A stretch of DNA of 64,000 nt, taken from an uncultured bacterium (GTDB lineage: Bacteria > Myxococcota_A > UBA796 > CAJQPC01). Below the pieces are notes generated by a model that worked only from the letters and a program-made list of their open reading frames with translations, searched no databases and was not told where the DNA came from. Shown here piece after piece: positions 1-64,000 of the stretch. The stretch spans positions 55,594 through 119,593 of the forward strand of contig CAJQPC010000071.1 of assembly GCA_905480105.1 (NCBI GenBank), in the 5' to 3' direction. A program made the position numbers and the translations under genes. The stretch's first letter is position 1; each line of letters opens with the position of its first letter.

Positions 1-2
1 CA

Positions 3-137
3 CGCCAGGCAAAGCGAGAGGGGGACACCCCACCCGCAGACCTGCACACCAGCGTACTCATGGAGCGACAGGGTGCTCTGAATTGGATCGCCTGCAGAAA
101 CGACGCCGACTGGGACCAGGTCGACACCCAGACCTGA
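3..137 (+). CDS. 3' end of an upstream CDS that runs off the window (partial, product unknown)
   Basis: Frame 3 is open from the window edge to TGA at 135-137. Third codon positions are mostly G/C, as in neighbouring genes. No motif recognised. Confidence 0.3.
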   Translation, partial: RQAKREGDTPPADLHTSVLMERQGALNWIACRNDADWDQVDTQT

Positions 138-227
138 TGGAACACGAGCGAGACTCGGCCACAAATCAACGCTCCGACCACTCAAAACCACCCTCAGCGA
201 TCCCGCTCGCCTACCGTCCAGCTTGCA

Positions 228-917
228 TTGAGTCCCAACGTGCCCACCCCACCAGACATTCTGACCTACTACGAGCGCTTGGCGCCCACCTACGACGTGG
301 ATCGGTTTCAAAACTCCTACGGCCGCCACATCCACGCCCAGGAGACGCGTATTCTACGAGAGTTTCTGCCCGCATCAGGCCAAGTTTTGGACCTGGGGTG
401 CGGCACCGGCCGCTTCTTGGACCTGGCCACCGCAGGCACGGATCCCAGCCCAGCCATGCTGCAACAGGCGCGCATTCGTTACCCGGCACACGATCTACGT
501 CCCATGCCCACCCAAGACCTACCCTTCAAGCCCGGCACCTTCGACGCCGCCTTCAGCATGCACGTCTTTATGCACCTGAATTTGGCTAGGATACAAGCCT
601 TGCTCCAAGAGCTGCACCGGGTCGTGCGGCCAGGCGGCCACATCATTGTGGACGCACCTTCCCTGTCCCGCAGGCGACTCACACGAACACAACCCAGCGG
701 TTGGCATGGCGCGACAGCATTGGACTCTGGCCACCTGAGTGGCCTGGCAGGCCCTGGCTGGCGCTTGGTATCGGACCAGGGCATCCTGACCTTGCCCGTA
801 CACAGGTTCCCAGATTGGCTGCGCACCCCACTCCTCCCAGCCGACGAGGCCCTGTCCAAAGGCCCGCTGCGACGCCTCTCATCCTACAGAATCTACAAAT
901 TCCAAAGGTTAATGTGA
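228..917 (+). CDS. Class I SAM-dependent methyltransferase
   Basis: 229-aa ORF with SAM-binding motif I 'VLDLGCGTGRF' followed by 'FDAAFSMHVFMHL' and 'RVVRPGGHIIV' (UbiE/SmtA-like layout). TTG start. Confidence 0.8.
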   Translation: MSPNVPTPPDILTYYERLAPTYDVDRFQNSYGRHIHAQETRILREFLPASGQVLDLGCGTGRFLDLATAGTDPSPAMLQQARIRYPAHDLRPMPTQDLPFKPGTFDAAFSMHVFMHLNLARIQALLQELHRVVRPGGHIIVDAPSLSRRRLTRTQPSGWHGATALDSGHLSGLAGPGWRLVSDQGILTLPVHRFPDWLRTPLLPADEALSKGPLRRLSSYRIYKFQRLM

Positions 918-1627
918 GCTTCACACTGACCCTGCGGCGACACCTGCGGCAATTGCAGCGTTCTGTAGTCGATCGTCCCACGGCCTCGACTTGGCTACAA
1001 CAGAACACACCACAGACAGATTGGCTCGAACAATTACACCTTACCCAGGTCGTAAAGCCATCCTCCAGCACCGCGGCGAAGCTCAACAACATCGCTCTTG
1101 CCGCGAGTCACATCAACGACCGCGAGTGGGTGCCTGATCAGCGTTTTGTATTCTGGCACCTTGTGGGCCAACCCAGTCAGGAAAGGGGTTTCCAAGCCGG
1201 CCGCAGTCTGCTTGGAGGCGAGCTGGTCTCGGACATGGGTGGCGGACTGTGTCAGCTGGCGGGAGGAATGTATCACTTGGCCCTGCAAGCCGGCTTGGGA
1301 ATCGAGGAGCGACACAACCACAGCGTTGATCTGTACACACCGGCCACGCGCTATACCCCCCTGGGATCTGACGCTGCCGTGGCCTGGGCGTTCAAAGACC
1401 TGCGCCTAATCAATACGCTGGGTCAAAACATAGCCTGGCGAATCACCATTCGAAAAGACGCCGTACGCTTTGCACTTCACGCGGAGCACCCAATCGCGGA
1501 GTGCCCCATTCGTTTCGAACGGCTTCCGGACCTGGTTGGAGGCCGCCAAGTTCGTACCTGGCGTGCCAGGGGAGGAGCAGTGGAGCAGATCAACCACTCT
1601 ACTTACAAGTTGCCCATACAGAGCTAA
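914..1627 (+). CDS. VanW-domain protein
   Basis: VanW-like core 'GGGLCQLAGGMYHLALQAGL..ERHNHS'. I place the start at GTG 914, which overlaps the methyltransferase stop (GTGA). The longer ORF from 701 would overlap the upstream gene by 217 nt. Confidence 0.7.
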   Translation: MSFTLTLRRHLRQLQRSVVDRPTASTWLQQNTPQTDWLEQLHLTQVVKPSSSTAAKLNNIALAASHINDREWVPDQRFVFWHLVGQPSQERGFQAGRSLLGGELVSDMGGGLCQLAGGMYHLALQAGLGIEERHNHSVDLYTPATRYTPLGSDAAVAWAFKDLRLINTLGQNIAWRITIRKDAVRFALHAEHPIAECPIRFERLPDLVGGRQVRTWRARGGAVEQINHSTYKLPIQS

Positions 1628-2019
1628 TCAGTTCCGAGACGAGCCAAGACACTCTCAGGCAACGCAATCAGCTTGTACTCTCTGTCCACACAAGCCAGCT
1701 CGACCTGACCGTCCACCATAGGGAACTTGCCATCGGGGCGCCAAATTTGCTGTGTGAACACCAAGCGATAATTGCTCTCCTTTTTGACCGAAGTACGCAC
1801 CTGTACCAGATCCCCAAAGCGTGCGCCCTCCTTGAACTTTAATGTAGCCTTGTACACGACAAAGCCCACACCGTCCTGGTCCCACATCCGAACCAACTCG
1901 GGCACACCCAGCAGGTGCTCACGAGCGCGCTCAAAATACTTTAGATAATTGGCGTGATAAACCACGCCCGAATGGTCGGTGTCTTCGTAATAGATCTGGA
2001 CGGGCAGGATGGTGTTCAT
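1624..2019 (-). CDS. Acyl-CoA thioesterase, YbgC/FadM (4HBT hot-dog) family
   Basis: 131 aa. N-terminus 'VQIYYEDTDHSGVVYHANYLKYFERAREHLLG' is the canonical YbgC/4HBT signature. Confidence 0.9.
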   Translation of the reverse strand: MNTILPVQIYYEDTDHSGVVYHANYLKYFERAREHLLGVPELVRMWDQDGVGFVVYKATLKFKEGARFGDLVQVRTSVKKESNYRLVFTQQIWRPDGKFPMVDGQVELACVDREYKLIALPESVLARLGTD

Positions 2020-2337
2020 CCCCGCCTATTAACGTCCCCTGGTGCATCCGTTCAACCAAGGGACAAGGACGTCCCTGATCAATGAAACTGCGCGAGCCAC
2101 TGCGGCCGCAAACACACGTGCACAGACACTCGGCGTGAACAGCGGGGGACGGTCTGGGGCGAGACCTGGACCATGGACCGCACACCTGGGCCGGGATTCC
2201 TATTCCCTGACATTTGCCGAATCGGAAGCCGAGCAGCCAGAAAGGAAGGATTTTTCGCGAACCACTGGCCCGATCCATTGTCCGGTAAAACACGGGCGGC
2301 GCTCAGGGCACCGCTCAGTGAGACACGGAGACGCGCG

Positions 2338-3630
2338 ATGTCGCTCAACAGCACTGCTCTGCCTGCAACACGGGCCCTACGAATCGGAGTCGTCCACAAA
2401 GGACGCGTGGTGCACGAGCAAGTCTTCTCAGAGTCCGAGCGCATCCGTATTGGCAGCGACCGCAACGCCGATATCGTCCTGGCGCCGGGGACAGTCCCTC
2501 GCTGCCGAACGCTGTTCAACAAGCAGGGAGATGCCTGGCAGCTCTGTCTACAGGCCCAGGATCAAGGTCGTCTCTCCAAAGGTCCCATTCGGGATCTGGC
2601 TCAGTGCATCGCCGCTGGGAAGACCCAAGTCTCTCTGGATTGCAGCGGGAAAGGCAAGATCTCCCTCGGCCAGGTCACGGTACTCTTCCAACTCATCCCT
2701 GCACCCGCCGGCCGACTGCAAGCGGGGGCATTTAGGCCACGCCTTGTGGAAGAGGATGACCCCGTCTTCTTGGGTTCACTGGCGCTGATCTCCAGCGCCG
2801 CCGCTGTGCTGATGATCTGGGTGGTTCAGCAGGAGCCCCTCGTGCGCTTGACCATCGAGGAGGTGCCGCCGCACATCGCCGAGATGATCTTTGTGCAGCC
2901 GGCCCCCAAGCCAGTCCCAGAGCTTGGGGTCCTGAGGGATCCAGAGGCGCCTGCTACAGCAGTAAAGCGGGTGGAGACGCTCGTGGTGGAGCAGCCCGAC
3001 TTAGGTATCGGCAGCTCTCCACGCAGCGCCGGAGAACGCAAAGTTCTGGCACAACAGACCGTGCACAACGCCTTAGACGTCTTCGGTCTTGGAAACCAAG
3101 GGGAGTCCAGGTTCCAAACCCTAATCTCAGACCGCGGCTCAGAGGTCGAGGACCTATTTGCAGAAAAGATAGCCAACAGTATCGGGCAGGTTCAGACCGC
3201 CACGATGGGGCCGAGTATTCGACGTGGCAGCAACAGTGAACTGACCATTGGGTCAGTGGTCCTGGAGCAGACCGAGACCCACGCCAGTCAGGTAGCCACA
3301 AACCCGGTTGTTGATGTGATGGGTCGCGCACCCAACACAGAGGAGTTGGTCACAGGCGACAACCAGGCCCTAGAAAAGCTGCTGCGTAGGCAGCTTGGTC
3401 CCGCCGTAAAGACCTGCTACGAGCAGGTGCTCAACTCGAACCCGTCTGCAGAAGGCCGCATTGAGGTGCGCTTAGAGCTCTTCGACGGTGAGGTGATGGA
3501 GCTCACCATGGTCTACAACGAGATCGCCCCCCAGATGGGCACCTGCCTGAGCCGAGCCGCCAACCGGTGGAGTTTTGGCTTGGCCGAGGGCAGCGTGGTC
3601 ATGCCCTACGTACTGAGTCACTCTGAGTAA
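2338..3630 (+). CDS. Membrane-anchored protein with TonB-C/AgmX-PglI-like C-terminal domain
   Basis: ATG at 2338 ('MSLNSTALPATRALRIGVVHKGR'). Central hydrophobic helix 'FLGSLALISSAAAVLMIWVV'. C-terminus 'CYEQVLNSNPSAEGRIEVRLELFDGEV...CLSRAANRWSF' resembles the AgmX/PglI C-terminal domain. The start is uncertain (the ORF is open from 2173). Confidence 0.65.
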   Translation: MSLNSTALPATRALRIGVVHKGRVVHEQVFSESERIRIGSDRNADIVLAPGTVPRCRTLFNKQGDAWQLCLQAQDQGRLSKGPIRDLAQCIAAGKTQVSLDCSGKGKISLGQVTVLFQLIPAPAGRLQAGAFRPRLVEEDDPVFLGSLALISSAAAVLMIWVVQQEPLVRLTIEEVPPHIAEMIFVQPAPKPVPELGVLRDPEAPATAVKRVETLVVEQPDLGIGSSPRSAGERKVLAQQTVHNALDVFGLGNQGESRFQTLISDRGSEVEDLFAEKIANSIGQVQTATMGPSIRRGSNSELTIGSVVLEQTETHASQVATNPVVDVMGRAPNTEELVTGDNQALEKLLRRQLGPAVKTCYEQVLNSNPSAEGRIEVRLELFDGEVMELTMVYNEIAPQMGTCLSRAANRWSFGLAEGSVVMPYVLSHSE

Positions 3631-3735
3631 TACACCGCCGCTGCTCTAATGACCGTCACCAAAGTCTTGGCCCTTTCATCGCGCCCAAACAGCCCGGTCT
3701 GGCCAGACAAGACGGCCAAGTGGCCACGTCAAGTG

Positions 3736-4173
3736 CTACCGAGACGCCTCGCCAACGACAGAAATCACAAAGCACCGGTCTGAACGTTCCAAGCCGTGCT
3801 GCGGGTCCACCCAGACAGCCACCGCTGGGCCCGCGTAGACCGCCACACGAAACTCCAAGTCCAGCTCACTCACAGATTCCATGGCCTGAGGGTCCAAGAC
3901 GAGGTGACACATCGTGAGTGAGTGCTCTCCCAGGGCATATCCCGCCTGAAACCCATCCAAGCTCGAATCCGTCTCTACCGCAGTGCGCGCCCCCCTATTC
4001 GACCCGAGCCGCTGGCTCAGTAACGACCACGCATGTTCAAACATGGTTCGCACAACAAAGGCCGGCTCCGCGAGCCAACCCAACTTCCAGCCCGCCCACC
4101 AGGTCCCATACATGGTAGCGACAACGCAGCCGAGCAGGAGCAAGTCCTGAACCATGAGATTGGGCAACGTCAC
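3736..4173 (-). CDS. Hypothetical small membrane-anchored protein
   Basis: 145-aa ORF. Its GTG start overlaps the gluQ stop (GTGA). N-terminal hydrophobic segment 'LLLLGCVVATMYGTWWAGWKLGW'. G/C-rich third positions. No family recognised. Confidence 0.45.
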   Translation of the reverse strand: MTLPNLMVQDLLLLGCVVATMYGTWWAGWKLGWLAEPAFVVRTMFEHAWSLLSQRLGSNRGARTAVETDSSLDGFQAGYALGEHSLTMCHLVLDPQAMESVSELDLEFRVAVYAGPAVAVWVDPQHGLERSDRCFVISVVGEASR

Positions 4174-5000
4174 GCTCTAAACCCAGGAAGAAGAGTGTTC
4201 AGATTTGGGGCTACGCAGGTCCCTCCCTGCACCTTCGACGCGTCGAATTCAGCGCCGGCCAAACCCTGGCCTTGGCAGCCCAGCAGCGGCAGCAAAGCAG
4301 CCCAGATCTGTTCTTGTGTCACCCCAGCATCCCGGAGCGCACGAATTTCTGTGCTGCCGTGGCTCTTGCTCAGCTTGCGGCCATCCGGGCCCAGGAGCAG
4401 GGGCACATGCAGCCAGCTTGGTTGTGCCCAACCCAAGTATTGATAGATCTCTACCTGCACCGCGGTAGGCTCCAGCAGGTCTCCCCCACGCACGACCTGT
4501 GTCACCCCATCCAAATAGTCGTCCAGCACGACAGCCAGTGGGTAGCCAGGCTCACCGCCACGCCGCAAAAGCACCGCGTCTTGGTCCGGAACGAAACTCT
4601 GGGGCCCTTGCGCCCTGTCCAGAAAATGTATCAATTCTTGCTTGGAGCGCAGCCGCACCGCCCCCGTCACTGATGGTGTATCCCGGTGCGAACACACTCC
4701 AGCCAAGCGCCGCTTTCGGCTGCAGTCACACCGGTAGGTCGGCAAGCCCTCAGTCCGGTAGCTACGAGTGGACTGGGCCGGAACCTCACGATCCCAGTGT
4801 AGCCCAAGCCACTCCAGATCTCGCCGCTGCCCGTCCGCGATATCCCTGCGTGACCGTCCTTGGTCCAGATCCTCCAGTCGCAGGAGCAGCTCGCCTTGCA
4901 CCGCGCGTACGGACAACCAGGCCGCACCAAAAGCCAAGGCGTTGCCCAGGTGCAGGTGCCCAGAGGGTGTGGGAGCCAAGCGACCCCGAGCGACGCCCAT
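4170..5000 (-). CDS. gluQ: tRNA glutamyl-Q(34) synthetase (GluQRS, truncated GluRS paralogue)
   Basis: Class I aaRS motifs 'RLAPTPSGHLHLGNALAF' (HIGH-type) and 'KLSKSHGS' (KMSKS-type), at a size typical of GluQ. ATG at 5000 shares one base with the upstream stop (TGATG). Confidence 0.85.
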   Translation of the reverse strand: MGVARGRLAPTPSGHLHLGNALAFGAAWLSVRAVQGELLLRLEDLDQGRSRRDIADGQRRDLEWLGLHWDREVPAQSTRSYRTEGLPTYRCDCSRKRRLAGVCSHRDTPSVTGAVRLRSKQELIHFLDRAQGPQSFVPDQDAVLLRRGGEPGYPLAVVLDDYLDGVTQVVRGGDLLEPTAVQVEIYQYLGWAQPSWLHVPLLLGPDGRKLSKSHGSTEIRALRDAGVTQEQIWAALLPLLGCQGQGLAGAEFDASKVQGGTCVAPNLNTLLPGFRA

Positions 5001-8000
5001 CAGCGCCCGCAGCTCAGATTCGCCTGGGTGGGATGAAAGACCTCGCGGGAGAGCCCCTCGGCGGCCACGTCCTGTGGTGAGAAAGGAATGGTCAGGGCCT
5101 GGTTGCCCAGCCACAACTCCGCTTGGTCTGCGAAGTGGGGATCGCCGGCCAAGCCGCTCTGCCCACCTGGGATGATGTTTACGACTTCGACGCTGTCTTG
5201 GCCCAGTGCAACGACCATGCGGAAGACTGGCCCAGAGCCATAGTCAAAGTTGTCCGTGGAAAAGCCGTTGTTGGCAGCGTCCACCGCCAGTGTGTCTCCG
5301 TGGCGAGGGAAACCGACCAAATCGTTCCGGGGGTCGTCCCGATCCAGGTCCGGCGCAATGGGGAGCAGGTCGGTGGTGATCGAAAAGGGCTCGGTCAGGA
5401 AGGAAAAGTCGTCTCCCAAGAAGCTGGCCAGGATGCTGTCAAAGCGCACAACATGCTTCAAACCCCAGATCCAGTTCTTCATCTCGGGGCTTCCGTAACC
5501 GCCGCGCTCTCGCTCTTCGCTCTCAGACTCCAGCCAGAGGAAGGAATCGAGCAAGGCCATAAGGGCAATCTCTTGAGAGACTTCTATTTCGGTCGTGTCC
5601 TTGATGTCGAAGAAGATGGACTCGCCGGTCTCCTCGTTCCAAGCCGCCAGCTCTCCAGGATTGTTCTCACCCCTCCCATCGACCATGAGGGTCAGGGCAC
5701 GGGTGATGCCGGTGGCGCCAGTGGGCTCCCAGACATCCGGCATGCCCTCGTCGCTAAACACCATGGACTGAAAGCGGCCCATCCATGCGTTGTGGATGGT
5801 CGTCGCCACAGCCATGGTGGCCTCGTTCTCTCCCGGGGTGTGATAAAAAGTTTCCACGCCAGACAGTGCAGGATAATCGGCGTCCTTCCAAGCCTGCAGA
5901 TAAACAAGGGCCTCATCCATACGGTCTGCATCCTGCAGATACAGGTCGAGAATGCGCGCCTCGATGTCTGTGAGAGGACCGTCGGTAGACGCCAAGACTT
6001 GAGCCAGCTCGATGGACTCCACCAATACGGGGCCAAAAGCCGCGCCCAGAGAGGACTTGATGTCCCCCTGGATACTCTGCATTTCTTCAATGTCTGCGCG
6101 GTTCTCAGCGATGGCCTGGGAAAGCAGTGTATCGATGCGGTCCGCACGGTAGCCCTCGATCCAGGAGCCGCCGATGTACCACGGATCGTTGGTCAGCGAA
6201 TCGTCGGTGCTGATGTTGCCTGGGTCGTTGTTCGCGGTGAACACATACCCCTGCTCAGGGTTGAGACTCTGTGGGTACACATCCAGTGGCACCACACACT
6301 TATAGGGGTCAGACTCCCCCTCCACCACCCAACCGTCGGCCGTGGGGATCTCAAAGCCAGAGTATCGGGTGCCGTCCAGGACCTGCTGCGGATTGGAGCC
6401 CGGCAGCCAGCTGCCATCAGCGGCACGCTCCAAGTACTCACGGCAGGGAACAGCCTGGTAGCCAGTGTAGTAGATCTGGCCACTAGAGTCGGAGACCGTG
6501 AAGTTCTGACTGTAGGCCACTAGACCCAGGGTGGCCTGACGGAAGTCTTGCACGGTCTCGCTGTGACCAAATGCGTCCAGCGCCTGGAGCATGTTCCCGT
6601 TGTCCAAACCGGTATAGTCAAAGCTCAAGGCGGTCACAATGCCGTCGCCGTCTATATCCTTGGGCACCACAAAGTCGCCGCCCAACATAATCACAGTCTC
6701 ACCGGACTGTACTTCATAGTCTGCGCTAACCGCATCCCCTTCTATGTCGGCCAGCCAGCGGCCATCAAAGGTGGTGTATCTCCGCCAGATCTCGGTGCGA
6801 CCCTGAGAGTCCAGCAGCGGGATGTCGGCCACAACAAAGGACTCATCCACAGCCGAGAGAGCCTTTTGCTCCCCTTGAAAGAGGGTGGAGAGAGGCGCGC
6901 CGTCGGCATCCAGGGTGAGTTCCTCGCGATACCAATCCGTGATGTCGCCCATCAGCTGGGTCTGACTCCAGGCAACCTTTCCGTTGGTACCCACTGCCAT
7001 GTAGGGCATGCCGGGGATGGTCAGACCCAGCTGGTGGGTGTCTCCGCCGCCAAGAAGCTCGGTGTCCAGGCCCACCTGCCAAAACAGGCCCGGGATATCC
7101 AGGGCCAAATGTCCGTCACCAGCCATCAGGCTACGGCCATCCGGAGTCGCACTGCCGGCCACGGCCCAGGCGTTGGACCCAAAGCCCATGTTCCAGTCGT
7201 GGCCCAGACGCTCCTGCAGCCTGTCATTGCGGTCAGCGGCTCGGTTGAGCAGACCTGTCTCAATGCGTTGAGCATGAGGATCCGCCTTGGGACTACCACC
7301 GGGCCCTGGGGGTCCTTCCACGCCCTGCTCGTTCCAGCCTCCTTCCGACGAAGAGGCCAGCTTCGGCGGTGCGACCCGCCACCAGATGTCCTGGTATACG
7401 CCTGCTTGACGGAGTTCCGCATAGGGGGCTCCGTCAAAGAGACCCGGCAAGGTCGCTTCTGTGCGGGCCCGTCCCACGTCCCCAGTCTCGTAGCCCAGGT
7501 TGTAGATAATGGTCGCGGCCACTCCAGCCACCGAGCGCCGGTCAAAGGGCTGCATCAGATCGGTGGACTCCTCGGCCCCCAGGAAGTTGCCGGCCAGCTC
7601 CAGCTCAGAGGGGGGCGGCACCGCACCGGTGGACGCCGCCAAGATGTATGCGTTGATGCCCTCGGCATATGCATCCATCCACTCCTCTTGATCTGGAGAG
7701 AGGTTGGCGAGCACCTGCTCGGCCACAAAGGTCATGCCGCTGGAACGGCTCTCCATGTCCGACTCCAAGGCATCGTTGCCCAAGAGCTCGGAGACCGTGC
7801 CCAAGCCCAAGCGACGGGCCAGGTCGATCTCGAAGAAGCGGTCCTGAGCAGCTACAAAGCCCATCACACGTGCCAGGTCCACGCGGTCCTCGGCGTAGAT
7901 GTGCGGGACATTCGCCTCCGTTCGCACCACCTGCGCCTCGCAGCGCAGGCCCGGTAGATATCGAGAGACATCCATCGGAACGCTCTCGATGACGGGAGGC

Positions 8001-8038
8001 TCGTAGGCGGGGGGGCATCCAAGGAGGATAAGCAGCAT
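5000..8038 (-). CDS. Penicillin/AHL-acylase family (Ntn hydrolase, peptidase S45) lipoprotein
   Basis: The 'NMGFGSNAWAVAGS' segment matches the autoprocessing site and N-terminal nucleophile Ser of penicillin-amidase family proteins. Start at ATG 8038 gives the lipobox 'MLLILLGC' and is preceded by AAGGAA. Confidence 0.85.
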   Translation of the reverse strand: MLLILLGCPPAYEPPVIESVPMDVSRYLPGLRCEAQVVRTEANVPHIYAEDRVDLARVMGFVAAQDRFFEIDLARRLGLGTVSELLGNDALESDMESRSSGMTFVAEQVLANLSPDQEEWMDAYAEGINAYILAASTGAVPPPSELELAGNFLGAEESTDLMQPFDRRSVAGVAATIIYNLGYETGDVGRARTEATLPGLFDGAPYAELRQAGVYQDIWWRVAPPKLASSSEGGWNEQGVEGPPGPGGSPKADPHAQRIETGLLNRAADRNDRLQERLGHDWNMGFGSNAWAVAGSATPDGRSLMAGDGHLALDIPGLFWQVGLDTELLGGGDTHQLGLTIPGMPYMAVGTNGKVAWSQTQLMGDITDWYREELTLDADGAPLSTLFQGEQKALSAVDESFVVADIPLLDSQGRTEIWRRYTTFDGRWLADIEGDAVSADYEVQSGETVIMLGGDFVVPKDIDGDGIVTALSFDYTGLDNGNMLQALDAFGHSETVQDFRQATLGLVAYSQNFTVSDSSGQIYYTGYQAVPCREYLERAADGSWLPGSNPQQVLDGTRYSGFEIPTADGWVVEGESDPYKCVVPLDVYPQSLNPEQGYVFTANNDPGNISTDDSLTNDPWYIGGSWIEGYRADRIDTLLSQAIAENRADIEEMQSIQGDIKSSLGAAFGPVLVESIELAQVLASTDGPLTDIEARILDLYLQDADRMDEALVYLQAWKDADYPALSGVETFYHTPGENEATMAVATTIHNAWMGRFQSMVFSDEGMPDVWEPTGATGITRALTLMVDGRGENNPGELAAWNEETGESIFFDIKDTTEIEVSQEIALMALLDSFLWLESESEERERGGYGSPEMKNWIWGLKHVVRFDSILASFLGDDFSFLTEPFSITTDLLPIAPDLDRDDPRNDLVGFPRHGDTLAVDAANNGFSTDNFDYGSGPVFRMVVALGQDSVEVVNIIPGGQSGLAGDPHFADQAELWLGNQALTIPFSPQDVAAEGLSREVFHPTQANLSCGR

Positions 8039-8065
8039 GGGCGGTTCCTTTCCTAGCCACACGAC

Positions 8066-8404
8066 CTATCCGCCAGCACGCTCCCGCGCGAGGGCCCGCA
8101 AGGACAGGCGCCACGAGTCGACCAAGGCGTTCTTCATGCGCACCCGCCCGCGGCGCACCCGCCCTTGCGCCTCCAAAGCGCTCAAGACTTGGACCAGCGC
8201 CTGGATTCCATCCCTTCGGGCCAAGATGGGATTGTCCGGGTTCGCAGTCAGGCTTAGAGCAATATGGGGCGGCAAGCTGTCTAGGATCTGCGGCAGAGAA
8301 AACCCACCCATCGCCAACATTCTCAGCGCGGCGCCAGGGGTGCCGGGGAGAAGAACCCGCAGCAATGCGGCTTCCAGACTCGGATCGATGAAGTTAGTTT
8401 CCAC
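8066..8404 (-). CDS. Hypothetical protein (doubtful)
   Basis: 112-aa ORF with G/C-rich third positions and no recognisable motif. It fills the divergent region between the acylase and GH92 genes, and its start is only 3 nt from the GH92 start. Confidence 0.35.
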   Translation of the reverse strand: METNFIDPSLEAALLRVLLPGTPGAALRMLAMGGFSLPQILDSLPPHIALSLTANPDNPILARRDGIQALVQVLSALEAQGRVRRGRVRMKNALVDSWRLSLRALARERAGG

Positions 8405-8407
8405 ACC

Positions 8408-10552
8408 ATGCCTATCGCTTTTCTTCTTATTGCTTGCACGTCTCCTTCGCCAACGGACTGGAAACCCGTGGACTTACTCTCTCAAGTTGACGTCTTTGTG
8501 GGCTCGGGCGGAGATGCTTTTGGGTACGGCGGCCTGACCCCGGCAGCACAGGTACCCAACGGTCTGGTCAAAGTGGGACCGGACACCAGCGCGGAGTCCA
8601 GCCGTTTCGAGTTCCAACACACCGCCGGGTACGACTTTGATGACCCCTACGTCACGGCCTTCTCTCACTATCGACTGCCCGGAATCGGCGTGGGAGACGG
8701 AGGCGGACTCGGCGTGATGTTCGCTGGGGAGAAACAGAGTGGAGATTGGGGCGAGTACCGGGCCCCTTACGCCCGAGAGGATGAACAGGCAGCACCTGGC
8801 CGATACCGACTGGCTCTTCCCGGTTTAGGCCAGGTTGAGCTGGCAGCAGCCCAACGCGGCGCCATCCATCGCTACACCTGGGAGACCGAAGAGCACTGGC
8901 TCATGGTCCATCTGGCCCACGTGGGCGGCAGCGGCACCGTGGTAGAGGAAGGTGAACTCATACAGACTGAGAGCGGACTGGAGGGCTGGCTGCGTCTAAA
9001 TGGTGGGCTGACCGGGCGCGGGGAGCAAGGCGGCGTGCCGCTCTATTTTGTCATCGACTTCTCCCAGGCCCCGGTGGAGAGCGAGCTTAGTCTGAACGGA
9101 GAGCCCGTCGAGGGCACAGTAGGCGGTCCCGGTCTGGCCAACCTGCGCTTTGAGGGCGATAGCGTGGAGCTGCGGGTGGGCCTAAGCGTGGTCGATGTGG
9201 CCGGTGCCCGAGCCAACCTGGAGGCTGACCTGGGCGAAATGAGCCTGGAGGCGCTGCAGGACCAAGCCACCGACCAGTGGCAAGCGGTCTTTGACACTGT
9301 CCAGGTCGCCGGCGGCACAGAGGAGCAGCAGGCCATCTTCGCCTCCGCGCTTTATCACGCCCGCTCCATGCCCACTTCCTATTCAGACGTGGACGGGCGA
9401 TTCCGGGGAGTAGACTCCCAGGTTCACCCTGCACGAGAGCGTCCGTTTTACAGCGACTTTAGCGGCTGGGACACCTATCGAACACTGCACCCTTGGGTGA
9501 TCTGGGTGTGGCCAGACTTGGGCACCGACTTGGCGTCCGCCATCGCGGACATGGGTCAGCAGCTGGGCTACCACCCCCGCTGGCCAGCCGGCACCACCGA
9601 GGCCGGGTCAATGGTGGGCTCCCCGCTGGAGATCGTGCTCGCCGAGTCAGCCCTGAAGGGCCTGGACTTTGAAGGGCAGGATGCCGCCTTTGAGTTGTGT
9701 GTACAACATAGCTTTGATGGCGACTTAGACGGCCAGCGGCGCCACAGCCTTCAGGACTACATCGACTATGGCTACATCCCCGTGGAGAGTGAAGATGGGA
9801 GCGTCTCCAAGACACAGGAGATGGCCATTGTGGACCACGCCATAGGGGCCTGGGCTGCTCAGCGCGGGGACACCAACGCCCAGGCCTTGTTGGCCCGTTC
9901 GGGCAACTTTGCCAACGTGCACGACCCCGACAGCAACATGGCCGCTGGCCGCATGGCTGACGGGAGTTTTATGGAGCCTGGGTTGGAGGGCTGGCCGGAT
10001 GAGTACGTCGAGGGCAACACCTACCAGTACACCTGGCTAGCGCCCCATGACGCAGCGGGCTTGGCTCAGGCCTTTGGTGGAAACCAGATCGCCGTGACCA
10101 AGCTGACGGAGCTCTTTGAACTCAGCGACGCCGCACCCGACACGGACTTTCCCGACCCCTATTATTGGCACGGGAACGAACCCGATCTACACGCCGCCTT
10201 TCTCTTTGCCGAATGGGGAAGACCTGAGCTGACCCAAGAGTGGGTGGGCTGGATTCAGGAACGCCGCTACGCCCTGGACTCGACTGGTTTGGACGGAAAC
10301 GACGATGGCGGCACGTTGAGCGCTTGGTACCTGTTTGCAGCTGTGGGCCTGTACCCGCTGAACGGCACGGACCGCTATGTGCTGACGGCGCCGCTGTTTG
10401 ACCATGTGCGAATCGGTGGCTTAGAGATTGGGGTCATGGGCCAGGGAGAGATTCAAGGGGTCATTGTCGACGGCGAGGTCTGGGAGGGGTGGACGATCTC
10501 GCACGGAGAGTTGATCCGTGCGGAGAACTTGGTGTTTGTGCTGGGAGGGTGA
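8408..10552 (+). CDS. Glycoside hydrolase family 92 (putative alpha-1,2-mannosidase) lipoprotein
   Basis: 714 aa. Lipobox 'FLLIAC'. GH92-like blocks 'VFVGSGGDAFGYGGLTPAAQVPNGLVKVGPDT', 'YTWLAPHD' and 'YYWHGNEPDLHAAFLF'. Confidence 0.88.
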   Translation: MPIAFLLIACTSPSPTDWKPVDLLSQVDVFVGSGGDAFGYGGLTPAAQVPNGLVKVGPDTSAESSRFEFQHTAGYDFDDPYVTAFSHYRLPGIGVGDGGGLGVMFAGEKQSGDWGEYRAPYAREDEQAAPGRYRLALPGLGQVELAAAQRGAIHRYTWETEEHWLMVHLAHVGGSGTVVEEGELIQTESGLEGWLRLNGGLTGRGEQGGVPLYFVIDFSQAPVESELSLNGEPVEGTVGGPGLANLRFEGDSVELRVGLSVVDVAGARANLEADLGEMSLEALQDQATDQWQAVFDTVQVAGGTEEQQAIFASALYHARSMPTSYSDVDGRFRGVDSQVHPARERPFYSDFSGWDTYRTLHPWVIWVWPDLGTDLASAIADMGQQLGYHPRWPAGTTEAGSMVGSPLEIVLAESALKGLDFEGQDAAFELCVQHSFDGDLDGQRRHSLQDYIDYGYIPVESEDGSVSKTQEMAIVDHAIGAWAAQRGDTNAQALLARSGNFANVHDPDSNMAAGRMADGSFMEPGLEGWPDEYVEGNTYQYTWLAPHDAAGLAQAFGGNQIAVTKLTELFELSDAAPDTDFPDPYYWHGNEPDLHAAFLFAEWGRPELTQEWVGWIQERRYALDSTGLDGNDDGGTLSAWYLFAAVGLYPLNGTDRYVLTAPLFDHVRIGGLEIGVMGQGEIQGVIVDGEVWEGWTISHGELIRAENLVFVLGG

Positions 10553-10716
10553 GCTTTCGGGTCGTGCTGCGCTCCAATCAACGGGTTCCACCCTGACTCA
10601 CGTACCGGATTACTGACCCAGCACCCGGGCAACAGGGAGACACAGCGTGATGTACACCCCAGAGTCCAGGCGAACGCAATAGACCACCCCCACCCCTCTT
10701 GTACCCAGGAGCACCA

Positions 10717-11163
10717 ATGGGCTTCCGCTCGTCGATCAAGTCTGCAGTAAAGCGTGCCCTGGGCATGGAGCACCAGGCCAAGTCCACTCCTGTGGCGCGC
10801 ACCCCGCCGGTTCCACCACAGGATCAGGACAACGCCGCGAGTTTAGCGAACATTGAGTGTGACGCACAGGAGCTCAAAGAGCGCCTGGAAGCTGGAGAAG
10901 AGATCGTCATTGTAGATGTACGCACGGACGGCGAGGTGGCCGGCGGCATGCTTGCAGGTGCACTTCACATTCCTCTCCAACAACTGGAAGCGCGCTGGAA
11001 GGAAGTGGAAGACGCCAACGAGATCGTCTGCTATTGCGCGGCCGGAATGCGGTCCCTGCGGGCGGCGGAGCTGCTGCGAAGCAAAGGCTGCATCAACGCG
11101 ACCTCGCTGGCGGGAGGACTGCCAAGCTGGACGGACATTGGTGGGAAGATCGCGAAGGCTTAG
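10717..11163 (+). CDS. Rhodanese-like domain protein (sulfurtransferase)
   Basis: Active-site loop 'IVCYCAAGMRSLRAAELL'. ATG at 10717 is preceded by AGGAG 5 nt upstream. Confidence 0.85.
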   Translation: MGFRSSIKSAVKRALGMEHQAKSTPVARTPPVPPQDQDNAASLANIECDAQELKERLEAGEEIVIVDVRTDGEVAGGMLAGALHIPLQQLEARWKEVEDANEIVCYCAAGMRSLRAAELLRSKGCINATSLAGGLPSWTDIGGKIAKA

Positions 11164-11251
11164 ACCTTCCCGAGAAGAGACCCGCCGAAAAACAACCCAG
11201 GCAGCCCGAGCGGACTGCCGTGGTCCGAACTCGGGCCCAGGCCCCTGCGGT

Positions 11252-11536
11252 TCAGCTGTTCTCCGTGAACTTGCCGAACTCCCGGCGGTTGAGCCACTCG
11301 GGAAAGCCGTTGCCAAGTCCGCGGCCGGCCCAGTTGCGAGAGACGCGGCCCACGAAGAGCTTGTCCCCGTCTTTCATCTTCTCGCCGAGCATGTCCCGCA
11401 CCTTGCGGGGGCCCAGTGGGCTTTCCAGCAGCCAGGCACCAGGAATGCGATTGGACCAATTACCCAAGGTCTTGAGTTCCGCTTCGAACTCTGGGTTCTC
11501 GCCGTTGGCGAATGAGAAGGTGACAAGCAACATCAT
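11252..11536 (-). CDS. Hypothetical small protein (94 aa)
   Basis: ATG-ATG at 11536/11533 is preceded by AGGAG with a 7-nt spacer. Product begins 'MMLLVTFSFANGENPEFEAELKTLG...'. No family recognised. The longer ORF to 11698 is rejected. Confidence 0.55.
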   Translation of the reverse strand: MMLLVTFSFANGENPEFEAELKTLGNWSNRIPGAWLLESPLGPRKVRDMLGEKMKDGDKLFVGRVSRNWAGRGLGNGFPEWLNRREFGKFTENS

Positions 11537-11601
11537 GATAGAACTCCTCTGGTGCGGCGTCTTAGCACGCTGAGCACGGAGAGGAGTGACTGCACCCAAA
11601 C

Positions 11602-12039
11602 GTGGGTTTCGGTCCACCCCATGTAGACTGCGTGCCATGTCTTGGAGATGGAGTGCAGCGCCCAGTGGAGTTGATTCTTGCGCGCCAATGGTGCGCACTA
11701 CTGACGACCCCAGTGTTGCTCTTTGAACCGGACGGAACGCTGGTTTATTTCAACGAGGCTGCGGCAGCACTGCTTGGCCGGACCTATGGCGAGTCCGGAG
11801 GGCTGACCCGCGCCGTGTGGCAGGCGGCCTTTCGCATGGAAGACACTCTGGGGGCGTCACTGAGTCAGGACGACAACCCTTTGGCGCGTGCCTTGGACGA
11901 TGGGATACCCGCCCAAGCGCAAGTCGTTCTTCGTGGCATGGATGGCGAGCTACGCACCCTGCAGGTGACCTCGGTTCCCTTGGGAAGTCTGAGCCAAGCC
12001 AAGCTTGGGATCATGGCCTTGCTGCATGAGGTGCGCTGA
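11602..12039 (+). CDS. PAS-domain protein (stand-alone sensor)
   Basis: 'VLLFEPDGTLVYFNEAAAALLG...' followed by beta-strand-rich 'VVLRGMDGELRTLQVTSVPL' is a typical PAS fold pattern. The start codon is uncertain. Its stop abuts the next gene's GTG. Confidence 0.6.
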   Translation: MGFGPPHVDCVPCLGDGVQRPVELILARQWCALLTTPVLLFEPDGTLVYFNEAAAALLGRTYGESGGLTRAVWQAAFRMEDTLGASLSQDDNPLARALDDGIPAQAQVVLRGMDGELRTLQVTSVPLGSLSQAKLGIMALLHEVR

Positions 12040-12861
12040 GTGGAACTGACTTTCTACGGGGTGCGCGGGTCCTTCCCCAGCCCAGGCCGGGACTTTGTTC
12101 GCTACGGCGGCAACACCTCGTCGGCCATCTTGCGTCACGAAGGACACCTGCTCCTCCTGGACGCGGGCACCGGCATCGTGCGCGCCGGAGAGATTGAAGC
12201 GTGCCACAACCAACGTATCGATATCCTTCTTACGCATCTGCACATGGACCACGTGCAGGGCCTGGGGTTCTTCGGACCGCTCTTCCACCCTGGCCGGGAC
12301 GTGCACATCTGGGGACCGCCCAGCACCACACGCAGCCTTCGCAAGCGCCTGGGCCGCTACCTGTCCCCGCCCCTGTTTCCCGTTCACTTCAACGAGCTGC
12401 CAGCCAAGGTGGTCTGCCACGACGCCAGCTGGGACCGCTGGGAAATCGGCCCCTTCGCGGTCAACGCACAGCTCATCACCCACCCGGGCCCAACCTTGGG
12501 CTTTCGCATCCAGGCGGCCGGAAAGGTGGTGGCCTTCCTTCCCGACCACGAGCCGCAGCTGGGCTGCAAGGACCTACCCGCCGGACCTTGGCTCAGCGGC
12601 AGTGCCTTGGCGCAGAATGCCGACGTGCTGATTCACGACGCACAGTACACCCAGAAGGAGTATGAGACGCGGGTGGGCTGGGGCCACTGTACCCCGGAGG
12701 TGGCGCTGGACTATGCCCGAAAAGTGGGTGCCAAACGCCTGATCTTGGACAGTCATGAGCCCACTCGCACCGATGCGGAACTCGACGCATCCGTCGCGCG
12801 GCTGACCACCCAAGAGCTGCCTGTCCTGGCTGCAGCAGAAGGGCGTGTCTACACGGTCTAA
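12040..12861 (+). CDS. MBL-fold metallo-hydrolase
   Basis: Metallo-beta-lactamase motif 'LLTHLHMDHVQGLGFF' (HxHxDH). 273 aa. Confidence 0.85.
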   Translation: MELTFYGVRGSFPSPGRDFVRYGGNTSSAILRHEGHLLLLDAGTGIVRAGEIEACHNQRIDILLTHLHMDHVQGLGFFGPLFHPGRDVHIWGPPSTTRSLRKRLGRYLSPPLFPVHFNELPAKVVCHDASWDRWEIGPFAVNAQLITHPGPTLGFRIQAAGKVVAFLPDHEPQLGCKDLPAGPWLSGSALAQNADVLIHDAQYTQKEYETRVGWGHCTPEVALDYARKVGAKRLILDSHEPTRTDAELDASVARLTTQELPVLAAAEGRVYTV

Positions 12862-12908
12862 GAGACGCGGGAGTGCGGAGAGAACCGCGGTCGGCTACCG
12901 TGGGTCCC

Positions 12909-14786
12909 ATGACGCTTCTACTTGCCCTGGCCTGTGCAAACGGCCCCGCTGCTCTGGTCGCTCCCGACCGCTCAGAGCATCTCTTGGACCGGCCCTTCCC
13001 CAGCGAAGAGCTGATGGACGAAGACGGCACCATCGACCTGTCCGCGTTCCCGGAGTCCGGCACTGAGCTGGGAACGACGATGACCCAGGGATGGGCCCGC
13101 ATGGCCGGTGAGACGAGCCACGGTTTCTCTCACCTGGGCGCCATCAGCTTTCGCTTTGAGGGTCCCATCGAAGGCCTAGAGGAGCGCTACGAGGGCTTGG
13201 AAGACGACCCCATCCAGCTCATCAGTCTAGACTCGGGCGAGCGACACCCCCTCTGGGTGAAGTTCGTCGAAGACCCGAAGGGCGACCCCTTCCTACGAGA
13301 AAACACCCTGCTCATCGCGCCCGACCCCACGGCTCCCCTGCGCTCCGGTGAACGCTACATGGCCTTTGTAGACAAGAGCTTGGCTCAATCCCCACAGGAC
13401 TATGCGCTACCCGAAGAGGCCCCCAAGCAAGCCGTGGTGGCGACCATTTTCCCAGTACAGGACAGCCTGGGTCAGCTCGAGACCTTGATGGCGGCCACAG
13501 ATGCGGCCCTGGATGCCGATCCCTCCCTTTTGGAGGCGGTCTCCCTGCGCCGAGTCAGCTCCTTGGACTACAGCATCGGTGAGACCCCGTCCGGAAAAGA
13601 GGCCACCGTCGTGACGGTCACTTTTGAAAATGGCGAGACGGAGCTGACCTACCTGGACAACTACGTGGACCTGCAGGAGCAGTCTCTGGACCTACAGGAC
13701 TGGCCGATGGCCGTCTACCAGGCAGAGATTCAGACTCTGGCTTTTCAAGACCTGAGCGCGCAGCCCTATGCCAAGCCTGGGGTGGGGCTGATCTCAGACT
13801 TTAATCGCAGCGGCGATGGCTGGATCGACTTTGATGCGGATGGCGCGCTGATCCGCGACCCGGTCCCCGAGTCCATGCGCATCGTGATCCAGGTACCCAA
13901 GGACAGCGCCACGAAACGTCCGGTAATGACCTGGGACCACGGCACCGGAGGACACGCCTACAACGCCGTGCGCCGCGCCATCAGCGGCTCCAAGGCAGAG
14001 GATGTCTCGCAGGCACTGGCCGACGCGGGCGCCGTGGTGGTCAGCCGCGACCAGCCGCTCTATGGCGCGCGCTACCCCCTGATCGACCAAGGCTTTGATG
14101 CATCCTTGGGTTTCTACAATATCGGCAACTTGCCCGCCTTCCGCGACAACCAACGCCAGGCGGGCGTGGACCACAGAGTCCTACAGCGATTCTGTGAGGA
14201 GCAGCTCCCAGCCCTGTTTGACACCGACCCCCAGCGCATCGGCGCCTTCGGACACAGTTTGGGCAGCGTGACCCTGCACATTGCTTTGGCCGGCCAACAA
14301 GGCACCGGCGCGTCAGCGGCCCTGGTCTCAGGAACAGGTGGTTACTTCACCTACTACATTCTCGAGACCGGGCTGCTCGGCACCAGCAACGATGTTGTGG
14401 GGCTCATCGCCCCACTGATCGGCGTAGATGAGACCACACTGGCCAGCGCACAGGCATCCGAGCTCATCGCAGCGCTCGTTGGCGTACCCGAGAGCGGCTG
14501 GGAGCACATGGACCGCTTCCACCCCGTGATGGGCCTCTTCCAGACCATCATGGACCCCAGTGACCCGCTGGCGCTGGCACCAACGCAAGTGGTGCCAGAG
14601 ACCATTGTGTTGGGTGTGGGGGATCTACAGGTTCCGAATCTGACCACGGAGTGGCTGCAGGACACGCTGCCGGACGCGGAGACCGTGGTCTGTACACCCA
14701 GCAGCGACGACTATGATCCCCACACGTGTACGTATGTGGAAGCCGTCGGGATTGAGAGCTTTTACGAGTTTATGGTGGGCTTGTAG
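12909..14786 (+). CDS. Secreted lipoprotein, probable alpha/beta-hydrolase (esterase/lipase-like)
   Basis: ATG 12909 gives the lipobox 'MTLLLALAC'. Nucleophile-elbow motif 'GAFGHSLGS' (GxSxG) lies in the C-terminal half. Confidence 0.6.
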   Translation: MTLLLALACANGPAALVAPDRSEHLLDRPFPSEELMDEDGTIDLSAFPESGTELGTTMTQGWARMAGETSHGFSHLGAISFRFEGPIEGLEERYEGLEDDPIQLISLDSGERHPLWVKFVEDPKGDPFLRENTLLIAPDPTAPLRSGERYMAFVDKSLAQSPQDYALPEEAPKQAVVATIFPVQDSLGQLETLMAATDAALDADPSLLEAVSLRRVSSLDYSIGETPSGKEATVVTVTFENGETELTYLDNYVDLQEQSLDLQDWPMAVYQAEIQTLAFQDLSAQPYAKPGVGLISDFNRSGDGWIDFDADGALIRDPVPESMRIVIQVPKDSATKRPVMTWDHGTGGHAYNAVRRAISGSKAEDVSQALADAGAVVVSRDQPLYGARYPLIDQGFDASLGFYNIGNLPAFRDNQRQAGVDHRVLQRFCEEQLPALFDTDPQRIGAFGHSLGSVTLHIALAGQQGTGASAALVSGTGGYFTYYILETGLLGTSNDVVGLIAPLIGVDETTLASAQASELIAALVGVPESGWEHMDRFHPVMGLFQTIMDPSDPLALAPTQVVPETIVLGVGDLQVPNLTTEWLQDTLPDAETVVCTPSSDDYDPHTCTYVEAVGIESFYEFMVGL

Positions 14787-14886
14787 AGGCCACATGGCCA
14801 GCGCTTGGTCGGTGTGGACCCGCTCGTAAGAGCCCGTCCAACACATCTGACCCAGTCAGCGCATGGTCCATGCTTTGCTACCCGAC

Positions 14887-16035
14887 CTACTGCTCGGAGT
14901 TCGGCACACCGTAGACAGCGCCTACGTATGGGCCATTCAGGAAGAGCTCAGGGTCCAACTCGCTCTGGAGCAGAGTGCCCTTGTACTCGTCGGTGAGCAG
15001 CAGGCGGGCACACTCGGCCAAGCCAGCGGCCGTGGTGGACTGAATGGCGCGCAGGGTCTGGCCGCCGAAGGCCTCGGGCAGCACCATGTAGGCAGCATCC
15101 AAGCGATGACGGCGGTTGGTAGAACCTTGACCTTCGACGGATGCATAGACAACAACCACGTCGTCTTCCATCTCGGGGATTGTGCCCTGCATCATGTCCT
15201 GGAGCTTGTTGATGCGGTCCGGATCGCTGCCGAACTTCGCCAGTTCCTTCTTGACCCAAGCCCAGTGACCTGGGTAGCGCAGGGTCTTGTAGTCCAGGTC
15301 GCGAGCCCGGCCAGCCAGAGCTTCGGGCAGGTCGGCGGCGCCGCCAGAGGTGGTTGCCTCCTCGTACGCCAGTCCGTCGATGAGCAAGGTCTCCACCTGC
15401 TCCAGGGAGTCCACCAGGACCGTCTCGTAGTCGCGAACGACCTCGGCCTGCTTGACGTACTCGGTCGCCACGCCAATCGGGCTCCAGGTAAATCCGTAGA
15501 AGTGAGGGGCCTCGGCGTTCTGGGTCAGGGCGCCAACGCGCATCTTGACCACGTCGACCTTGTCCACGCTGTAGCGCTCGCAGAAGTCGTTGAAGAGGCG
15601 CATGGCCAGCACGTTGATCATGCCGGGGGCTAGGCCACACTGCAGCGCAAATCCGGTCTTTGCGTCCTTGGCCATCTCCATGATCTGCTTGGTCTCGGCC
15701 ACGTACTCGGTCAGGTTCGCGTAGTGCAAGCCATGCTCCAGGGCCCAACCGGCAACACGAGGGGCCTGGCCACCGGGCAGGCAGTCCAGGACCAAGTCGC
15801 AGCCTGCGAGAGCCTTCGCCAGCTCGTCGGTCATGCCCTTCAGCGGAATCTTGATGGCCTGGACGCTTCCTGGGGCCTGGCTGTCCTGCTCGATGAACGC
15901 CACAGCGCTCTCGGCCTGCTCCATGTAGGCATCGCCCAGGATGAGGTCGACCTGAAGCTCGCCGAGCTCCCGCAGCAAGAGACCAACTGCACGACCGATA
16001 CCGCCGCTGCCGGCAATGAAGACACGCTTACTCAT
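14887..16035 (-). CDS. Saccharopine dehydrogenase family NAD(P)-binding protein
   Basis: N-terminal Rossmann motif 'KRVFIAGSGGIGRAVG'. The length (382 aa) and overall pattern fit saccharopine/homospermidine-type dehydrogenases. Confidence 0.8.
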   Translation of the reverse strand: MSKRVFIAGSGGIGRAVGLLLRELGELQVDLILGDAYMEQAESAVAFIEQDSQAPGSVQAIKIPLKGMTDELAKALAGCDLVLDCLPGGQAPRVAGWALEHGLHYANLTEYVAETKQIMEMAKDAKTGFALQCGLAPGMINVLAMRLFNDFCERYSVDKVDVVKMRVGALTQNAEAPHFYGFTWSPIGVATEYVKQAEVVRDYETVLVDSLEQVETLLIDGLAYEEATTSGGAADLPEALAGRARDLDYKTLRYPGHWAWVKKELAKFGSDPDRINKLQDMMQGTIPEMEDDVVVVYASVEGQGSTNRRHRLDAAYMVLPEAFGGQTLRAIQSTTAAGLAECARLLLTDEYKGTLLQSELDPELFLNGPYVGAVYGVPNSEQ

Positions 16036-16082
16036 GGGAGACCGTCCTGGTAGAAGATGGCCGCCCTATAGCGGGCTTGCCT

Positions 16083-16826
16083 TTACTCCTCCAGCAGGGC
16101 TTGTACGCCAGGCGGGGCCTTAAAGTCTGGGAGCTCCTGTGGATCCTGCTCAAAGGTGTCGAGCGTGGCGACCATAAGCAAGGTCAGCATTGTCGTTTCG
16201 GTAACAGCAGGCATGGCGATTCCATCCACGACCTGCCAGTCACGCATGACGCTTTGCTGACGAATCTTCCCCATCGGCGTGGGCACTTTTCCGCTCGTCC
16301 CGATGTTCACGCCTGTATTCACCAGAAAGAAGATTTTGGTGGGCTCGTCATAGGCGATCGGGGTGGCAGTGACCTGCCAACAGGCCTGGTCGTCAAAGAC
16401 CTTGAGACCGTTGACCGTGGCGTCCCGGTAGGTCTCGGTCATGGACAGGTTGCCCATCCCCATCAGCTTGATCGGCCCGAGCTCCTCCTCGGTCAGGAGG
16501 CGGGGGCCTTGGTTGGGGTCGATCTCCCAGCCGTACTGCCCGGTCCAGCCGGAGGTGCTCTCGCCCATCCCTTGGATAAAGCTGCGGGTATAGACCTGTC
16601 CCTGGTGCGTCCAGATCTCGATCTCGCCGGTCAAGCCTTGGGCTGGGGCCGAGATCAACTGCTTCATGTAGAAGTCATCCGAGGTGGCCTTGTCTCCTCC
16701 AACGAATGCCTCGTGGGCGGCAACGAGCTGCTCAAAGCTGGGGTAGTCCTGGGGCGCGATGTCCGGCAACTCCACACCATTGGGGTTCCGGCGGCCGGCA
16801 CACGCGAGCATCAAGAGCAGGGTCAT
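16083..16826 (-). CDS. Hypothetical lipoprotein
   Basis: ATG 16826 overlaps the S41 peptidase stop (ATGA). Lipobox 'LLLMLAC'. No family recognised. Confidence 0.6.
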   Translation of the reverse strand: MTLLLMLACAGRRNPNGVELPDIAPQDYPSFEQLVAAHEAFVGGDKATSDDFYMKQLISAPAQGLTGEIEIWTHQGQVYTRSFIQGMGESTSGWTGQYGWEIDPNQGPRLLTEEELGPIKLMGMGNLSMTETYRDATVNGLKVFDDQACWQVTATPIAYDEPTKIFFLVNTGVNIGTSGKVPTPMGKIRQQSVMRDWQVVDGIAMPAVTETTMLTLLMVATLDTFEQDPQELPDFKAPPGVQALLEE

Positions 16827-18148
16827 TCGCAGTCCTCCAAGATCCAACACACAGCGGCGTCCAAGGCGTCATCCTTTCCAAGCGCTAACGCTTCGGCGTT
16901 CCGGGGCACGATGACGTCGGGGGTCACGCCCACGCCCTCGATGCGCAGCCCAGTGGGGCCCACCAAATCCGCGAGCACGTACTGCAAGCGGTCGCCGTTG
17001 GGCAAAATATCCACGGTGCTGGGCAGGCAAGCACCAGTGGTCGGGGTTCCAAAGACGCGGCCTCTGCCGGTGGCTTGCAGGCCGTGGGCCAGGATCTCCG
17101 AGCTCGAGTAGGACAGCTCGTCTACCAGGATGGCCACTGGGCCATGGATACGCTGGTCCGGAGGCCGGGGAAAGACGGTCAGGTTCAGATCGGCGTCCCG
17201 GGAGATCATGGTGCCCAGAGAACTGCGCTCGTCCACCAAGTAGCCAGCCAGGCCGCTGGCAATGGCAATCACCCCACCTGGATTTCCCCGCAGATCGAAG
17301 ATCACGCCAGGAGCACCCTCCAGGGCCAACTCCGTCAACGCCGCCTCTGCTGCTGGAGCCACGGGCGGCATAAAGACGTTGAAGCGCAGCACCCCCACAC
17401 CGCCCCGAACCCGGGCCAGCTCAAATTCGGTGCGGATCGGCGGCATAAAGCCCACCTGAACCATCTCGCCGACCAAGGCCTGTCGCTCCAGACTAAAGAC
17501 CTGGCCCTCTCCGTCTGGGCTTCGGGCCGAGAGGGAGAGGGAAGAGGAAGCACTTCCTAAGAACGCATGCGATGCGGCCCGCACCATGGCCCCTTGGTCC
17601 TGAGCGGAGTCGGGATCAACCTCTGCTGCCTGCAAGGCCACGTCCGTCTCACCGATGCTCAGGACCACCCAGCCCGCCTTGATACCGGACTGATCCGCGC
17701 TGCTCCCGCCACGCACCCGGGTGACCACCATCTCGCCGTCGATGTAGCGCACCTCCAAGCCCACATCTGCGGTGAACGTCTGGGCGACTGCGCCATCGAT
17801 GCCCATCCCCACCCTGGGATGGGCAGGGGTCTGCGCGAGCTCCGACTCCTCGTCCTGGGCTCCGGCGAAGACCGCGAAGTGACTGACCTTGAGTCTGGAG
17901 ATCATGTCGTTGAGCACGGGCCGGAGCACATCCGCTGAGCGCGCGCGTTTTGCCTGGGGATAGAGCTCGTCATGAACCCCTTGCCAGTCCAAGCCGTCCA
18001 TATCGGGGTCGGGGTAGACCGCGCCGACCCGCTCCCACACGTAGTCGAAGGTCTCCATCTGGAGCTGGGCCCCTCCTCTTCTGGAGGAGGCGCGGCGTTC
18101 CATGGGAAGGCAAGAGACGAGGAAGACCAGGATTGGGACAAGCGGCAT
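16823..18148 (-). CDS. S41 family peptidase (C-terminal processing/tricorn-core-like)
   Basis: 'GVIFDLRGNPGG' and 'ILVDELSYSSSEILA' are S41 signature blocks. The N-terminal signal is 'MPLVPILVFLVSC'. Confidence 0.85.
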   Translation of the reverse strand: MPLVPILVFLVSCLPMERRASSRRGGAQLQMETFDYVWERVGAVYPDPDMDGLDWQGVHDELYPQAKRARSADVLRPVLNDMISRLKVSHFAVFAGAQDEESELAQTPAHPRVGMGIDGAVAQTFTADVGLEVRYIDGEMVVTRVRGGSSADQSGIKAGWVVLSIGETDVALQAAEVDPDSAQDQGAMVRAASHAFLGSASSSLSLSARSPDGEGQVFSLERQALVGEMVQVGFMPPIRTEFELARVRGGVGVLRFNVFMPPVAPAAEAALTELALEGAPGVIFDLRGNPGGVIAIASGLAGYLVDERSSLGTMISRDADLNLTVFPRPPDQRIHGPVAILVDELSYSSSEILAHGLQATGRGRVFGTPTTGACLPSTVDILPNGDRLQYVLADLVGPTGLRIEGVGVTPDVIVPRNAEALALGKDDALDAAVCWILEDCE

Positions 18149-18163
18149 TCCAGAGGACTATCC

Positions 18164-20233
18164 TCAGACCTGCAAAAGCCCCAGCTCTCCCACTCGCTCC
18201 AGCGCTCTCTTGGCCAGGAGCACATCTCCTTCCCAGCCAGACAAGGCATCTTCCACGGAGAGAGGCTCTTGGGATGGAGATGCAGCCTCGATGACCTCGA
18301 TGAGCCACTGGACAAGATCGGCATCGCTCAGCCGGATCTGGGAGACCCCGTCAACGGTGTGTACGACCAGCTCTCCTTCTTCCTCCCAGACTCCTCCGCC
18401 GATCCAGATCAGGCGCTGGCCCTTGGGCTGGGGCTCTAGGAGAGCCTGGGCGATGCGCTGGGGGGGTTCAAGGGTCGCTAAGACAGGCTCGCTAAACCAG
18501 CTCTGCACAGGGCGGTCCAGGTCCCGGCGACGCAGCCAAGACTCCAAGGCCAAGGGCAGCACCGTATCGAAGCGGTCGTGGTCGCCGCCCTGTGGATCCA
18601 GGTGTGGCACGTCTCCGGCGCCAAAGCCCGGGGTGTACGTTGGAATCACAACGCCGAACTTGGCGGGGTCGGCGTGCACGGGGGCGTGACGTGTGAGAGT
18701 AAAGCGGTGCCAAAAGGCGGAGTCCAGCAGGCCGGCGGCAAAGAGCTGGCGCACCAGTTCCATGGAGTCGACGGTCTCCTGTTCACTTTGGGTGGGAAAG
18801 CCATACATCAGGTAGGCGTGGACCAGAACACCGGCCATCGAGAAGGCGTGGGCGCAGCGGGCCACTTGCTCCACTGTGACCCCCTTCGCCATTCGCTCAA
18901 GCAAGCGGTCGGAGGCGACCTCCAAGCCGCCAGTGACGGCGACCATGCCAGCGGCGGAGAGCAAACGGCACAGGTCGGGCGTGAAGGCTTTCTCGAAGCG
19001 GATGTTGCCCCAGAAGGTGACGCTGAGTCCGCGCTCAAGGATGCCGAGTGCCAGGTCGCGGAGCCCCTTGGGGGGTGCAGCCTCATCCACCAGATGAAAG
19101 CCGCTGACCCCGGTCTCCTCGATGAGCTCCTGCATCTGGTCGAGCAGCATCTCAATGCGCGCAGGCTCGTAGCGGCCAATGTAGTCCAGGCTGACATCGC
19201 AGAATGCGCAGCGCTTCCAGTAGCAGCCGTGGGCCAGGGTGAGCTTGTTCCAGCGGCCCTCGGACCAGAGGCGGTGGGCGGGGTTTAGGGTGTCGAGCAA
19301 ATCCAGGTACAAGCTAAGATCCAGGTCGCCGTAGTGGGCGGCGCTGGTCATAGGCGGACGCTCAACTTCGGCCTGGTGCCAACCGGACTGAGTCAGGGTT
19401 CGATGGCGCCGGTCCCCTCCGCCGTTGTGGTGCTCCAGGAGCGCCAAAATGGGCCCCTCGCCATCATCGAAGCTCAGTGCGTCTACGCACTCCCACAGGC
19501 GGGGCTCTTTCACCTCGCGCAGCTCGGTGTTCACGTACCCGCCGCCCATCCAGACCTGCGCACCGCGGGCCTTTAGGGCGCGGCCGATGCGTAGGGCTCC
19601 ATAGAGGTTGCCCGGGAAAGGAACGCTCAGGCCAATGGGCGCGTCCAACGGCAGAGTGTCGATCAATGCGTCCAGATGTTGGTCCACCAAGCTCGTCTGC
19701 TGAAGGCGCTCCCAGAGCGGATCGAAGGGTGCGGGCGAAAGAGCCAAGTGGTGCTGGTAGCGGGCCAGCCCAAAGCCAGGGTCGATGCAGGCTGTGACCA
19801 GATCCGCCAAGTCCGCCAGATAGAGGGTGGCCAGGTGCCGCGCAGCGTCCTGGGCTGCCAGCGGTCCAAAGCCCTGTAGGTCGGATCGTTCTAGCCGCGG
19901 CCCCACTGGAAGAAAAGCTGTGTGCAGAATGCGATGGGCCACGGAGCTGTCCCGCCCCTGCAAAAAGCGCATGGCAGGGCCAACAGCCGCCAGGTGGGCA
20001 TTCGCCAGGGCCAGAGCCCGCCAACCGGGCTCCGGGAGCTCTTCATGCTGCTCTATCTCTTCGAAGATCTGACTCAACCCGTCCTGAGAGAACAGGCTGT
20101 GTACCAATTCGATCCCCAGGTCTCGCTGGGAGACATGAACGCCCCGCTGTTCCAAAAAGCGCGCCAAATAAGCGGTGCCTGGGTAGGGCGTATTCAGCTG
20201 GGTCAACGGGGGCTGTACGAGCAACAAGCGCAT
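18164..20233 (-). CDS. B12-binding-domain-type radical SAM protein with C-terminal extension
   Basis: N-terminus 'MRLLLVQPP' is typical of class-B rSAM proteins. The cluster motif is 'HGCYWKRCAFCD' (CX4CX2C, confirmed at DNA level: TGC TAC TGG AAG CGC TGC GCA TTC TGC). 689 aa. Confidence 0.8.
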   Translation of the reverse strand: MRLLLVQPPLTQLNTPYPGTAYLARFLEQRGVHVSQRDLGIELVHSLFSQDGLSQIFEEIEQHEELPEPGWRALALANAHLAAVGPAMRFLQGRDSSVAHRILHTAFLPVGPRLERSDLQGFGPLAAQDAARHLATLYLADLADLVTACIDPGFGLARYQHHLALSPAPFDPLWERLQQTSLVDQHLDALIDTLPLDAPIGLSVPFPGNLYGALRIGRALKARGAQVWMGGGYVNTELREVKEPRLWECVDALSFDDGEGPILALLEHHNGGGDRRHRTLTQSGWHQAEVERPPMTSAAHYGDLDLSLYLDLLDTLNPAHRLWSEGRWNKLTLAHGCYWKRCAFCDVSLDYIGRYEPARIEMLLDQMQELIEETGVSGFHLVDEAAPPKGLRDLALGILERGLSVTFWGNIRFEKAFTPDLCRLLSAAGMVAVTGGLEVASDRLLERMAKGVTVEQVARCAHAFSMAGVLVHAYLMYGFPTQSEQETVDSMELVRQLFAAGLLDSAFWHRFTLTRHAPVHADPAKFGVVIPTYTPGFGAGDVPHLDPQGGDHDRFDTVLPLALESWLRRRDLDRPVQSWFSEPVLATLEPPQRIAQALLEPQPKGQRLIWIGGGVWEEEGELVVHTVDGVSQIRLSDADLVQWLIEVIEAASPSQEPLSVEDALSGWEGDVLLAKRALERVGELGLLQV

Positions 20234-20269
20234 GAGACCACCTAACCCAGCGCCGAGTTCTGCTACCGT

Positions 20270-21187
20270 TTGAGCGTGGCTGAACTTGTCTTAGCAATCG
20301 CGCGACTCCCCCTGGCGCTCGGTGATCCCATGCGGGATCTCCTGGCAGAAGCGGAGCGCAACGCAGAGAAACACCGTGGATTGCCCTGGATGGTCGTGGG
20401 GGGTTCTCGACGGGAGCGTCTAGCGATTCTGCGGTCGGACATGACCCCACCGGAGTGCGCAGCGGCCGAATACGCACTGTTCTGCGAGCCAGAAGTAGAC
20501 TGGGTGGTGACCGCAGGCGAGGCCGTATTGGCGTCGGGCGCGGGCATACTGCGCCACCTGTTCGTCCGCAGAAGCTTTCCAGGTGGCACCTGGGAGGTCC
20601 ATACGCGGGCCTTTATCACCCACCCCCAGGGCGTTTCTTGGCTCACGGAGTGGTCCCGAAGCGACGGAGAAGGTCCCGAGGGCGGCCGCTTGGCCCAGCT
20701 CTTCGTAGAGCCGAGCACCGACTCGGTACGCTTGGTCTCTGACACCCCGGAGCTCCAACCCGAGGCGATCGTCCAAGTCCCAGAGGGCGCAACTCCAGAA
20801 GACGTAGCCCGCATGGCTGGACACTTGATGGAGAGCTGGTTTGTGTCCAAGGGCCGCCTGCCAAGTGCCGTGCTGCGCTACGGACGAGGGACGATCGAAG
20901 TCCGCTTGATGCCTGATCGAGCCGCTGACTCAGACGCCACAGACCTGGCTCTTCAGCTCGCCCAAGACCCCGAAACCCTAGCCGTTGGGGTGTTCTCCCG
21001 GGGACAGGATCCCCAGGTCCAACCGCCGGCCGACCAGCTCCTGCTGCAGCTGGAGTTCCGAGAGGGTCCCGCCCTGACTTGGCGCCGCCGCTATCGCGTG
21101 GTGGCTGCAAATCGGGCACGCTGGTTAGATTCCGCAGGCGAAATCTTGCCGAGTCGGCGTGGCCGACGCTGGCTGCAGACCCGGTGA
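20270..21187 (+). CDS. Hypothetical protein
   Basis: 305-aa ORF with ordinary amino-acid composition. Start uncertain (TTG 20270, GTG 20276 or ATG 20330). Its stop overlaps the next gene's GTG. Confidence 0.5.
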   Translation: MSVAELVLAIARLPLALGDPMRDLLAEAERNAEKHRGLPWMVVGGSRRERLAILRSDMTPPECAAAEYALFCEPEVDWVVTAGEAVLASGAGILRHLFVRRSFPGGTWEVHTRAFITHPQGVSWLTEWSRSDGEGPEGGRLAQLFVEPSTDSVRLVSDTPELQPEAIVQVPEGATPEDVARMAGHLMESWFVSKGRLPSAVLRYGRGTIEVRLMPDRAADSDATDLALQLAQDPETLAVGVFSRGQDPQVQPPADQLLLQLEFREGPALTWRRRYRVVAANRARWLDSAGEILPSRRGRRWLQTR

Positions 21188-21948
21188 TCCTTACCTTGTT
21201 AGCCTGCTCGACGAGCGAGCCTGGCATAGGCGGCGGCGGCCAAGACACCTCTTTTGACTACGTCGCCACGTCGCCAGAGCTGCAAGGCCAAGACGCCGCA
21301 GCCCGGGCACAGTCGCTCTTGGATGCGGGTCTGCCTGCGGGGGCAACGCTGGTTCAAAGCTGGACCGATATCGTGGACACCTATGCAGACGCCCAGTGTC
21401 CGGAACGCGTGGACTACTCCATGCTGGATGCCCCCTTCGGCTGCGCATCCAGCACCGGCGCCTACTTTTCAGGGATGACAGGGCTAAAGCACGTTGGCAA
21501 CAGCATCGAACTGGTCTGCGACGCCTATGTGGTGACCCCCGACGGAGAGCGATTTGAGTGCGGGGGCGAGATCATTCAGTTGGTCGACCCAAGCGGTCGT
21601 GGACGCTGGACCTTGATGGTGGGTACCTTTGGCTGGATGTCCCAGCCCCTTCAGAGCGGCGGCGCCTACAGCGCTGCTTTGCGCATCGAGGCCCGCACCG
21701 ACGGCACTCTGGTGCTGAATGGGGGGCTCGGCCATAGCGGGCTGGCGATAAACTTTGAGGCATTGGAGTGGCGCGGGGAGGTCCGGAGCGGAGCCCTCTC
21801 CGTGCACAGCGACGAAGGGTGGTACCGCTCGGTCCTGGGACCAGCTGGCTGCGGGAGCTGGGTGTTCGAGGCCGGTGGCGCCGTGGGGCAGGGCTGCGTG
21901 GAGCTTGAGCCGGCGATCCAGGCTTGGCTGACCGGAGTGGGCCTGTGA
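21184..21948 (+). CDS. Hypothetical lipoprotein
   Basis: GTG 21184 overlaps the upstream stop (GTGA) and gives 'VILTLLACSTSE' (lipobox). The longer ORF from 21079 is rejected. Confidence 0.55.
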   Translation: MILTLLACSTSEPGIGGGGQDTSFDYVATSPELQGQDAAARAQSLLDAGLPAGATLVQSWTDIVDTYADAQCPERVDYSMLDAPFGCASSTGAYFSGMTGLKHVGNSIELVCDAYVVTPDGERFECGGEIIQLVDPSGRGRWTLMVGTFGWMSQPLQSGGAYSAALRIEARTDGTLVLNGGLGHSGLAINFEALEWRGEVRSGALSVHSDEGWYRSVLGPAGCGSWVFEAGGAVGQGCVELEPAIQAWLTGVGL

Positions 21949-23540
21949 TGCTCTGGGCCTGGCTGGCTTGCGCTCCGGAACCCGATCTGGTTCCCCTGGA
22001 TAGCCCACGCCTATTGCGCCGCGTATCCCTGGATCTCAGGGGAATGCTGCCGAGCCAGGCTGAGCTGGATGCGGTGGAGAAGGACCCCAAAGCTCTAAAC
22101 GGAATCCGGGCCGACTACCTGGAAGACCCCGCATTCCAGGAACGGCTCGTCCAGATCTTCGCTGAGCGCTGGCACACCCGAGTGGAGAGCTACTACATCT
22201 TTCACACCGAGTTCCAACACCTGGACAGCCCCGAGATGGAGCACCCCTTCGAGGCGTCTATTGGAGAGGAGCCCCTCCGCCTACTGGCCCATGTGGTGGC
22301 CCAGGACAGGCCCTGGGGCGAGGTCGTGCACGCCGACTACAGCTTTGCAAACCCGCTGCTCGCGAGCATCTGGCCGCTCGCCTGGGAGGAGGGAGACGTG
22401 GGTTGGCAGAAGACCTACTACACCGATGGCCGACCCACCGCTGGGGTGCTGAGCAGCAACGGACTGTGGTGGCGCTACCAGACCACATTGACGGGAAACA
22501 ACCGGGGCCGGGCCAACGCCATCGCCCGGCTGCTGGTTTGTGATGACTATGCCACCCGGCAGGTGGATTTTGAGAACCTTCCCCCCCTCTCCGACGAGGC
22601 CGCTTTAGAAGCCGCCATCAAAAACGTTCCGACCTGCACCAGCTGCCACGCCACCCTGGACCCTATCGCCAGCACCTTGTTCGGCTTTTGGCTCTCCGTC
22701 CAGGACAGCGCGACAGAGCTGAGCACCTACCACACAGAGCGAGAGGCCATGGGTCCGCTGTTGCTGGAGGTAGAGCCCGCATGGTTTGGAACGCCCGTGC
22801 GTGATCTGGAAGGGCTGGGGCACGCGATCTCCCAGGATCCACGCTTCTCCCAGTGCGCGATCCAGTCCATGGCCGAGGCCACTTGGCGCAGACCGGTGGA
22901 CCCCGTTCAAGATCTACCGCGCATGCAAGCCCTCCAACAAGTCTATGGCGCCCACAATGGGCAGCTCAAACAGGTGATTCTGGCCCTGACCCAGACCCCT
23001 GAGTACCAAGCAGGCGCCTTTGGGGTGGGCGCCACCGACCAGCAGCGGGAGACCGAGCGCACCACCCGCATGCTCACCCCTGCACAGCTCACGGTGAGCA
23101 TTGAGGACCTGACTGGCTTTGTCTGGATGGACACCGGTTTTGACCAGCTGGACAACGACAAACTGGGTTTTCGCACCATGGCTGGCGGGGTGGATGGCGT
23201 GAACACGACGGTGCCCCTGCACACGCCAAGCCTAAGCACCACTCTGGTGGCTCAGCGGCTCGCAGAGGGCGCCGCATTCCACGTCATGACCGGGGAGCCC
23301 TTTGCGCTGGGGGGACTGTTGGAGGGAGCCGACCTGGCCTCGCGGCCGGGGGACCGTGACTTTGATGCGGTTCTGGAACGCCTGGTGTGGCGCACGCAAG
23401 GGGTCCGTCCGGACAAGGAGCAACTCCAAGACCTGGGTACGCTCTGGCTGGATCTGAGAGCTCTGGACGGAACATCAACCCTTGCGTGGCAGGGAACCTT
23501 GTCCGCCCTAATGCGCGACCCCGCGTTCTTGAGCTACTGA
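21948..23540 (+). CDS. DUF1549/DUF1553-like protein with CxxCH motif (usual partner of DUF1501)
   Basis: ATG 21948 shares a base with the upstream stop. Signal/lipobox 'MLWAWLAC'. 'RRVSLDLRGMLPSQAELDAV' and 'CTSCHATLDPI' resemble the conserved blocks of the planctomycete-type DUF1549/1553 (or DUF1588/1592) families. Confidence 0.65.
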   Translation: MLWAWLACAPEPDLVPLDSPRLLRRVSLDLRGMLPSQAELDAVEKDPKALNGIRADYLEDPAFQERLVQIFAERWHTRVESYYIFHTEFQHLDSPEMEHPFEASIGEEPLRLLAHVVAQDRPWGEVVHADYSFANPLLASIWPLAWEEGDVGWQKTYYTDGRPTAGVLSSNGLWWRYQTTLTGNNRGRANAIARLLVCDDYATRQVDFENLPPLSDEAALEAAIKNVPTCTSCHATLDPIASTLFGFWLSVQDSATELSTYHTEREAMGPLLLEVEPAWFGTPVRDLEGLGHAISQDPRFSQCAIQSMAEATWRRPVDPVQDLPRMQALQQVYGAHNGQLKQVILALTQTPEYQAGAFGVGATDQQRETERTTRMLTPAQLTVSIEDLTGFVWMDTGFDQLDNDKLGFRTMAGGVDGVNTTVPLHTPSLSTTLVAQRLAEGAAFHVMTGEPFALGGLLEGADLASRPGDRDFDAVLERLVWRTQGVRPDKEQLQDLGTLWLDLRALDGTSTLAWQGTLSALMRDPAFLSY

Positions 23541-24775
23541 TGCTGTCCAGACGCCAACTTCTGGCCGCCGCAAGCGCAGGGCTGATGCTCCCATTGATCG
23601 GAAACGGCTCAGGCACAACAAAAAGGCGACTCCTGGTGATCTACGCGATGGGGGGATGGGACCCCACCTGGGTGTTCACGGATGTCTTGGGCCACCCGAG
23701 CTTCTTTTACGACCAGAGCGCCCAGATGGCAGAGGGCCAAGCCGGTCTGCCTTTCGTAGACAGTCCCGATCGACCTGCAGTCCGTACCTTCTTTGAGCGC
23801 TTTGGCGCGAAGACCAGCTTGATCAACGGCATGCGAGTACCCGGCCTGACTCACCCGGCTGCTCTGAAGCTGCTGATGACGGACAGCAATGCACCCAGCG
23901 CACCCGACTGGGCGAGCCTCATCGCCGCACATGCCAGCGAGCTGGAGCTTCCCTTGGTGGTGTCCAGTGGGCCCATCTTTCCAGGGCCCCACGGCGCACA
24001 GATCACCCGATTGGGACAGAGCGGCCAGCTGGTAAAGCTCCTGGACGGCACCGCCCTGGCTGGCTCCGCCTTAGCTGCTGAACCCCTGGACGTGAGCGCA
24101 TCCGACGCTGTGGACGCCTACCTGTCCGAACGCGCCTCGCAGCTACCGGAGAGCGCCTTTACCCAGGACTACACGCGGGCCTTGGACCGCGTGGCCCAGC
24201 TGAGTCGACTGCAGGACCAACTTGACCTGAGCATCGAGTACGACGAGGACCTGTCTGTCGCCGAACGCTTGCGGCCCGCCTTGGACTGCATGGAGGCCGG
24301 GCTGAGCCGAGTGGTGTCCACCGCTCACATGGGTTTCCGCTCCGGCTGGGACCACCACTCAGGCATTGAGCAACAGTCTGGGCACTACCAAATCCTGTTC
24401 ACGGATCTGGTGGATATCTTGGACTCCATGGAGCGTCGGCCCGGCCTTGCAGGCGGCAGTCTGCTCGATGAAACCGCTGTGCTGGTGTGCAGCGAGATGG
24501 GCCGCGCTCCCATCGTAAACGGTGCCGGGGGCAAGGACCATTGGGTGTTCACCACCGCGATGCTCATCGGCTCCGGCGTTCAAGGCGGCCAGGTCATCGG
24601 AAGCTACAATGCGGATTTTGAAGGACAAGCCATCGACCTTCGCACCGGGCTTGTCGATGCCCAGGGCAGCCTCTTTGACTCCGGCCACTTGGGCGCCACT
24701 CTGTGCGAACTAATGGGAGTGCCACAGCCCGCACAGATCAACGGGAAGGCCCCCTTGGAGGCCATCCTGAGTTAG
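23540..24775 (+). CDS. DUF1501 domain protein (Tat-signal, sulfatase-fold-like)
   Basis: ATG 23540 (TGATG overlap). Twin-arginine signal 'MLSRRQLLAAASAG'. 'GGKDHWVFTTAMLIGSGVQGGQVIG' matches the DUF1501 C-terminal block. Confidence 0.78.
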   Translation: MLSRRQLLAAASAGLMLPLIGNGSGTTKRRLLVIYAMGGWDPTWVFTDVLGHPSFFYDQSAQMAEGQAGLPFVDSPDRPAVRTFFERFGAKTSLINGMRVPGLTHPAALKLLMTDSNAPSAPDWASLIAAHASELELPLVVSSGPIFPGPHGAQITRLGQSGQLVKLLDGTALAGSALAAEPLDVSASDAVDAYLSERASQLPESAFTQDYTRALDRVAQLSRLQDQLDLSIEYDEDLSVAERLRPALDCMEAGLSRVVSTAHMGFRSGWDHHSGIEQQSGHYQILFTDLVDILDSMERRPGLAGGSLLDETAVLVCSEMGRAPIVNGAGGKDHWVFTTAMLIGSGVQGGQVIGSYNADFEGQAIDLRTGLVDAQGSLFDSGHLGATLCELMGVPQPAQINGKAPLEAILS

Positions 24776-24787
24776 CGGCTGGCCCTC

Positions 24788-26035
24788 TTAGAGATCCGAA
24801 ACCGAGGCGCTGGCCAAGAAACCTGCGCCAGCCGCGAAGAGCGTTCCGTCAACCACTTGGCACTGAAACAAGGCGTTGAACTTGGAGTCCAGGTTGGTCA
24901 TGACAATGTCCGCGGTCAGGTCCGTCCACGAGCTGCCGCCGTCTTTGGAGACGGCCAGCCAGCCGGCATCGTCCTGGGTGTCAGCCCCGACGGCCACCAC
25001 GAAGTTGTCGTCACCGCGGCAGACCATACGGGTCCAGGTGGAGTGCCCCAGCCCAGCCGGATCTGCGTACTCGACCACCGTGCTCATGTCGGTCTCGGTC
25101 CAGTTGGCCGCCTGATAAGCACTGCTCTTCCAGTCGCTGCCGATGGTGTAAACCATGCCGCGATCGCCATCCTGATCCACGCAGCCAACAGCCAGTCCGT
25201 CAGCGTTGCCATCGATCCCCCAGCACTCGCCGTCCCAGACGCTAAAGGACTCGGAGTTGAGCACCACGCTCTCCCACATCTGGTCAGCCAAGTCGTCGCC
25301 GCTGGAGTCGGAGCCAAAGTCGAAGGAGCGCGGAGGCAAGTAGACCACCGGTGGGTAGTTGATGGTGGAACCCACACCCAGGATCTCATCGTCTACAACC
25401 GTCATGTCCAAGACCTGGACATGACCATCCTCACCCGAGCCGTTCCACCAGCCGTAGCCGCTGGCCCAGCCGTCGTTCTCCGCGTGCGTGCTCTGCCAGG
25501 AGCTGTCGTTGTAATGGTTCACCACGATGCCGGTTCCGGTCAGGGACTCCGCAACCATGGTGGTGGAGTTGCGCGCAAAGGAACCTGCCGTGAAGGAGAA
25601 GTCCACATTGGTACCGTTCGTGTACAAAGCGTTCAAGGCGCCGGTGGAGGTGTCCAGGCTGATCACGCGATAGCTGCTGTCCCCTTCTCCAGCGACGTAG
25701 AGCAGGCCTTCGGCTCCGCGGGAGATGTGGTCGACGCGCATGGTGGCAAAGTAGCCGCCCGCTTCATCCGCGGGAGCGGACCAAGTGGCGCCTGCGTCGG
25801 AGGTCATGAACAGACCGTCACCCTCGGCGTTCTGGCCGCAACCTACGTAGCAGGTCGTTGCGTTGTCACACAGCAGCGCGTCTACGCGGCTGCCAGAACA
25901 AGGCGTGTTGCCTAGGGTCCAAACATCGCCGCTGACAAGTGCAGTATCGGTGGCAGGGTCAGCGTCGCCCCCGTTTGTGCAGCCGATAAGGGTGCTTAGG
26001 CAGGCAACAGCGGCAACACAGAGAAGATTGCGCAT
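24788..26035 (-). CDS. BNR/Asp-box repeat lipoprotein (sialidase/Ycf48-like beta-propeller)
   Basis: Lipobox 'LSTLIGC'. Asp-box motifs 'TSDAGATWS' and 'SKDGGSSWT' (SxDxGxTW). Confidence 0.7.
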   Translation of the reverse strand: MRNLLCVAAVACLSTLIGCTNGGDADPATDTALVSGDVWTLGNTPCSGSRVDALLCDNATTCYVGCGQNAEGDGLFMTSDAGATWSAPADEAGGYFATMRVDHISRGAEGLLYVAGEGDSSYRVISLDTSTGALNALYTNGTNVDFSFTAGSFARNSTTMVAESLTGTGIVVNHYNDSSWQSTHAENDGWASGYGWWNGSGEDGHVQVLDMTVVDDEILGVGSTINYPPVVYLPPRSFDFGSDSSGDDLADQMWESVVLNSESFSVWDGECWGIDGNADGLAVGCVDQDGDRGMVYTIGSDWKSSAYQAANWTETDMSTVVEYADPAGLGHSTWTRMVCRGDDNFVVAVGADTQDDAGWLAVSKDGGSSWTDLTADIVMTNLDSKFNALFQCQVVDGTLFAAGAGFLASASVSDL

Positions 26036-26239
26036 GATTCAATTCCCCAAAGGAAAGGAGTTCAAAGGCCCATACCGGGCCGCGTGGCTAAGATAGCGGC
26101 TTGGAGGAGCCAGCGCCCCAACGTACAGGCCGACATCCCAATATCGTCGTGGAGAAAGCCAGATTTACAGCTCTCGTCGTTGGTGCTCCCCCACGGGACC
26201 CGACACCCACGGGGTCAGACCAAGCGCCCCAAAGGCCGA

Positions 26240-26797
26240 CTATCCCGGACGACAGAGACTAAAGAAAGCCCCTTCCACCTTTCCATTTCGGTAAGCTTTG
26301 GAGATGATCAGGTCATTGCTCAGGCGCCGGACGACGTCCTTCATGCCACCGTAGACCAGCTTGTTGGTGCCCGAGTCGTTGCTGGCCAGCTGGGGAAAGC
26401 TTTCCGGAGCCGAATCGGCCTGCCAAAGGTAGTCGAAAATCAGTTGCTCACCGTGTTCGTCGCCACAGATCCGGGTCAGGTAGTGCCCCGGGCCACCAAA
26501 CCAAGCGGCAATACCAGAGTTGACGTTGTAGCCCTGGATCCGCCCCTCGTGATTGGCGAAGGCCTTGGCAAAATCGTTGAAGGCCGGCAGGCTGTTTCTC
26601 CCGGCCCACGTGCACTCCCCGCCTTGAGGAGTCAGAAAGAACTCTGGGGTGACATCCCGGCCCTCGGCCAGCTCATAGAGCCGTGTCATGGTGGCCTTTT
26701 TCAGGGTGCGCATCCATGCCAAGCGCTCCGCTGGGCTTGCGGCATCCAAGGCTGCCTCCAAGTCCGCCAAGGTGCAGTCAACTGGGCTGGGAATCAT
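26240..26797 (-). CDS. Hypothetical protein (185 aa)
   Basis: ATG 26797 is preceded by GGAGG with a 4-nt spacer. Globular-looking sequence with no family recognised. The longer ORF to 27022 is rejected. Confidence 0.55.
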   Translation of the reverse strand: MIPSPVDCTLADLEAALDAASPAERLAWMRTLKKATMTRLYELAEGRDVTPEFFLTPQGGECTWAGRNSLPAFNDFAKAFANHEGRIQGYNVNSGIAAWFGGPGHYLTRICGDEHGEQLIFDYLWQADSAPESFPQLASNDSGTNKLVYGGMKDVVRRLSNDLIISKAYRNGKVEGAFFSLCRPG

Positions 26798-26846
26798 TCG
26801 GCCTCCGGGCAATGCCGCTATCATACAGCGTAGGAGGCCGCGATCT

Positions 26847-27728
26847 ATGACCTGCACCCTCGCTCTGATGGGCACACTCTTCGCCACGATGCTCGGCTGC
26901 ACCAAAGACAGCAATCTTGACGATACAAGCCCCACGGGCGGAGACGACACCCAGCTCGATGACGACACCGGAGAGCTGGCCGAGGTTCTGCACGGAGAGT
27001 CTGTGGTTTTCCACAACGGCACCCAGTTCGTGTCCTTTGAGAACGTGAACTACGCGCTCTCAGAGGTGTCGATGGGCACCCAGGAACTGGGCAGCGGCAG
27101 CAGCTGGACGGCCCTGGCGGACTTTGATGGCGACGCCCGAGACGACATCTGGCAGCTCCCGGACGGCGGGGACAAGGCCAGCATCTTCATCAACGACGGG
27201 CAAGGGACATGGACGACCGCCGCGGATTTTGGGCCGGACACCAACGTGTCCAGCAAGCGTCCCGTGGTGGCCGGAGATTTCAACGGCGACGGCAAGGACG
27301 ACATCGGCCTCTTCAACACCACTGGCGGCCGATTCCTGGTCTATCCACTCGTTGTTACTGAGTTCTCATTGGACGACAAGGTGGGTACGGAGACCTCGCT
27401 TGGCACGGTTGGAACCTACATTGCGGCCGACATGAACGGCGATGGAACCGACGACATTGTCCAGCTGGCAGGATCAGACGTCCGCATCTACCGCGTCGTA
27501 AACATGATCCTAGTGGACGTGGAGACCCCCTGGTGGGAGGGCCGCGTTCCTGGTGCCGTGCACGCCTTTGGCATCGATCTGAACGACGATGGACAGGCTG
27601 AGCTGGCCACTTGGTCCGGCACCAAGCTGACGGTCTTCGGGGTTGCAGAGCTGGGCCCCGACCTGGAGAGCTCCGTGGAGTTCCAGCTGAGTTCCTCCGG
27701 CACACCGCACGCGGCAAAGATTCGCTAA
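26847..27728 (+). CDS. FG-GAP/VCBS repeat lipoprotein
   Basis: ATG 26847 with AGGAGG about 10 nt upstream. Lipobox 'FATMLGC'. Repeated Ca-binding-like motifs 'DFDGDARDDIW', 'GDFNGDGKDDIGLF', 'ADMNGDGTDDIV' and 'IDLNDDGQAEL'. Confidence 0.75.
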   Translation: MTCTLALMGTLFATMLGCTKDSNLDDTSPTGGDDTQLDDDTGELAEVLHGESVVFHNGTQFVSFENVNYALSEVSMGTQELGSGSSWTALADFDGDARDDIWQLPDGGDKASIFINDGQGTWTTAADFGPDTNVSSKRPVVAGDFNGDGKDDIGLFNTTGGRFLVYPLVVTEFSLDDKVGTETSLGTVGTYIAADMNGDGTDDIVQLAGSDVRIYRVVNMILVDVETPWWEGRVPGAVHAFGIDLNDDGQAELATWSGTKLTVFGVAELGPDLESSVEFQLSSSGTPHAAKIR

Positions 27729-27773
27729 ACAGACCGGACTGACCGATTCCCTTGGACCCGGTTAGCCGAGCGC

Positions 27774-30644
27774 ATGGATCTGACTCCCCTGTTCAAGACC
27801 TTGCGCGCCAACGTCTCCGAGCGCATCTGGGACGCCGGCATTCGCCTGCACCGGGCCGGCGTGGTGCAAGGCCGCAGCCACGACGACGACGAGATCTTTC
27901 TGTGGGTGAGCTCCGCCGGGCGCTCCGAGCCCTTGGAAGTCTATCTGTACCCAGCAGACAAGGAATGGGCCTGCGACTGTGGTTTTGACCAAGGCTGCGG
28001 TCACGTGGTCGCCTGCGTCCTGGCTGTTCGAGACAGCCAAGGCACCGGCTCTCTGCTGCCCAAGCCCGCTGGGGTGCCGGTCATCGAATACCGCATCACT
28101 GCGGACCAGACCGGATGGCTAAACCTGCAGCGCTTTCGGGCCCAAGGTGGAAACCGCTCCCCCATCAATGGGCGACTGGCCAAGCACGGGGCCCTGCGGC
28201 CTACCCCTGCGGACCGCATCGCAGACCAGGTGCTCTCTTTGGGCTCAACCCGTCTTCCCAGAGCAGGCTGGGTGCGAATGTTAGAGGCCTGGGCAAGCGA
28301 CAAGAGCCCAGTCTTTGTCGACGATGTCCAGGTGCAACCTCGTGTTGAGCCGCTGACCCCAGTGTTGATGGTTCGGGACGAGGGCCGCGGCTTTAAGCTG
28401 AGCTTGCATCGGGACAAAGCGGTGGATCGCGGATTCAAGGATGGCGTGGTTCTGGACAAAGACAGCGCTCTGCGTCCCTACTCACAGGGCGGACTGGCTC
28501 CCCACGAGCGCCGCAACCTGGCCCAGGGCATGCTCTTTAGCCCGGACCAGGCCGCCCACTTGGTCGGGGAGCTCCTGCCCAGCTTTGAGGGCCGCCTACG
28601 CATCAAAGTGCTCACCTCCCGCCTGCCCACCGCCGAGCGCTCCAAGCCACGCCTGAGCCTGAACCTGAACCCCACCAAGACCGCCCTTGAGGTCCGGGTG
28701 GACATTGTCTACGGGGACCCGCCCGTGGCCAAGGTAGAGCGCGGGGAGCTTCACATTCTCTCAGAAGGAAGCATCCCCCTGCGAGACCGAGCCGCCGAGC
28801 GACAGCTGATATCCCAAGTGGAGAGGATGCAGCTTCCTCTGGGCCGCGAGGTCACCCTGAACGAAGAAGACGCCATCCGCTTTGTGCGGGACCGTCTGGG
28901 CGCCTTTGATGGCCAAGTTCGGGGCAGCGCAAAGAAGTTCCAGGTGCGGCGGGAGCCGGTGCGACTGGACTTTGATGGGGAGCGGCTGACCTCGGAGGCG
29001 GAGCTGGGGCCGATGGTGGCGGCATGGAGAGCGGGCAAGAGCCTGGTACCCCTGACCGGTGGAGGTTTTGCTCCTCTTCCACGCGCGCTACTAGAAGCCC
29101 ACGGGGAGCTGGTCGCGGACTTGGTTTCCGCAAAAGGCAAAACCGACAAGTTGCCAGCCCACGCGACCTTTGCGGCCGCCAAGCTGGCCGAGGCCCTAAA
29201 CGCCCCACCCCCCCTGGGATTGGCCAAGCTCAAGCCACTGCTGGAAGACTTTGATGGACTTCCCCCAGCGCGGCTTCCAAAGGGATTGGTGGCGACCTTA
29301 AGGCCCTACCAAGAGCTTGGGGTTCGCTGGTTGGGCTTTCTGGCGCAGGCCGAGCTGGGCGGAATTTTGGCCGACGACATGGGCCTGGGAAAGACCCTGC
29401 AGGCGCTCACCGCTCTAACCACCGTTCTACAGGACCAAGGTGGCAAAGCTCTAGTCGTGGCACCCACCTCCATCCTTCGGAACTGGCAGCGCGAAGCACA
29501 CAAGTTTGTGCCAGAGCTGAAGACCTGCGTCTTTCATGGCAGCAACCGCAAGCTGGATCCCGCGGCCGACTTGGTGATCACCTCCTACGCCCTGATGCGG
29601 CTGGACCCAAAGATATTCGATGCACGCTGGACCCTGGCGATTTTGGACGAGGCCCAGGCCATCAAGAACCCCGAGTCTCAGACTGCTCAGGCGGCCTTTG
29701 CCTTGAGCGCCAAGCACCGCTGGAGCCTGACCGGAACGCCGGTCGAGAACCGCCTGGACGAGCTCTGGAGTCAGCTCAATTTCTCGACCCCCGGGCTGTT
29801 GGGAGGTCGAAAGGACTTTCAGCGCTACACCGCGCGGGCTGTCGAGTCCGGAGACCGTCGCGCGGCCGAACGGCTGCGAGCCAAGATCGCCCCATTTGTG
29901 CTGCGCAGACACAAGTCTCAGGTAGCAACAGACCTGCCGTCTCGCACAGATGTCGTCCTGCCCTGCCCCCTGACCAAAAAGCAGCGCGAGATCTACCGCA
30001 CCGTCGCCGCCGCCGGTCGGGCCGAGGTCGCCAACATGATGGGCTCCGGTCGCGCTCTTGAGGTGCTCGAGCTGCTGCTCAGGATGCGCCAAGCGGCCTG
30101 TCATCCCCGACTACTTCCCGGCGATCGACCCGATGAATCCGGCAAACTGGACATGCTGGTCGACCGGTTGACCGACGTCATCGACAAGGGCTCCAAGGCC
30201 CTGGTCTTCTCTCAGTGGACCGGCTTTTTGGATTTGATTCAGGAGGCCTTGGTTCTGCTGGAGATCCCCTTCTGTAGGCTGGACGGCAGCACCCGGGACC
30301 GACAGGCTCAAGTAGACCGTTTCCAGAGCCAGGACGGGCCCCCCGTGTTCTTGATCTCCCTCAAGGCCGGCGGCACCGGCCTAAACCTGACCGCCGCCGA
30401 CTACGTCTTTCACACAGACCCCTGGTGGAACCCGGCCGTGGAAGACCAAGCCACCGACCGAGCCCACCGAATCGGCCAGACCAAGCCGGTGATGAGCGTC
30501 AAGCTGGTCTCCGAAGACACTGTGGAGGAGCGTATTGTGGCCCTTCAAGATGCCAAACGGGCGCTGGCGGAGGCGGCGCTGAGTGGGGAGGCGGATTGGG
30601 TGGAGCGGATTTCGAAGGACGACTTGGTGGGACTGTTTGGGTGA
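27774..30644 (+). CDS. SNF2-family helicase with N-terminal SWIM zinc finger
   Basis: SWIM 'CDCGFDQGCGHVVA'. Helicase motifs 'DDMGLGKTLQ' (I), 'LDEAQAIKN' (II) and 'LTGTPVENRLDELW' (III). C-terminal block 'SLKAGGTGLNLTAADYVFHTDPWWNPAVEDQATDRAHRIGQ'. Confidence 0.9.
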   Translation: MDLTPLFKTLRANVSERIWDAGIRLHRAGVVQGRSHDDDEIFLWVSSAGRSEPLEVYLYPADKEWACDCGFDQGCGHVVACVLAVRDSQGTGSLLPKPAGVPVIEYRITADQTGWLNLQRFRAQGGNRSPINGRLAKHGALRPTPADRIADQVLSLGSTRLPRAGWVRMLEAWASDKSPVFVDDVQVQPRVEPLTPVLMVRDEGRGFKLSLHRDKAVDRGFKDGVVLDKDSALRPYSQGGLAPHERRNLAQGMLFSPDQAAHLVGELLPSFEGRLRIKVLTSRLPTAERSKPRLSLNLNPTKTALEVRVDIVYGDPPVAKVERGELHILSEGSIPLRDRAAERQLISQVERMQLPLGREVTLNEEDAIRFVRDRLGAFDGQVRGSAKKFQVRREPVRLDFDGERLTSEAELGPMVAAWRAGKSLVPLTGGGFAPLPRALLEAHGELVADLVSAKGKTDKLPAHATFAAAKLAEALNAPPPLGLAKLKPLLEDFDGLPPARLPKGLVATLRPYQELGVRWLGFLAQAELGGILADDMGLGKTLQALTALTTVLQDQGGKALVVAPTSILRNWQREAHKFVPELKTCVFHGSNRKLDPAADLVITSYALMRLDPKIFDARWTLAILDEAQAIKNPESQTAQAAFALSAKHRWSLTGTPVENRLDELWSQLNFSTPGLLGGRKDFQRYTARAVESGDRRAAERLRAKIAPFVLRRHKSQVATDLPSRTDVVLPCPLTKKQREIYRTVAAAGRAEVANMMGSGRALEVLELLLRMRQAACHPRLLPGDRPDESGKLDMLVDRLTDVIDKGSKALVFSQWTGFLDLIQEALVLLEIPFCRLDGSTRDRQAQVDRFQSQDGPPVFLISLKAGGTGLNLTAADYVFHTDPWWNPAVEDQATDRAHRIGQTKPVMSVKLVSEDTVEERIVALQDAKRALAEAALSGEADWVERISKDDLVGLFG

Positions 30645-30663
30645 AGCCAGATAGGGGCGCCTC

Positions 30664-31290
30664 ATGGAAAAACCCCGCCTCATCACCCACCGCGACGGCC
30701 TGGCTTGGCTCTGCAAGCCCGCCGGTTGGAACACTCACCCCACGGCCGAGGGCGGCATGGACGTCGTGACTTGGCTGGACACCCAGGGCAAGCTGCTCAA
30801 GGGCATGCGGCCAGCACACCGCTTGGACAAGCCCACCTCCGGGGTTTTGGTCGTTGGCCGTCGAAACGCACGCAGCCGTGTGGCATCGGCCTTTGAAGCA
30901 GGCCACTGCAAGAAAACCTACCAGGCCCTCGTATACGGACGCGTCCAGCCCATCGGACAGATCGAGCAGCCCGTAGCAGGGAAGGATGCGGTCACCCAGG
31001 TGCGTTTGATGGGTGTCTACAAGGTAGAAGGAGGTTGCGTGAGCTTGCTGGAGTTGACTCCCCAGACTGGACGAAAGCACCAGCTGCGCGTGCACCTGCA
31101 TGGCATTCGCCACCCGATCGTGGGGGACGCCCGCTACCAGCGAAACCTGGGGATCACGGACCCAAGCGCACCCAAGCGCCTTTGGCTGCACGCCGCGGCC
31201 CTGAGCATCGCCGGCAGCGACGCGGTGCGTGCGCCTCTGCCCTCAGAGCTGGGCGAGCACTTGGAACTGTTGCGACAGAACCCAGCATGA
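30664..31290 (+). CDS. RluA-family pseudouridine synthase (short form)
   Basis: Catalytic motif 'HRLDKPTSGVLVV' and C-terminal 'GRKHQLRVHL...PIVGD'. 208 aa. Confidence 0.85.
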   Translation: MEKPRLITHRDGLAWLCKPAGWNTHPTAEGGMDVVTWLDTQGKLLKGMRPAHRLDKPTSGVLVVGRRNARSRVASAFEAGHCKKTYQALVYGRVQPIGQIEQPVAGKDAVTQVRLMGVYKVEGGCVSLLELTPQTGRKHQLRVHLHGIRHPIVGDARYQRNLGITDPSAPKRLWLHAAALSIAGSDAVRAPLPSELGEHLELLRQNPA

Positions 31291-32768
31291 AGAACCGCTT
31301 CCTGGCCTTGGGATTGCTGACGGTCGCCTTTGGCACCGGGGCGGCGCTGGCTCAGGAAGGCGTGATCGAAGAGGTCCTAAACGGCGGCTTGCTCCAGGAC
31401 AGCGGGACTGGAGACACCGAGCTTAAAGACAGTGATTTCCCAGACAGTGGTTTCCCGGACAGTGGTTCTCCAGACACCGGGGACACCGGGGACACCGGCT
31501 TTCCGGAGGAAGCTCCATGCTCACAGCTGGGCCCCTTTGTTGGGGATCTGGTGTTCTCGAGCACCGAGGCGATGGAGTCCTGGGCCCTGGACTACAACGC
31601 GGTCAAGGGCAACCTGCGCTTGGTCGGTTTGGGGGTGCAGGACCTGAGCGCCTTGAGCTGCCTGGAGTCGGTGAGTGGAAACCTGGAACTGATTCGCCTG
31701 GACGCGGTGAGCGACCTGAGCGGGCTCAGCCAACTGCAGAGTGTAGGCGGCAATCTGCGGGTGGTGAACAACGACGCCCTGCGCAGCCTGAGCGGCTTGA
31801 ACCAGGTCGCTGAACTCAGGCAGATCGACATCGAAGGCAACGGGGCCCTGCTGTCTCTGGCCGGTCTGGAAGGCTTGCACAGCGCCACCGGTCTTCAGGT
31901 GACCGGCAACACCAGCCTGCTGAGCTTGGCAGGAGTGGAGGGGATCTCCGCGCTACCCGATGGGCTTCACATCACCAACAACCCCAGCTTGGGCGAGCCC
32001 GCCGGACTGAGCGGACTGCAGAGCACCAGCGCCCTGGTGATTCAAGACAACGCCGGGCTGCGGACTCTCCGCGGTCTGGACGCGCTGCGCGCGGTGGACG
32101 GCGAGTGGGTGCTGATGGGCAATCCCCGGGTGGTCAGCTTGGCCGGACTGGGGTCCCTGGTGAGCGTGAGCGGCAACGTCATTCTCCGCGACAACGCCCT
32201 GAGCTCCCTGACGGGCGCCGAGCAGCTGACCCGAGTGGATGGGGAGCTTCGGGTGCAGGGGGAGAACCGCCTGCGCAACCTGACGGGTCTCTCCAGCCTG
32301 ACCCGTGTGGGCGCGCTGGTTCTACAAGACAACACCAAGCTGCTCAGCGCAGGTGGGGTGAGGGAGCTGCTCTATGCGGAGCGCTTGGAAATCTTGGCCA
32401 ACCCAGCCCTGATCGACATCGGCCTGGAGGGCTTGGTCCGGGTAGGCTCGCTGAAGGTGACTGGGAACAAGAAGCTGAGCAACTTGGCAGGCCTGGAGCA
32501 CTTGGCGTGGGTGGACCAAGCCTTGACCATCCGAGACAACGAGCGCCTGATCTCCTTGCGAGGTCTGGAGGGTCTGGTTCAAGTAGGCGGCACCCTGAGT
32601 GTCGTCGGCAACCCGGCCCTGAGCAGCGTGATGAACGTCGACACGGTCCGGCGCCTTGGCGGCCTGGAGATCCTGGCCAATGAGACCCTGCCCAAGGGGG
32701 CCACGGGCAGCCTGGTGATCAGCATTGGGCCAGGGAACATCGGTGGGGTTGTGCAGGTTCAGCAGTGA
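31287..32768 (+). CDS. Secreted leucine-rich-repeat protein
   Basis: ATG 31287 overlaps the rluA-like stop (ATGA). Signal 'MKNRFLALGLLTVAFGTGAALA'. An acidic 'DSDFPDSGFPDSGSPDTGDTGDTG' linker is followed by about 18 tandem ~23-aa repeats of the form 'LxxLxGLxxVxGxLxIxxNxxL'. Confidence 0.75.
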   Translation: MKNRFLALGLLTVAFGTGAALAQEGVIEEVLNGGLLQDSGTGDTELKDSDFPDSGFPDSGSPDTGDTGDTGFPEEAPCSQLGPFVGDLVFSSTEAMESWALDYNAVKGNLRLVGLGVQDLSALSCLESVSGNLELIRLDAVSDLSGLSQLQSVGGNLRVVNNDALRSLSGLNQVAELRQIDIEGNGALLSLAGLEGLHSATGLQVTGNTSLLSLAGVEGISALPDGLHITNNPSLGEPAGLSGLQSTSALVIQDNAGLRTLRGLDALRAVDGEWVLMGNPRVVSLAGLGSLVSVSGNVILRDNALSSLTGAEQLTRVDGELRVQGENRLRNLTGLSSLTRVGALVLQDNTKLLSAGGVRELLYAERLEILANPALIDIGLEGLVRVGSLKVTGNKKLSNLAGLEHLAWVDQALTIRDNERLISLRGLEGLVQVGGTLSVVGNPALSSVMNVDTVRRLGGLEILANETLPKGATGSLVISIGPGNIGGVVQVQQ

Positions 32769-33186
32769 ACCGGCCCCAGACTTGGAGCGAGTGGGTCTTG
32801 ATCAGCGGAACCAGGGGGACTTGAGCCGCTCCAGCTTGAGCATCCCGTCTGCGGCATTACCAGAGAAGAGAGCCGCTCGGCGAGCGCATTTATTTCTCCT
32901 GCCTTGCCACAGAGACCCCCTCGGTCAGACAAGATGATCCGTGCAACCACAAGCAACGTATCTTCCGGGTCTGCCTGATCAAGGGTGTACCCCACGCGAC
33001 CCCCCCCTCGCCCCGGTCGTACACGAAGCAACACCGGGTGATTGGGGCTCTATTTTCCAAGCTTTCAGTGGGTTCTGAAAAGATGGAAGTGCAAGGCGCG
33101 GCGAGACTTTAGACCTGACGGACGTCGACACCAGCGATGCTTTGCGCTACCGTCTGCCGCCTTTTGAGCACCAGACTGGAGCGCCC

Positions 33187-34893
33187 GTGGCGACCGATAC
33201 GAACAATTCTCAGGAACAGGTCAAGCAGCTCGGGCTGTTCGCGGCCATTGGTTCCCTCTCCTACGTTTTTTGGATCGTGGGCGGCATGGAGATGGTCGAG
33301 CGCCTGGCCTTCTACGGCGTAAAGGCCGTGGTCGGACTCTACGCCAAGGACCCTGTGTCCAAGGGCGGCCTGGGCATCAACATGTCCCAGTACGGCAACC
33401 TGCTGTTCATCTGGGCGCTGGTGCAGTCCATCCTGCCGGTCTTCACCGGCGGTATCTCAGACCGCTTCGGCTACAAGCAGACCATCGCGGCGTCCACGGT
33501 CATCAAGATCATTGGCTACTTGGTGATGTTCGCGTTCGCCAGCTACGGCGGCTTCTTCGCCGGCGCCATCCTGCTGGCAGTGGGCACCGCAGTGTTCAAG
33601 CCCGGCATCCAGGGCACCCTGGTCAAGGCCACCAAACCTGAGAACTCCTCGGTGGCTTGGGGCATCTTCTACCAGACCGTCAACATCGGCGGTTTCATGG
33701 GCCCGCTGCTCGCTGGCTACATGCGCAAGATGGACTGGAAGTGGGTCTTCCTCTCCTGTGCAGGAATCATCGCCCTCAACTTCATCTTCTTGCTCATGTA
33801 CAAGGAGCCAGGAAAGGCCGAGCGCGAGGCCGAGTTGGCCGAGAAGAAGGCCGCAGGCATCGAAGAGAACCTCTTCACAGACAGCCTCAAGGAGCTTGCC
33901 AAGCCCCACCTCTGGTCCTTCCTGCTGCTGCTCTCCGGCTTTTGGTTCATGTTCAACGCGCTCTTTGACGTGCTGCCCATCTACATTGAAGAGTGGGTCT
34001 GGACCGGTGACATCGTCACCAGCTTGTTCGGCGAAGGCGGCTCCGACAACGCCGTCGTGAACTTCTTCATCGTCACCAACCAGTACGGCACCCAGATCCA
34101 GCCAGAAGGCATGCTCAACGTCAACGCGATGCTGATCATGCTGAGCTGCTTCTTCTTTGGTTGGCTGAGCGGTTTGGTCCGTCCGACCACCTCCATGGTC
34201 ATCGGCGCCCTGGCCGCCACCGGTGCGATCTTCATGATCGGCCACACCACGGCTGGATGGATGTGTTTGGGTGGTATTGCCTTCTTTAGCATCGGCGAGA
34301 TGCTCTCCTCTCCCAAGACGGGCGAGTTCATCGGAAACATCGCGCCTCCGTCCAAAAAAGCGATGTACCTGGGTTTCTCTCAGATTCCCTTGGCGATCGG
34401 CTGGACGCTGGAAGGCAAGCTGGGCCCGGAGCTCTACGGCTACTTCGCCTCGAAAGAGAAGTTCTCACGCGAAGTCTTGGGTGCCGACGGCATGGCCATG
34501 ACCGCCATCGAAGCCATCCCCGAGGGGGCAGCCTTTGACACCTTGGTGCACAACCGCATTGGCGATTTGGCACTCACGGAGCTCCCAGGAATGACCGCAG
34601 AGGCGGCCTCTAAGCTCAGCGCTGCAGGAATCACTCCCTGGCAACTGCACGATGCCTCCCCCAAGGACATCGCCGCGGCGGGCTTGGACGAGCAGCTCGC
34701 AACGGACATCTTGGCAACGGCCGGGATGCACCTGGAAACGCTCTTCAACGCGACGGCCAACCCCCTCACTGCCGAGCTCTACGCCTCCCATAGCGTCTCG
34801 ATGGTCTGGGACATCATGGGGGTCATCGGCGTGATTAGCGCCATCCTCATCGCGATTTACGGCAAGTGGATCCAGGGCCGCGACCTGTCTTAG
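33187..34893 (+). CDS. POT/PTR2-family MFS transporter (di/tripeptide permease-like)
   Basis: 'MEMVERLAFYGVKAVVGLY' and 'GGISDRFGYKQTI' match PTR2 signatures, and there are multiple TM segments. GTG 33187 is preceded by GGAG with a 5-nt spacer (the ORF is open from 33142). Confidence 0.78.
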   Translation: MATDTNNSQEQVKQLGLFAAIGSLSYVFWIVGGMEMVERLAFYGVKAVVGLYAKDPVSKGGLGINMSQYGNLLFIWALVQSILPVFTGGISDRFGYKQTIAASTVIKIIGYLVMFAFASYGGFFAGAILLAVGTAVFKPGIQGTLVKATKPENSSVAWGIFYQTVNIGGFMGPLLAGYMRKMDWKWVFLSCAGIIALNFIFLLMYKEPGKAEREAELAEKKAAGIEENLFTDSLKELAKPHLWSFLLLLSGFWFMFNALFDVLPIYIEEWVWTGDIVTSLFGEGGSDNAVVNFFIVTNQYGTQIQPEGMLNVNAMLIMLSCFFFGWLSGLVRPTTSMVIGALAATGAIFMIGHTTAGWMCLGGIAFFSIGEMLSSPKTGEFIGNIAPPSKKAMYLGFSQIPLAIGWTLEGKLGPELYGYFASKEKFSREVLGADGMAMTAIEAIPEGAAFDTLVHNRIGDLALTELPGMTAEAASKLSAAGITPWQLHDASPKDIAAAGLDEQLATDILATAGMHLETLFNATANPLTAELYASHSVSMVWDIMGVIGVISAILIAIYGKWIQGRDLS

Positions 34894-35036
34894 AATTTGG
34901 GCATCGGCCCAAGCGCCGAGCAGCTCCTGATGAACGCGCCCAAGCGGGCCCAATCGCCGCTTGGGCGCGTTCTGCGTTTGGCGTCTTCTTCCTCCCAACC
35001 CCCAAAGCCAACAACACACCAGCGTAGACTACGTCC

Positions 35037-36029
35037 ATGTCCGAGGACCTTACCCAGCTCCAGCTCCAAGAAACGCGCCGGGCGCTGAGCCTGTGTACCG
35101 GCGAACGGGACCGGGCCCGCGAGGAAGCCCGCCAACTTCGAGCCCAACTGCGCTCCTTGCGGGCGGAACTTCAGGCCGTACGTCCGGTGGAACAGAGCGA
35201 GCTCCTGGCCGCCCAGGACGCACTTCGCCAGGCCCAAGCCCAAACCCTAGCCGCACAAGCCCTGCAGCTCGAAGCGGAGGCGGAACGAGAGGGTGCCCAG
35301 ACCCGCGCGACCCGGGCCGAGACCCAGACCCAGCAGGCGCGGCTGGAATCGGACATGAGCCTGGAGCGCGTGATCGAGCTCCGCGAGGAGTTGACCCGCC
35401 TGCGTTCCAATCGGGCCATCGACCAGGCCGCCGTCTCGCTGCTGCGAGCGCAGCTGGACGCCGTACGCACCGAGGTGCAAGCTCCCAGTATGCCCCCAAC
35501 CGATTTGGAACAGTCTAAGGCTCCCCAACCGGAAGAACGGACCCAGGTCGTAGAAGAAGCCGTCCAGGAACCAGAGGGGAAGAGTCCGCACGCGCTCATT
35601 CAAGCAGTACCCCAGGCCACCCAAACGGAGCCCAACCCCACCTTTGACCTGCCCGAAGGCGCCATCTGGGAGTTCGAGGGCGTAGCGGAGCCCGAGCAAT
35701 TCATGCACCTATGCCTTGAGCTCTGTGGACGGGCAGCCGGGGACTACCTGCGCATCGGCTATTTCAAGGGCACCCGGAAGAAACGAGCGTGGAGGCTGGT
35801 GGTGATGTCCGGTCCCCAGGACAGCGTGCGCGACTTTTTGCTCGCCCTAAATCGAGAGCACATGCGCCTGATGTCCGCCACAGGCCTACCCCTGGTGCGT
35901 ATCCAGCCCACCCGCTGGTCCACCAATGTCTTGAACGCCAAAAAAGAAGAGGTGTCCCCGGCTCGCTACGCTCGGCTGCAGAGCTGGGTGGTCGACGGGA
36001 CCCTACAGCAACAGGAAGGCGGCCAGTGA
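35037..36029 (+). CDS. Hypothetical coiled-coil protein with globular C-terminal domain
   Basis: The N-terminal ~150 aa are heptad-like and Arg/Glu/Gln/Leu/Ala-rich ('RAQLRSLRAELQAV...'). The C-terminal ~130 aa look globular. Its stop overlaps the next gene's GTG. Confidence 0.6.
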   Translation: MSEDLTQLQLQETRRALSLCTGERDRAREEARQLRAQLRSLRAELQAVRPVEQSELLAAQDALRQAQAQTLAAQALQLEAEAEREGAQTRATRAETQTQQARLESDMSLERVIELREELTRLRSNRAIDQAAVSLLRAQLDAVRTEVQAPSMPPTDLEQSKAPQPEERTQVVEEAVQEPEGKSPHALIQAVPQATQTEPNPTFDLPEGAIWEFEGVAEPEQFMHLCLELCGRAAGDYLRIGYFKGTRKKRAWRLVVMSGPQDSVRDFLLALNREHMRLMSATGLPLVRIQPTRWSTNVLNAKKEEVSPARYARLQSWVVDGTLQQQEGGQ

Positions 36030-37504
36030 GCTTGGTCAACGCAATGCGTGCGCGCTGGGATCCCCAGGCGCCTGCACTGGCTTGGATCGGCGACTGGACC
36101 CAGGCTGTCCTGCAAGTCCCACACGCTTGGCACTACGCCGAGCTCGCCGCGCAGGTGGACCAGGCCAGGGGCTGGATCAAGCAGAGGGGTCTGGGCAGCG
36201 GAGACACCCTGGCCCTGCAGCTACCCAGGCATCCCGCCCTGCTCACCCTGACCCTGGCCGCCTTGAGCGAGGGGATCGTGGTTCTGCCGCTGAACCCGGC
36301 CTACACCCCACGAGAGCTGCGCTTTGCCCTGCGAGACTCCGGTGCCACGCGCGCGGTTCTACTCCAGGAGAGCGTCCAGTCCCTGAAACTGGATCCACCC
36401 TGCCCACTGGAGCCCGCCAGCACCCTGGCCATGTCCCTAAAGTCCGCGCCACCGACCAAGACCCCCTCCCCCGATCAACCCGCAGACACCCCCGCCTTGC
36501 TGCTCTACACCAGCGGCACCACGGGCCAACCCAAGGGCGCACTGTCCTCGCACGGGAACCTAAGGGCCAGCATTGAAGCGCTGCATCAGGCCTGGGCTTG
36601 GGCGCCCAATGACGTGCAGCTCCACGCCCTTCCCCTTTTCCACGTACACGGCCTAATCGTCGCCCAGCTGGTCGCTCTGTGGGCCGGGGCTCAGACTCTG
36701 TGGCTGCCCAAGTTCAACGCCGACGCCGTCTGGCACGCCATCCCCAAGCACGGGGTCACCATCTTTATGGGCGTGCCCACCTTCCACCACCGCCTGCTCC
36801 AGTCCGAGCTACGGCCGGACCTGAGCACCATGCGGTTGTTTACGAGTGGATCTGCGCCCCTTCCAGCCACGGTGCACGCCGCCTTTGAGCAGCGCACTGG
36901 GCTGCGCATCTTGGAACGCTACGGCATGTCCGAGGTCGGTATTGTGCTCTCCAACCCCTACGACGGAGAGCGCCGGGCAGGCACCGTCGGCCAGCCCCTG
37001 CCCGGCATCCAAGCCAAGATCACAGACCTGGAGACCGGCGCGGACTTGGCTCCCGAGCAGATCGGCGAGGTCCGTATTGCCGGAGCCAGCGTGATGCTGG
37101 GCTACCTGGGCTTGCCCAAGCAGACCCAAGCCGCCATCGGCGACGGATGGATGCACACCGGTGATCTGGGAAAGGTCAGCCAAGACGGCTACTTTTCCAT
37201 CGTTGGCCGGGCGGGTGACATGATCATCTCCGGGGGTCTGAACGTCTACCCGAGAGAAGTCGAGAGCGTGCTTTTGGAGCACCCCAATGTGCACGAAGTG
37301 GCCATCGTCGGCGTGCCCCATGCCGAGTGGGGCGAGCAGGTGGTGGGGTTCTTCGTAGGGAAAGCAGATCCGGCAGCGCTCGTGGTCTGGGCCCGAGAGC
37401 AGCTGGCCGGGTTCAAGTGTCCGAAGGAGCTTCGCGCAGTAAAAACCTTGCCGCGCAACGCGATGGGCAAAGTGCAGAAAGGCGTGATTCGAAGCGCGTG
37501 GTGA
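36026..37504 (+). CDS. AMP-dependent acyl-CoA synthetase/ligase
   Basis: AMP-binding motif 'LLYTSGTTGQPKGA', 'GDLG..DGYFSIVGRAGDMIISGGLNVYPREVE' and C-terminal 'LPRNAMGKVQK'. Start is GTG 36026 (GTGA overlap) or ATG 36044. The longer ORF from 35789 is rejected. Confidence 0.85.
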   Translation: MSLVNAMRARWDPQAPALAWIGDWTQAVLQVPHAWHYAELAAQVDQARGWIKQRGLGSGDTLALQLPRHPALLTLTLAALSEGIVVLPLNPAYTPRELRFALRDSGATRAVLLQESVQSLKLDPPCPLEPASTLAMSLKSAPPTKTPSPDQPADTPALLLYTSGTTGQPKGALSSHGNLRASIEALHQAWAWAPNDVQLHALPLFHVHGLIVAQLVALWAGAQTLWLPKFNADAVWHAIPKHGVTIFMGVPTFHHRLLQSELRPDLSTMRLFTSGSAPLPATVHAAFEQRTGLRILERYGMSEVGIVLSNPYDGERRAGTVGQPLPGIQAKITDLETGADLAPEQIGEVRIAGASVMLGYLGLPKQTQAAIGDGWMHTGDLGKVSQDGYFSIVGRAGDMIISGGLNVYPREVESVLLEHPNVHEVAIVGVPHAEWGEQVVGFFVGKADPAALVVWAREQLAGFKCPKELRAVKTLPRNAMGKVQKGVIRSAW

Positions 37505-37576
37505 GACGCGTGCGGGGAGGCGTGGGTGACCCAGCGCTGCGCATGCACAATCGCATCACGCCTTCCCCCAAAGGAC

Positions 37577-38137
37577 TCAATCAGACACGGATTTCAGAAG
37601 GATGCGTGCTTGGGCCCCAGGGCTCGCCGCTCGCCAAACCCCTCCCAGCACAGCCACCCCATGCACGCCGGCTGCGCGCAACGCCGCCGCTCGCTCCGGG
37701 GTGATCCCGCCCAAAGCCAACACCGGGCCAAGCGCTCTTTGTGCCTGTGCCAAGCGCTCCACCCCCCATGTCTGTCGCAGGTCATCGGGCTTGGAGTGCG
37801 GTCTGAATGCCGGAGACAGAAAGACGAACTCTGCCCCCAGCTCAAAGGCCCGCCGACCCTGGGCAACGCTGTGACAGGACTGGGAGAAGGGCAGCCCCTG
37901 CGGCACCGCATCCCCGGTCGAGGCGAAGTGAACCCCCAATCCGAAGCGCCGGGCCAATTCCACCGCCCCAGGTGTTTTCAGGTGCAGACGCACCCGAGCG
38001 CCGGCTTGCATCAACGCACCCAGCCAGACCTGGACTGTGAACAAATCCAAGTCCGGCTCCCGGATCAGCACATCCCGAACACCGGCCTGAACGACGGCCA
38101 GCAGAGGATCCAGCTCCCCCCCGCTCAGAACAAGCAA
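37577..38137 (-). CDS. thiE: Thiamine-phosphate synthase (ThiE/TenI family)
   Basis: 186 aa with TMP-synthase-like blocks 'GAEFVFLSPAF..HSKP' and 'VLALGGITPERAAALRAAGVHGVAVLGGVW'. It lies immediately downstream of thiG. ThiE and TenI cannot be told apart by eye. Confidence 0.7.
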   Translation of the reverse strand: MLVLSGGELDPLLAVVQAGVRDVLIREPDLDLFTVQVWLGALMQAGARVRLHLKTPGAVELARRFGLGVHFASTGDAVPQGLPFSQSCHSVAQGRRAFELGAEFVFLSPAFRPHSKPDDLRQTWGVERLAQAQRALGPVLALGGITPERAAALRAAGVHGVAVLGGVWRAASPGAQARILLKSVSD

Positions 38138-38160
38138 ACGGGGAACCCGGCTTGGGCCGC

Positions 38161-38925
38161 TCAGCGGATCAGTCCATCTTCCGGAGAGCTCGCCGAGGCA
38201 TAGAGCTTCCGGGGAATGCGACCGGCCCCAGCCGCCAAGTACCCCGCACGAACGGCCAGCTTGAAAGCCTGTGCCATTGCGACAGGATTTTCAGCCGACG
38301 CCACCGCGGTGTTCAGCAACACTGCGTCCGCTCCAAGCTCCATGGCGATGGCCGCATCCGACGCCGTTCCAATGCCTGCGTCCACAATCATCGGGCAGTT
38401 CACCAGCTCTCGGATGATGCGCAGGTTCTCCGGATTGCGCACGCCCAGACCCGACCCGATCGGAGACGCAAGGGGCATGACCGCTGCACAGCCTAAATCC
38501 TCTAATCGCTGGCAGAGCACAGGGTCCGCCTGAACATAGGGCAAGACCACAAAGCCCTCTTTGACCAAAACGCGGGCCGCTTCAAGGGTGCCTTCGGGGT
38601 CTGGGAACAAGGTCCGGGGACAGCCGATAACTTCGAGCTTGAGCAAGGGGGTACCCAGGAGCTCTCGCGCCAAACGCGCGGTGACGATTGCCTCTTCTGC
38701 GGTGTAGCAGCCGGCGGTGTTCGGAAGCAGGTGGACCGTCTCCCGGTCGATAAAGTCCATGATGGACTCCCCTTCACCAGCGTTCAGGTCCACTCTTCTG
38801 ATCGCCAACGTGACCAGCTGGGTTTCGCCGGCCTGGTGGCAGGCCTGCATGACGGGAAAGCTCGGGTACTTGCCGGTACCCAGGATCAGACGCTGTGACA
38901 GTTCCAGCTCGCCGAGTTTCAGCAC
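38161..38925 (-). CDS. thiG: Thiazole synthase
   Basis: 'LILGTGKY', 'LLPNTAGC' and '[14 protein letters not shown]' are ThiG signatures. GTG 38925 is preceded by GGAGG with a 5-nt spacer (255 aa). The longer ORF to 39003 is rejected. Confidence 0.9.
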
Positions 38926-39023
38926 GCAACCCTCCGGGGCTCCCTCACTAACCGATGCCTTGACAGGGCGGACCCGACCGATAGAGGTTCCGCGCCAAAG
39001 CACTCTTGTACACGGATACCCCC

Positions 39024-39497
39024 ATGCTGAATCGCATCATGCGTCGCCTCGACCAGGCCCTGCCCGCAACAACCGTCCACGCTCACTGTGATGGCCCCTG
39101 TGGTGTTTACGACCCCGCAAGCGCACGCATCGCAGCCGAGGCTGTGCTCTCCATGACCAAGAAGCTGCTGGCACTGGAAGTCCCCGACTCCAGCGACAAG
39201 GCTGCCGTGGTCAAGTACCACAACACTTTCGCCCGCTTCGTGGCCATCAAAGAAGAGCAGGCCACCGCCGCCAAGAAGGAGATCCTCATCCTTTGGACGG
39301 ACTACTTCAAGCCACACCACCTGGAAGCGCACCCCGAGATCCACGATCTGATCTGGAAGGCCACCAAGGAGATCTCCTACGCCAAGGTCGAGTGCAGCCT
39401 GCACCACTCTGAGAACGTGATGAACTACGTCAAGCAGATCCACGAGCTCTTCTGGAAGACCAAGAACCGCGACATCGCCTGGTACACCGCCAGCTGA
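39024..39497 (+). CDS. sodN: Nickel-containing superoxide dismutase precursor
   Basis: The leader ends '...ATTVHA' and is followed by the Ni-hook '[11 protein letters not shown]' (consensus HCxxPCGxY). Size and four-helix pattern fit NiSOD. The leader start is ambiguous (ATG 39024 or 39039). Confidence 0.9.
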
Positions 39498-39510
39498 GTC
39501 AGGTTCCTCG

Positions 39511-39855
39511 GTGAACCATCCCAAGGTGCCGACTCGCGAGGGTCGGCACTTTGTGCTTTGGCTCCTCAGGCGCCTGAAGCGAGTGCGCGTCCAGGGTTCT
39601 TCTATGGAGCCCACACTGCAAGCTGGCCAGACCGTGCTCATGGAAGCTTGGCGGCGCGTGCCACAGCCTGGTGATCTGGCAGTAGCCGAGCATCCAGGCC
39701 GCCCCGGCTTTTTGCTGATCAAGCGAGTGAGTCACCAAGTTCCCGGTGGTTGGATCCTACTTGGAGACAACCCCACCCAGAGCAGCGACAGCCGCAGCCT
39801 GGGCCCCTTCCCAAACGAGCGGCTGATCGGCCGCGTGGTGTGCACCTTCCTGTGA
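39511..39855 (+). CDS. sodX: NiSOD maturation protease (S26 signal-peptidase family)
   Basis: 'VQGSSMEPTL' (catalytic Ser box) and 'LLGDNPTQSSDSRSLGP' (S26 box). 114 aa, directly downstream of sodN. GTG start. Confidence 0.85.
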   Translation: MNHPKVPTREGRHFVLWLLRRLKRVRVQGSSMEPTLQAGQTVLMEAWRRVPQPGDLAVAEHPGRPGFLLIKRVSHQVPGGWILLGDNPTQSSDSRSLGPFPNERLIGRVVCTFL

Positions 39856-39865
39856 ACGGCACCCG

Positions 39866-40537
39866 ATGACCATGGCCCTCTTAGATCCCGCTCGGGCGCC
39901 TCTGCTGGCTGCCGCGCTCTCCGTGGCTCTCCTGCACACGGTGGTTGGTGTGGACCACTACCTTCCCTTCGTCGTCCTGGGTCGTGCCAGGAAGTGGTCT
40001 CTGGCCAAGGTGCTGGGGATCACCGCTGCTTGCGGTACCGGACACGTGATCGGCAGCATCGGACTCGGCTTTGTCGGCATCGCTTTGGGGACGGCCTTGG
40101 GGATGATGGAGTGGATCGAGTCCGTTCGCGGCTCGCTGGCGGCCTGGGGATTGATCCTCTTTGGGCTCGGCTACATGGCTTGGTCCGCAAAAAGGCTCTG
40201 CCAAGCTACCGAACACGGCCTTGGCGAGGGCCATGACCAGGGCAGCAAAGCTGGATCCTTGAGCTTCTGGAGCCTCTTCGTGGTTTTTGCACTGGGCCCC
40301 TGTGAGCCCTTGATTCCAGTGCTCATGGTGCCTGCATTTGATCAAGACTGGTGGCTGGTGGCGCAGGTGGCTGGACTCTTCGCCGTGAGCACCATCGGCA
40401 CAATGCTCATCATGGCCACCCTCGGCACCCTCGGTTTGCGGCTCGCCCCCCTCAAATCCGTTGAGCGCTACGGCAATCTAGCGGCCGGATTTGCCATCTT
40501 GCTAAGCGGCTTGGCGATCCAGTTCCTCGGAATCTGA
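39866..40537 (+). CDS. Integral membrane protein, putative Ni2+ permease (SodT-like; assignment tentative)
   Basis: About 6 hydrophobic segments. His/Asp/Cys-containing motifs 'HTVVGVDHYLPF', 'CGTGHVIGS' and 'GPCEPLIPV'. Position downstream of sodN-sodX. Confidence 0.55.
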   Translation: MTMALLDPARAPLLAAALSVALLHTVVGVDHYLPFVVLGRARKWSLAKVLGITAACGTGHVIGSIGLGFVGIALGTALGMMEWIESVRGSLAAWGLILFGLGYMAWSAKRLCQATEHGLGEGHDQGSKAGSLSFWSLFVVFALGPCEPLIPVLMVPAFDQDWWLVAQVAGLFAVSTIGTMLIMATLGTLGLRLAPLKSVERYGNLAAGFAILLSGLAIQFLGI

Positions 40538-40617
40538 CACCGCATTGAGAGGGGCCTTCCAGCGCCTTGCCGGGTTAGGGCCGCATTACTTACACTTACC
40601 TATTCTTGGAGACCCAA

Positions 40618-41598
40618 ATGAACGCTCCCATCAAGGTGGCCGTCACCGGCGCCGCTGGCAACATCGGCTACGCCCTGCTCTTCCGTCTGGCTTGTGGCTC
40701 CTGCTACGGCCCAAACCAGCCCATCATCCTCCAACTGCTCGAGATTCCTCCCGGAATGAAAGCCCTTGAAGGCGTGGTCATGGAGCTGATGGACGGCGCC
40801 TTTCCCTTGGTGCACGGCATTGAGATCACCGACCAGGCCGACGTGGCTTTTGACGGCGTGAACAACGCATTCTTGGTTGGCGCTCGCCCCCGCGGTCCCG
40901 GCATGGTGCGCGCTGACTTGGTCGCTGCCAACGGTCCCATCTTCGTGGGACAGGGCAAAGCCCTACAAAAGGCCGCCAGCGACCTTCAGGCACTCGTCGT
41001 CGGCAATCCTGCCAACACCAACGCCTTGATCGCCCTGCACAACGCAGGCGATTTGCCCAAGGACCGCATCCACGCCATGACCCGCCTGGATGAGAACCGT
41101 GCCAAGAGCCAGATCGCCTCCAAGCTGGGCGTGACCCCTGGCCAAGTGACCAACATGGCCATCTACGGCAACCACTCCCCCAGCATGTTCCCCGACTTCG
41201 CCCACGCCCGCGTCGACGGAAAGCTGGCCACCGAGCAGATCGACCAAGAGTGGTTCGAGGGCCACTTCATGAGCACCGTTCCCACCCGTGGCAAGGCCAT
41301 CATCACGGCCCGCGGCGCTAGCTCCGCCGCTTCCGCCGCCTCTGCCGCTGTGGACCACATGAGCACCCTCTGGAACGGTACCGCCCCTGGCGAGATCGCA
41401 TCCATCGGCCTGTACAGCGACGGCAGCAACTACGGCGTCCCTGCCGACATCGTCTATTCGGTTCCCTGCACCGTGAAGGACCGCAAGGTCACCCCCGTCA
41501 CCGACATTGAGCACAGCGACTGGGCCAAGGGCAAGATCCAAGCTTCCGTCGACGACCTGTTGGGCGAGCGTGCTGCTGTGAGCGAGCTCTTGGGTTAA
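40618..41598 (+). CDS. mdh: Malate dehydrogenase
   Basis: '[21 protein letters not shown]' and '[12 protein letters not shown]' are typical of the cytosolic-type/LDH-like MDH family. ATG 40618 is preceded by GGAG. Confidence 0.92.
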
Positions 41599-41626
41599 AT
41601 CAGCCCTTTCTTTGTGCTTACAACAC

Positions 41627-41690
41627 CCTATCCGGGTGGGGTCTACGCGCCCCACTCCGGATAGGATCTGCGAGATCTTTGTCGCAGATC
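41627..41690 (+). terminator. Two tandem GC-rich hairpins downstream of mdh (non-canonical terminator candidate)
   Basis: Hairpin 1 (41627-41665): CCTATCCGG-GTGGGG/loop 8/CCCCAC-(T)-CCGGATAGG. Hairpin 2 (41665-41690): GATCTGCGA/loop 8/TCGCAGATC. No clear U-tract follows. Confidence 0.4.
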
Positions 41691-41820
41691 CACCGGCCGC
41701 AATGGTCGACCCATGCAGATGACCACCACAAGCGGCACAGAAGCCCTTGACATGAGACCCGGCATGGTTTTTGCTTAGGCAACGCACACAGAGCGTAGCA
41801 ACGCTCCGGAGGCCCTAAAA

Positions 41821-43368
41821 ATGATTACCGCCTTGACCCTGTTTGCAGGGCTCACAGCTTGCAACGAGTATGAGCTAAAAGCTGAGACGGACGGCTACGG
41901 AGCCGGCGACCCTCAGATCGCACTGGCACCCGAAGTCCTTAACTTCGGCGAACTGGCCCGCGGCGAAACCTCCGTGCTGGAATTCGAGGTCACCAACGTC
42001 GGTGGTGGCGAGCTGCTGGTCTCCGATATCGAGCTCGGCGCAGGAAACGATGGCTTTACCATCCTGAACGACGACCTGGAGTTCGTGCTGCCCGCTGGCG
42101 CATCCGAGGCCATTCAGGTGGAGTTCACGCCCTTCGGCGTAGAGCAAGAGACCCTGGCCATCGTCTCGAGCAACGACGAGCTGGTCCCCAAGGCCACGGT
42201 CGATCTGCTGGGCGGCGGCTTGGTCCCCGAGCTGGAGATCAACCCGAACCCTTACGACTTTGGCAAGACCTACGTGGGCTGCGAGCAAGAGGCCAACCTG
42301 AGCTTGACCAACGTCGGCACCGACAGCCTGGACATCACCAGCATCGATGACTTTGGCACCACTGACTTTGGCCTGAGCCACAGCCTGTCTCTGCCCATGA
42401 CCTTGGCTCCAGGCGACAGCACCCAGCTCAGCATCTACTTCGACCCGAACGACGAGTCCGCCTACACCGGCGAGTTCGTGGTCAACAACACCGGTCCCCG
42501 CGCGAGCCTGGTTGGCATCGCAGAGGGCGAAGGCAAGTTCACAGCCGAGTACAAGGAGAAGTGGACCGTCCCCTTCGACCCACCCACGGACATTATGTTC
42601 CTGGTGGACAACTCCTGTTCCATGGACGACGACCAGGCCCGCCTGGCCAACAACTTTAGCTACTTCATCCAGAACTTGGACAGCTACACCAACGACTGGC
42701 ACGTCATCGTGATTGGCGACGATGACGGCTGCAAGGACCAAGCCGCAGGTATCCTTAAGTCCACCACCACCGGCTACGAGTCCAAGTTCTCCGCCGCCGT
42801 CAAAAGGGGCACCGGCTCCTGGTTGACCGAGGCGCTGCTTACCCCAGCCGCCCTGGCCACAGAATTGGCTGCAGGGGGCGGCGGCTGCAACGCCAGCTTC
42901 ATGCGTGATGGTGCTCTCCTGCACGTCATCATGGTCAGCGACGAGCCCGAGCAGAGCTCTGCCGCATGGGGCAGCTACGTCAACCGGATCCAGGCGGCCA
43001 AGGGATCTGCATCCCTGGTCAAGCTCTCCGCCATCGTGGGCGACTACCCAGGAGGCTGTGGCAGCGCGGACCCAGGTACCGGCTACTACGACGCTGTGAA
43101 CTACACCGGTGGTGAGTTCCTCAGCATCTGTGCCAGCTCCTGGACAAGCTACATGAGCGCCCTGGCCAAGGCTTCCATCTCCGTGGACACCTACGAGCTG
43201 CAAGCCACCCCAGTGGAGAGCACCATCGTCGTGCTCGTCAACGACGTAGAGGTCACCACTGGCTGGTACTACAACGTCGACGCCAACACCGTGGTCTTCG
43301 AGGTCGACATCCCAGAAGGCGGCGATGTGGTCAAGGTGAGCTACGCCGGCAAGGCCAACTGCGACTGA
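41821..43368 (+). CDS. Lipoprotein with choice-of-anchor-D/ASH-like Ig domains and a VWA-like domain
   Basis: Lipobox 'LFAGLTAC'. Two 'xxFGxxxxGxxxxxxxxVTNVG...L.I..I' modules. MIDAS-like 'FLVDNSCSMDDD' (DxSxS). Confidence 0.7.
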   Translation: MITALTLFAGLTACNEYELKAETDGYGAGDPQIALAPEVLNFGELARGETSVLEFEVTNVGGGELLVSDIELGAGNDGFTILNDDLEFVLPAGASEAIQVEFTPFGVEQETLAIVSSNDELVPKATVDLLGGGLVPELEINPNPYDFGKTYVGCEQEANLSLTNVGTDSLDITSIDDFGTTDFGLSHSLSLPMTLAPGDSTQLSIYFDPNDESAYTGEFVVNNTGPRASLVGIAEGEGKFTAEYKEKWTVPFDPPTDIMFLVDNSCSMDDDQARLANNFSYFIQNLDSYTNDWHVIVIGDDDGCKDQAAGILKSTTTGYESKFSAAVKRGTGSWLTEALLTPAALATELAAGGGGCNASFMRDGALLHVIMVSDEPEQSSAAWGSYVNRIQAAKGSASLVKLSAIVGDYPGGCGSADPGTGYYDAVNYTGGEFLSICASSWTSYMSALAKASISVDTYELQATPVESTIVVLVNDVEVTTGWYYNVDANTVVFEVDIPEGGDVVKVSYAGKANCD

Positions 43369-43383
43369 GTCTCAGCGAGACCC

Positions 43384-43423
43384 AAAAAGAACCCCCGTCG
43401 GCACTGCCGACGGGGGTTCTTTG
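43384..43423. terminator. Bidirectional intrinsic terminator between convergent genes
   Basis: AAAAA-GAACCCCCGTCGGC-ACT-GCCGACGGGGGTTC-TTTG. This is a perfect 14-bp stem flanked by an A-tract and a T-tract, so it can act on both strands. Confidence 0.75.
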
Positions 43424-43449
43424 CTCTGTCAGTTCCGCTTTTGGGAAGC

Positions 43450-44457
43450 TCAACCCACGATTTGCTGGAAGACCTGGACCGCGCGAGCAATGCCTGCGTC
43501 GTCCACATCCAGGTGGGTAACCAAGCGGATGGCGTCGTCGCTCAGGGCAAAACACAGCACCCCAGCAGCGTTCAGGGCCTCTGCAGCCGCCTCGGCACCC
43601 GCAATTTTCACGTAGACCATGTTGGTCTCTACCGGGCGGGTGCCCAGCCCAAGAGCGTTTAGCCCTGCGGCCAGATCTTGAGCGCGGCGGTGATCCTCGG
43701 CCAGGCGCTCCACGTGGTGCATCAAGGCGTAGCGGCCGGCGGCCGCGATGAAACCCGCCTGGCGCATGCCGCCGCCCAGCATCTTGCGCACTTTGCGGGC
43801 GCGAAAAATCATGTCCCTGGGCCCGGCAAGAATGCTGCCCACTGGAGCGCCCAGCCCCTTGCTCAGGCAGATGGAAACACTGTCCACGGGAGCCACAATC
43901 TCGGCCAAGCTCTTTCCACTGGCGACCACCGCATTCATGACGCGGGCACCATCCATGTGCACACGCAGGCCTTGCTCGCGGCACCCTTCTCCGATGCGCT
44001 CGAGCACCGAGAGTGGATAGACCGTGCCACCGCCCCTGTTGGCCGTGTTTTCCACCAAGACCAGAGCGGCCTGGGCAAAGTGGATGTTGTAAGGCCGAAC
44101 CGCGGCGAAGAGGGTCTCAGGGTCCAACAGCCCGCGCTCCCCTTGCACCAAGCGGGTCTGCACCCCGCTGATCACCGCCGCCCCGCCCGCCTCGTAGTGG
44201 TAGGGATGGGCGTCCGACTCCAGAATGATCTCGTCTCCAGGCTGGGTCCAACAGCGGATGGCGATCTGGTTGGCCATGGTTCCCGAGGGCGTAAAGAGCG
44301 CGGCCTCCATGCCGGTCAACTCAGCAGCTTCGGCTTCCAATGCGTTGCAGTTGGGGTCGTCTCCCAGCACATCATCGCCTACCTCGGCCGTGAACATGGC
44401 CTGCAGCATCTGCGGAGTGGGACGGGTGACGGTGTCAGAGCGTAGATCAACGGTCAT
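43450..44457 (-). CDS. ltaE: Low-specificity L-threonine aldolase
   Basis: 'MTVDLRSDTVTRPTPQMLQAM..AEVGDDVLGDDP' is the canonical N-terminus of the family. ATG 44457 overlaps the gpmI stop (ATGA). The longer ORF to 44685 is rejected. Confidence 0.85.
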   Translation of the reverse strand: MTVDLRSDTVTRPTPQMLQAMFTAEVGDDVLGDDPNCNALEAEAAELTGMEAALFTPSGTMANQIAIRCWTQPGDEIILESDAHPYHYEAGGAAVISGVQTRLVQGERGLLDPETLFAAVRPYNIHFAQAALVLVENTANRGGGTVYPLSVLERIGEGCREQGLRVHMDGARVMNAVVASGKSLAEIVAPVDSVSICLSKGLGAPVGSILAGPRDMIFRARKVRKMLGGGMRQAGFIAAAGRYALMHHVERLAEDHRRAQDLAAGLNALGLGTRPVETNMVYVKIAGAEAAAEALNAAGVLCFALSDDAIRLVTHLDVDDAGIARAVQVFQQIVG

Positions 44458-46118
44458 GAGCGAACCTGGAGCAAGGAGGGGAGGTAGTCGGTCGGGGGCG
44501 TCAGGCCACACAGGAGCAGCAGAGTCGCCGAGACGTTGGCCAGTCCCGGCTCTGGGGTCTCGGAGAGCGTCCAGCGGGCGTGTGGGTCCACCACGGCGAA
44601 GGGAACGGGTGCCAAGGTGTGGCTGGTCTTGGGCTGGATGCTGTCCCCATCCATCTTGGGCTGGTTCTGCTTGTCCCGCATCCACATGTCGTCGGCGTTG
44701 CCGTGGTCCGCGGTGACCAGGAGCACGCCACCCGCCTTTACGACAGCCGCCTCCAGCTCAGCCACGCAGGAATCCACGACCTCCATCGCGGTGATGGTGG
44801 CCGCCAGATCGCCGCTGTGGCCCACCATGTCGCCGTTGGCGATGTTCAGCCGTACGTGATCCCAGCTCCCTGAGTCAATGGCAGCAATGGCCGCTTGGGT
44901 GATCTCCTGTGCTTTCATGGCGGGGGCCTGCTCGAAGGGAATCACGTCCGAGGGAATCTCGACGTACGCCTCCAGGGCATCGTCCAACAGCCCACTGCGG
45001 TTTCCATTGAAGAAGAAGGTCACGTGGCCAAACTTCTGGGTCTCGGAGACCACAAAGCTGCGGCGGCCATTCGCAGCCAAGTACTGACCCACGGTCGCAT
45101 CGATGCTGGGAGGCTCGATCAGGTAGCGGGCCGGGATCTTTAGGTCCCCGTCGTACTGCATGATTCCGGCGAAGCGGAAGCTGGGGGCGTCGCCGCGGTC
45201 TACCGGGGTTTCCTGGCCTTGGGCGGTAGAAGAGAACTCCAGAGCCCGGTCCCCGCGAAAGTTGAACAAGAGCATGCCGTCCCCTTCCTGCACGGAGCCG
45301 ATGGGCTGAGCCCCTTCAGGACCGCCTTCCTCAATGACAAAAGCAGGCAGGTACTGGTCGTTGACCGTGGGGTCCTCTGCGTAAAGGGTCTCCACAGCTT
45401 GCGTGGCGTTCTCAAAGCCGCGCCCCTGGCCCAAAACATGGGTGTCCCAACCGCGCTGCACCATCGACCAGTCGGCCTGGTAGCGGTCCATGGTGAGGTT
45501 CATCCGGCCGCCGCCACTGGCGATGCGGTAGTCCCGGTTGATCTTCCCCAGCGCCTCTTCCAGGGTCTGGATGTAGCCCAAGACGCTGCGCGCGCTCACG
45601 TCCCGCCCGTCACTGAGAATGTGAATGCGAACCCGCTCGATGCCCTGGGCGTCGGCCTGCTGCAGGATGTGCAGCAGGTGGTTGATGTGGCTGTGCACCC
45701 CCCCGTCAGAGAGCAAGCCCAAGAGATGCAGGGTGCCGCTCTGGGTCAGCCACTCCCAGGTCTTCCCAAAGGCCGATCCGTCCTTGAAAGCGGCTGCAAC
45801 GAGCTTGGCACCCTGAGCAATGATTCTGCCGGCCCCCAAAGCATTGTGCCCCACCTCTGAGTTGCCCATGTCCCCGTCCGAGGGCAGCCCTACGGCCGTA
45901 CCGTGCGCCTTGAGCTGGGTGGACATGGCACCCGCGAAGAGCCGGTCCAAAGTGGGCGTGTGGGCTTGGTAGACCGCGTCCCCACCATCCTGCAGGCCCA
46001 GGCCCACGCCATCCAAGATGCAGAGGACCACTGGGCCATTGTTGGAGGCACCGCTCGGGGCACTGCCAGGAAAACCGCGGCCAGGGAAGCCGGGGACATC
46101 GGGGAGCTTGTAGTTCAT
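44454..46118 (-). CDS. gpmI: 2,3-bisphosphoglycerate-independent phosphoglycerate mutase
   Basis: 'VLCILDGVGLG', 'MGNSEVGHNALGAGR' and 'LVTADHGNAD' are iPGM signatures. 554 aa. Confidence 0.92.
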   Translation of the reverse strand: MNYKLPDVPGFPGRGFPGSAPSGASNNGPVVLCILDGVGLGLQDGGDAVYQAHTPTLDRLFAGAMSTQLKAHGTAVGLPSDGDMGNSEVGHNALGAGRIIAQGAKLVAAAFKDGSAFGKTWEWLTQSGTLHLLGLLSDGGVHSHINHLLHILQQADAQGIERVRIHILSDGRDVSARSVLGYIQTLEEALGKINRDYRIASGGGRMNLTMDRYQADWSMVQRGWDTHVLGQGRGFENATQAVETLYAEDPTVNDQYLPAFVIEEGGPEGAQPIGSVQEGDGMLLFNFRGDRALEFSSTAQGQETPVDRGDAPSFRFAGIMQYDGDLKIPARYLIEPPSIDATVGQYLAANGRRSFVVSETQKFGHVTFFFNGNRSGLLDDALEAYVEIPSDVIPFEQAPAMKAQEITQAAIAAIDSGSWDHVRLNIANGDMVGHSGDLAATITAMEVVDSCVAELEAAVVKAGGVLLVTADHGNADDMWMRDKQNQPKMDGDSIQPKTSHTLAPVPFAVVDPHARWTLSETPEPGLANVSATLLLLCGLTPPTDYLPSLLQVRS

Positions 46119-46158
46119 CTACACCCCCTATTCGGTATCCTTAAGCATCGGAGGTTCC

Positions 46159-46791
46159 ATGCTGTCCCTATTCGCCACTTTGCCCTTGATTGCGTGCACC
46201 CAAGCCCCACCCACCCTGAGCATGGTGGACCCAAAAGCCGGAGAGCCTGGAGAGCGGATCAAGGTGGTCGGTGCAGACTTTCAAGAAGGGGCCACGGCCA
46301 CTATGGGTGGTCAGGATCTCGCGGTCAAACGTCTGGGCGCGACCTTGCTCGAAGGAACTGTGCCTTTGCTTGAGGCAGGGGACCACACGGTGATTGTGGC
46401 CAACCCGGATGGACAGAACGCCAGCTCCCCCGGTGCGTTCACCATTGCTGCTCCCCCACAGGCGCTGAGCATCTGTGCCCAGGGGTACACCTCCTACACC
46501 CAGCTTGCTGCCGGCCGCAGCATCATCAAGATCGACATCCACCGCCCGGACACCGAAGAGATCGAGCAGCTGGAGATCAAGTTCCGGGATGTAGAGGGCG
46601 TGGAGTACCGGGCGGAGGTGCAGGGAGAGGCCCTATGCTCGGCCATCTTGCTCACCCTCAAAGACGGCCGCCGCATCGTGTACGAGGACTCCAAGGAGCT
46701 CAACTTCAAGAAGAAGGCCCAGGAGCTCGCCCAGATCGTCGGCGTGGGCATCGAGGTGACGGTGGACGAGGCCTTGCTGGATGAAGAGTGA
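46159..46791 (+). CDS. IPT/TIG-domain lipoprotein
   Basis: Lipobox 'LPLIAC'. IPT-like 'PTLSMVDPKAGEPGERIKVVGADF...TVIVANPDGQ'. GGAGG upstream of ATG 46159. Confidence 0.65.
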   Translation: MLSLFATLPLIACTQAPPTLSMVDPKAGEPGERIKVVGADFQEGATATMGGQDLAVKRLGATLLEGTVPLLEAGDHTVIVANPDGQNASSPGAFTIAAPPQALSICAQGYTSYTQLAAGRSIIKIDIHRPDTEEIEQLEIKFRDVEGVEYRAEVQGEALCSAILLTLKDGRRIVYEDSKELNFKKKAQELAQIVGVGIEVTVDEALLDEE

Positions 46792-46997
46792 GCTGCCGTA
46801 TGTTGCGTGCGTTCGCGCGATCATGCCTGCGTGACCACGCAGAAACCAGCGCATGCTGCTCATGGAGACCTCGGGGATGGCGGGATTTCAAGCAAGGCGC
46901 CGCTTTTACACAGCTTTGGACTACGACCAAATCGCCCGCGAAACCGACTTCTTCTCCGACGGCGACGCCAAAGTCATCTTTGCCAAGCGCCTCTACG

Positions 46998-48176
46998 TTA
47001 GGGCGTCGCAAGCAGCTCCGCGACCGCCGTATAGCCACTTCTCATGGCCCCATGGACCGCGACGGTGTTCTGGGACGTGAACGCGCCTCCAGCCCAATAC
47101 AGGCGGTCATCCACGCTGGCAGACAGCGAATCGATGTCCCTCAAGGCGTCTGCCCCATAGACGTAGGCGCCCTGAATCCACGGCTCCTGGCTCCAGTTCT
47201 GGACGCGGGCGTTGAGCAGGTTCCGCGAGGCTGCACCGTCAAAGGCTGCATCCAGGTGCTGGAGGAGACGCTCCACGACCGCCTCGTCCTCCAAGCCCAC
47301 ATACTGAGCGGCTTGACGCCCGACACAGAAGAGGCTCAATAGATTCTGAGCGGACCCTTTGCGGAAGACCCCGTCCATCGCCAAGTGATCTACCCCACCC
47401 TGACCCAAGGGGCTCAACATGGTCAGGTCGGGATAGAACTTGGACTCCATCTCCAAGAAGACCTTGAGCCCGTCGACCACCTCACGCCCGTCGATGGCCT
47501 GCTGCTTCCACTCGGGAAGCTCCGGTGTGAAGGCAATGCGCCCTTGCTGCAGGATCTTCAAGGGCACGGCCAGAATCACCCGATCGGCCTGCTCGACGCG
47601 CCCGTCCTCCAGGTGGACGCTGACGCCGCTGCCCGAGGAGTCGATGGCGACCACCGGCGTGTTCAGCTGGAGCCGGTCAGCCGAGGCCGGCAGGAACCAG
47701 TCTTCCAGATAGGAATGCCAGGTCGTGCGTTTAAACTTGAACTCACCGTAGAGGTGCCGGAATCCGTCCATGGACTGCAGACGCGACCCCGTCCAGAGGC
47801 TCGTGGTCTGCGGGGCGTAGCGAACAACATCCAGGCTGGCGTTCACCCCGCTGTCATCAATGAGCTCGGCCAGCACACTGGGCTGGTCGTGGATCCACTC
47901 TGCGCCCAGGTCGATGGGCACATCCACAAAGTCATCCATGCGCTGTACGCGCCCACCCCAGCGGCTGCTGGCTTCGACAATCGTGTAGTCGATGCCGTAG
48001 CGCTCCAGCAGGTACCCGGCGGCCAATCCAGCGGCCCCGGCTCCCACAACCACCACGCGGCCCTGGAAGTTCACCGGCAAATCCCACCAGGTTCCCTGCG
48101 AGGCGCAGCCCACCGTCGGCAGCAAAGACACCAGCCCCGCGCCCGCGGCGCCCTTGAGAAAGCTCCGACGTCTCAT
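46998..48176 (-). CDS. Flavin-containing amine oxidase with Tat signal and lipobox
   Basis: 'MRRRSFLKGAAGAGLVSLLPTVGC' (twin-Arg plus lipobox). FAD motif 'VVVVGAGAAGLAAGYLLE'. C-terminal 'LYWAGGAFTS' is typical of amine oxidases. Confidence 0.85.
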   Translation of the reverse strand: MRRRSFLKGAAGAGLVSLLPTVGCASQGTWWDLPVNFQGRVVVVGAGAAGLAAGYLLERYGIDYTIVEASSRWGGRVQRMDDFVDVPIDLGAEWIHDQPSVLAELIDDSGVNASLDVVRYAPQTTSLWTGSRLQSMDGFRHLYGEFKFKRTTWHSYLEDWFLPASADRLQLNTPVVAIDSSGSGVSVHLEDGRVEQADRVILAVPLKILQQGRIAFTPELPEWKQQAIDGREVVDGLKVFLEMESKFYPDLTMLSPLGQGGVDHLAMDGVFRKGSAQNLLSLFCVGRQAAQYVGLEDEAVVERLLQHLDAAFDGAASRNLLNARVQNWSQEPWIQGAYVYGADALRDIDSLSASVDDRLYWAGGAFTSQNTVAVHGAMRSGYTAVAELLATP

Positions 48177-48760
48177 GGGTTCTCCTTCCCTGAAAGCAGC
48201 ACACCAAAATTCACCGTAAACACTGTTCCCCCATTACTTTCCCATGCAAGCTGCTGACCCACACTCAGGTCAAGGAACACCGGAAACTGCCGCGAATGCC
48301 GCCAGGACAACCGCGTAGAGAGCTGCGGTACGGCCCAAAGCTGTTGTTCCCACACACCTTCAGAGCTGCCATCGGCGAGGTTCAGGCTCCTCTCGGTGGT
48401 CCGAGACTCCAGGCCCAAGCCGACGCCCACAGTGCTGGCGATGCGCAGAGTTCCGTCATCACCGAGCCGCTGCCACTCTGCGCCAAACTGAGGCGTGAGC
48501 TGACCATGAAAGGAGTCCTTGGGATTCACCCAACCGGCGAGGTCCAGCCCACCCTGCCACCGCGTGGCACCCAGGTCCCTACGAAGCCCGAGAATCAAAC
48601 CCGGCTGGCTCAGCCAGGGCAAGGTCAGTCCCAGGCTGAGCGCCTGCGGTGAAGGTTGGACCAAGGGCTGGACCAGAGGCTCAGAAGGGGGATGCGGTGC
48701 ACCGGACTGCGCGAGTGCGAGATCAGCCAACAACAAGATCATGAGCAGCTCCGGTTGCAA
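48173..48760 (-). CDS. Hypothetical secreted protein, possibly an outer-membrane beta-barrel
   Basis: Signal 'LLMILLLADLALAQS'. Alternating hydrophobic pattern and a C-terminal aromatic-rich end. Its stop overlaps the amine oxidase ATG (ATGA). Confidence 0.5.
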   Translation of the reverse strand: MQPELLMILLLADLALAQSGAPHPPSEPLVQPLVQPSPQALSLGLTLPWLSQPGLILGLRRDLGATRWQGGLDLAGWVNPKDSFHGQLTPQFGAEWQRLGDDGTLRIASTVGVGLGLESRTTERSLNLADGSSEGVWEQQLWAVPQLSTRLSWRHSRQFPVFLDLSVGQQLAWESNGGTVFTVNFGVLLSGKENP

Positions 48761-48924
48761 CAGGCCACCAACCTGTCAGGTGACATGTGTAGCCTGTCAA
48801 CTGACAGGTTGGCAAGCAAACACAAGGCTGGCGCCCCCCATGAGGTCCTCCTGCGCACGGCTTGAGACCATGGTGCGAGCGCTTAGGCCGCAGCTCTACG
48901 GCACCCCAGCTCTACAGCGTGTCC

Positions 48925-49500
48925 TCAGCCCTGACCGGCCTTGTGCAGCTCTTGGGTCAGCAGCACAAAACCGCTGCTCTGAAATGCACGGACTACAAAG
49001 CCCGGAACGCTGCCGCTGGGCTCGTAGTGCAGCTCGTAGACCACCTTGGTACCTGTGCCTTGGGGGCTCAACTCCCACTTCCCCGTGTCCTTCGCCGGCA
49101 CCACGTTTCCGTCTTTGGCTGTGGGCTGTGTTCCGGTCATGCTCCAAGCGTGCGTGACCGTCTCGCCTGAGACCGCCCGGGAGTAGAGCAGGTGGGCCTC
49201 GCGGTCCGAGATTCCGCCGGCCACATGACGCTGGTAAACCACCGATCCTGCGCTGTCAGTCGAGACCACAGTGGCCTCGGCAATGGAGCTATGCACCTTG
49301 TCGTGTCCACCCAAGTCCGTCAGCACCGCGTCGAGAGCGGCGACGCTCACATCGCTCCAAACACACTCCGCCCGCAAGGTGGGGTAGCCGCTCTCGTTCT
49401 TGGGAGAGCGGAAGTAGTCACAGCCACTCTGGGAGTCGAACTTCTCCCAGCCTGCGGGGGCGGCAAAGGCCAGGGTGACGGTGGCGAGAAGCAAGGACAT
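48925..49500 (-). CDS. Secreted START/SRPBCC-like domain protein
   Basis: ATG 49500 gives the signal 'MSLLLATVTLAFAAPA'. Length and pattern ('...W..V....YE') resemble the SRPBCC fold. Weak assignment. Confidence 0.5.
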   Translation of the reverse strand: MSLLLATVTLAFAAPAGWEKFDSQSGCDYFRSPKNESGYPTLRAECVWSDVSVAALDAVLTDLGGHDKVHSSIAEATVVSTDSAGSVVYQRHVAGGISDREAHLLYSRAVSGETVTHAWSMTGTQPTAKDGNVVPAKDTGKWELSPQGTGTKVVYELHYEPSGSVPGFVVRAFQSSGFVLLTQELHKAGQG

Positions 49501-49613
49501 TGAAAGCTCCGGGGTCGGGTCCCCTACAGGGGAACACGAAACTACCACCCCCTGGATCCGAGACGCATTCCCTGCGCCGTGGTTGACTAAGCTGGCAGAG
49601 GCAGGAGTCCTGG

Positions 49614-50843
49614 ATGGCGGATCGGAGAGCAGTCGTGATCGGAGGCGGCATCACGGGCACCTTGACGGGCTGTGCGCTGCTGCGTGCGGGCTGGGAAGTG
49701 ACCCTGATCGAGGCCCTGCACATCGGTGCCGGATCGAGCTCCCGCACCGCCGCAGGCATTCGCCAACAGTTTTCCACCCGCGAGAGCGTGCTGGGGATGC
49801 GCTATTCAGTGGATTTTTACAAGCACTGGCAACAGAGCATGGGCCAAGACGGCCAGCCCATCGAGCAGAACGGCTACCTCTTCTTGGTTCAAGGGGAAGA
49901 CGCGTGGAAGGCGGCGCAAAAGCGGGTCAGTGACCAACAGAACTGGGGACTCACAGAGGTTCAAGCGCTCAGCCCCCAACAAACGGTCGAGCGCTTCTCC
50001 TACGTCGACCCCGAAGAGATCACCGGTGCCACCTGGTGTCCGAGCGACGGATTTCTACGCCCAGACGTGGTCTACAGCGAAGCTGCCGCCGCCTTTCGCG
50101 CCCTGGGCGGGACCCTGCTCCAAGGCAGTCCACTGGTCCAGGCCGAGCGGGCCGGAGAGCGCCTAATCAGCATCACAACCGGCAAGGGCGCCGTCCTGAA
50201 CGCCGACGTTTTTCTGGACTGCACAAACGCCTGGAGTCGCCGTGTCGGGGACATCCTGGGTGCCGCACACCTGCCCATACAGGCCCTCAAACGCTACCTG
50301 TGGTTTATCGAGCGCGGCGACTCGATGAGCGAAGCTGAGCTACTCAACATGCCCCTGATCATCTCCCCACAGGGCGCCTACTGCAGGCCCGAGAACGCAG
50401 GTTCTCTCATGACCGGCTGGAAGCACCAAGCTCCCGATGTGAGCGCCAACTTTGCCTACGACGATCAAGACATCATAGAACCCGCCTACTTCCACAAGAA
50501 CGACGCCGATTCTCGGCCCTTCGAGACCTGGATGGCCTTGGCTCAGGCACTGCCACCCGTTGGCGAGTTCGCCGGTATCTCGGCCACCACCGCGGGCTTC
50601 TACGGCACCACCCCGGACCACAACCCCTTCTTGGACTTTGACCCGCAGACGAAGAACCTGATCCGCATGGTGGGTTTCTCCGGCCACGGCGCCATGTTCG
50701 GTCCCTTCTCCGCTCAGGTGGGCCTTGCACTGGCCGAAGCAGGCGAATCCATCGACCATGTCAGGGTCTTGGGCGAGGACGCCGAGCTGGCCCCCTTCAA
50801 GATCAATCGCGACTTTGGCGCCGCCGAGGCCATGGTCATCTGA
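49614..50843 (+). CDS. FAD-dependent oxidoreductase (DAO/sarcosine-oxidase-like family)
   Basis: Dinucleotide motif 'RAVVIGGGITGTLTGCALLRAGWEVTLIE'. 'GFSGHGAMFGP' is a typical C-terminal DAO block. Confidence 0.85.
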   Translation: MADRRAVVIGGGITGTLTGCALLRAGWEVTLIEALHIGAGSSSRTAAGIRQQFSTRESVLGMRYSVDFYKHWQQSMGQDGQPIEQNGYLFLVQGEDAWKAAQKRVSDQQNWGLTEVQALSPQQTVERFSYVDPEEITGATWCPSDGFLRPDVVYSEAAAAFRALGGTLLQGSPLVQAERAGERLISITTGKGAVLNADVFLDCTNAWSRRVGDILGAAHLPIQALKRYLWFIERGDSMSEAELLNMPLIISPQGAYCRPENAGSLMTGWKHQAPDVSANFAYDDQDIIEPAYFHKNDADSRPFETWMALAQALPPVGEFAGISATTAGFYGTTPDHNPFLDFDPQTKNLIRMVGFSGHGAMFGPFSAQVGLALAEAGESIDHVRVLGEDAELAPFKINRDFGAAEAMVI

Positions 50844-50900
50844 ACCCGCGTGCGCACCGCGTTAAGTGACCGTCCCGAAGTTTTCTTAGTTGGAGGACCG

Positions 50901-53069
<2,169 letters not shown>

Positions 53070-53095
53070 GCAGAGCCACCCCGTGAGAGCCGCCC

Positions 53096-53172
53096 ACTGC
53101 GGCTGTGTACTGCGGCTGAGCCAAGCCCCATAAAGCACTGCGGCTGAGCCAAGCCCCGGAAAGCACTGCTGG
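53096..53172. repeat. Short tandem repeat array (28-bp unit, 2 full plus 2 partial copies)
   Basis: 53109-53136 'ACTGCGGCTGAGCCAAGCCCCATAAAGC' and 53137-53164 'ACTGCGGCTGAGCCAAGCCCCGGAAAGC' (26/28 identical). Partial copies at 53096-53105 and 53165-53172. Confidence 0.85.
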
Positions 53173-53213
53173 AGTTTGCCCTAAAAGCAACTCAGACAGA
53201 CAAAAGCCGAAAA

Positions 53214-53262
53214 CGCAGAAAAGCCCCGAAGCCGTTTCCGGCTTCGGGGCTCTTCATTTTCT
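53214..53262. terminator. Strong intrinsic terminator, usable on both strands
   Basis: GCCCCGAAGCCG-TTTC-CGGCTTCGGGGC (53223-53250) is a perfect 12-bp stem. On the minus strand the loop reads GAAA and the stem is followed by TTTTCTGCGTTTTCGGCTTTTG. On the plus strand it is followed by TCTTCATTTTCT. Confidence 0.8.
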
Positions 53263-54880
53263 CCGCCGTCGCTTTCGCGTCCGCAGAGAGCCTCGTTTTC
53301 CCCCGCAAGGGATTGGAGGGTGACACCCAGCCCGTGGGATTTCCTGTCAGAGAATTCGGGTACTCAAAGCTCTCAGAGTTGCCTCTGTCCGCCTCTCGTG
53401 GGGTTTACCTGAACCTTCAGGTGGCAAACCAGCATTGCTGCTGTTTGTCTGACTGTGTGCTGCGAGTCGTTGGCCTTTCTCGCGTCCCTTCTTGGGCTTC
53501 ATCGGCTCCGCCTTTTGAGCGTGCTGTTTCGATGGGACCTTCAAGGTTTCTCACACACTGCCTGCTTCGTCTTGCAACGATGCCGCCTATTGTCCTTGGG
53601 CGCCTCCTTCAGAGACTCCTTCTTGTACCTGAGCCAGCAAGTCCTTGCTCGGTTTCATCGGCCTGCAAGCAGTCCTCTGTCCGTCTCAACTTCTCTACGA
53701 AGCCTCACCTACCGGGCTGCTTCGCTGTCTCCTTCTCTCCAGGGTTCTTCCGCCTCTCCACCGACATACTCGTCAGCGCCAAATCCTGTGATTCTTCTCC
53801 AAGATGCGCCTCAACTCTTGCGAGTCGTGCAGCCATCCTGTTCTCTGAATCCAATTCATCGACTCTCTTGCGACTCAAGATTGCTCCTGCTTCGCGATGC
53901 GTCCTCTTCAGCTTGATTTGGGTTGAATGAACGGTTGGCCTCGTAGCCAGCTGTTCCCCGAGCTTGTGTCTCCACTCGCTTGTACCTCGCTTCAACGCTT
54001 GCGCGCCTTTGCAAAGTCTCACCATGCTGTTGTTTCTCTCTTGCCAGAGAGAACTGGGTACGTCCTGAGCTTTCTCTGCTCCTCGACGCTTTTCTCCGCA
54101 TCTGAGCTGCAGGCTTATTGCATCCTGCTACCGGTCATAAGGTTCGCTTCCGTTTTGCTCGCTCTTTATCCGTCCGAAAACGGGGCCAGAGTGCTCCTCG
54201 TAGCGCATGACCCTTCAAAGACTTTCCCTCTCCAGAAGCTGAAACCACGTCTCCGTAGCTCCCGTTCCCTCTTGCTGTTTCTTCAAATGACCGCGGACGG
54301 TCCTCACTCGCAATTCTCGAAAGAACTGCGCCTCAGCTTCAGGGCTTTTACTCCTCTGGGAGAGTCCGTTTCGTCCGGTACCCGTTTCCAGGCACCTTCA
54401 GATCGATTCTTCCATGGGCTTTTGGACACTGATTGCGCCGTGGTTTCCGCCCCAAAGGGTGGTCCTAAGCCAGCTTGCTTTCCCAACGAGTTGGTTCCGC
54501 GCTCTGCCCGACTGGCTCCTCGTTCTTCCTGGTGATTACCAGTGGTCCCGAGCGCCCTGTCCCCCTGTTCCACTACCCCAACAAGTGAGGGCGTACAGAG
54601 ACGCCACACATCCGATTTCTCGGTCGCTCCGGTAGGAGCAGTGCAGCAGGTCGTCTACAATCAGCAATGTCAACGTCAAAGAACGTGTTCGAGCGTTTCT
54701 CTCGGCCGACCCCAGCAAGCCGGGTGTCGGTCTCTCCTTGTGCATTGACCGTGCCAACTTTTGGATCAAGTAATTTCAGCTACTTAGCTATGTGCAGTTG
54801 AGAACTCATTCTTTACACCCTGTCCATACGACCCGCCAATTACCAAGCAAGAGAACTCCAAGTACCTAATTTTACTTGTT
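53223..54880 (-). ncRNA. Candidate large (~1.6 kb) structured non-coding RNA, class unknown
   Basis: There is no ORF with plausible composition on either strand. Hand tallies of three 60-nt lines give 20/60, 16/60 and 23/60 purines on the plus strand, so the minus strand is purine-rich like structured RNAs. GC is about 55%, lower than the flanks. A promoter-like element lies at 54887-54916 and a terminator at 53223-53250, both in minus orientation. Several hairpins were verified (see findings). Confidence 0.45.
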
Positions 54881-54886
54881 GATGAA

Positions 54887-54916
54887 ATTATGTGCACAAT
54901 TATTTACAGTGTGTAA
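54887..54916 (-). promoter_or_regulatory. Sigma70-like promoter candidate for the minus-strand transcript
   Basis: On the minus strand: TTACAC (54916-54911), 18-nt spacer, CATAAT (54892-54887). It sits inside the only AT-rich island of the window (about 54770-54960). Confidence 0.3.
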
Positions 54917-55018
54917 GTATTTTTACACTCTAAATCGACATTCACTCGCAAGACTCTAAGCCAAGCCTTCTCCCCCCCTTCAGGATGCGCTATGGTGGCT
55001 CCTGAACTAGGAGACGCA

Positions 55019-55495
55019 ATGCGCATTCACCTCTGCATCCTGCTTGGAGCCCTGTCCTTGACCGCCTGCAAGAGCGGCGTCACGGTCGAAGACAGCGACA
55101 CCGGAGAAGAGGTCGTGGACGACGGACAGTCTCCAACTCTCAGCGAGCCCAGCGCCAAGTGCGTGGAGCATCCCGATGGCGAAGGCACCGTAGACCTCTG
55201 GAACTTCCAGGTGCTCTTCGATGATCCCCAAGGGACAGAAGATGTACCCCGCAACCTCTTCAGCGAGGCCGACGTGGATGATCAGCACCACATCGAGTGG
55301 CTGCGCGACGGCAACATGGTCGACCAAGCCGGAGTAGTCGCCTGCGACCCCGACGGCGGGACCTGCACCGGAAGCTTTCCCGGCGCATCTTACGGACTGA
55401 CCTGCGCCACCGCCACCGACTGGCGCTTCCGCTTCGTGATCAAGGACTACGACGGAAACGAGGGCACGATTGAGGTTCAGGGAGCAAAGGGCTGA
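55019..55495 (+). CDS. Hypothetical small lipoprotein
   Basis: ATG 55019 is preceded by GGAG. Lipobox 'GALSLTAC'. Acidic and Cys-containing (6 Cys after the lipobox). No family recognised. Confidence 0.6.
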   Translation: MRIHLCILLGALSLTACKSGVTVEDSDTGEEVVDDGQSPTLSEPSAKCVEHPDGEGTVDLWNFQVLFDDPQGTEDVPRNLFSEADVDDQHHIEWLRDGNMVDQAGVVACDPDGGTCTGSFPGASYGLTCATATDWRFRFVIKDYDGNEGTIEVQGAKG

Positions 55496-55519
55496 ACCCT
55501 CCGAACTGAATGAGACAAG

Positions 55520-55543
55520 CGGCGCCTTCTGGGCGCCGTTTGT
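55520..55543 (+). terminator. Intrinsic terminator candidate
   Basis: CGGCGCC-TTCTG-GGCGCCG followed by TTTGT, 25 nt after the stop of the lipoprotein gene. Confidence 0.55.
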
Positions 55544-55587
55544 GCTCTGGAGTATCCCGCCGTCAGGACCCCTCTACAGAACACCTC

Positions 55588-56619
55588 TCAGCCTCCACTG
55601 ACCTGGCCTATAGCTGGAGCCCGCAACATGACGCGGTCCTGACCAGGCAGACGCACTCGGCGAAGGAGACCCGCCAGCATCAAAGGCTTGTCCACCTGAG
55701 GGACCTCGACCAAGGGCTCGCCGCGCAGGAGCTGATGGAGGCGCTCCGCTAAATCGGAGTCGGCCTTTACAATGTCGACAGCCATGCGCATCTCTTGGCC
55801 CAGCGGACCCAAGGTGCGAACCAGCCCAGCGCGGCTGCGGGGCATGGTGCCCTGGGTCTGTGCGCCGCGTCCCAACGCTTCGACAACAGCTGGGATGCCT
55901 CCGGAGAAGCGCGCAGCGGTCTCTAAGTGCACCCGAGATGATGCCCCCACGCGACCAATTATGGCTGCAGCTGCCTCGGCCTCGCCGTAGTCAGCCAGCT
56001 CGACCCTATGGCCGGTATCCAGGTCCATCCGGGCATTCACACTACCGGCGAGCAGCATCGTGGCGCGCCGCCCCCGGGGAATGCGCTGCACGTAGTTGGC
56101 CCAGACCTCGCCTAGATCCTCGATCACGTCAATCGGAAGGTATTCCGCGCCGTGGCCCAGTAGCGCTAGGTTGTGCTCGGTTTCATCCTGCGCGTGGAGC
56201 AAGATGTCCAGCGCCGCGGAGCGAAATCCACGTCCGTCAGCGACAATGATCGGACTGGTTCCTTGGTTCTGACAGCTCCGAAGCTGACCAAGCACCGAGA
56301 GAATAAAGCTCCAGGCCTCGGGCGCACGGCGGCCCTTCAGAGGACGGAAGGAAACGGTGCGGCAGCCAACGGCGGGCTCTCCAACCGCGAGATCAAGGGC
56401 GATTTCCTCCAGAAATGTCTGGGGGTTGGACCAACGCGGGGTCATCACGACCACAGGCTCCAGGCGGCGCAGGTGCCCGCGTACTCGCCGGGCAGTGCGA
56501 CCACGCAGTGCAGCCTCGATGTAGTGCTGGTCCTGGTCGAAAACAAGCTCACGACGTGCTTGTCCAACGCTGCGCTCCTGCTCGATTCGTCGTGCCAGTC
56601 GGCTAGCCGGTTGGCTCAC
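55588..56619 (-). CDS. Hypothetical protein, possibly a degenerate P-loop/STAND-like ATPase fold
   Basis: 343-aa ORF of ordinary composition. The layout resembles AAA+/STAND modules: a beta-strand 'EPVVVMTP' where a Walker A would sit, 'SPIIVADG' in a Walker-B-like position, and a helical C-terminus. No GxxGxGK[ST] is present. Fold assignment is inference. Confidence 0.6.
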   Translation of the reverse strand: MSQPASRLARRIEQERSVGQARRELVFDQDQHYIEAALRGRTARRVRGHLRRLEPVVVMTPRWSNPQTFLEEIALDLAVGEPAVGCRTVSFRPLKGRRAPEAWSFILSVLGQLRSCQNQGTSPIIVADGRGFRSAALDILLHAQDETEHNLALLGHGAEYLPIDVIEDLGEVWANYVQRIPRGRRATMLLAGSVNARMDLDTGHRVELADYGEAEAAAAIIGRVGASSRVHLETAARFSGGIPAVVEALGRGAQTQGTMPRSRAGLVRTLGPLGQEMRMAVDIVKADSDLAERLHQLLRGEPLVEVPQVDKPLMLAGLLRRVRLPGQDRVMLRAPAIGQVSGG

Positions 56620-56742
56620 AGCATCCTCCGCCGCAAAGGGATCTGGACCCTCGGGTCGCTGGAGCCTAGGGTTAGACTCTTGTCATGTCAAGGGAAACCT
56701 TGTCTTAAGGCATCCAGATCGCAACCCGGATAGACTCTCGCC

Positions 56743-58398
56743 ATGAGCGCCCGGCCCCCCCGTCAAACTCTGATCCCCAATGCCAACAATGTGCGTCTGC
56801 TCGCCCGGCTTGTAGATCTCGTGGCCCGCGGAGTTCGCGACAACCGGACACTGGCCATGCTGCTAGACTGCGAAGTCCGCACGGTGAACTACTACACCCA
56901 GGCCGGGGACTGGCTCAATCTCTTGGCCACAGACGAAAAGACCCTCTCGCCCACATTGACCCGCTTGGGCACAGAGTACGCCTTTGCCGGAAAGGACCGC
57001 GGACGCGTCTACGCACGCGCCGTCTGGCAGAACCCCTTCGTGGTCCAACTCATGGATGGCCGAACCGAGCTCCCCAAAGCTGCGGGCATTGCGCAGTTCA
57101 TCCAGGCCTCGGTTCCCGACATGGCCCCCAGCACGGCCAGGCGCCGTGCGTCATCCGTACGCGCCCTGTTGGAGCCCGCTCTGCGATATCCCGCCCCCAA
57201 GACCCAGCCCCCAGGCCACCAGCTCAGCTTCGATTTAGGCCTGGGGCGCCCCCGCAAGCGCCCACCCCGCATACAGCTCAGCGGCGGCAGCGACCACAGT
57301 CCCGAGGCCTACCGGGTGGTTCTGCGCGCCCTGCTAGACCACGGCGAGCTTTCCCTATGGCACATCCGGGCCATCCTGGACTGGCATGGGGGCGAGGCCT
57401 GCCCTGTGGGTTCCTATGTAGAGATGGCAGTCCGTCGCGGTGACGGCTGGCGAGTTGGAGACCGCCTGGTGGTCAGCTGGGGTGCAGTCTGGCGACGTGA
57501 TCTCTCTGACACGGTGGCCGGCGTAGCGCTGAGTGACCCAGGATATCGCCACTACCTCTCCATCCTGCGCCAGGCCAGTGAGGGCCACCCTGGCGCCGCC
57601 ATGGAATACGCCAGACTCCAGGAGCGCTACGCATCTTGGGACAAGCGCATCTTCGGTGCCGAGGTCACCCCAGCGCGCTTGGCCGTCGATCTAGACCGGG
57701 TGCTACTCGGTCGTCCCATCGACGCCTTTCCTTTAGCGGACGACCCAGGCCCCGAACCTGGAGAGCAGACCGGCCCATTCTTAGAGCTGGTGGACACCAC
57801 CGACCTGTTCATCGCCCTGCCCCCCACCTTGATGGATCTGGTGGGCGGAGTCTCCGGCGTGAACCGCATTTTGGAAGAACGCCGGAAGACCGAGGGGGGC
57901 CAGCCCAAGGTCGTCGACCGCAGAGAGCTGGTGCACGGCGGTCTCTTCGCCCCTGGTGAGCCTCGTTCCCGCGCCATCCCAGACAGGGTCAGCCTGCGCC
58001 AGCGCGCCTTGGCCCACATCCCGCATTTGGCCATGTTGGTGGCTCTACTCCAGCTGCACCGGCGTAGCGGCGGAGAGCTCGCCGTGAGCGTGCAAGGCAC
58101 CGGCTTAGACCTGCGCATCAAGCGCCGTCGCTTCAAGGACCTGCTTTTTCATCTGGACGAGTTCTGCTGCATGCAGGGCTGGATGGTCTCCCGGCGTCTG
58201 CGAGGTGGACTCACCGGAGAGCAGCTCGCCGAAGTGCTCGGAGCCCTGGGCATCGCTCTCCGCGTAGGCAACAGTCTGGTGCTGGAGGAGGCCTTTTTCC
58301 TGCGGCTACAGTCCGATGTGGAAGACCATGAGCTCTTTGAGCGACTCGGACCGCTTGGCGACCGGATTGTGAGCTTCCTGGAGCAGTGGCCCCGCTGA
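56743..58398 (+). CDS. Hypothetical protein (551 aa) with wHTH-like N-terminal segment
   Basis: Long ORF with ordinary composition. N-terminus 'NNVRLLARLVDLVARGVRDNRTLAMLLDCEVRTVNYYTQAG' looks like a helix-turn-helix. No catalytic motif recognised with confidence. Confidence 0.65.
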   Translation: MSARPPRQTLIPNANNVRLLARLVDLVARGVRDNRTLAMLLDCEVRTVNYYTQAGDWLNLLATDEKTLSPTLTRLGTEYAFAGKDRGRVYARAVWQNPFVVQLMDGRTELPKAAGIAQFIQASVPDMAPSTARRRASSVRALLEPALRYPAPKTQPPGHQLSFDLGLGRPRKRPPRIQLSGGSDHSPEAYRVVLRALLDHGELSLWHIRAILDWHGGEACPVGSYVEMAVRRGDGWRVGDRLVVSWGAVWRRDLSDTVAGVALSDPGYRHYLSILRQASEGHPGAAMEYARLQERYASWDKRIFGAEVTPARLAVDLDRVLLGRPIDAFPLADDPGPEPGEQTGPFLELVDTTDLFIALPPTLMDLVGGVSGVNRILEERRKTEGGQPKVVDRRELVHGGLFAPGEPRSRAIPDRVSLRQRALAHIPHLAMLVALLQLHRRSGGELAVSVQGTGLDLRIKRRRFKDLLFHLDEFCCMQGWMVSRRLRGGLTGEQLAEVLGALGIALRVGNSLVLEEAFFLRLQSDVEDHELFERLGPLGDRIVSFLEQWPR

Positions 58399-58531
58399 TT
58401 GCTGCAGTCTCCTTTTTGGACCGGCTGCATTCTTTGCAATCCAGCCACAGCCAGCCCTTTTGCGACCTTAGTTTTAGTGCGAAGTCTATCAAAGTACGGC
58501 CAGTGCGCTCCAGCAAGGCTAAACTGCCAAT

Positions 58532-59305
58532 ATGTTCCGCTCCGGTTTAAAACGCATTGGCAAGAAGCTCCTGGGACGCGGCGAGTCTGCTGCCAAGGCT
58601 ACCCCCTCTCCTGCAGCCGAGCCTGCCCCCGCTTGGGCTCCAAAGGCCTTTGTAAAGCCGGCCCCTCAGCAGAGCGCAGAACCTACTTCCCAGCCCGCTC
58701 CTGAGCTTATCGCCAAGCCCAAACTCAAGCCCAAACAGGACCCAGTGGCCTTGGCCGTGCCGAAAACCACAGAGCCTGTGGCTGCAGCCAAGCCTGCTTC
58801 TCCACCGGCAGCTCCGACCCCAGCTGCCAAGCCCGTCTCTTCCTTTGCCAACCTGGCAGCTATGGCAGCGAGCGGACAACTTGGCGAAGCGCGCCACGCG
58901 GATCAGTCCGGAACCGACCTGGATGCCTACCGCGAGCGCATGCGCGTCAATGGTCGTGAGGACATAGAGCTTTCTGGCATCGGCCTGAACACCGCGGAAG
59001 ACGGCACCCAGTTCGTAGGGCCTGTAAACAACGAGAGCTCGCGCGCCAAAGCCGTTGGCCTGATACTCAGCATCGACCAGCACGAGTGCATCTCCTGCGG
59101 CACCTGCGTGGAGCAGACCGAAGATGTGTTCTATCTAGGCGAAGACGACAAGAGCGGAGAAGAGGTCAAAGCCGAGGTGCTCAAGCAAGAGGGGCCAATG
59201 GACCTGATCCAGGACGCCATCGATGCTTGCCCAGTGACTTGCATCCATTGGCTCGATGGCGAAGAGCTCACCGACATTCACAGCGCCGGCGGCGTGAGCG
59301 CCTGA
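58532..59305 (+). CDS. Ferredoxin-domain protein with long Pro/Ala/Lys-rich N-terminal region
   Basis: The C-terminal ~70 aa, 'HECISCGTCVEQTEDVF...AIDACPVTCIHW', form a single-cluster ferredoxin motif (CxxCxxC...CP). The N-terminal ~110 aa are low-complexity ('PAPAWAPKAFVKPAPQQSAEP...'). Confidence 0.7.
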   Translation: MFRSGLKRIGKKLLGRGESAAKATPSPAAEPAPAWAPKAFVKPAPQQSAEPTSQPAPELIAKPKLKPKQDPVALAVPKTTEPVAAAKPASPPAAPTPAAKPVSSFANLAAMAASGQLGEARHADQSGTDLDAYRERMRVNGREDIELSGIGLNTAEDGTQFVGPVNNESSRAKAVGLILSIDQHECISCGTCVEQTEDVFYLGEDDKSGEEVKAEVLKQEGPMDLIQDAIDACPVTCIHWLDGEELTDIHSAGGVSA

Positions 59306-59342
59306 CCACTGGTCCCGCGCTGAACCCCAAGCGACTGGCAGG

Positions 59343-59846
59343 CTACTCGGTCCACCCCGCACGGTCTCTCAACAGAGCCATGTTGCGCTCGGGGACTCCG
59401 GCAATGTTCGGGTGGCTGTCCACAGCACGCGAGACGTCTTCTACCCGCAGCACATGCAATGCGGGGTAGGGGGACTGGTTGGTAGCGTTCGCCGGGTCGT
59501 CCTTCCATGCCCCCTCAAAGCAGTAGTCCGGATGGAAGCTGGCCAATTGAAATCGTTGGTCTAAGCGGGTCTGCTCCAGCATGTCCTGGGCTGCGGCAGC
59601 GATGTCCAAGAACTCGGAGAAGCGGCAGTCTGGAAGCACCAAGAGCGCGGTCTCGTAGGCACCAGAATCCACCTCTTCCACCAAAGCCAGCACACCCATT
59701 ACGGCATCCGAGGCCACCTCGACGCTGCGCCAACCCACCTTGCCCCGCCCCAGGGGACCGGCGGCAAAGGGACAAAGATTCAAACCGACGACCACTTCTT
59801 GCACCCAGCCCTGGACGGCCTGAACGCGAGGGTCATCAAGGCTCAC
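59343..59846 (-). CDS. DUF1415 family protein
   Basis: 'GLNLCPFA', 'QLASFHPDYCFEG' and 'NATNQSPYPALHVLRVEDV' match conserved DUF1415 blocks. Start placed at GTG 59846, just downstream of the preceding gene's stop. Confidence 0.7.
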   Translation of the reverse strand: MSLDDPRVQAVQGWVQEVVVGLNLCPFAAGPLGRGKVGWRSVEVASDAVMGVLALVEEVDSGAYETALLVLPDCRFSEFLDIAAAAQDMLEQTRLDQRFQLASFHPDYCFEGAWKDDPANATNQSPYPALHVLRVEDVSRAVDSHPNIAGVPERNMALLRDRAGWTE

Positions 59847-59871
59847 AGCGCCGCCCGAAGAGCTTTCGCCC

Positions 59872-61002
59872 TCAAAGCTGCAGAGCGGCAGCTTCGGGGA
59901 TCTCCATGATGTCGCCCTGGGCCGCACGAATCACGTCCTGGCGCTTCTCATCATAGAAGGACTGCAGGTCCTCTTTACTCACCGGCTGGCTGGTGATGAA
60001 CACCGCGTTCTCGCTGGTGCCCTTGCACTTACGAGAAGCGGCAATGTCGTACTCCCAACTGTAGCTGGCGCCATCTACCTGGGCGGCGATCTGGTCGGGC
60101 CAGGCATTGCCTGCTTCCTCCAAAACGCCCATGTGCACGCCGACCATCTGGTTGCCCTTTTTACAGACGGCGGTCTCGACCACGACCACGCCGTACTGCA
60201 GCTTTCCGTCAACCATCCGGTCCTGGTAGCGCGCGCCGGCCAGAGCGTTCGCCTCGGCTTCGGCGCCAAGCGACAACAAGGTCGTGCGGGCCTGCTCAAT
60301 GGCCTTGGGGGGCAATTGAGGGGCCATTTCCACGATGGCGGCCACGGCCAACTGGGTCGTCTCGACGTTCTGACCTTCCAGGCCACCTACCTGCGCAGCG
60401 TCGGCGAAGGCGTTGACCACATAGGTCAGTTCCTCCTCGTTCTCGAGCTCGCCCAGAAGGCGCTCAAGGGTGGGTATGGAGTCCTTCCCCAAGTTGCGCG
60501 CGTAGACCTCGACCACACCGAAGAATCGGGTCCGGTCACCCGCAGACCCGTCCACCTCGGACTGCAGAAAAGCCTGTACGTCCTCGTTTCGGCACTCCGC
60601 CAAGGAGCGGTACCAGCGGTCCGTCCAAAAGGACTCTCCCAGTGTCGCTGCAGCGCCGGTCAAGAACGTAGAGACCTGTTCATTGCCGTTGCATGCTGTG
60701 CCAAGCGACGCCACCGCACGGCTGCGCTCATCGGACTGCAGGCCACCGATGTAGCCCATCGCCGCATCGTTCGCGCCCACCTTTACGGCGGTCACCAACA
60801 CTTGATTCCCCTCCGCTCCAGCGAGCACTTTCTCGAATGCCTGGGGCGCCGACTTGGCAGCCAGATCCGCGTCACACTCGGCCATTGCCTTGAACGCGAC
60901 CGGTATTCCCGCAGGCGTGGCCTCTGCCAGCCCAGCCTTTAAGATCTTTGTGCTGCAGTCTTGGGCCGAAGCAGTGGAGAGAGCGAGCAAAAGAGTCAAC
61001 AT
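59872..61002 (-). CDS. Hypothetical secreted protein (alpha-helical repeat-like N-half)
   Basis: Signal 'MLTLLLALSTASAQD'. 376 aa of ordinary composition. No family recognised. Confidence 0.65.
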   Translation of the reverse strand: MLTLLLALSTASAQDCSTKILKAGLAEATPAGIPVAFKAMAECDADLAAKSAPQAFEKVLAGAEGNQVLVTAVKVGANDAAMGYIGGLQSDERSRAVASLGTACNGNEQVSTFLTGAAATLGESFWTDRWYRSLAECRNEDVQAFLQSEVDGSAGDRTRFFGVVEVYARNLGKDSIPTLERLLGELENEEELTYVVNAFADAAQVGGLEGQNVETTQLAVAAIVEMAPQLPPKAIEQARTTLLSLGAEAEANALAGARYQDRMVDGKLQYGVVVVETAVCKKGNQMVGVHMGVLEEAGNAWPDQIAAQVDGASYSWEYDIAASRKCKGTSENAVFITSQPVSKEDLQSFYDEKRQDVIRAAQGDIMEIPEAAALQL

Positions 61003-61091
61003 GAGGTTGCGATCCTGGGAGCCGGGGGAAGAGGTGCTTCGATACCCCGTAAGGGGCTCGTGTCAAGACCTCGGAGTCTACAACCCAAAGC

Positions 61092-62615
61092 TCAGTCCGC
61101 GTACTCCATCTCGGCCGCAGCGGCCCTCATCTTACGTGCCTGACGCAATGTCTTGGCGAAATTCGTGATCATCGACAGGCTAGGCTTTTCGGCATTGAAG
61201 AACAAAAAGGAAAACAGCCCGCTGGCCTGCATGTACTTGTAGACGTCCTGCCAGTTGTCGATGCCTTCTAAGTGACGCGCCAGAGTGACGGGCCTGAAAT
61301 AGAACTCTCGGTAGAACTGGCGGTGGTAGTCGATCAGATCCTGAGACTCCAAGCCCCAAGGGACAAACGTCGGCTCCCAAAACGAGGACTCGCTGGTCGT
61401 CTCGGTGATCACCCGGCCCCACTTGCTGCCCTCGCGCTGCCAGGTCTCCATCTGCGGCGTTTTAGGCAGCAAAGTGTTGATCTGCACTGTCACGTCATGA
61501 AGGGGAATGGACTTCGCGAACGCGATGGTCTCCTTGATGGTCTCGTGGGTATCCGGCATGTGCCCGACCATGAAGAAGGCCTTGGGCCGCAGACCAACCT
61601 CGTGCGCCCAGGTGATGGCGTCGCGGATCTTTTCCTTGGTGATCCCCTTGGAGATAAAGTCCAGCACTTGGTCGCTTCCGCTCTCAACGCCAAAGCGAGT
61701 GCGCCAACAGCCGGCGTCCTTCATGCGCTGAAGCATCTCCTTGTCCACAACCTCGACGCGAGAGGAGCAGGTCCAAGAAACCTTCACGCCGCGGCGAATA
61801 ATCTCGTCGCAAATCTTCATGACGCGGCGCTTGTTCGCACAAAAGAGGCTGTCCACAAAGGCCAGGTCCTTCACTCCGTAGTCGCGCACCAAGTGCTCGA
61901 TTTCGTCCACCACCGCCTCGGGACTTCGGCTGCGGTATCCCGTGCGGCTCTTCTGACAGAACGCACAGGCGTGGGGACAGCCCCTGGAGCTCACCATTGC
62001 GAACTTGGGCATGGCGTGCTCATCGACAGGGATGGGCTTGTATAGGTCCGGAGGCAGCAGATGCCGGGCAGGCAAAGGCAGCTCGTCCAGCTTTCGGAAG
62101 GCCTTTCGATGCGGGGTATGCTGCACCACATCGTGCTCATCGCGGTAGACGATGCCCTCGATGTCCGCCAGTTCTCGGTCACCCTTGTAGTGCTCCACCA
62201 CCTCGACCATCGTGTGTTCGGCCTCGTGGATGACCCCCAAGTCAAAGCACTTGAACGCCAGGGCCTCTTCCGGCACCAACGTCACGTGGTAGCCGCCCAG
62301 GACAATCGGCACGTCAGGGAGCACCTGCTTGAGCATCTGAGCAAGCTCTACGGCCCCATCAAAGACCACCGTGGTGGAGCCAATGCCGATAATGTCTGGC
62401 TTGAATTCCTGAATGCGCTGGACTGTGCCCGGTATATCCAGAAGCTCAGCCGCCGCATCCAGCACCGCCATCTCCTCGCCCTGCTGCTCGAGCATGGCGG
62501 CGATGTAGAGCAGGCCAAGCGGAGCTGAGTTGTAGAACAGGTAGCTGGTGACCGGGTCCACGTTGCCGTCGCGAAGGACGGAGTCCAGAGGTGGGTTGAT
62601 CAAGATAATGCGCAC
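61092..62615 (-). CDS. B12-binding-domain radical SAM protein (class B)
   Basis: GTG 62615 is preceded by GGAG with a 5-nt spacer. N-terminus 'VRIILINPP'. Canonical cluster motif 'SSRGCPHACAFCQ' (CX3CX2C). The longer ORF to 62741 is rejected. Confidence 0.85.
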   Translation of the reverse strand: MRIILINPPLDSVLRDGNVDPVTSYLFYNSAPLGLLYIAAMLEQQGEEMAVLDAAAELLDIPGTVQRIQEFKPDIIGIGSTTVVFDGAVELAQMLKQVLPDVPIVLGGYHVTLVPEEALAFKCFDLGVIHEAEHTMVEVVEHYKGDRELADIEGIVYRDEHDVVQHTPHRKAFRKLDELPLPARHLLPPDLYKPIPVDEHAMPKFAMVSSRGCPHACAFCQKSRTGYRSRSPEAVVDEIEHLVRDYGVKDLAFVDSLFCANKRRVMKICDEIIRRGVKVSWTCSSRVEVVDKEMLQRMKDAGCWRTRFGVESGSDQVLDFISKGITKEKIRDAITWAHEVGLRPKAFFMVGHMPDTHETIKETIAFAKSIPLHDVTVQINTLLPKTPQMETWQREGSKWGRVITETTSESSFWEPTFVPWGLESQDLIDYHRQFYREFYFRPVTLARHLEGIDNWQDVYKYMQASGLFSFLFFNAEKPSLSMITNFAKTLRQARKMRAAAAEMEYAD

Positions 62616-62706
62616 AAGCTCTCCAACGGCTGGACTGTCCCAGCATAGTCGGAGCATAGAACCTCGACGCTGCTGCAATCCAGTTAGCAGCCAAGTGTGA
62701 CGGAGG

Positions 62707-63258
62707 TTGCGCATCGATAACGCTGAGTTCTTTAAAGACATGCTGGTCGGCCACGAGCGCGTTCACCATATTTTGGGCGCTCCCGGGCCGCGCGTGAAAG
62801 AGCTGAACCACTGGTATCAACTGGCGCTCACGGACTACCGCATTCTGGTGGTCAAGATGGTCGCCAAGGACGGAGCACCGGGGTGGACGAGCGACAAGCG
62901 CTGGGCCATGAACCGCGACACAGTGCACATCGGCCAATACCCCCGCACCACCACCTCGACCGCGCGCTTGGAGATCCAGGGCTTCCCGGAGCCCATCCAA
63001 CTCGTGGATATCGACCGCCCGGATCTGCACCCGTACATCCCGCCCTTTCTGGCCTCTTGGAACCGTCCGGTCGCCGGCGTGGCTGAGATTGCCGCCCAGC
63101 CAAAGCACCTCTCGGATCCCGACCCCGATGAGCGCGTCAAGACCGACAACACCTTGTTCGTGGCGCTGGGCGGCGGCGCGGCGATGCTCTTTTTGTGTTG
63201 CGGAGGCAGCATCGTGGTCCGCACGGTCTTTGCACTAGCCAGCGGGCTTCTTCGATGA
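62707..63258 (+). CDS. Hypothetical C-terminally membrane-anchored protein (bacterial PH-like N-domain suspected)
   Basis: 'YQLALTDYRILVVKM' resembles bPH-domain strands. C-terminal TM 'LFVALGGGAAMLFLCCGGSIVV'. Start uncertain (TTG 62707 or ATG 62740). Its stop overlaps the next ATG. Confidence 0.5.
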   Translation: MRIDNAEFFKDMLVGHERVHHILGAPGPRVKELNHWYQLALTDYRILVVKMVAKDGAPGWTSDKRWAMNRDTVHIGQYPRTTTSTARLEIQGFPEPIQLVDIDRPDLHPYIPPFLASWNRPVAGVAEIAAQPKHLSDPDPDERVKTDNTLFVALGGGAAMLFLCCGGSIVVRTVFALASGLLR

Positions 63259-64000
63259 ACCCTCTCAAAGGGGCTAGCCCCAAAGACTTGGCCCGCTGGG
63301 CCTTTTGGGTGCCCTTTCGTAGAGCTCTGCGCCCGGAGCACCCCGAGCAGTTGGCGACGCTCTATCCTCTGTGGCGGGCCCAGTACCAAGCCGCACGCGT
63401 ACAACGAGACGAAATGGCCAAGGAGATGGTGCTCAGCTTTGGTGATGCCCGAGAAGAGCGCCTGCAGGACGCCTACCGTGTGGCCTTTCGGGTTCACTTA
63501 GAAGAACTGCTGTTGGGAAAGCTCAACCCCGACACCGTCGATCACTACATGACGTGGCAGGGCAAGGAGCACCTGGACGCCGCACTGGCCCGGGGAAAGG
63601 GCGCCATCATCGTGCTGCCCCACGCCGGAAACATCATGATGATGATCGCCAGAATCAGCCTGAGCGGAATTCCCTACACCCAGTACGCAGCCAGGGGTAT
63701 GGCGCCGGAAGCTGTGGCCCTGGAGAACCCCGACGTCTTTGGCCACACCCCTCTGCGGGCCCAAGTTCGAGCAGCCCGTGAAGCGAACGAGGACATGCTG
63801 CCCGCCCGCTACTTGACCCTGGAGACACCGGTGCGCGAGCTCTTTCGCCGCTTGGCCGCCAACGAGACGGTGGGCATCGCCTACGACGGGCGCATCGGCA
63901 GCCGCTTTGTGCGCACCCCTTACCTGGGGCGACAGGCACTGCTAAACCCTGGTGCCTTTCGAATCGCTGCCCGGACAGGGGCAGCCTTGGTGCCGATCTT
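63255..64000 (+). CDS. LpxL/HtrB-family (lysophospholipid/lipid A) acyltransferase, 3'-truncated by the window end
   Basis: This ORF is not in the supplied track because it has no stop in the window. My own translation from ATG 63255 (ATGA overlap) gives '...GKEHLDAALARGKGAIIVLPHAGNIMMM...GIAYDGR...', which matches the lauroyl-acyltransferase family layout (HX4D/E region). Confidence 0.7.
   Translation, partial: MNPLKGASPKDLARWAFWVPFRRALRPEHPEQLATLYPLWRAQYQAARVQRDEMAKEMVLSFGDAREERLQDAYRVAFRVHLEELLLGKLNPDTVDHYMTWQGKEHLDAALARGKGAIIVLPHAGNIMMMIARISLSGIPYTQYAARGMAPEAVALENPDVFGHTPLRAQVRAAREANEDMLPARYLTLETPVRELFRRLAANETVGIAYDGRIGSRFVRTPYLGRQALLNPGAFRIAARTGAALVPI

What the first reader, a model, noticed from the sequence alone, without database searches (positions are those of the whole stretch)
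53214..54916. ~1.6 kb ORF-free, strand-skewed segment with promoter and terminator: candidate novel large structured ncRNA
This segment breaks the pattern of a window where genes are otherwise packed with 0-200 nt spacers.

- No credible coding capacity: about 1.9 kb (53070-55018) has no credible CDS. The only ORFs are ~200-aa plus-strand frames with Ser/Leu/Cys/Phe/Arg-rich nonsense composition and minus-strand frames of 106 aa or less.
- Strand skew and GC: the plus strand is pyrimidine-rich. Hand counts on lines 53641, 53701 and 54301 give 33%, 27% and 38% purine. A minus-strand transcript would therefore be G+A-rich, as rRNAs and other large structured RNAs are. GC drops to about 55%.
- Transcription signals in minus orientation: the segment starts at the only AT-rich island in the window, which contains TTACAC-N18-CATAAT. 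It ends at a perfect 12-bp GC hairpin with a GAAA loop and a long U-rich tail (53223-53250).

Hairpins I verified by hand, given in plus-strand coordinates but read on the minus strand:
- 54377-54394: GUGCCUG-GAAA-CGGGUAC, 7 bp including 2 G-U pairs.
- 54612-54623: CCGA-GAAA-UCGG.
- 53812-53827: CGACUC-GCAA-GAGUUG.
- 54034-54053: UUCUCUC-UGGCAA-GAGAGAA.
- 54704-54732: 8 bp with one bulge.

The density of GNRA tetraloops is what tertiary-contact-rich RNAs show. I recognise no rRNA, RNase P, tmRNA, group II intron domain V or other known signature.
Basis: partly seen in the sequence, partly recalled or inferred. Interest (0 to 1): 0.8.

Follow-up and report, generated by a model that had tools for sequence, protein, structure and literature searches.

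The report
Giant structured RNA with sigma-54 promoter
The gene-free stretch encodes a ~1.5-kb non-coding RNA with an elaborate, evolutionarily conserved fold; it belongs to a large family (over 120 environmental sequences, uncultured Myxococcota) that matches no catalogued RNA family and whose function is unknown.

Summary
Window ~53213-54730 (minus strand) is a stand-alone gene for a ~1.5-kb non-coding RNA.

- **Not in Rfam:** nothing in Rfam 15 matches it or 16 relatives.
- **Transcript-like contigs:** most are 1.0-2.7 kb. They start just downstream of the predicted start site and end about 28 nt after a conserved 3' motif, so they look like assembled transcripts.
- **Structure:** covariation is strong. 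In the 116-sequence core, 94.8% of cells pair against 22-41% in slid controls, with 397 compensatory cells. In the 72-sequence full-length consensus, 144 pairs are 90% paired, including 65 long-range pairs.
- **Not coding:** substitutions show no codon periodicity (46/38/50, against 34/17/179 in the neighbouring E1 gene). Only 16% of indels are multiples of 3.
- **Promoter:** it is not the sigma-70-like site in the AT-rich island. It is a sigma-54 promoter (TGGCACGG-N4-TGCA, 54756-54740), present in 14 of 14 genomic homologues.
- **Mechanism (inferred):** a signal-induced, compactly folded trans-acting RNA that acts as an RNP core or a ribozyme-like machine.

This appears to be a new class of very large bacterial structured RNA.

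The parts
54757..54831 (-). Conserved upstream region of the promoter. It includes CTAAGTAGCTGAAATTAC (54787-54770). It may hold the activator (bEBP) or IHF binding sites, within the AT-rich divergent intergenic region shared with the lipoprotein gene 54992-55495.
   Evidence: AAGTG(G/C)CTGAAAT is conserved 14-31 nt upstream of TGGCAC in window, L004, L001, L002, L008, L024 and L161. Other clades carry a TGTGGAAAAC..GTTTTCCACA inverted repeat there instead. Function is inferred only.
54740..54756 (-). Sigma-54 (RpoN) type promoter TGGCACGGTCAATGCAC. The -24 GG is at 54755-54754 and the -12 GC at 54743-54742. The predicted transcription start is about 54730.
   Evidence: The motif (AAAGT)TGGCACGG-N4-TGCA(A/T) is present in 14 of 14 homologous genomic contigs that have at least 125 nt upstream. 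Transcript-like contigs begin a few nt downstream of the start predicted from it, in two subfamilies with different spacing.
53213..54730 (-). Primary transcript of the large structured ncRNA, about 1518 nt from the predicted start to the end of the terminator U-tract.
   Evidence: The whole length is homologous in L004, L001 and L002. Conserved blocks run along the entire length in 46-72 family members. 118 of the 144 consensus pairs form in the window sequence. There is a single copy in the window.
54673..54730 (-). 5' domain. It consists of the terminal hairpin CCGACACCCGG-CUUG-CUGGGGUCGG (54730-54706), the hairpin CGAG-AGAAACG-CUCG (54704-54690), and the near-invariant motif UCUUUGACGU (54682-54673).
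   Evidence: The hairpin (ACCGAG...CUCGG) followed by the TCTTTGACGT motif is present in 76 short contigs and all genomic homologues. TCTTTG is 10-fold enriched in the family.
54425..54672 (-). Clade-specific expansion region, 20 to about 1100 nt long in other members.
   Evidence: The distance from TCTTTGACGT to AAGCCCA ranges from 21 nt (L161) to about 1070 nt (L118). This region is not conserved outside the window's clade.
54195..54424 (-). Core domain part 1.

- Conserved motifs: AAGCCCA (54421-54415), AACGGACUC (54370-54362), GGGAAAGUCUUUGAAGGGU (54228-54210).
- Long-range helices: GAAGA 54412-54408 with UCUUU 54221-54217; 54364-54353 with 54238-54228.
- Other helices: GCCCU with AGGGC, GCUG with CAGC, and the GAAA-capped hairpin 54396-54377.
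   Evidence: The helices are 91-99% paired, with 3-6 pair types per position, in 72 sequences.
54032..54157 (-). Core domain part 2.

- The 37-nt signature GAACCUUAUGACCGGUAGCAGGAUGCAAUAAGCCUGC (54145-54109), containing helix GCAGG/CCUGC.
- UGCGGAG (54100-54094).
- A two-tier hairpin with a GAGAAA loop (54089-54060).
   Evidence: Alignment A1 of 116 distinct sequences gives 25 pairs, 94.8% paired against 21.6-41.1% in slid controls. There are 397 compensatory cells against 44-91, and 0 of 500 shuffles reach any of the five measures. CM R1 scores this segment at 106 bits, E=2e-32.
53315..54031 (-). 3' domain.

- Conserved blocks:
  - GGACGCAUCG (53904-53895)
  - GUCGGUGGAGAGGCGGA (53765-53749)
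  - GAACCCUGGAGAGAAGG (53747-53731)
  - CUCUGAAGGAGGC (53614-53602)
  - GAAAGGCCAACGACUCGCAG (53479-53460)
  - CACCUGAAGGUUCAGG (53423-53408)
  - AACCCCACGAGAGGC (53405-53391)
  - the 3' motif UUCUCUGACAGGAAAUCC (53354-53337)
  - the closing hairpin (53338-53319)
- Long-range helices back to the core:
  - ACCGGU 54135-54130 with GUCGGU 53765-53760
  - CCUU 54142-54139 with GAGG 53756-53753
  - UGCG 54100-54097 with CGCA 53901-53898
  - ACCC 53745-53742 with 53345-53342
   Evidence: The 65 long-range pairs are 89% paired against 38-46% in slid controls, with 562-682 compensatory cells against 110-179, and 0 of 300 shuffles reach the observed values. In 66 transcript-like contigs the 3' end lies a median 28.5 nt after the 3' motif. 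This suggests a mature 3' end near 53315 in the window (inference).
53218..53255 (.). Bidirectional intrinsic terminator. It is a hairpin with a GAAA loop (17 pairs counted on the minus strand, 13 on the plus), followed by a U-tract on the minus strand (UUUUCUGCGUUUUCG). It is shared with the convergent E1 gene, which ends at 53069.
   Evidence: Terminator scan on both strands. The hairpin is kept with compensatory changes in L001 and L002.

Best explanation
Window 53213-54730 (minus strand) is an independent gene for a very large (~1.5 kb), highly structured, non-coding RNA of a previously uncatalogued family.

**Shown here**
- The gene has a conserved sigma-54 promoter (54756-54740) and its own intrinsic terminator. 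There is no same-strand gene between them.
- The sequence belongs to a family of at least 120 members, 1.0-2.7 kb long. They share about 20-35 conserved sequence blocks separated by variable, UUCG- or GNRA-capped expansion hairpins.
- The blocks are tied together by local and long-range helices that covary, so the RNA folds into a multi-domain, globular architecture.
- It does not evolve like coding sequence.

**Inferred**
- Transcription needs an AAA+ enhancer-binding activator, so the RNA is made in response to a specific signal.
- The RNA accumulates to high levels in nature, because most family members were recovered as transcript-shaped contigs.
- The 3' end is probably trimmed back to a closing hairpin about 28 nt after the last conserved motif.
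- It most likely acts in trans as a stable folded particle, either as the RNA core of a ribonucleoprotein or as a ribozyme-like or self-assembling RNA. It does not look like a base-pairing regulator, a leader or an mRNA.

Its biochemical function is unknown.
For: **Homology**
- blastn, nhmmer and a profile find the region full-length in L004, L001 and L002, and its core in L008, L024, L038, L073 and L077.
Nearly all are confirmed by the profile.

**Structure**
- RNAalifold on 116 core sequences gives 25 pairs, 16 of them with double compensatory changes. One example is a pair with UA62/CG33/UG15/AU6 and none broken.
- Counts with controls: 94.8% paired against 22-41% in slid controls, 397 compensatory cells against 44-91, and 0 of 500 shuffles.
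- The full-length consensus on 72 sequences has 144 pairs, 90% paired against 35-45%, with 1452 compensatory cells against 302-383.
- Its 65 long-range pairs are 88.8% paired against 38-46%.
- The result holds after de-duplication to 61 sequences, with 0 of 300 shuffles.
- CTTCGG is 8.5-fold enriched.
- Fold z-scores are -3.0 and -5.9 on the minus strand against -1.1 on the plus strand.

**Non-coding**
- Mismatches by phase are 46/38/50 for window against L004, and show no periodicity in 94 of 95 pairs (one p=0.011, as expected by chance).
- Only 16% of 4828 indels are multiples of 3.
- The E1 control at the same divergence gives 34/17/179, p=1e-45.
- There are no Pfam hits.

**Transcription unit**
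- The sigma-54 motif is present in 14 of 14 genomic homologues.
- Of 76 short contigs, 68 start 4-69 nt upstream of TCTTTGACGT. This is just inside the predicted transcript. Only three of these short contigs (L083, L111, L140) hold the promoter upstream; L147 holds it too but is not in that listing.
- Contig 3' ends lie a median 28.5 nt after the 3' motif.
- Terminator.

**Not a known family**
- Rfam 15 gives nothing at gathering score on the window, nothing relevant at E<=10 on the region, and nothing at E<=1 on 16 diverse members.
- Five full-text literature searches for such an RNA found no description.
Against: - No direct expression data exist for this genome. That the short contigs are metatranscriptome assemblies is inferred from their shape, not from metadata.
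- The function is entirely unknown. Neighbouring genes give no clue (fused E1, FAD oxidoreductase, an unannotated lipoprotein, DUF7226).
- No activator gene or protein partner was identified.
- The RNAalifold consensus was derived from the same alignments on which pairs were counted, which inflates the percentage paired. Compensatory counts and shuffles are less affected.
- R-scape-type significance testing was not available.
- A description in a subscription journal or a very recent paper cannot be excluded.
Confidence: 0.87

Rival explanations
1. The RNA is real, but it works as a protein sponge (CsrB/RsmZ or 6S-like sequestration). It would titrate an RNA-binding protein through repeated short motifs such as YUGAAGG and CCCA(U/C)G(G/A), rather than through a specific globular fold.
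For: - TGAAGG/GAAGGT are 3.4-3.6-fold and ACCCCA/AACCCC 5-6-fold enriched in the family.
- The window RNA has 4 conserved YUGAAGG sites and several CCCAYG sites.
- The RNA is purine-rich and apparently abundant.
Against: - The two family-wide YUGAAGG-type motifs sit at fixed positions. Their pyrimidine halves are predicted to be base-paired in covarying long-range helices: UCUUU with GAAGA, and CUCU with AGAG.
- Sponges typically keep motif copy number, not a conserved multi-domain architecture with 65 long-range pairs.
- The number of motifs does not scale with RNA length in any obvious way.
Confidence: 0.1
2. The segment is a decayed protein-coding gene, or an mRNA for one or more small conserved proteins.
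For: - Purine-rich sense strands are typical of coding DNA.
- GC-rich family members have long stop-free frames: median longest ORF 178 aa sense and 244 aa antisense, against 113 aa in shuffles.
- Such frames have been annotated as 'hypothetical protein' in public data.
Against: - There is no codon periodicity in 94 of 95 sequence pairs, while the flanking E1 gene shows 34/17/179 at the same divergence.
- 84% of indels are not multiples of 3.
- There are no Pfam matches.
- The window copy has stops in all frames.
- The recurrent AUG in CCCAUGG is replaced by AGG, AAG or ACG in many members.
- Compensatory base-pair changes explain the conservation.
- ORFs under about 25 aa were not tested one by one.
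Confidence: 0.02
3. It is the RNA of a mobile or selfish element. Candidates are an ORF-less or circularly permuted group II intron, an IS-associated guide or bridge RNA, or a prophage RNA like GOLLD/ROOL.
For: The size and structural complexity are in the range of group II introns. Large ornate RNAs such as GOLLD and ROOL are often phage-borne (own knowledge; abstract of PMC12286853).
Against: - No group II intron, HEARO, GOLLD, ROOL or any other Rfam model matches, even at E<=10.
- There is a single copy in the window.
- The location is syntenic, convergent with the same fused E1 gene, in 11 of 12 genomic loci. Two of these were found independently of E1.
- No RT, nuclease, transposase or integrase gene is adjacent.
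- There are no tRNAs nearby.
- The signature motif occurs zero times in 2.9 million viral contigs.
- blastn finds no match in phage or plasmid collections.
- It has its own sigma-54 promoter rather than sitting inside a host gene.
Confidence: 0.02
4. It is a cis-acting element of the neighbouring operon. It would be a long antisense or 3'-UTR transcript whose role is to regulate the convergent E1 dehydrogenase gene, for example by transcriptional interference or terminator sharing.
For: The RNA gene is convergent with, and immediately downstream of, the fused E1 gene in most genomic loci, and the two share a bidirectional terminator.
Against: - There is no overlap with the E1 CDS. E1 stops at 53069 and the terminator is at 53218-53255.
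- In L008 the RNA (with its lipoprotein neighbour) is inverted and about 3.3 kb from E1. In L024 it is about 2.4 kb away. In L161 no E1 is seen.
- Most of the 80 E1 loci lack the RNA within the fetched flanks.
- A 1-2.7 kb covarying tertiary-type architecture is not needed for interference.
Confidence: 0.03

Closest known systems
OLE RNA (ornate, large, extremophilic; Rfam RF01071)
   Same: Both are chromosomal, stand-alone, large, intricately folded bacterial ncRNAs. Both have highly conserved single-stranded nucleotides between covarying helices, apparently high abundance and unknown biochemistry. OLE works as an RNP (abstracts of PMC9723947 and PMC12054373).
   Different: - OLE is about 600 nt, is found in Bacillota extremophiles and anaerobes, and is linked to the oapA gene.
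- This RNA is 1.0-2.7 kb, occurs in Myxococcota, is driven by sigma-54, and has no Rfam match and no linked partner gene.
GOLLD and ROOL RNAs (Rfam RF01998, RF03087)
   Same: Both are very large 'ornate' bacterial RNAs discovered from environmental or metagenomic sequence, with unknown function and multi-domain folds. GOLLD and ROOL self-assemble into RNA-only homo-oligomers (PMC12286853 abstract). That remains a possible mode for this RNA.
   Different: - GOLLD (~800 nt) and ROOL (~580 nt) are typically in prophages and next to tRNAs (own knowledge).
- This RNA is larger, syntenic in the chromosome and absent from viral contigs and phage records. It has no tRNA neighbours and no sequence or structure match.
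raiA motif RNA
   Same: Both are abundant, structured ncRNAs of unknown function with a conserved multi-stem architecture (PMC12968392 abstract).
   Different: raiA is about 200 nt and occurs in Bacillota and Actinomycetota (own knowledge). There is no Rfam match here.
Group II introns, including circularly permuted ORF-less forms
   Same: The size range is comparable. Both have a multi-domain fold with long-range tertiary-type helices and GNRA-type loops.
   Different: - There is no domain V/VI or D1-D4 model match.
- The most conserved hairpin has a 7-nt G(A/U)G(A/G)AA-type loop and a two-sided internal loop, not the domain V geometry.
- It has its own promoter and terminator, no host gene, no IEP, and a single syntenic copy.
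RNase P RNA / rRNA domains (universal large structured RNAs)
   Same: The evolutionary style is the same. An invariant core of short single-stranded motifs and helices tolerates lineage-specific expansion segments of tens to more than 1000 nt at fixed sites, capped by UUCG or GNRA loops.
   Different: There is no match to RNase P, SSU or LSU models. The distribution is lineage-restricted, and the promoter is sigma-54 dependent, that is, conditional.
Sigma-54-dependent regulatory sRNAs (Qrr1-5 with LuxO; GlmY with GlrR)
   Same: Both are non-coding RNA genes transcribed from a -24/-12 promoter, so they are under control of an enhancer-binding protein (own knowledge of these systems).
   Different: Those are 100-200 nt base-pairing or decoy sRNAs. 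This RNA is ten times larger, with a globular covarying architecture.

Membership tests
Any Rfam 15 family (4227 models, including OLE, GOLLD, ROOL, HEARO, raiA, group II intron domains, RNase P, tmRNA, 6S, SRP, rRNAs) | Covariance-model match at or near the family's gathering score | tested here: not met
   - There are 0 matches at gathering score in the 64-kb window.
- At E<=10 on 52900-55100 the only hits are chance matches, mostly on the terminator; the best is sraL at 21.7 bits against a cut-off of 39.
- There are 0 matches at E<=1 in 16 diverse family members.
Structured non-coding RNA (generic) | Conserved secondary structure supported by compensatory base changes beyond controls | tested here: met
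   - Core: 94.8% of cells paired against 22-41% in slid controls, 397 compensatory cells against 44-91, and 0 of 500 shuffles.
- Full length: 144 pairs, 90% against 35-45%, and 1452 against 302-383. This holds on 61 sequences at <=90% identity, with 0 of 300 shuffles.
Structured non-coding RNA (generic) | Absence of protein-coding signature | tested here: met
   - There is no 3-nt periodicity of substitutions in 94 of 95 pairs.
- 16% of indels are multiples of 3.
- The E1 positive control gives 34/17/179.
- There are no Pfam hits.
Structured non-coding RNA (generic) | Demonstrated stable transcript of the predicted strand and ends | tested here: inconclusive
   - The evidence is indirect. Of 76 short public contigs, 68 start 4-69 nt upstream of TCTTTGACGT, just inside the predicted transcript.
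- 54 of 66 end within 60 nt after the 3' motif.
- Dataset metadata (metatranscriptome or not) and strand could not be checked. There are no data for the window's own organism.
Sigma-54 (RpoN) dependent promoter | GG at -24 and GC at -12 with fixed spacing, matching TGGCACG-N4-TTGCW, placed 10-14 nt upstream of the 5' end | tested here: met
   - The window has TGGCACGGTCAATGCAC at 54756-54740.
- The motif is conserved in 14 of 14 genomic homologues, despite divergence of the surrounding sequence.
- Transcript-like contigs start a few nt after the predicted +1.
Sigma-54 (RpoN) dependent promoter | Dependence on RpoN and on an AAA+ enhancer-binding activator bound upstream | not testable with these tools
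   Conserved upstream elements exist, but no activator gene is adjacent. Genetics is needed.
Group II intron | Domain V catalytic hairpin (AGC triad, 2-nt bulge, GNRA loop), domain VI bulged A, insertion within a host gene, often an IEP ORF | tested here: not met
   - No intron model matches.
- The conserved hairpins have a different geometry.
- The element is a stand-alone promoter-to-terminator unit with no ORF.
GOLLD / ROOL type phage-associated ornate RNAs | Location in prophage or phage genomes, frequently adjacent to tRNA genes | tested here: not met
   - The signature motif has 0 hits in viral contigs.
- There is no blastn match in 50,697 phage records.
- There are no tRNAs in the window or in the 28 related loci scanned, which include all 11 genomic loci.
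- The gene is chromosomal and syntenic with E1.
OLE RNP | Genetic linkage to oapA and oapB/oapC partners; Bacillota hosts | tested here: not met
   The neighbours are a fused E1, a DAO oxidoreductase, an unannotated lipoprotein and DUF7226. The hosts are Myxococcota MAGs.
CsrB/RsmZ-type protein sponge | Many copies of a short binding motif displayed in hairpin loops or single strands, with little other conserved architecture | tested here: inconclusive
   Some short motifs recur. However, the conserved copies lie in covarying helices, and the RNA has an extensive fixed architecture. No binding protein is known.

The most novel reading that the evidence does not exclude
This would be the founding member of a new class of giant (1.0-2.7 kb) bacterial RNA machines. 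On this reading it is a ribozyme, or an RNA-only or RNP assembly, with its own biochemical activity. It would be the largest conserved structured bacterial RNA outside rRNA and self-splicing introns. It would be switched on by a sigma-54/enhancer-binding-protein signal and be highly expressed by uncultured Myxococcota in soils, sediments and waters.
Probability: 0.25. Interest if true: 0.95.

Novelty: categorically new. Interest (0 to 1): 0.88.

Why it matters
- **Rarity.** Large, complex-folded bacterial ncRNAs are very rare. Almost every one understood so far performs sophisticated biochemistry (ribosome, RNase P, introns, tmRNA) or has yielded surprises, such as the OLE RNP and the GOLLD/ROOL nanocages.
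- **Scale.** A family two to four times larger than OLE, GOLLD or ROOL would be a prime target for cryo-EM, ribozyme hunting and RNP discovery. It has dozens of invariant single-stranded motifs, long-range covarying helices and rRNA-like expansion segments.
- **A handle on function.** The strictly conserved sigma-54 promoter implies a dedicated activator and a signal. That gives an experimental route to function that most orphan large RNAs lack.
- **Annotation.** The RNA appears to be abundant in environmental transcript data from a poorly known branch of Myxococcota. It is probably being mis-annotated as 'hypothetical proteins' or discarded. A covariance model would improve annotation of metatranscriptomes and MAGs.

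Tried and rejected
**Leads that gave nothing**
- Exact look-up of the E1 protein's contig: not on record.
- Rfam at permissive thresholds on the region and on 16 relatives: nothing.
- Protein-level search with a spurious antisense ORF (L118, 437 aa) to find more genomic contexts. It returned only 19 clusters, all on contigs of 2214 nt or less, so no new long loci.
- Conserved-neighbour analysis in 12 genomic loci. Only the E1 synteny and clade-specific neighbours emerged.
  - The Rho-like gene upstream in one clade is also next to E1 in RNA-less genomes, so it is synteny and not a partner.
  - Pfam on the window neighbours was uninformative.
- CM search of all 80 E1 loci for divergent copies: none beyond the 8 known.
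- Viral contigs, phage and plasmid collections: no matches.
- tRNA linkage: none.
- Five literature searches for a description of such an RNA: none found. A sixth search, on Pxr and sigma-54, was also uninformative.
- E-INS-i with 20 iterations on 72 sequences timed out. It was rerun with 2-3 iterations.
- All-against-all blastp of sense ORFs was uninformative. Nucleotide conservation merges everything into one cluster. The periodicity test replaced it.

**Interpretations rejected**
- The sigma-70-like promoter at 54887-54915 as the RNA's promoter.
- A pseudogene.
- A group II intron.
- An antisense regulator of E1.


Full report
**1. The observation**

- The three hand counts of plus-strand purine content (33%, 27%, 38%) are exact.
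- The 1.5-kb stretch starting near 53240 is the most purine-poor of the whole 64-kb window: 39% against a mean of 49.5%, about 5 SD below.
- GC falls to 56% against 62% for the window.
- The only 150-nt windows below 45% GC lie at 54723-55034.
- All six frames are broken by stops or give low-complexity nonsense. None of eight ORFs of 65-205 aa reaches a Pfam threshold.
- A terminator hairpin with a GAAA loop and 17 pairs on the minus strand is found at 53218-53255, on both strands.
- The minus strand folds better than dinucleotide shuffles (z = -3.0 and -5.9 for the two halves). The plus strand does not (z = -1.1).

**2. It is conserved, and it is a large family**

I used the flanking fused E1 dehydrogenase gene (50850-53069) as an anchor and fetched 80 loci from uncultured Myxococcota/"Deltaproteobacteria" MAGs.
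- blastn, nhmmer and then a profile of the closest four sequences found the region homologous over its whole length in L004 (88%), L001 (86%) and L002. L002 shows blocks of 73-83% identity separated by indels.
- The central part is present in L008, L024, L038, L073 and L077.
- A 37-nt signature from the most conserved block is GAACCNNANGNNNGGNNGCAGGNTGNAANANNCCTGC, in RNA sense, at window 54145-54109.
Nearly all were confirmed by the profile.
- An E-INS-i alignment shows about 35 conserved blocks spread over the entire window RNA, including the 3' half.
- The blocks are separated by expansion sites whose length varies from about 20 to over 1000 nt.

**3. It is RNA structure, not protein, that is conserved**

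Structure:
- In 116 distinct core segments (alignment A1), RNAalifold predicts 25 pairs, and 16 show double compensatory changes. Pairs such as UA62/CG33/UG15/AU6 and CG81/GC33/UA2 have no broken cell.
- With controls, 94.8% of cells pair against 22-41% when partners are slid by 1-3 columns. There are 397 compensatory cells against 44-91. None of 500 column shuffles reaches any of the five measures.
- On 72 near-full-length members, a consensus of 144 pairs is 90% paired against 35-45%, with 1452 compensatory cells against 302-383.
- The 65 pairs that join positions at least 100 nt apart in the window RNA are 88.8% paired against 38-46%.
- The result holds on 61 sequences at <=90% identity, with 0 of 300 shuffles.
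- Examples of long-range helices, in window coordinates on the minus strand:
  - ACCGGU 54135-54130 with GUCGGU 53765-53760
  - GAAGA 54412-54408 with UCUUU 54221-54217
  - 54364-54353 with 54238-54228
  - UGCG 54100-54097 with CGCA 53901-53898
- CTTCGG (UUCG tetraloop hairpins) is 8.5-fold enriched, with 413 copies in 72 RNAs.

Coding test:
- Substitutions between the window and L004 fall 46/38/50 on the three phases.
- At the same divergence the E1 gene gives 34/17/179, p = 1e-45.
- Of 95 family pairs, 94 show no periodicity. Only 16% of 4828 indels are multiples of three.

At least three are supported by covariation.

**4. The transcription unit**

- All 14 homologous genomic contigs with at least 125 nt of upstream sequence carry (AAAGT)TGGCACGG-N4-TGCA(A/T), a textbook sigma-54 -24/-12 promoter.
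- In the window it lies at 54756-54740, predicting a start near 54730. That is the first base of the conserved 5' hairpin (54730-54706).
- Independent support comes from the shape of the public contigs.
  - Of 76 short contigs holding the 5' motif TCTTTGACGT, 68 begin 4-69 nt upstream of it. This is just inside the predicted transcript.
  - The two subfamilies with different promoter-to-motif spacing (72-78 nt and 93-102 nt) shift their 5' ends accordingly.
  - Only three of the 76 (L083, L111, L140) include the promoter.
- At the other end, 54 of 66 contigs stop within 60 nt of the 3' motif CUCUGAAGGGG (median 28.5 nt, IQR 24-38.5).
- Random genomic fragments would not behave like this, so I infer that these contigs are assembled transcripts. 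The RNA therefore appears abundant in nature. I could not check dataset metadata.
- In the window the equivalent mature 3' end would be near 53315. The primary transcript probably runs to the terminator U-tract near 53213.

**5. What it is not**

- Rfam 15 gives nothing at gathering score. It gives nothing relevant at E<=10 on the region and nothing at E<=1 on 16 diverse members. This excludes OLE, GOLLD, ROOL, HEARO, raiA, group II intron domains, RNase P, tmRNA, 6S and rRNAs as homologues.
- The signature is absent from 2.9 million viral contigs. The RNA has no blastn match in phage or plasmid collections.
- No tRNA is nearby, and there is one copy in the window.
- The gene is syntenic. It lies convergent with, and just downstream of, the fused E1 gene in 11 of 12 genomic loci. 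Two of those (L131, L153) were found by the motif alone.
- It is not tied to E1 functionally.
  - In L008 the RNA with its lipoprotein neighbour is inverted and about 3.3 kb away from E1.
  - In L024 it is about 2.4 kb away.
  - Most E1 loci lack it within the fetched flanks.
- Neighbouring genes give no functional hint.
- A Rho-like gene divergent from the promoter in one clade is also next to E1 in RNA-less genomes.
- Five full-text literature searches found no description of such an RNA.

**6. How it most likely works**

Shown here:
- The gene is stand-alone, running from a sigma-54 promoter to a terminator.
- It produces a non-coding RNA.
- The family-wide architecture is a fixed core of short invariant single-stranded motifs (UCUUUGACGU, AAGCCCA, AACGGACUC, the GUGCAACA loop, GGAGNAAAC, GGCGGAAC, the UGGCA loop, GGUGGAG, CUCUGAAGGGG).
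- These motifs are held together by local and long-range covarying helices. Lineage-specific expansion hairpins sit at fixed sites. This is the evolutionary style of RNase P RNA and rRNA.

Inferred:
- Transcription requires an enhancer-binding AAA+ activator and is therefore signal-dependent.
- The RNA is stable and abundant.
- It acts in trans as a compact folded particle, most likely the core of an RNP or a ribozyme-like or self-assembling RNA, as with OLE, GOLLD and ROOL.
- A sponge model is the main mechanistic rival. It fits poorly, because the recurrent motifs lie in covarying helices at fixed positions.

**7. Verdict**

The region is a member of a new, apparently abundant family of very large structured RNAs in uncultured Myxococcota. 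The RNA call has a confidence of about 0.87, and the mechanism is open. Interest is high.

Noticed in passing
window 53109-53169: A 28-nt tandem repeat (ACTGCGGCTGAGCCAAGCCCCAGAAAGC, 2.2 copies, 93% match). It lies between the E1 stop codon (53069) and the shared terminator, outside the RNA.
   Followed up: partly
L073 6058-7257; also L038 14290-15480, L131 796-1995, L077 12987-13547, L140 2345-2737: - A Rho-like 400-aa gene lies divergent from the RNA promoter.
- Its N-terminal RNA-binding domain is intact, but its Walker A is degenerate (GQRVAVVAPPRIDRVG instead of ...APPKAGKT).
- It is followed by prfA.
- The same gene sits next to E1 in RNA-less loci (L022, L013, L051 and others), so the linkage looks like synteny only.
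   Followed up: partly
window 54757-54831 and homologous positions in L004, L001, L002, L008, L024, L161, L038, L073, L131, L140: Conserved elements lie upstream of the sigma-54 promoter.
- One set of clades has AAGTG(G/C)C(T/C)GAAAT 14-31 nt upstream.
- Another has a TGTGGAAAAC-N28-GTTTTCCACA inverted repeat with an inner GGGAAA...TCCCA palindrome.

These are candidate activator sites.
   Followed up: no
L081-L200 (short contigs), 3' ends: The 3' ends of the transcript-like contigs cluster at ...GGUGCCA(A)C, without a U-tract, about 28 nt after the last conserved motif. Some members (L134, L171, L125) and the window have an intrinsic terminator further downstream. This suggests 3' processing of a longer primary transcript.
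   Followed up: partly
L094 (RNA sense), last ~90 nt: The contig ends with a tRNA-like T-arm and acceptor sequence (GGTCGTGGGTTCGATCCCCATCGCTCACCCCA) downstream of the RNA. ARAGORN calls no tRNA there. It may be a fragment or an assembly chimera.
   Followed up: partly
A1 columns 57-88: L118, L098, L182, L103, L117, L095, L109: One clade carries an extra hairpin (UUCG-capped in all but L109) inserted between helix GCAGG/CCUGC and the UGCGGAG motif. This is an example of an expansion segment at a fixed site.
   Followed up: no
P0001-P0019 (public protein collection): Stop-free antisense frames of this GC-rich RNA have been called as genes and named 'hypothetical protein' in JGI, ENA and Logan data. 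All lie on contigs of 2214 nt or less. These are probably annotation artefacts.
   Followed up: partly
window 49614-53069: The fused E1 alpha/beta dehydrogenase gene (739 aa; E1_dh + Transket_pyr + Transketolase_C) is preceded by a DAO-family FAD oxidoreductase, not by an E2 acyltransferase as the context might suggest.
   Followed up: no
window 54992-55495 and L004, L002, L008 homologues: A 151-191-aa predicted lipoprotein (lipobox LTAC, no Pfam match) is divergent from the RNA promoter. It stays attached to the RNA gene in L008, where the pair is inverted relative to the flanking genes.
   Followed up: partly
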